Origin: Candidatus Micrarchaeia archaeon
GTDB lineage: Archaea; Micrarchaeota; Micrarchaeia; CABMEP01
NCBI GenBank assembly: GCA_038886535.1
Contig: JAVZXS010000009.1
Location: 1 to 20,223 of the forward strand
Length of the DNA stretch: 20,223 bases
Direction: 5' to 3'
Each line of letters opens with the position of its first letter. Position 1 is the stretch's first letter. The position numbers and the translations under genes are program-made. A model generated the notes under the pieces. It was not told the origin of the DNA, ran no database searches, and saw only the letters and a program-made list of their open reading frames with translations. Positions 1 through 20,223 of this stretch are shown here, piece by piece.

Positions 1-1674
1 GAAATTTCAGAGATAAGTTATAGTTCTGATAATAATGGCACATTAACAATTAAGCTCAAAAGGGAAGATGGCTTCAGGGAATTAACAATTGATAATTATG
101 GAATAGCGACAAGTAATAATTATAAAGGGAATGGATTGGACCATTGGTGGGGAATATATTACGGGGAATTACAGAATATAGCAGGTGCTTATAAATATGC
201 TTATGCTTATTATAATTCAAAAACAGGGCATATGAGCAATTTATCACCTATTGCTGAAATCAGAAGTCCATATAAGAAATTTAATATCTGTATTACAAGC
301 TGGAATAATTTAGCCGATAATGACCCGAATTATAGTTATGAATATGACACAATAATATTTTTCAGGAGTGTAGATGGGGGAGTGCTATTATACGAAACAG
401 GGAGAATATCCTCTACCTTTACTCCGAGCGGTTATAATGATTATTATTATGATAACAAATTAGATACAGAAATTGGACCCACAATAGGTGAACAATACTA
501 CAATGCACCTCCACCTGAATTTCTGGCAATAGAAGAATGGAACGGAAGAATATGGGGTATATCTGCTTTGGAAAGAGATAAACTTTATTATTCTATGGAC
601 GAAATACAGCTGGCTTCAAGGAGCAATTGCGGGAGAGCGGAAGAATGTTATCCTGCAACAAATTATCTTGTGATACCTGCGGAGGACGGGAAAATAACAG
701 GAATAAAAAAGGCAGGGGATTATCTATATGTGGCAACAGATGTTAGTTTATATGTGGTGGTTGGTTCCGATGAAATGACTTTTTCTTTGGAGAAAATATT
801 TTCAGGACACGGGATAAAGCAGGAAGCAATGTGTGAATATTCTGGTATATTAAGCAGGAGACCAGGATTGTTTTTCATATCAAATAATTATCAGGCATTC
901 GTTATAACTCCAGATATAATTAAAAATGTTGGAGAACCGATAGAAGATTTATTAAAAGAAGCATCATATTCAAATTCAGAAGTGAGTGTCTATAAAATTA
1001 ACACGGCTCTCTCAAATAGTTTTTCAATATATTCAAACATTTATTATGAAAGCATAAAAGCAAGAAATTATATCATAGTCAGCTTTTTGAATTCCAATGG
1101 AGCAAGAAAAAACTATGTTTATGACCTTGAATTTGATGAATGGTATGAGATGGATTTTAGGTATGGGAGCGGGGCAGGTGATATATTATGCCCATTTTTT
1201 GCTACAACAAATATCTTTGGTATTCCAATAGCCGTAGGAGCATATATAGATTTAAGCACAAATTATTATTTAACACCTGTTGCAATATTCAATGATTACT
1301 ATCATCTTGATGATGGCATTTCTTACGATGCATATATCAGAACAAGCTGGCTTGATTTTGATAATAGGGAATTATTTAAAGCATTGGTGATGGGAAAAAT
1401 CTTTACCCCATCAATTGGAGCATTTACAACGACATTATTTAAAGATGAAGAGAGCACTCCTATTACATTAAAAAGCTCAAATTATTCTATACAGGAATAT
1501 CCTTATCAGGAAGGTAAAGAATATAGTTTAATATATTTAAATAGAGATGCTTCACAAATAATGGGACATTTATTTAGCGTTAGAATTATGTATCCAAATA
1601 CTGCTCCAAAAGAGCAAATATACAATTTACAGTTCCTTTTCCAGCGTATAGGAGTGGACCCAAATGAGCGGTGA
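1..1674 (+). CDS. Phage tail nozzle/stabilisation-like protein (P22 gp10 / tail tubular B-like position), 5'-truncated
   Basis: Frame 1 is open from base 1 (EISEISYSSDNNG...), so the TTG at 136 is not the real start. The product is Tyr/Asn-rich and beta-strand-like. Segments 'YKYAYAYYNSKTGHMSNLSP', 'IFFRSVDGG', 'NAPPP..IEEWNGRIWG..LYYS..E.YP..NY..DGKITG' and C-terminal 'AYIRTSWLDFD' resemble phage beta-propeller tail proteins. It lies upstream of the ejection-protein genes. Confidence 0.6.
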   Translation, partial: EISEISYSSDNNGTLTIKLKREDGFRELTIDNYGIATSNNYKGNGLDHWWGIYYGELQNIAGAYKYAYAYYNSKTGHMSNLSPIAEIRSPYKKFNICITSWNNLADNDPNYSYEYDTIIFFRSVDGGVLLYETGRISSTFTPSGYNDYYYDNKLDTEIGPTIGEQYYNAPPPEFLAIEEWNGRIWGISALERDKLYYSMDEIQLASRSNCGRAEECYPATNYLVIPAEDGKITGIKKAGDYLYVATDVSLYVVVGSDEMTFSLEKIFSGHGIKQEAMCEYSGILSRRPGLFFISNNYQAFVITPDIIKNVGEPIEDLLKEASYSNSEVSVYKINTALSNSFSIYSNIYYESIKARNYIIVSFLNSNGARKNYVYDLEFDEWYEMDFRYGSGAGDILCPFFATTNIFGIPIAVGAYIDLSTNYYLTPVAIFNDYYHLDDGISYDAYIRTSWLDFDNRELFKALVMGKIFTPSIGAFTTTLFKDEESTPITLKSSNYSIQEYPYQEGKEYSLIYLNRDASQIMGHLFSVRIMYPNTAPKEQIYNLQFLFQRIGVDPNER

Positions 1675-4600
1675 TAGTATAGTTCCAACAATTCCTCCAC
1701 CATCACCCCCATCTTCTGGTGGAGGGGAGCCAAAGAATGATAGATATGGGAGTGGAGGATATTTTTCGGGTGGAGATAATTCTGGAAGGGGAGGAAAAGG
1801 GGGTGGATTTACCGAGCCACTACCATATTTTAGAATAATTAGAAGGCACGGGCACTATTATTGGTATGTAAATTTCAGATATGAGCCTCATTGGGGCGAA
1901 TATTCTGTATGCATATATCATATTAGGACAAATGTAGATTGGCAGGACTTAAGCAATGATGAAAAGCAAAAAATATACGATATGGCAGAATTGGTATGGG
2001 AAGTGGCAAATGATACATCAAAAGAGAAAAGATTTAGTGAATACTATAAATCAATAGATGATAAATACCAGAATGGATATTATTTTGCGAGAGCAAAAGT
2101 AAAGGATAAGCTTGGAAAACCCACTGTATGCCAGCCATTTCCTGTTGAAGGGACTTTTGTTATACCTGACAAATTAAAAAGTTTTTATATAGAAGAAAGT
2201 CCTTATTATGTTAACAATTATACAAATCCTGTTAGTTGTCTAACAATTGCTTATTCACCTCCGCAAAATATGACTGGTTTTTGGGGCGTTAAATTATACA
2301 TACAGGGCTATCACGGGGATAATGAAATCAGGGAACTGGCGATAAAGAAATATGATAAAACAAAAGGGGATATGGATATTTTTAATATTTTTTTAGAGCC
2401 AGATGATAATGTGCTATTAGAGAATTATATTGTTGGAGATAGCGAAGAAGAAAATTTTAATAACATAATGTTTCCTGTTAAAAGAGCATTTAAGGTTGAT
2501 TATATCAGCAATTCCCCGGAAGCAATACAAATTGAAATGTATGAATATAATTATCTGACAAGTCAATGGCAAGCCTCTGACCCAAATGGGAATTTTTATT
2601 TAGACAATAGAACAAGGATTGGGGATACAATTATATTGACTGCAGGGGGGTCAGGTCCAACTGGGTATGAGATTGAAGCAATAATTAAAGAATATGATGC
2701 CACATATCCGCACAGAAAGGCAAGGTGTATATTAAAGAATAATCCTTCTGATATAAATCCTCCCACTTATTCAGATGGCAGCATAAGTCCTTATTTAAAT
2801 TGGAAAGTGGTTAGTAGTTGTAAATTTTATTTAGTATCAATAAATGAATATGGATATCACGGCGATTTAGAAAGCGAAGCATTAGTCCAGTATTGTGCTC
2901 TGGATGGTTTGGAAAGTGCACCAGTTCCACCTTTGTCAGTAGAAGCTTATCAATGCGAAAATCAAAATGTAGTGTCTTTTATATATCCGCATACAGCCAT
3001 AGATTTTGATGACTTGGATAGTTTTAATATTTATAGATCAAAATCAAATGATTTAACCTGGCGAAAAATAGCAACAATTAAAGCAAAATCAAGTTATGAG
3101 ACAGGCTCACCTGTTGGCTCTTCAGAACCATATAAATATGTTGATGGTGATATGGCAAATTTATACTGGGATGGGCAGACCTGGAATTATGATATATATG
3201 TATGGTATGGGGTTGCAACAGTTGATAAAGCAGGGAGAGAGAGTATTATCCAGGTAGCAACGCATTATTTGATAGATGGAACTGTATCAGATGGAATACC
3301 TTTCAGGAGAGGGACAGGTGTTGATCATTCACCTGTGACAGTGGTAAGAGGGGAAGTGTTCAATTTGTTTTATAATTCTGAAGCAAGTTGGGATTATTTT
3401 TCAGGAGAAATTACGGGGACAGGAAATGCACATTATAATGATTGGGCACTTTGGGGACCTGATACGGAGGTGGCTCCTGGCTCTGGCACAATAGCACATC
3501 CAGGCGTTAGTATGACCTGGCTTGCTTCTTCCTTTAGGTTCAGGATTAATTTTTCTACAGCAAATGAAAGGAATAAATGGATAAGAATATTAACACAAAG
3601 TAATTCTACGCCAATACCTTCATCCTCCGATATTACATATCAGGTGCGTGATTATATTGGATTGGGGAGGGCTAAATTAATAATACCAGGGGTTCAATAT
3701 TATTGCAGAATAAATTACTTATTTGCACAATATACAAACAATTATTTATATATTTATCCAGACACCCAGGAATTGCCTGCTTTTGTATCAGATATATCCT
3801 TTTCAAAAGCAGAATATTTTATAAGCATTGCTCCCTATCAGCATTCGCTGCCGTTGCCAAATATATTTATTCACGAAGCAAATACATTAAATTATTTGGC
3901 TAATAAGCCATTATTCAGGAATGGCTGGATTTATATGCATAGTGGAAGTATGCCACCTGTATTTGAAAATGGAGTATTTGGTTTATATGCCCCAATAATA
4001 AGGCATTACTTAGAATTAACGAATAGCATAACAAATTTTAGTTTTACTTTAGGCTCCCATACTCTGGTATCAATTTCTGTATATGTAGAAATTCCCTTTA
4101 ATGGAACAAATAACAAGATAGATATAGGAGTATCTGGATGGCCTTATTATTTTATTAAGGATTTGGATGTATCTACAAGGGGCTGGAAATATTTTACATA
4201 TGAACACCCATTACCTTATTCTACTTCAGGAGTAACTTATGTGGGACAATATAAAGGAACTGGAGCAACGCAGGGAAGAGTGAATATTTATTTTGATGTT
4301 TATACATCTAATGTATCTGGTAGATGCTTATGGGAGCAAAGAATTAGGAAAAAGATAATTTATCCAGGTCAGGCAATAACATTTTCCTGTTTCCTTGCAC
4401 GAGATACTGTAATGAGTGCTGGGGGATTTAATTATGGAACTTTTAGTTTTTATATTAAACCAGAGACATATTATATTTTTGATGGTTATTTTAGTATGCC
4501 TTCTATGGATGATTATCAGGCAAGTATATCACTAAATGCTTGCAAAAATAGAACAGTGGGTGGGAATTTACAATATGAATATATAGTATTATATGGAGAA

Positions 4601-5236
4601 GTTCCTACAAATTATAATTGGGATAATGTAAAATATGTGAGAATGGGGGTGATAGCGGATTGGGGTCAAAATGATGCTAAATATAATTATATAATGACAA
4701 AACCAATGTTAAATTATGGCAATGAGGCAGCACCATATACAAATAAAAACCAGCCCGATAGATTAACTATGTATTCACCAAGCGAATATATTCCAGGCAA
4801 TACACCACCAAACCACGATGAAGATGACCCTATGTGTCTTGCTGAAGGTCAATATGTTATAATGTGGAATGGAGAAATGAAGCGGATTGAGGAATTAAAG
4901 ATTGGGGAAATGGTTAGGAGCATAGGAATGACAAGCACAATTAAGCATATTGATAAAGCAATGGATAGAGAAACAATGGTATTTATAATGGAAGGAAATC
5001 ATATATTAGAATGCACCCCAGAGCATTTATGTTTGACAGATATATTTATGCCAAAACCAGCAAAAGATATTAAAATTGGGGATGCTATGCTTACTATGGA
5101 TAACAAAAAAATAAGAGTTATGGATATAAGAAAGCGGAGAAATAATGTGTATAAAATTGAGACCTCTCTTCCTCACATTTTCTTGGTTAATGGCATATGG
5201 ACGCATAATGTAAAAGCAGGAGGAGGTGAATATTGA
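1664..5236 (+). CDS. Large tail/receptor-binding-like protein (1190 aa) with FN3-like domain, carbohydrate-binding-like region and C-terminal Hint domain
   Basis: Overlaps the upstream stop, with GGAG upstream. Pro/Gly-rich N-terminus; FN3-like segment 'APVPP...FNIYRS...WRKIA...YVD...YGVATVDKAGRES'; 'NLFYNSE...PMLNYGNEAAPY' bracket typical of phage tail CBM-like domains; intein motifs at the C-terminus. Confidence 0.75.
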   Translation: MSGDSIVPTIPPPSPPSSGGGEPKNDRYGSGGYFSGGDNSGRGGKGGGFTEPLPYFRIIRRHGHYYWYVNFRYEPHWGEYSVCIYHIRTNVDWQDLSNDEKQKIYDMAELVWEVANDTSKEKRFSEYYKSIDDKYQNGYYFARAKVKDKLGKPTVCQPFPVEGTFVIPDKLKSFYIEESPYYVNNYTNPVSCLTIAYSPPQNMTGFWGVKLYIQGYHGDNEIRELAIKKYDKTKGDMDIFNIFLEPDDNVLLENYIVGDSEEENFNNIMFPVKRAFKVDYISNSPEAIQIEMYEYNYLTSQWQASDPNGNFYLDNRTRIGDTIILTAGGSGPTGYEIEAIIKEYDATYPHRKARCILKNNPSDINPPTYSDGSISPYLNWKVVSSCKFYLVSINEYGYHGDLESEALVQYCALDGLESAPVPPLSVEAYQCENQNVVSFIYPHTAIDFDDLDSFNIYRSKSNDLTWRKIATIKAKSSYETGSPVGSSEPYKYVDGDMANLYWDGQTWNYDIYVWYGVATVDKAGRESIIQVATHYLIDGTVSDGIPFRRGTGVDHSPVTVVRGEVFNLFYNSEASWDYFSGEITGTGNAHYNDWALWGPDTEVAPGSGTIAHPGVSMTWLASSFRFRINFSTANERNKWIRILTQSNSTPIPSSSDITYQVRDYIGLGRAKLIIPGVQYYCRINYLFAQYTNNYLYIYPDTQELPAFVSDISFSKAEYFISIAPYQHSLPLPNIFIHEANTLNYLANKPLFRNGWIYMHSGSMPPVFENGVFGLYAPIIRHYLELTNSITNFSFTLGSHTLVSISVYVEIPFNGTNNKIDIGVSGWPYYFIKDLDVSTRGWKYFTYEHPLPYSTSGVTYVGQYKGTGATQGRVNIYFDVYTSNVSGRCLWEQRIRKKIIYPGQAITFSCFLARDTVMSAGGFNYGTFSFYIKPETYYIFDGYFSMPSMDDYQASISLNACKNRTVGGNLQYEYIVLYGEVPTNYNWDNVKYVRMGVIADWGQNDAKYNYIMTKPMLNYGNEAAPYTNKNQPDRLTMYSPSEYIPGNTPPNHDEDDPMCLAEGQYVIMWNGEMKRIEELKIGEMVRSIGMTSTIKHIDKAMDRETMVFIMEGNHILECTPEHLCLTDIFMPKPAKDIKIGDAMLTMDNKKIRVMDIRKRRNNVYKIETSLPHIFLVNGIWTHNVKAGGGEY
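2918..3244 (+). other. Fibronectin type III-like domain within the 1190-aa protein
   Basis: Starts at APVPP (aa ~419), contains FNIYRS and WRKIAT, and ends in the FN3-type terminal motif Y-x-V-x-x-V-D-K-A-G-R-E-S. Confidence 0.65.
4835..5209 (+). other. Hint (Hedgehog/intein) domain, bacterial intein-like (BIL) type, aa 1058-1182
   Basis: Block A CLAEGQYV (Cys1), IEELKIGEMV, block B CTPEH (TxxH), block F VYKIETSLPHIFLVNG, block G WTHN. It is 125 aa with no homing endonuclease, and the +1 residue is Val. Confidence 0.9.
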
Positions 5237-5673
5237 TTACCTATAAAGATGCAAAGATATATACAATAAACTATAACAAAATCAATAAAGCATTTCAGGT
5301 ATTACTTGAATATGAAGGGTATATGATATGTATTGATGTTAAATGGAAGGAAAATGATACACAGGAACAATTTATTGAAAGAGCATATGCAGGAGCCCAA
5401 TTTTATACAGAGATAATGGAATACTTTACTGATGAAGATATAAAAATAGTAAATTTAATTGTTTATCCAGAGGTAAAAGATATATATAACTTTGCCATAA
5501 CGATAGGGAATAATTCTAACAGGAAAATAGGATATATAATGGCGACATCAAGCGATAGCAAGGATAGAATATTGACGAAGGCATTGGCTATTAAAAATAG
5601 TATGATGAAAGAAAGTATTGAAGAAAAAAGGAAAAAATTTATATTCAATATTAAGCAATATATAGGAGGATAA
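5233..5673 (+). CDS. Hypothetical protein (146 aa), coupled to the Hint-bearing tail gene
   Basis: TTG start overlapping the upstream TGA, preceded by a strong SD (GGAGGAGGTG). Fills the gap to the next gene exactly. Confidence 0.75.
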   Translation: MITYKDAKIYTINYNKINKAFQVLLEYEGYMICIDVKWKENDTQEQFIERAYAGAQFYTEIMEYFTDEDIKIVNLIVYPEVKDIYNFAITIGNNSNRKIGYIMATSSDSKDRILTKALAIKNSMMKESIEEKRKKFIFNIKQYIGG

Positions 5674-5674
5674 T

Positions 5675-6313
5675 ATGGGTTCTTCAAGGCGTTCAGCATA
5701 CGAGCAACAACTGGCAAGGGCAGCCCAGACACAAGCCGAAGAAGCGAAAAAATGGGGAGAACTTGCCAGACCTTATTATGAAAAGGCAATGAAGCAAATA
5801 TCATCACAACTTGATGAAGGATTTGGGGGATTACCGAAATATGTAAGGGAAGCATTTGAGACAATGGAAGGGCAGACAACTGAAGATTATGCTCTTGCAG
5901 GCAGGAAGGCAATAGCACAGCAACAGCAAATGCTTAAACAACAAGGAATTACAGGATTAAATCCAAGCGCACTTGCAATGCAACAAGGACTTATGCAGGA
6001 AAATCTTGCTATACAGCAAGCAAAAGCATTACAGGGATTAAGGATGCAGGAAGCAATGACTGGATTACAAACATCTATGGAACTAATAAATATGCTTAAA
6101 GGTGGAGGCTTGTCAGGAGCACAAATGGGATTAGGATATGGTGGACTGCAGGCAGATATGTTACAAACTCTTCTGCAAGGAGGCGGAGGAGACCCCTGGG
6201 GCAATGCTGCAGCAGGAGCGATAGCAGGAGCAGGTGCAGGTTCTAAAATATATCCAGGATGGGGAACTTTGATAGGGGCTCTATTAGGGGCTTATGCTGG
6301 TTATAGGAGTTGA
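5675..6313 (+). CDS. Putative DNA ejection/pilot protein (P22 gp7-like), Gln/Ala/Gly-rich with C-terminal glycine zipper
   Basis: SD GGAGG; MGS start; Q/A/M-rich helical body; C-terminal 'AAAGAIAGAGAGS..PGWGTLIGALLGAYAG' GxxxG zipper; first of three size-ascending genes after the tail genes. Confidence 0.65.
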   Translation: MGSSRRSAYEQQLARAAQTQAEEAKKWGELARPYYEKAMKQISSQLDEGFGGLPKYVREAFETMEGQTTEDYALAGRKAIAQQQQMLKQQGITGLNPSALAMQQGLMQENLAIQQAKALQGLRMQEAMTGLQTSMELINMLKGGGLSGAQMGLGYGGLQADMLQTLLQGGGGDPWGNAAAGAIAGAGAGSKIYPGWGTLIGALLGAYAGYRS

Positions 6314-6316
6314 GAA

Positions 6317-7783
6317 ATGAACTGGCAAAATTTATTAAATTTTATAAATTCATTTTCACAGGGAATAAATCAGGTAAGGGATACCAGACAGGGACAGGAA
6401 ATGCAAAATCTTGCAGAAAATTCCGAAATAACAATAAAAACAAGAGGAGATGAAGCAGATTTACAGATAAAAGGAATGCCGAAATCATTATTTATGGGCA
6501 CGAGGAATTTACAGCCAGATATAAATCAAATGTATAATATGAATGAACCGAAGAAATATGAGGAATTAAATCCAGTAGAAAAAGCAAAAATAGATGCACA
6601 GATAGAGATGGCAGGACAAGAACCAGAAGAACCAGAGAAGGGACTTATGGGATTTTTGAAATCAATCCCATTAGGAGGTTTTAGGTTTGATAGGAGATTG
6701 GGTTGGGGAAATGTGATAAATGCCTTAATAGCGGGGAGTATTGGGCAGGAAATGATTAAGGAAAAATATGAAAGGGAAAAGGAAAATTATATAAAAACAA
6801 AGAACCAGTTAGCAAGGCAATTGATGGAAGAGCAAATATCTCTGGAAGAATATACTCAAAAAATGAAGCAAAGAGAATTGGAACTTAAAAGATTAGAAGC
6901 AACTCAACAGGCATTGTATAAGCCAATTGATGTGGAACAATTTGGAGAACAGGTATTTGGAGATAAGGAACTGGCAAAAGATATGAGAGGACTTGCAATG
7001 ATGTTTGGATATGGTGAAATTAAAGATGGAAGGCATTATGTAAATCCATTGGAATTAAATATGATGGAGCAAAATATAAGACAAATATTTCCACAGGGAT
7101 TGCCTCAATGGATGTTAATGAGATTAAAAGGGAGATTAGCGGAAGCAAAAGGAGAAGAAAAAGCAAAATTAGAAAGTCAAATTAGTTTATTGGAACAATC
7201 AATGATAAATCCAACTGTGCTGGCACAATTGGAGAGAAGCAGGGAAAAACAGGCAAGTCAGGAAGAACTTGCCAATCAGCAACTTGCAAATAAAATGAAA
7301 TATGCCGATTATTTAAATCAATTAAAAAAAGAATATTATTTATGGAAAAAGGATATAGATAATAAAGAACAGAAAGGACAGGATATATCAGGAGATTTAC
7401 ATAAACAATATAATAATTATCTAAATCAATACAGGCAGATGGTAAATGTGGAAAGGAATTTTTTAAAAGAAGGAATAACAGATGAAAATAGAGAGGATTA
7501 TGAAAATGTCAAAGCATTCAAAATGGAATTGTTAAATAAGATTAAAGAGATAGAAGAAAGGATGAAGCAGTTAGAAAAACGGAATAAAGGAGCCACAACT
7601 ACGGCTTCTTCTTCTGGTTATGGGAAATTCAGGCAAGCATTTGTAAATTTTATTAAAAATCATCCAAATTTTTCAGAACAAGAAATACAAAATTATTTGT
7701 TGAGATATGCTAAATACAATAAACTTGATATTAAAGCAATAGAGGATTATTATAAGCAATTAAAATTGGAAACTGGGGGATGA
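6317..7783 (+). CDS. Putative internal virion/ejection protein (P22 gp20-like position), coiled-coil
   Basis: SD AGGAG; E/K/Q-rich helical sequence with one Gly-rich hydrophobic patch (GLMGFLKSIPLGG...GWGNVINALIAGSIG); synteny. Confidence 0.55.
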   Translation: MNWQNLLNFINSFSQGINQVRDTRQGQEMQNLAENSEITIKTRGDEADLQIKGMPKSLFMGTRNLQPDINQMYNMNEPKKYEELNPVEKAKIDAQIEMAGQEPEEPEKGLMGFLKSIPLGGFRFDRRLGWGNVINALIAGSIGQEMIKEKYEREKENYIKTKNQLARQLMEEQISLEEYTQKMKQRELELKRLEATQQALYKPIDVEQFGEQVFGDKELAKDMRGLAMMFGYGEIKDGRHYVNPLELNMMEQNIRQIFPQGLPQWMLMRLKGRLAEAKGEEKAKLESQISLLEQSMINPTVLAQLERSREKQASQEELANQQLANKMKYADYLNQLKKEYYLWKKDIDNKEQKGQDISGDLHKQYNNYLNQYRQMVNVERNFLKEGITDENREDYENVKAFKMELLNKIKEIEERMKQLEKRNKGATTTASSSGYGKFRQAFVNFIKNHPNFSEQEIQNYLLRYAKYNKLDIKAIEDYYKQLKLETGG

Positions 7784-7784
7784 T

Positions 7785-10700
7785 ATGTCAGAAGATAAAG
7801 ATATATTAAAGGGATTAAAATTACCTGATATTTCATTCAATCTTCCTGATGTAAAATTAACAGAAGCAATTCCTTTAGAAGAAGAAAAAGAAGAAAAAGA
7901 TAAGGGATGGTTTGTGGAAGGGATGAGTAAAACTTTCAAGGATATAGCGAGTATTCCAAAATATGCCTGGCATTCATTTGCCTATTCAACAAATGATGCA
8001 ATTGATAAACTATTAGGGGCTGGTGTATTAGCATTGACAAGTAAAGAAACAGAAGCAAAATTAACTGGAAGATTAGATGAGGAAATGGTTGCGAAATGGA
8101 TTAAAGATAAAATACAATCAATGAGAAAAGGACTAAAACAAACAAAAGAAGAAGAAATGCTAAAGGTAGAAAAAGGCAAAGAAGAGAAAAAAACCATAGC
8201 ACCAGAAGTAGGGGAAATAGCGGGAGGATTACCTGTTGGGGTGGCGGAATATCTGGCAAATATTCCCTGGGCTATGGCAGGTCAAATAGTGGATGAAATG
8301 GACAAGAGGGAATGGAAAACGCCGGACCAACCTTCTGAAGCATTAGATATAATGGCAAAAACATTGACACAAGGATTTAAGAGGTGGCTGATAGGAAGAA
8401 CATTTAAAGCAATAGAAAAAGCAAAACCAGTTAAAGCATTACTTGGCTCGGCATTACTTGGAGCAGGAGATTATACTGCAGAAAATATTATACAGGCGGA
8501 ATGGAATGAAAATTTTTTAACATCATTTGCTCAAAATTTTAGTCCAGTAGAGGCAGTGAAATCAGCAAGCGTTTTAACATTTTTACAGGCATATGGGATA
8601 AATAAAAAATTAAAGGCAGAAAAATTAAGAGAAAAAGCAAAGGTGGAATTAAAAGATTTAATAAAAGAGGAATATAAAGATGCAAAAGTAGATGGTAAAC
8701 CAGTGGATAAATATGTGGAAGAAAATGTAAAGAGAATGGAGGAATTAAGTCAAGACCCAGAAAAGGTTGAAGAGGCAAGACAAATAGCACAAGAAACAGC
8801 AAATAACCTGCATAAAATCAAAGAAGGGGAAGTAAATGTAGAAACGGAGCCAATAGAAATAATGCAACAATGGAAAAGGCAACTGGAAATACTTAAAGAG
8901 GAAAAAAATAAGGCAAAACAAATAGAATTGGAGAAAAACAGAATTCACAAAGAGACAATAAAAAATATAGATTATTTTGAAGATAATAAATATTGGGCGA
9001 AATATTTAAGAAGAAATATCACAGAGGAGGAATTCAAAGGCAAATTAAATGCAATAATCAGGGATTTAAAAGATGATTTGGAGATAGCAAAAAATGAAGC
9101 AAAAAAGGCAGAATTAAAAAATAAGATAAATGCTTTGAATAATGCAATAAATAATGCAAAAGATATATTAGAAGCATCAAATAAACTGGATATAGAAAAA
9201 CTTGGAAATTATTTTAAGGATATATCAGATATAAGCAAAGGCAGAAGTATATTAGAAATTGAACCAGAAGAAATAAAACCTACGGAAATTAAACCTACGG
9301 AAATTAAGCCAGAAGAAGTAAAGCCCATAGAAATTAAGCCAGAGGAGATTAAAAAAGAGGAGGCAAAGCCATTAGAGGCAATAGAAGAAAAAAAGGTGGA
9401 AGAGGTTTCAAAGGAAATACCAACGGAAGAAGTAAAGACAGAAGAAAAACCGAAAAAAGAGCCAATCCCCGAAATTAAAGCAGAGACAAAAATAGAGGAA
9501 GAACCAATAACCCAGAAAACCGAAGAAAAAATTGAAATGAAGGCAGAAGAAAAATCAGAGGGAGCAAAAATAGAGTTGCTTGATAAAATTAGGAAGAATA
9601 TAATTGCGATAGCCGAGGATAGTAAAAGATTTGAAAGTGAAGGCTATTTTTTTAGTGAATATCACGAAGCATTAACAGATTTTGCAGGCGTAAAAAGGAA
9701 ATATAATATTGCGATGGCAAATCTAAATATGACAAAAGCGGATATAAGACAAATGCAAATGAAATTGGAAAAAATGAATGAACCATATTGGAAAACGGTG
9801 CTTACTAAAGAGGAAATAGAAGAAATGAGAAAAGAAAGGAAGAAATTAATCCCAAAAATAGAAGAGGAAAAGAAAAAACTTAAGGAATATCAAAAAAAAT
9901 TTGAAGAAATATCTCATAAATACGAGATGGCTCTAAAGGCAAGGGAAATCTGTGAGGATATATTTGGAAAGAATATGTCTTATATTCAAAATGTAAGGAA
10001 GTTATTAGAGTTTTTTATTGATGTTTATAAGCAAAAACAAAAAGGGTTAAAGTCAGAAGATATAGTAATACCAGAGGATTTAATTAAAGAAATAAGAAAA
10101 AATCACCCAGAAATTGAAAAAGCATTAGAAGTTAAAAAAGCAGAAACAGAAACAAAAGAAGCGGAAGCAGAGAAGCCCGTTGAAGAAAAAAAGAAAAAAA
10201 TATCCGAAATGACGGAAGAAGAGCAGGCAAAAGCAAGAAAAAGAATAGAGGAATTAGAAAAAGAAATAAATGAAAAGGGAACTAATAATATTATTATAGG
10301 TCAGGAAAAATTTAAAGATATTAAAGGGAAAGCATTCTTTAAAATTTTTAAGCCTTATATGGATTATATAAAAGACAAACAGGAATTCAAAAAAGATTTA
10401 GATGCTTCCATTGATATGAAATTATGGGAATATATCCAGACCTATGGAGAAAAGCCAAGCCCTCAAACAATATATAATTTTGTTACAAATATAAAAAATG
10501 AAATGATTGCAGAAAAAAGATTTGGAGAATTAGAGGACAGGAGCATTCAGCAATTAAAAGAAAAGGGCGTGGAAATGAGGGAAGTGGAAAAAACTCCAGA
10601 AATGGAAGCGAAGGAAAAATTATTTAAAAGATTAAGCGAAGAAGTAGAAGGAGAATTTGAAGAATATATGCAAAAATCTGCCTCATTACCAGAGGATTTT

Positions 10701-13643
10701 GCGGATAGATATGGTGATATAGTAATTGGAAGTGTAACAAAAGAAGTATATATGCCTTATGTGGACCAATATGGAAAAAGGATGACTAAAGTGCAAATAA
10801 GGAAGGCAATAGCAAATAAGATTAAAGATATAATGCAAAAAGACCCAACGGTTAAAAGGACAAGAAAAAGAAAAATGAAAGGAACTGTTGGAGAATTGTT
10901 TGAAGCAGGAGATACCAAAGCAGAAGAAGCGGAAGTGGCGGACACAATTGCAAATGCAGAGAATAAAATAAAAACATCAGGCTTTATAACTGATTTTGGA
11001 TTAGGGGATTTGATAATTGGGACAGCCGACAAATTAAAAAAAATAAATACTAATATTGCAGAAAAATTAAAGGATAGAAATGCGGTAAAAAAATGGAAAA
11101 GGGAAGCGGGAGCCAAGATAAATCTTATATTGGAAGTGGTTGATAGGATAAACAAATTAAATGCCCAAAAAGATATAGAACAATTCAGGAAATTAAGACA
11201 GGATTTTATTGACGAATACGGCATAACTCCAGAAAATTATCTTAAAACATTTGGAAATATTTATCAAGATATAAGAGCAATACAAAGATATATATCCTTC
11301 CCCGAAACGCTTGCGAGGAAAAATCCTTATTTCAGAAAAATCTATGATGGAATGATAAATATTTTGCAGGATAGAACAAGATTGATTTTTGAATTAAGGG
11401 ATAATTATAAATTAAATGAAATATTAAATGAAATTGATAAAAATGAGAATGTAAAAAATCTTTTATATGATGCCAAATATGCAATAATATTGGGAAAATT
11501 GAAAGATTACGATTATATGAGCCAAAAGGGTTTTACAAAAGAAGAATATATAAAAATACAGAACTTAATAGAAAATAACAATAATCCCAGAAGAACTATC
11601 TATTCAATTATAAATGCAAAAGAAAATTGGTTGAAAAATAATGGATTATTTGATATAGCAAATAAATTGAGAAGATTAAGAGAAGAATGGAATGAAAATA
11701 TCAAAAACATAAATAACAAGAATATTAAAGATTTATGGGATCTAAATGAGGCGGATATAAACCTTCTTAATGATTTTAAAGCCTTGAATGATAGAATGTA
11801 TAAGGACACAATGGACAGCATAATGAAGGCAATTGAGGAAAGATGGCAGGGCAATGATGAAAAAATGATAGCGGAAAAAGAAAGGCTATTAGAATATTTA
11901 ATTGACCATTATGACCCATTTTATTTCAACAAGGAACATCCAAAAGCAAAATATACATTATTGATAAGACAATCTGGAGCAAAGCCTCTTGCATTATTTT
12001 TTGAGAGTGAAAAAGAAGCAATAGAAGCAATGAAGCAATATAAAAGAATGGGATACGAAAACATAGAAATTGAAAAGTATAAGAGCTCGGCGAGGTTGGA
12101 TTATTTAATTCCCGTTGATAAGATGTCAGAATTAAATGCATATGATCCACAAATTGTAAAGGAATTATTTGAAGGGGAGGAAATCCCTGGGTATTGGGGA
12201 AGGTTACTTTCAGCAAAATTTTTACCCGATGAAAATCTTGATTTGAAAAGGAATACTGCCTCTTATGTATTGCAATGGTCAAATTTTATAGCAAAAAGAA
12301 ATCATAAAGGCAAAATGGTTGAGGCATTGAAAAAATTAAAAGAAACAATGCCAAAATCAAATATGCTTATCACTGCTGAAAAATATTATAATGATGTTAT
12401 GTTTCCAAAGACAAACTGGATGGCAAGATTTACTGGTTATCTGGGGGCATATTATCTTGCTGGAAACATTAAATCAGCAATGATACAATTTACACAGCCT
12501 TTTCTTTTAACTTATCCTTATCTTGTTGGCAAAACGAATAATGCAGTCAAGGCAACTAAATTATTAATTCAAGGATACAAAGACACAATGGACTTTTTCT
12601 TGCGTCCGGAGAAAATGGATAAACAAAAATACGAAAATGCAAAATATTTTTGGGAAAGAGAAATGGAAATGGGAGTGGCAGAAACGGATATGTTAAGAGA
12701 GATGATGAGAGGGCAATCAGCGTGGAATAAAGCAATAAGCATTTCTATGTATCCTTTTCAATATGCTGATAGGATACAAAGATTAATTGCCTTCTTTTCA
12801 GGATATAATATAGATAAAAATTATTCTCAAGCAGTGGAAGTTTCACGAGAAACTAATTTTAATTATGCAAGGGCGAACAGACCTGAATTAGCGAGGGGAT
12901 TGCTTTCACCGATTTTTGCCTTGCGTATGTTTGAAGGACACTATTTTAGATTGATGAAAGAATATCTACAGGAAAAGCAATGGAAGGCATTGACTACACA
13001 GGCAATAACTACTGGAATATTAGGCGGGATAATTGGATTACCTTTCTCGGCTCAACTTATCAATGCTTTACAATGGGCGGGTGTCAATATTGATTATGAA
13101 ATGAGAAAATTATTGAAAGATAATACAATAACTGAATTATTGCTTTACGGAGCCCCAATTTTAGCTGGCATAAATATTTCCTATTCATTGAGCATAGGAA
13201 GATATTTACCTGCTATGGATAGAAATTTTGCTTATAATTTTTTAAAGAGTGTATTGGGAGTTTCTGGGGATTATCTTGATAGGACCTCAAGGGCATTAAA
13301 TTACGCTATTATGCAGAAGCAATATGGGAAAGCATTTACAAGAATAATGCCAATTGCGATATATAATATGGTTAGAGCCAGAGAAACTTATGAAGAAGGA
13401 ATACAGGCAAAAGGTAAAAAACCACTTGTCAGAAGAGATGAACCTTATTTGCAATATTTAACAATATTAAAAGGACTGGGAATTCAAAATATAGAACAAA
13501 CATTACAATATGTATATGAGGAAATGGCAAGGTCAAAATCATATACTCCTGCGGAAAAAAGGGAATTTTACCAGATGCTTTTAGACAGAAAAAGCCCGAT
13601 TAGAGAAAAAATAAATAATCTATTTAAAGAGGAGGGAAAATGA
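7785..13643 (+). CDS. Large internal virion/ejection protein (1952 aa), large polyvalent protein-like C-terminal module
   Basis: N-terminal Gly/Ala amphipathic segments and a long K/E-rich middle. The C-terminal region has 'YYLAGNIKSAMIQFTQP', 'ADRIQRLIAF', 'SRETNFNYARANRPELARG' and 'LGGIIGLPF', resembling PLxRFG-type large phage proteins as I recall them. Last of the ejection trio. Confidence 0.65.
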   Translation: MSEDKDILKGLKLPDISFNLPDVKLTEAIPLEEEKEEKDKGWFVEGMSKTFKDIASIPKYAWHSFAYSTNDAIDKLLGAGVLALTSKETEAKLTGRLDEEMVAKWIKDKIQSMRKGLKQTKEEEMLKVEKGKEEKKTIAPEVGEIAGGLPVGVAEYLANIPWAMAGQIVDEMDKREWKTPDQPSEALDIMAKTLTQGFKRWLIGRTFKAIEKAKPVKALLGSALLGAGDYTAENIIQAEWNENFLTSFAQNFSPVEAVKSASVLTFLQAYGINKKLKAEKLREKAKVELKDLIKEEYKDAKVDGKPVDKYVEENVKRMEELSQDPEKVEEARQIAQETANNLHKIKEGEVNVETEPIEIMQQWKRQLEILKEEKNKAKQIELEKNRIHKETIKNIDYFEDNKYWAKYLRRNITEEEFKGKLNAIIRDLKDDLEIAKNEAKKAELKNKINALNNAINNAKDILEASNKLDIEKLGNYFKDISDISKGRSILEIEPEEIKPTEIKPTEIKPEEVKPIEIKPEEIKKEEAKPLEAIEEKKVEEVSKEIPTEEVKTEEKPKKEPIPEIKAETKIEEEPITQKTEEKIEMKAEEKSEGAKIELLDKIRKNIIAIAEDSKRFESEGYFFSEYHEALTDFAGVKRKYNIAMANLNMTKADIRQMQMKLEKMNEPYWKTVLTKEEIEEMRKERKKLIPKIEEEKKKLKEYQKKFEEISHKYEMALKAREICEDIFGKNMSYIQNVRKLLEFFIDVYKQKQKGLKSEDIVIPEDLIKEIRKNHPEIEKALEVKKAETETKEAEAEKPVEEKKKKISEMTEEEQAKARKRIEELEKEINEKGTNNIIIGQEKFKDIKGKAFFKIFKPYMDYIKDKQEFKKDLDASIDMKLWEYIQTYGEKPSPQTIYNFVTNIKNEMIAEKRFGELEDRSIQQLKEKGVEMREVEKTPEMEAKEKLFKRLSEEVEGEFEEYMQKSASLPEDFADRYGDIVIGSVTKEVYMPYVDQYGKRMTKVQIRKAIANKIKDIMQKDPTVKRTRKRKMKGTVGELFEAGDTKAEEAEVADTIANAENKIKTSGFITDFGLGDLIIGTADKLKKINTNIAEKLKDRNAVKKWKREAGAKINLILEVVDRINKLNAQKDIEQFRKLRQDFIDEYGITPENYLKTFGNIYQDIRAIQRYISFPETLARKNPYFRKIYDGMINILQDRTRLIFELRDNYKLNEILNEIDKNENVKNLLYDAKYAIILGKLKDYDYMSQKGFTKEEYIKIQNLIENNNNPRRTIYSIINAKENWLKNNGLFDIANKLRRLREEWNENIKNINNKNIKDLWDLNEADINLLNDFKALNDRMYKDTMDSIMKAIEERWQGNDEKMIAEKERLLEYLIDHYDPFYFNKEHPKAKYTLLIRQSGAKPLALFFESEKEAIEAMKQYKRMGYENIEIEKYKSSARLDYLIPVDKMSELNAYDPQIVKELFEGEEIPGYWGRLLSAKFLPDENLDLKRNTASYVLQWSNFIAKRNHKGKMVEALKKLKETMPKSNMLITAEKYYNDVMFPKTNWMARFTGYLGAYYLAGNIKSAMIQFTQPFLLTYPYLVGKTNNAVKATKLLIQGYKDTMDFFLRPEKMDKQKYENAKYFWEREMEMGVAETDMLREMMRGQSAWNKAISISMYPFQYADRIQRLIAFFSGYNIDKNYSQAVEVSRETNFNYARANRPELARGLLSPIFALRMFEGHYFRLMKEYLQEKQWKALTTQAITTGILGGIIGLPFSAQLINALQWAGVNIDYEMRKLLKDNTITELLLYGAPILAGINISYSLSIGRYLPAMDRNFAYNFLKSVLGVSGDYLDRTSRALNYAIMQKQYGKAFTRIMPIAIYNMVRARETYEEGIQAKGKKPLVRRDEPYLQYLTILKGLGIQNIEQTLQYVYEEMARSKSYTPAEKREFYQMLLDRKSPIREKINNLFKEEGK
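9255..9374 (+). repeat. In-frame 15-bp tandem repeat, ~8 degenerate units encoding E-(I/V)-K-P-x
   Basis: GAAATTGAACCAGAA GAAATAAAACCTACG GAAATTAAACCTACG GAAATTAAGCCAGAA GAAGTAAAGCCCATA GAAATTAAGCCAGAG GAGATTAAAAAAGAG GAGGCAAAGCCATTA. Confidence 0.9.
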
Positions 13644-13915
13644 AAGAAATTATTGCACTAATGGGAACACTTATTGCACTTATGACCTTTTTCTGGATGA
13701 TGACAAACAGGAATATATGCAAAATTATAGAAAATGCTATCAAAAATCACAAAGAGGACCAGAATGCCCACTATATTTACACTGATAGGAACACACTTAA
13801 TCTTACTTATGAAAAATTGATAGCAAAGCTTGAAACAATGAATAAAGAACTTATTGATTTAAGAGAAGAATTGCATCTTTTTAAAGAAAGATTAAGCACA
13901 AAATTTGATTTATAG
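13640..13915 (+). CDS. Small membrane protein, holin-like (single N-terminal TM helix plus C-terminal coiled coil)
   Basis: ATGA overlap with the upstream stop and SD GAGGAGG. Hydrophobic IIALMGTLIALMTFFWMM followed by a heptad-like LIAKLETMNKELIDLREEL. Sits at the end of the late operon. Confidence 0.5.
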   Translation: MKEIIALMGTLIALMTFFWMMTNRNICKIIENAIKNHKEDQNAHYIYTDRNTLNLTYEKLIAKLETMNKELIDLREELHLFKERLSTKFDL

Positions 13916-13924
13916 GAGGATATT

Positions 13925-14131
13925 ATGGCAAAAGAAAAATGGATACAAAAAGCAGTATCTAAAATGAAAAGAAAAGGAACAGTTGGGTCGCTAACACGAG
14001 CGGCAAAAAAAGCAGGGGCCTATAAGGGAGGCAAAATTTCTCTTGAATATCTTCAATCTCTGCTAAAAAAAGGCGGGAAAATGGCTAAAAAAGCACGATT
14101 TGCCCTTGCTATGCGTAAAATTAAGCGATAA
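13925..14131 (+). CDS. Small highly basic protein (68 aa), putative nucleic-acid-binding/condensing virion protein
   Basis: SD AGGAGG. K/R/A/G-rich with only two acidic residues. The 'KWIQKA...G.L...KKARFA..MRK' pattern resembles a recurrent small basic viral protein family. Confidence 0.7.
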   Translation: MAKEKWIQKAVSKMKRKGTVGSLTRAAKKAGAYKGGKISLEYLQSLLKKGGKMAKKARFALAMRKIKR

Positions 14132-14202
14132 TCAATTTTTCATTTTTGCCTATCTAATCACCCTACCCCATTAAAGAAAATTGATTATAGGGCAAATATG
14201 AA
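14128..14202. repeat. Interlocking inverted repeats (A-B-A'-B')
   Basis: ATAATCAATTTT (14128-14139) is perfectly complementary to AAAATTGATTAT (14177-14188). TTCATTTTTGCCTAT (14139-14153) is imperfectly complementary to ATAGGGCAAATATGAA (14187-14202). Confidence 0.75.
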
Positions 14203-14243
14203 GGCGATTTTTTCCTTGATTTTATGATAATTAAAATCTCCGC

Positions 14244-14273
14244 TTGACAAGTATTTTATTTTTATGTTATTAT
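14244..14273 (+). promoter_or_regulatory. Sigma70/SigA-type promoter with extended -10
   Basis: Perfect TTGACA (14244-14249), 18-bp spacer, TG-n-TATTAT (TG 14265-14266, -10 at 14268-14273). Confidence 0.7.
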
Positions 14274-14279
14274 GAAAAT

Positions 14280-14348
14280 GCATAAGGATTAACCTTTAAA
14301 TGAGGTTAGCTTTAAAAGCCACTTGCCCGCCTGCAAGTGGTTTTTTTT
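14280..14348 (+). ncRNA. Candidate ~70-nt small RNA with two hairpins
   Basis: Bounded by the promoter and an intrinsic terminator. Internal hairpin TAACCTT-TAAAT-GAGGTTA (14290-14308). No plausible SD-led ORF. Confidence 0.5.
14314..14348 (+). terminator. Rho-independent terminator, probably bidirectional
   Basis: AAAA-GCCACTTGC-CCGCCT-GCAAGTGGT-TTTTTTT: GC-rich stem, T8 on the + side and an A4 run upstream (U tract for the - strand). Lies between convergent operons. Confidence 0.85.
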
Positions 14349-14414
14349 ATGATTTTTTTTATTAAAAACCTTATCCAAAAATAAAGCAGTTAGTAATTGA
14401 CTTCTTAATTTTAA

Positions 14415-14464
14415 TTTCCGACCAAAAGTGTCCCTTTTCCGACCAAAAGTGTCCTTTTTGACAC
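14415..14464. repeat. Two tandem 21-bp direct repeats (iteron-like) plus inverted GTGTC/GACAC
   Basis: TTTCCGACCAAAAGTGTCCCT (14415-14435) and TTTCCGACCAAAAGTGTCCTT (14436-14456), 20/21 identical. GTGTC (14449-14453) is inverted to GACAC (14460-14464). Confidence 0.9.
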
Positions 14465-14550
14465 GCCCCCTTATACTATTGAAAGACCAATAATTATAAA
14501 TAAATAATCTTGAATTATGTTTTTCCTTTGAAATTATCTTAAAAACATTA

Positions 14551-14877
14551 TTATTCTTTCATAATGCAATCTGCCCCTATAACGCAAGGGCAATACCATT
14601 CCTGACCTTTCGCAAGAAGGATATGCTTGTCGCTTTTAAAGATTTCCATCTGGATTTCTGATTTTTTACCCTTAAAAACCTGTAAATCCAGCTCATTTTT
14701 CTTCTGGTGATATCTATATATTTCATTAAATATCACTCTAATTCTTTCCCTTATAGGAATATGCGGTGGCATTTCAAGTGCAAGTTTATCAAAATCCAGT
14801 TCATCAAATAGCTCTGGCAATTCTATTGTATAGGTTCTTCTTAATGATTTTTTTTTGATTTGTGTGTGTATTTTCAT
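14551..14877 (-). CDS. Hypothetical protein (108 aa) with C-terminal CPC...C
   Basis: Strong SD GAGGAGGT before ATG; tandem TAA TAA stop; last gene of the - strand operon. Confidence 0.75.
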   Translation of the reverse strand: MKIHTQIKKKSLRRTYTIELPELFDELDFDKLALEMPPHIPIRERIRVIFNEIYRYHQKKNELDLQVFKGKKSEIQMEIFKSDKHILLAKGQEWYCPCVIGADCIMKE

Positions 14878-14889
14878 ATTTACCTCCTC

Positions 14890-16176
14890 TTAATAATTTT
14901 CAAAAATGATTTTAAATTTTTCTGCGGGCTCAATTGTATCATTGTTTATAGTTAATAAGCCAAATTCCTGCAAGTCCTGTAAAGCATACTGAAATATTAC
15001 CTTTGATAAATTATAGTGCTGTTTGATAACTCTACCATTAGTTATCTTCTCCTTGAATATGCAATTAATTATTTTTGCATATCTTTCCAATGAGCCCCTA
15101 TATACAAGTTCAAGAAGAATTTTAATAATTTTTTCATTGACACAGGAATAATTATAAGCAATAGCAAGCCCCGCAGCAAGTGTATTGAGCTGGTGGACTA
15201 ACCTGAAATGCAAGTTGGGTTCAATAACATATTCTCTGAATTTTCTATGCTTTAATGGATTAGCAGTCCTTGAAATTTCAATCATTTCTGCAATTAATTC
15301 TATCTCCTTTTTATGTTTATTTTCAATATCACAAAGAGAAATTAAACTCCCATCTTTTTTTAGCAATCTATCATAGCAATTTTCAAGAATATATTGTCCC
15401 AAATCTGCCGTGCATAGGATAGGTTGAAATTGGGGATTGATTTTATAATAAACAAACCTATCTCCCATTTCATACATATATAACCTTCTCTTTTGTATAA
15501 TCAAAGTAGCACAAACTATCATTCCAATCTTCCCAACCCATCTATATACGCCTTCAACAGTTCTATCTTCATAATATCCATCATAAATTTCTCTCAACAT
15601 ATTCATTATTTTATAATAATTCGCCATTCCCCTTGCCAGAAAAGAAGAAAAATCTTTACAGATTATAGTCCCGCCTTTTGCCACCTGATTAATCATACTT
15701 TTTTCATAATTTCTAACAGAAAACAAAGATGCAGAAGTAAATTTGCCAACATAATACAATATCTTATGCTGTTCAAGAGTTTTGAAAAGATTTACTGTAT
15801 AGGTTTTTCCCGAACTCGCTTTGCCCAATATCATAAGCCAAATTTTACCATCCTCAATCATATTCCCTATGATAGTTCCAGCCACCAGCGAAGTTAAAAC
15901 AGGGTCAGGTGAGCCTGCAATCAGGTTTTCAAATTGATTTTCATTTCTAAATAAATTCCATAAATAATTCTCATTATATACATACGCTTTGCTATCAAAT
16001 AAAATATAATCATCCTTTTGTGGTTCTATTTCTTTTAAATTTTCCATTTTCCAGGGCTTCTTTGGTTCATCAAGAAGGTTATATATATAGAAAAATTTGT
16101 GCCCCCTCTTGAAAATTAAAGAGGGGACACAGGGCATAGGTTTTAATACATCTGATATAATCGCTATCTTACTCAT
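14890..16176 (-). CDS. AAA+ P-loop ATPase, MCM-like putative replicative helicase with possible C-terminal winged helix
   Basis: Walker A WLMILGKASSGKT, variant Walker B IICKDFS, LREIYDG, sensor-1-like IVCAT, Arg-finger-like GDRF, sensor-2-like FRLVHQL, and C-terminal 'LSKVIFQYALQDLQEFGLL'. Confidence 0.7.
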   Translation of the reverse strand: MSKIAIISDVLKPMPCVPSLIFKRGHKFFYIYNLLDEPKKPWKMENLKEIEPQKDDYILFDSKAYVYNENYLWNLFRNENQFENLIAGSPDPVLTSLVAGTIIGNMIEDGKIWLMILGKASSGKTYTVNLFKTLEQHKILYYVGKFTSASLFSVRNYEKSMINQVAKGGTIICKDFSSFLARGMANYYKIMNMLREIYDGYYEDRTVEGVYRWVGKIGMIVCATLIIQKRRLYMYEMGDRFVYYKINPQFQPILCTADLGQYILENCYDRLLKKDGSLISLCDIENKHKKEIELIAEMIEISRTANPLKHRKFREYVIEPNLHFRLVHQLNTLAAGLAIAYNYSCVNEKIIKILLELVYRGSLERYAKIINCIFKEKITNGRVIKQHYNLSKVIFQYALQDLQEFGLLTINNDTIEPAEKFKIIFENY

Positions 16177-17047
16177 CGCATATTGCTTTTAATCTTTCTA
16201 TTGTTTTAATCAATTTATCATCGCTAATTACATCAATGCTCTTTGGCACAATCCCTTCTTCATCAATAAATAAATCAAGAATATTGATTTCATTTCCGTA
16301 GGCTTTTATGGAATAATATTTCAATTGATTTATCAATTCTTCTCTGGTAGGCTTTGAAATAGTCCTTTCTGGAATATCTATTTTTTTCTTTTTCTTTTCT
16401 TTATCCTTTGCATTTTCAATAATTGCCTCCTTATATTTCAATATTTCTTCTTTTCTTTTTTTGCAAGCTTCAATTAGTCCTTCAAGATTTCCATATTGTT
16501 TTGCCTTTTTTTCATTTTCTTTATAATATTTTTCAAGTTCCTCAATAGAATTGATTTTTGAAATGTGCACTTCCATCCAGTAGGGAATTGTTTTATATTT
16601 TTCATCTTCTTTTTCAATTTTATATTCCACCCTTTCTTTTAAATCAAGTCCAGTTGCTTTGTTTGCATCATCATCTTCCTCTTCTGATGGAAGCCCCAGA
16701 GCCAATTGCAAAGAATATCTTTTTGCATAAGTTATGCAGGAGCCCCAGGCCTGTGGATTATCCTGGTCCTTTGGGAATAATCTTACCGGTGCATTATCTA
16801 ATTCTTCTCCATTATCAATATGATATAATACAGTCCTGATTTCAATTCCCTGTTTGCCTTCCTCATTCTCAATTATCGCAGATTTGTGATAAAACCATAA
16901 ACCATTTGCCAGCAATTCCTTTTTGATATGATTATAAACTGTGTCAAGTCCAGAATATTTTGAGTGGTGATAAGGATTGTCTTCTGTCTTGGGGATACAG
17001 GTGATTTTAGAATGAAATTTAGCTAATGATTTCAGTATCTCTTTCAT
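16169..17047 (-). CDS. erf: ERF-family single-stranded DNA annealing protein (recombinase)
   Basis: N-terminal K...NPY..SKY..LD and the signature PQAWGSCITYAKRYSLQLALGL....DDD; SD AAGGAGG. Confidence 0.9.
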   Translation of the reverse strand: MKEILKSLAKFHSKITCIPKTEDNPYHHSKYSGLDTVYNHIKKELLANGLWFYHKSAIIENEEGKQGIEIRTVLYHIDNGEELDNAPVRLFPKDQDNPQAWGSCITYAKRYSLQLALGLPSEEEDDDANKATGLDLKERVEYKIEKEDEKYKTIPYWMEVHISKINSIEELEKYYKENEKKAKQYGNLEGLIEACKKRKEEILKYKEAIIENAKDKEKKKKKIDIPERTISKPTREELINQLKYYSIKAYGNEINILDLFIDEEGIVPKSIDVISDDKLIKTIERLKAICDE

Positions 17048-17177
17048 AGGTTTCCTCCTTTCTTTTTTCTTTTTCCTGCCTTATATATGCAGGAATTTCA
17101 TCCTTTACTCTCTCTGGAGAGATTTCCTCTCCATTTTTGAACCATTTACCTTCTTTAAAAACATAATAATTTGACAT
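17019..17177 (-). CDS. Small hypothetical protein (52 aa) absent from the ORF track
   Basis: AAAAGGAGG-ATAT-ATG start; translates MSNYYVFKEGKWFKNGEEISPERVKDEIPAYIRQEKEKRKEETYERDTEIIS*; fills the gap between nuclease and erf and overlaps the erf start by 29 bp. Confidence 0.8.
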   Translation of the reverse strand: MSNYYVFKEGKWFKNGEEISPERVKDEIPAYIRQEKEKRKEETYERDTEIIS

Positions 17178-17193
17178 ATATCCTCCTTTTAAT

Positions 17194-17964
17194 TTATTTT
17201 TTCCTTAATATGAATTCACAATAATCTTTTACCCCGCAGTAATCACAAAACCAAATACTTTCATCCTGGCTTGCGGGCAAAAAAATTTCATTTTCAATTG
17301 CTTTTTTTATTTGCTTCAAGATTTTAATTGTTTTATCCTCTATGCTTTTGTTATATTCTGTCTTAAAAAATGCATTACTTTTAGGACTAACAAATATATA
17401 TAATGCTTCTTTTTTATTAAAAAGATGCTTTTGAGCCATTAGATATAAATTATTTTGAAGCGAAGTGAAGGGGTCGTAGAATTTAGGCAAATTTCTTGAC
17501 TTTGTTTTGAATTCTACAAAGCCCTTATTCGTAATAATATCAAATCTTCCAATTATCTTTATATCTTCAATGCTTAATTCAAAATTTTCTTCTGTTTTAA
17601 TTGCTTCATATATTTGCAAAGTTAGGATATTCGCATATTGATTAATATATCCAAATAGATTATTTAATGCTTCCTGATATTGCTGTTCTAATGATTTATC
17701 TTTTTCAAGCTCAATATTTCCAATTTCCTGCTCCATCTCAATTTTTAAACTTGCTTCTGCTGTTTTTAACATAGCATCAATTTCAAGATGTTTTTTTTCT
17801 TTCAAAAAATATGAAATATCATTCTCAATTGTTTTATGAAATGCCCTTCCTACAAGTAAAGCAAGCGTAGTTTTTTGTTTTATTCCCTGGATGCGGGTCA
17901 AATAATATCTATGCCCGCATCGCAAAAAGCTTTCAACCTCGCTTGGATAAAGATTTATTTCCAT
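17194..17964 (-). CDS. PD-(D/E)XK exonuclease, Cas4/AddB/RecB-like, with four-Cys (Fe-S 'staple') motif
   Basis: N-terminal PS....FLRC.HRYY, G..FH, E, GRFD and EFKT nuclease core, Q...Y motif, C-terminal CDYCGVKDYC; SD AAGGAGG. Confidence 0.88.
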   Translation of the reverse strand: MEINLYPSEVESFLRCGHRYYLTRIQGIKQKTTLALLVGRAFHKTIENDISYFLKEKKHLEIDAMLKTAEASLKIEMEQEIGNIELEKDKSLEQQYQEALNNLFGYINQYANILTLQIYEAIKTEENFELSIEDIKIIGRFDIITNKGFVEFKTKSRNLPKFYDPFTSLQNNLYLMAQKHLFNKKEALYIFVSPKSNAFFKTEYNKSIEDKTIKILKQIKKAIENEIFLPASQDESIWFCDYCGVKDYCEFILRKK

Positions 17965-17977
17965 ATTTCCTCCTTAT

Positions 17978-19591
17978 TTAATTTATTACAAATAATTCAT
18001 CCGGTTCTTTATCGCCTAAAGTTTGAGTGATTATATCTATTTTTTCAATAAGCATAGTGACAAATTTTTCATCTATGCTATCCTTCAGGCAAAACCAATA
18101 AGAATTCACACAATTTTTCTGCCCTATTCTGTGCAATCTGTCCTCTGCCTGTCTCATTCTTGCAGGTGTCCAGTCATACTCGAAAAATACTACCTTTGAG
18201 CTTGCTGTTAAGGTTATCCCTTCCCCACAGGCTCTTATTGTTCCTACAAAGATTTTTATTTCATTGTTATGCTGAAATTGATTTATAATTTCTTGCCTCT
18301 TTTCAGGCGGGGTGTCTCCAGAAATACCAACAGAAATGCCCTTAAATTCTTCCAATAATTTATAAAATATATTTTTATGGTGGCAAAATAAAACAATTTT
18401 TCCATTGATTTCGAGCAAATCTTTGATAAATTCAATTATGAAGGGGTATTTTTTCTGGACTGCTCTTTGCCGGTATTCTTCAATTAATGCAAAATTGCAG
18501 TCCCAATGTGATTTGATGTCTTTTTTATATTCATTTATTTTTGATTTTATGATTTCTTTTTCTATTCCTTGCGCTTGATTGTATTTTTCTTTTAATTCTT
18601 TCAATTCCTGATTTTTCATTTCTATATAATTATATATCTCTTTAATTTGATTTTCAAGCGAAATAAATTCATTATCTTTTTCAAAATCAAGCTGGTATAA
18701 TGAGCGAATTTTTTCCGGAAGTTCCTGCAAGACCTCTCTTTTTTCCCTTCTTATCATTATATGTGTTTTTAGTTTTTCCTCCAATTCTTGCAAATTGCTT
18801 GCCCCGTTGAAATTCCAGCCAAACCTATCCTTATAGGCATTGCAATATCTTTTAGCATACCAGAAGAAGTCCTTCCAGATGTCGGGTCTGATATAATTAA
18901 GAAAAGGGAATAATTCTATAGGTCTATTAAGAAGCGGAGTTCCAGAGAGCCCAATTTTCCTTTTTGCCCTTATTTTTTTTGTGGCTTTGGTTCTTTGGGC
19001 TTTATAATTTTTAATATAATGAATTTCGTCTAAAATTATTAATTCTAAATTAATTAAGTTAAAAAAAGCAACATAATTTGCTATGATATCATAATTGATT
19101 ATATATATGTCTGCTTCAGCGGGAAAACTTCCATTTTTTCCTTTTACTATCTCAATTTTTTTCTTTTGCACCAACCATTTTTGCAATTCATTTTTCCAGT
19201 TCTCTTTTACGGAAGCCGGGCATACAATTAAAACAGGATAAGCATTCAATATATTCATATAGGCAATCGCTTGAATTGTTTTTCCTAAACCCATTTCATC
19301 CGCAATTAAGCAATTGCCTTCCTTTTTTACCATCCATTCAACCCCTGCCTTTTGAAATGAATATAATTGAAGTTTTTCGGGTATATCAATTTTTATGTTA
19401 TTATCCCTTAACATTTCCAGGGCTTCCTCATCGGCATAGGCAATAAGTTCTTTTGCCTTGTCCTTGAATTTAGTTTCCCATCTCCTCAAGCCAGCATTCC
19501 AGCGAAAGCCGGCTTTTTTTGGAATTTCTTTTTCTTGAAATTTTGAGATACAGAAAAAGATGTTTTGTGTTTTATCGTATTTTAAAATCAT
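17978..19591 (-). CDS. SNF2-family (SF2) helicase/translocase, HARP/SMARCAL1-like
   Basis: Q motif LYSFQ, LIADEMGLGKT, VCPAS, DEIH, LSGTP..NRP.EL, IRREK, GEGITLT, QAEDRLHRIGQ; small N-terminal GFRWN...RRW domain. Confidence 0.93.
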   Translation of the reverse strand: MILKYDKTQNIFFCISKFQEKEIPKKAGFRWNAGLRRWETKFKDKAKELIAYADEEALEMLRDNNIKIDIPEKLQLYSFQKAGVEWMVKKEGNCLIADEMGLGKTIQAIAYMNILNAYPVLIVCPASVKENWKNELQKWLVQKKKIEIVKGKNGSFPAEADIYIINYDIIANYVAFFNLINLELIILDEIHYIKNYKAQRTKATKKIRAKRKIGLSGTPLLNRPIELFPFLNYIRPDIWKDFFWYAKRYCNAYKDRFGWNFNGASNLQELEEKLKTHIMIRREKREVLQELPEKIRSLYQLDFEKDNEFISLENQIKEIYNYIEMKNQELKELKEKYNQAQGIEKEIIKSKINEYKKDIKSHWDCNFALIEEYRQRAVQKKYPFIIEFIKDLLEINGKIVLFCHHKNIFYKLLEEFKGISVGISGDTPPEKRQEIINQFQHNNEIKIFVGTIRACGEGITLTASSKVVFFEYDWTPARMRQAEDRLHRIGQKNCVNSYWFCLKDSIDEKFVTMLIEKIDIITQTLGDKEPDELFVIN

Positions 19592-19606
19592 ATTGCGCCC
19601 TTTAAG

Positions 19607-20164
19607 TTAATAACATACTATTACTTCATCTCCCTCAACTGTCATTCCCTTGACCCAACCAACTGGAGATGCCTCATCTTTAATACGAAAGGGAGCAAAT
19701 TTTTGCTCATATACCCCATCATCAACAAATATATAAACCTTTTGCTTATATCCGCTTCCAAAATACAACGCTAATGCCTCAACAGGAAATATAAACTCCA
19801 CATATACCTTCCAGCCGTGTGCTTCTCCATTTTGCAAATATTGTGTTATAATGTGAACCTTTGCTTTAACTTCCACATTTCTTTTTACCATCTCCTTTGC
19901 TAATCTTGAATTTTCAAGTGCTTCTTTAATTATTTCCACTTCCTCTTTAGCAACACTTTCAAGATTACTGCTTACACTATTGCTCCAAATCTCCTGCATT
20001 TTAATCAAATAATCCGCTGGAAGATTTCTGTTGGAGTTTAACATTTGATTATAGATAAACCGAACAAAAATAAACTCCCGATACACATTGACCTCTTTCC
20101 AATCTTTCACATCAGGATTTTGTGAAGGATGTGAAAATTTTTCATAAAATTCTTGTCTTTTCAT
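19607..20164 (-). CDS. Hypothetical protein (185 aa; start revised from 20200 to ATG at 20164)
   Basis: A strong SD (AGAGGAGGT) lies just upstream of the ATG at 20164 (MKRQEF...). The track's TTG at 20200 falls inside a hairpin and lacks an SD. Confidence 0.75.
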   Translation of the reverse strand: MKRQEFYEKFSHPSQNPDVKDWKEVNVYREFIFVRFIYNQMLNSNRNLPADYLIKMQEIWSNSVSSNLESVAKEEVEIIKEALENSRLAKEMVKRNVEVKAKVHIITQYLQNGEAHGWKVYVEFIFPVEALALYFGSGYKQKVYIFVDDGVYEQKFAPFRIKDEASPVGWVKGMTVEGDEVIVCY

Positions 20165-20191
20165 ATTAAACCTCCTCTTTAATATTTTTTG

Positions 20192-20213
20192 CCCTTCCAA
20201 ACAAAAGGAAGGG
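20192..20213. other. GC-rich hairpin upstream of the first - strand gene
   Basis: CCCTTCC-AAACAAAA-GGAAGGG: 7-bp perfect stem with an 8-nt loop. Confidence 0.55.
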
Positions 20214-20223
20214 GCTCATATTC

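Follow-up and report, generated by a model that had tools for sequence, protein, structure and literature searches.

A type-A-BIL-like Hint domain proposed to remove itself from a putative tail protein of a probably short-tailed phage

Described Hint systems and the C-terminal domain of the window protein

BIL2 of Tetrahymena BUBL1 is a Hint domain that lacks a +1 nucleophile. It is flanked by ubiquitin-like domains and activated by zinc, and it is reported to form K(epsilon) isopeptides and also to join its N-extein to the Lys of a separate protein (available part of PMC8616854). Type-A BILs (Amitai 2003 and Dassa 2004, as summarised in the available parts of PMC4031507 and PMC7765530), which sit before toxins or within hypervariable bacterial proteins, have Cys1, TxxH and His-Asn but neither a +1 nucleophile nor an endonuclease. 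In the accessible portion of PMC4031507 they splice via attack of the freed amino group, whereas in that of PMC7765530 they cleave but cannot ligate. The Hog domain of Hedgehog is a C-terminal Hint that frees the N-terminal part, and the S74 chaperone likewise holds a C-terminal, self-removing position on virion appendages (PMC7824862, in part). The accessible portions of PMC3556154, PMC5259590, PMC12220804, PMC7824862 and PMC3482391 have ordinary phage inteins, S74 domains or toxin Hints as their subjects, and a literature search, with most subscription papers and the primary BIL papers outside its scope, returned no paper describing a phage tail protein that ends in a Hint.

Here we analysed a DNA stretch of 20,223 nucleotides (the window), which makes up one entire contig in an archaeal bin. 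Its 1190-aa ORF ends in a 125-aa Hint domain with Cys1, block-B TxxH, block-F His and terminal His-Asn, closed by the tail VKAGGGEY (Table 1). A preliminary description had reported these features together with Val at +1 and Lys at F:4; all were recovered by re-reading the ORF and by alignment to the gp41-1 intein (E 2.3e-4), which has Asp at F:4 where the window Hint has Lys. The domain is as short as mini-inteins and leaves no room for an endonuclease, the absence of which had been noted before.

Table 1. Positions of the features of the Hint-capped gene and its neighbours in the window
Feature	Position	Strand	Basis or remark
Upstream virion gene, 5' end cut off, nozzle-like by position only	1..1674	+	Related loci
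1190-aa ORF, putative virion tail / receptor-binding protein bearing the Hint cap	1664..5236	+	Gene order, BFVD
Predicted FN3/Ig-like domains, aa ~53-549, three via tandem-FN3 matches	1820..3310	+	VIA
Predicted galactose-binding-like / CBM-type jelly roll with large inserts, aa 563-1029	3350..4750	+	VIA
Disordered Pro/acidic linker, ending Asp-Asp-Pro-Met	4751..4834	+	pLDDT
Hint domain, aa 1058-1182, 125 aa	4835..5209	+	Motifs, AlphaFold model, structure matches
Hint Cys1 (Cys1058), directly after Met1057	4835	+
Thr B:7 (Thr1118)	5015	+
His B:10 (His1121), with Thr1118 the block-B TxxH	5024	+
Clade-specific Cys, two residues after the block-B His	5030	+
Lys F:4 (Lys1164)	5153	+
His F:13 (His1171)	5174	+
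Terminal His-Asn (His1181-Asn1182), end of Hint	5204-5209	+
Eight-residue tail VKAGGGEY, +1 Val, conserved Lys+2 (5213-5215), then stop	5210..5236	+
Shine-Dalgarno-like GGAGGAGGT of the next gene	5219..5227	+	Encodes tail Gly-Gly-Gly
146-aa ORF overlapping the Hint-protein stop codon	5233..5673	+	ORF of 150-175 aa at the same place in both related loci

With an alignment of 39 rows, AlphaFold modelled the Hint domain at block pLDDT values of 83-97; as a single sequence the Hint region reached a pLDDT of 33. The model adopts the horseshoe-shaped all-beta Hint fold. Structural comparison in VIA revealed that it most closely resembles the gp41-1 intein (6riz), with a Z of 19.8 and an rmsd of 1.6 over 125 aligned residues, and that it also matches BUBL1 BIL2 (PDB 6y75 and 6tmm; Z 18.5), the Hog domain (PDB 1at0; Z 18.3) and the BIL of C. 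thermocellum (PDB 2lwy; Z 18.0, rmsd 1.8). By this predicted fold, residues 1058-1182 are confirmed as a genuine Hint domain, as the structure prediction suggested in the preliminary description was to establish. The Pfam search suggested alongside it succeeded in part: the Hint domain alone matched Hom_end_hint (E 6.6e-6), Hint (2.5e-4) and Intein_splicing (4.2e-4), all under the cut-off, and PT-HINT matched none of the six close family members, window protein included. Two of the three distant homologues described below scored 18.4 and 24.3 bits on PT-HINT against a cut-off of 27.7.

The window protein has Cys1 and the block-B Thr and His, and His-Asn without a +1 nucleophile occurs in 9/9 homologues. 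Judged by these motifs, the window Hint is of the kind that would work like a type-A BIL. The two differ in location, since the window Hint ends a putative phage virion protein at a syntenic position and is conserved like the rest of that protein, whereas type-A BILs occupy hypervariable regions of bacterial proteins that are not conserved. The window family also differs from type-A BILs in its basic F:4, invariant Met(-1) and Lys at +1 or +2. Compared to BIL2, the C-flank is a short peptide; compared to Hog, the family lacks the sterol-recognition region and retains His-Asn, which sets it outside the Hog group. The S74 chaperone is unlike the window Hint in fold and in its Ser/Lys chemistry, and Pfam found no S74 domain in the ten proteins scanned, the terminal domain being of the Hint fold.

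Carrier protein, gene block and source contig

The body of the 1190-aa protein is predicted to consist of FN3 domains and a jelly roll. VIA matched FN3 chains with Z of 9.3-10.5 (model ranges 417-549, 164-549 and 53-549), and the jelly roll matched a phi812 baseplate chain (Z 11.0), the CBM 2c4x (10.5), and CBM22 and CBM15 (9.6). EphA ligand-binding domains score like the CBMs, so the CBM matches do not in themselves indicate sugar binding by the predicted jelly roll. The linker between body and Hint has a pLDDT < 50 at residues 1020-1054 of the AlphaFold model. An inserted beta-rich module (3995-4170, aa ~778-835) is found in the window protein, P0004 and P0008 and is absent from P0005-P0007; it apparently occurs twice in P0004, as modular exchange within the jelly-roll region.

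Two related loci, L001 and L002, have a gene order in common: first the portal, then a gene of scaffold size and the major head protein, next a run of three or four genes, and after these a gene of nozzle size, the Hint-capped protein, a small ORF, a Gly-zipper protein and finally large helical proteins. Upstream of the Hint-capped gene, PHROGs identified the portal (E 1e-11) and major head protein (E 1e-41) in L002 and the major head protein (E 7e-35) in L001. This order follows the gene layout of podoviruses, on which basis we read it as that of a short-tailed phage. The carrier virus is thus probably short-tailed, and the order points to a tail or receptor-binding role for the Hint-capped protein. 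The 1190-aa ORF itself matched no PHROGs family, and in BFVD it is matched at the top of the list, though at low TM-scores, by minor tail, tip-attachment and FN3 proteins. On its predicted FN3 and CBM-type domains and its place in a virion gene block, it is likely a tail protein; the earlier label of phage tail protein gains fold and gene order in its favour and no family match.

The upstream virion gene shares 37% identity with its L001 counterpart and matches that of L002 at E 1.8e-26; its PHROGs matches are weak (E 0.002-0.003), and no match in the PDB or Pfam names it a nozzle. The 146-aa ORF shares 15-16% identity with its positional counterparts and has no usable match in the Atlas. An acetyltransferase partner was considered for it and is not supported, as the match (E 0.005) lies under the cut-off and the Atlas structure neighbours are unrelated (TM ~0.5). 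Further downstream, a 1952-aa protein scored 95.5 bits on the PLxRFG model against a cut-off of 100, and a 68-aa basic protein (13925-14131), with weak matches to fusellovirus VP2 (Pfam E 0.021) and phrog_15706 (E 1e-4), is possibly a DNA-binding virion protein. The 212-aa Gly-zipper gene encodes a probable ejection protein; within it, at 6109-6251, one hot-spring contig differs at ~30 listed positions and is near-identical elsewhere, marking a hypervariable or recombined patch. Among the related loci, L001 encodes a 1936-aa protein with a GGDEF-like domain (15888-21698; E 2e-6, over the cut-off), and in L002 the small ORF and the Gly-zipper gene are separated by an inserted gene resembling a pentapeptide-repeat protein (13895-14521).

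The bin carries what we take to be archaeal markers, recognised by their motifs. The tetranucleotide distance of the window contig from the main contigs of the bin is 0.255 vs a null maximum of 0.164, hence bin membership does not fix the host of the virus. For the small bin contigs C6-C21, 15/16 are more distant from the main contigs by tetranucleotide composition than is any 20-kb stretch of C1-C3, the shorter contigs being noisier in this comparison, and on account of these outliers the bin probably contains foreign DNA. Two hot-spring runs of one study, which possibly include the source sample of the window, yielded contigs spanning the region with a single conservative change in the Hint, an A>G at 4901 that replaces Ile by Val, the catalytic codons, tail and stop being unchanged. 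In two runs, a single long contig apiece matches the two short stretches 4586-4615 and 5305-5322, which may be due to chance; the letters beside the former match include a short palindrome, possibly a CRISPR repeat.

Homologue family and the conserved C-terminal lysine

A word-index search yielded three homologues, and a profile search against 1.84 billion representatives gave five matches at E < 1e-30 (P0004-P0008), each ending in a Hint. No Hint-less allele occurs among these five close relatives, where the N-terminal part alone would have given a score. Together with the window protein and three distant homologues (P0066, P0092 and P0116) they form a set of nine. The distant three, whose C-termini read His-Asn-Lys followed by 4-8 residues, were found via the Hint, so Hint-less distant members would escape. 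Homology of the distant three persists with the Hint removed (hhalign 85.9%, E 5.2e-6, 738 columns; reversed control 0.1%), and singly their N-terminal parts score 22.4, 11.5 and 6.3 bits, which rank 1, 2 and 4 of 145 and are not library-significant. P0116 is moreover syntenic with the window locus. In Hint trees, the second of which included 31 other domains, the close group forms one clade and the distant group another; a single origin of the nine Hints (p-AU 0.59) is neither rejected nor shown.

Scans for further loci with the window protein or close-family alignments returned nothing from viral, metagenome and genome contigs, nor did a scan of viral contigs with the distant alignment. Scans with the neighbouring genes for Hint-less alleles returned solely the L001 contig, and further protein searches added no family member. 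Among cultured phages no family member was found and the window Hint was unmatched; with P0116 as query, 12 records came up, each matching over the Hint alone at 12-14% cover, and a generic Hint query gave 27, of which the three loci inspected have Hints inside other proteins and not as terminal caps. Four of 40 related archaeal genomes gave matches, three Hint-only and one weak (E 3.5e-5) across the linker region. Two loci from archaeal relatives of the bin (L006 and L007, at G014:C3 and G019:C7) carry tandem Hint arrays with His-Asn-Lys-Gly junctions, which resemble many of the profile-search matches, and P0022, P0029 and P0133 among these matches are BUBL-like, with Hint domains between ubiquitin-like repeats.

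All nine homologues have a C-terminal Hint, Cys1, His-Asn and no Cys/Ser/Thr at +1, where the residues are V, A, M, M, M, I, K, K and K. Cys1, His and Asn are three of only five invariant Hint columns, down to 18% identity. The Hint (26-90% identity) and the rest of the protein (24-83%) are equally conserved. The close family shows no variation (6/6) at Asp(-3), Met(-1), Cys1, the Cys that follows the block-B His by two residues, His-Asn, Lys+2 and Gly+4, and its acidic N-flank is conserved; elsewhere, Met(-1) occurs in 1/242 and Asp(-3) in 11/242 other Hint domains. These data bear out the preliminary description in its view of a BIL-like domain fixed at the C-terminus (5/5 close matches carry the Hint) and in its exclusion of canonical splicing.

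The tail after the Hint is 4-9 residues long in 9/9 homologues and has a Lys at +2 in 6/6 close members or at +1 in 3/3 distant ones. A similar preference extends beyond the family. In the other 145 of the best 150 of 1180 profile matches, a set that takes in the three distant homologues as well as a fragment, the domains ending in His-Asn among the matches listed number 233, of which 208 lack Cys/Ser/Thr at +1; 174 of these 208 have Lys at +1 or +2. For internal domains among the best 150 of 1180 matches, Lys+1 occurs in 118/163 and Lys+2 in 22/45 of the remainder, the latter count being biased upward by a query profile that contained Lys+2 and had no Lys+1; Lys at +3 to +8 stands at 1-7, with a background of 5.7%. 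Lys after internal domains is not explicable by a ribosome-binding site. At the window gene end, GGAGGAGGT lies five bases before the TTG of the next gene, and purine-rich tracts occupy the equivalent place in L001 and L002. Since the Gly codons coincide with this Shine-Dalgarno-like tract, Gly+4 need not be selected at the protein level. The tract does not take in the Lys codon in the window or L002, but possibly does so in L001. A frameshift fusing the tail to the next ORF is ruled out for the window, where the -1 frame stops just upstream.

Proposed self-removal and alternative explanations

We propose, at a probability of roughly 0.55, that the window protein belongs to the virion tail of a phage that is probably short-tailed, and bears an active type-A-BIL-like Hint cap which removes itself post-translationally. 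An N-S shift would create a thioester at Met1057-Cys1058, which an amine in the protein's own short tail would then resolve in cis, failing which water would do so; candidate amines are the epsilon-amine of Lys1184 and the alpha-amine freed by cyclisation of Asn1182. Asn cyclisation would release the 125-aa Hint, and the mature protein would end at Met1057, either free or capped with the eight-residue peptide. Self-removal is favoured by the type-A BIL and BIL2 chemistry described in the available parts of PMC4031507 and PMC8616854 and by BIL2 being the best PDB match of the nine-sequence family profile (E 1e-12). Against ligation counts the dominance of cleavage products in type-A BILs, according to the available text of PMC4031507. 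Release of the N-terminal part alone would not need His-Asn, yet His-Asn is invariant. As the cap would delete itself, the data do not separate a tolerated passenger from a maturation step. We know of no benefit from capping a protein with a short peptide. In excluding canonical splicing, the preliminary description missed the amine ligation without a +1 nucleophile of type-A BILs (PMC4031507, in part), and its account of the chemistry overlooked the BIL2 Lys isopeptides (PMC8616854, in part), the Lys at +1 or +2 in 9/9 and the invariant His-Asn.

A bolder and rather doubtful reading takes the domain as a lysine-dependent intein-like transpeptidase, which would transfer the tail protein from the Met1057 thioester to a Lys epsilon-amine in cis or on a neighbouring subunit. 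The product would be isopeptide-capped or cross-linked appendages of a hot-spring virus, and the active site of the clade would have been retuned for amine acceptors by way of the basic F:4, the bulky Met(-1) and the extra Cys. F:4 as an amine nucleophile is disfavoured, because Arg and His also occur there.

Whether the Hint acts at all is less straightforward than its description as catalytically complete had suggested, and the expectation that its catalytic residues would prove conserved among homologues was borne out for the terminal position, Cys1, His-Asn and the non-nucleophilic +1 in 9/9, but not for the block-B His. F:4 is K, K, K, K, R and H in the close family (basic in 6/6) and A, D and T in the distant three; elsewhere, among the matches listed, it is Asn in 172/210 and Asp in 16/210 other domains. 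Block B has His in 5/6 close members, with Thr in 4/6 and Ser in 2/6; in P0007, Gln replaces the His and Ser the Thr, and in P0006 the F:13 His is Asn. All three deviations count against activity. In an Ssp DnaB intein without this His, a bulky -1 residue restored the N-S shift; Leu, His and Phe were tried and Met was not among them (available part of PMC6333167, section 7). By analogy, the invariant Met(-1) may compensate for the missing block-B His. The Hint could instead have lost most of its activity and serve the tail protein in structure, binding or assembly, a reading which the basic F:4, the missing block-B His in 1/6, the long branches and the Pfam scores under threshold would accommodate. 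We nevertheless consider this unlikely, because Cys1 and His-Asn are invariant in 9/9 while most surface positions vary, and the scissile junction keeps Met(-1) and Asp(-3) in 6/6.

Ligation in trans, in which a held Met1057 thioester is attacked by a Lys or other amine of a neighbouring subunit, virion protein or host surface, appears improbable. BIL2, the best PDB match, does join its N-extein to the Lys of a separate protein (PMC8616854, in part), the long disordered linker could reach a partner, and the acidic N-flank is conserved; however, no acceptor was found, the 4-9 residues after the Hint (9/9) hold no sterol- or adduct-recognition region, and the Lys that is conserved is positioned in cis, within 1-2 residues of the active site. 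The suggested cross-linking to another protein, a small molecule or the host thus found no backing. The same holds for the suggested analogy to S74, by which the Hint would fold or oligomerise the tail protein as an intramolecular chaperone and then be shed, and which we regard as quite improbable. S74 domains serve trimeric beta-helices. The body of the window protein is instead predicted as FN3 plus jelly roll with no beta-helix in the model, 35 disordered linker residues part it from the Hint, and the invariant His-Asn would be superfluous for shedding alone; on the other side stand the C-terminal position, as for S74 domains (PMC7824862, in part), and the Hint in every close homologue found. 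That an ordinary class-1 mini-intein was inserted near the protein end is barely credible. The gp41-1 intein is the best structural match (Z 19.8), but 0/9 homologues have Cys/Ser/Thr at +1, which contradicts class 1, and no empty allele was found, in agreement with the earlier view that this is not an ordinary intein. Class 3, which has Cys at F:4 (PMC4031507, in part), fails as well, since F:4 is never Cys in the nine homologues.

To what is described of BIL-like domains, the family adds, within one orthologous group, Lys at +2 or +1, a basic F:4 and an invariant Met(-1), in addition to one member without the block-B His. If the domain only cleaves or is inactive, it would be a further example of a BIL-like domain carried by a protein of an uncultured phage. 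If active as proposed, it would extend Hint self-processing to virion assembly, offer a compact 125-aa domain of a hot-spring virus for direct testing of lysine ligation, which could yield a protein-ligation tool, and bear on how BILs without a +1 nucleophile work and why many of them carry a Lys.
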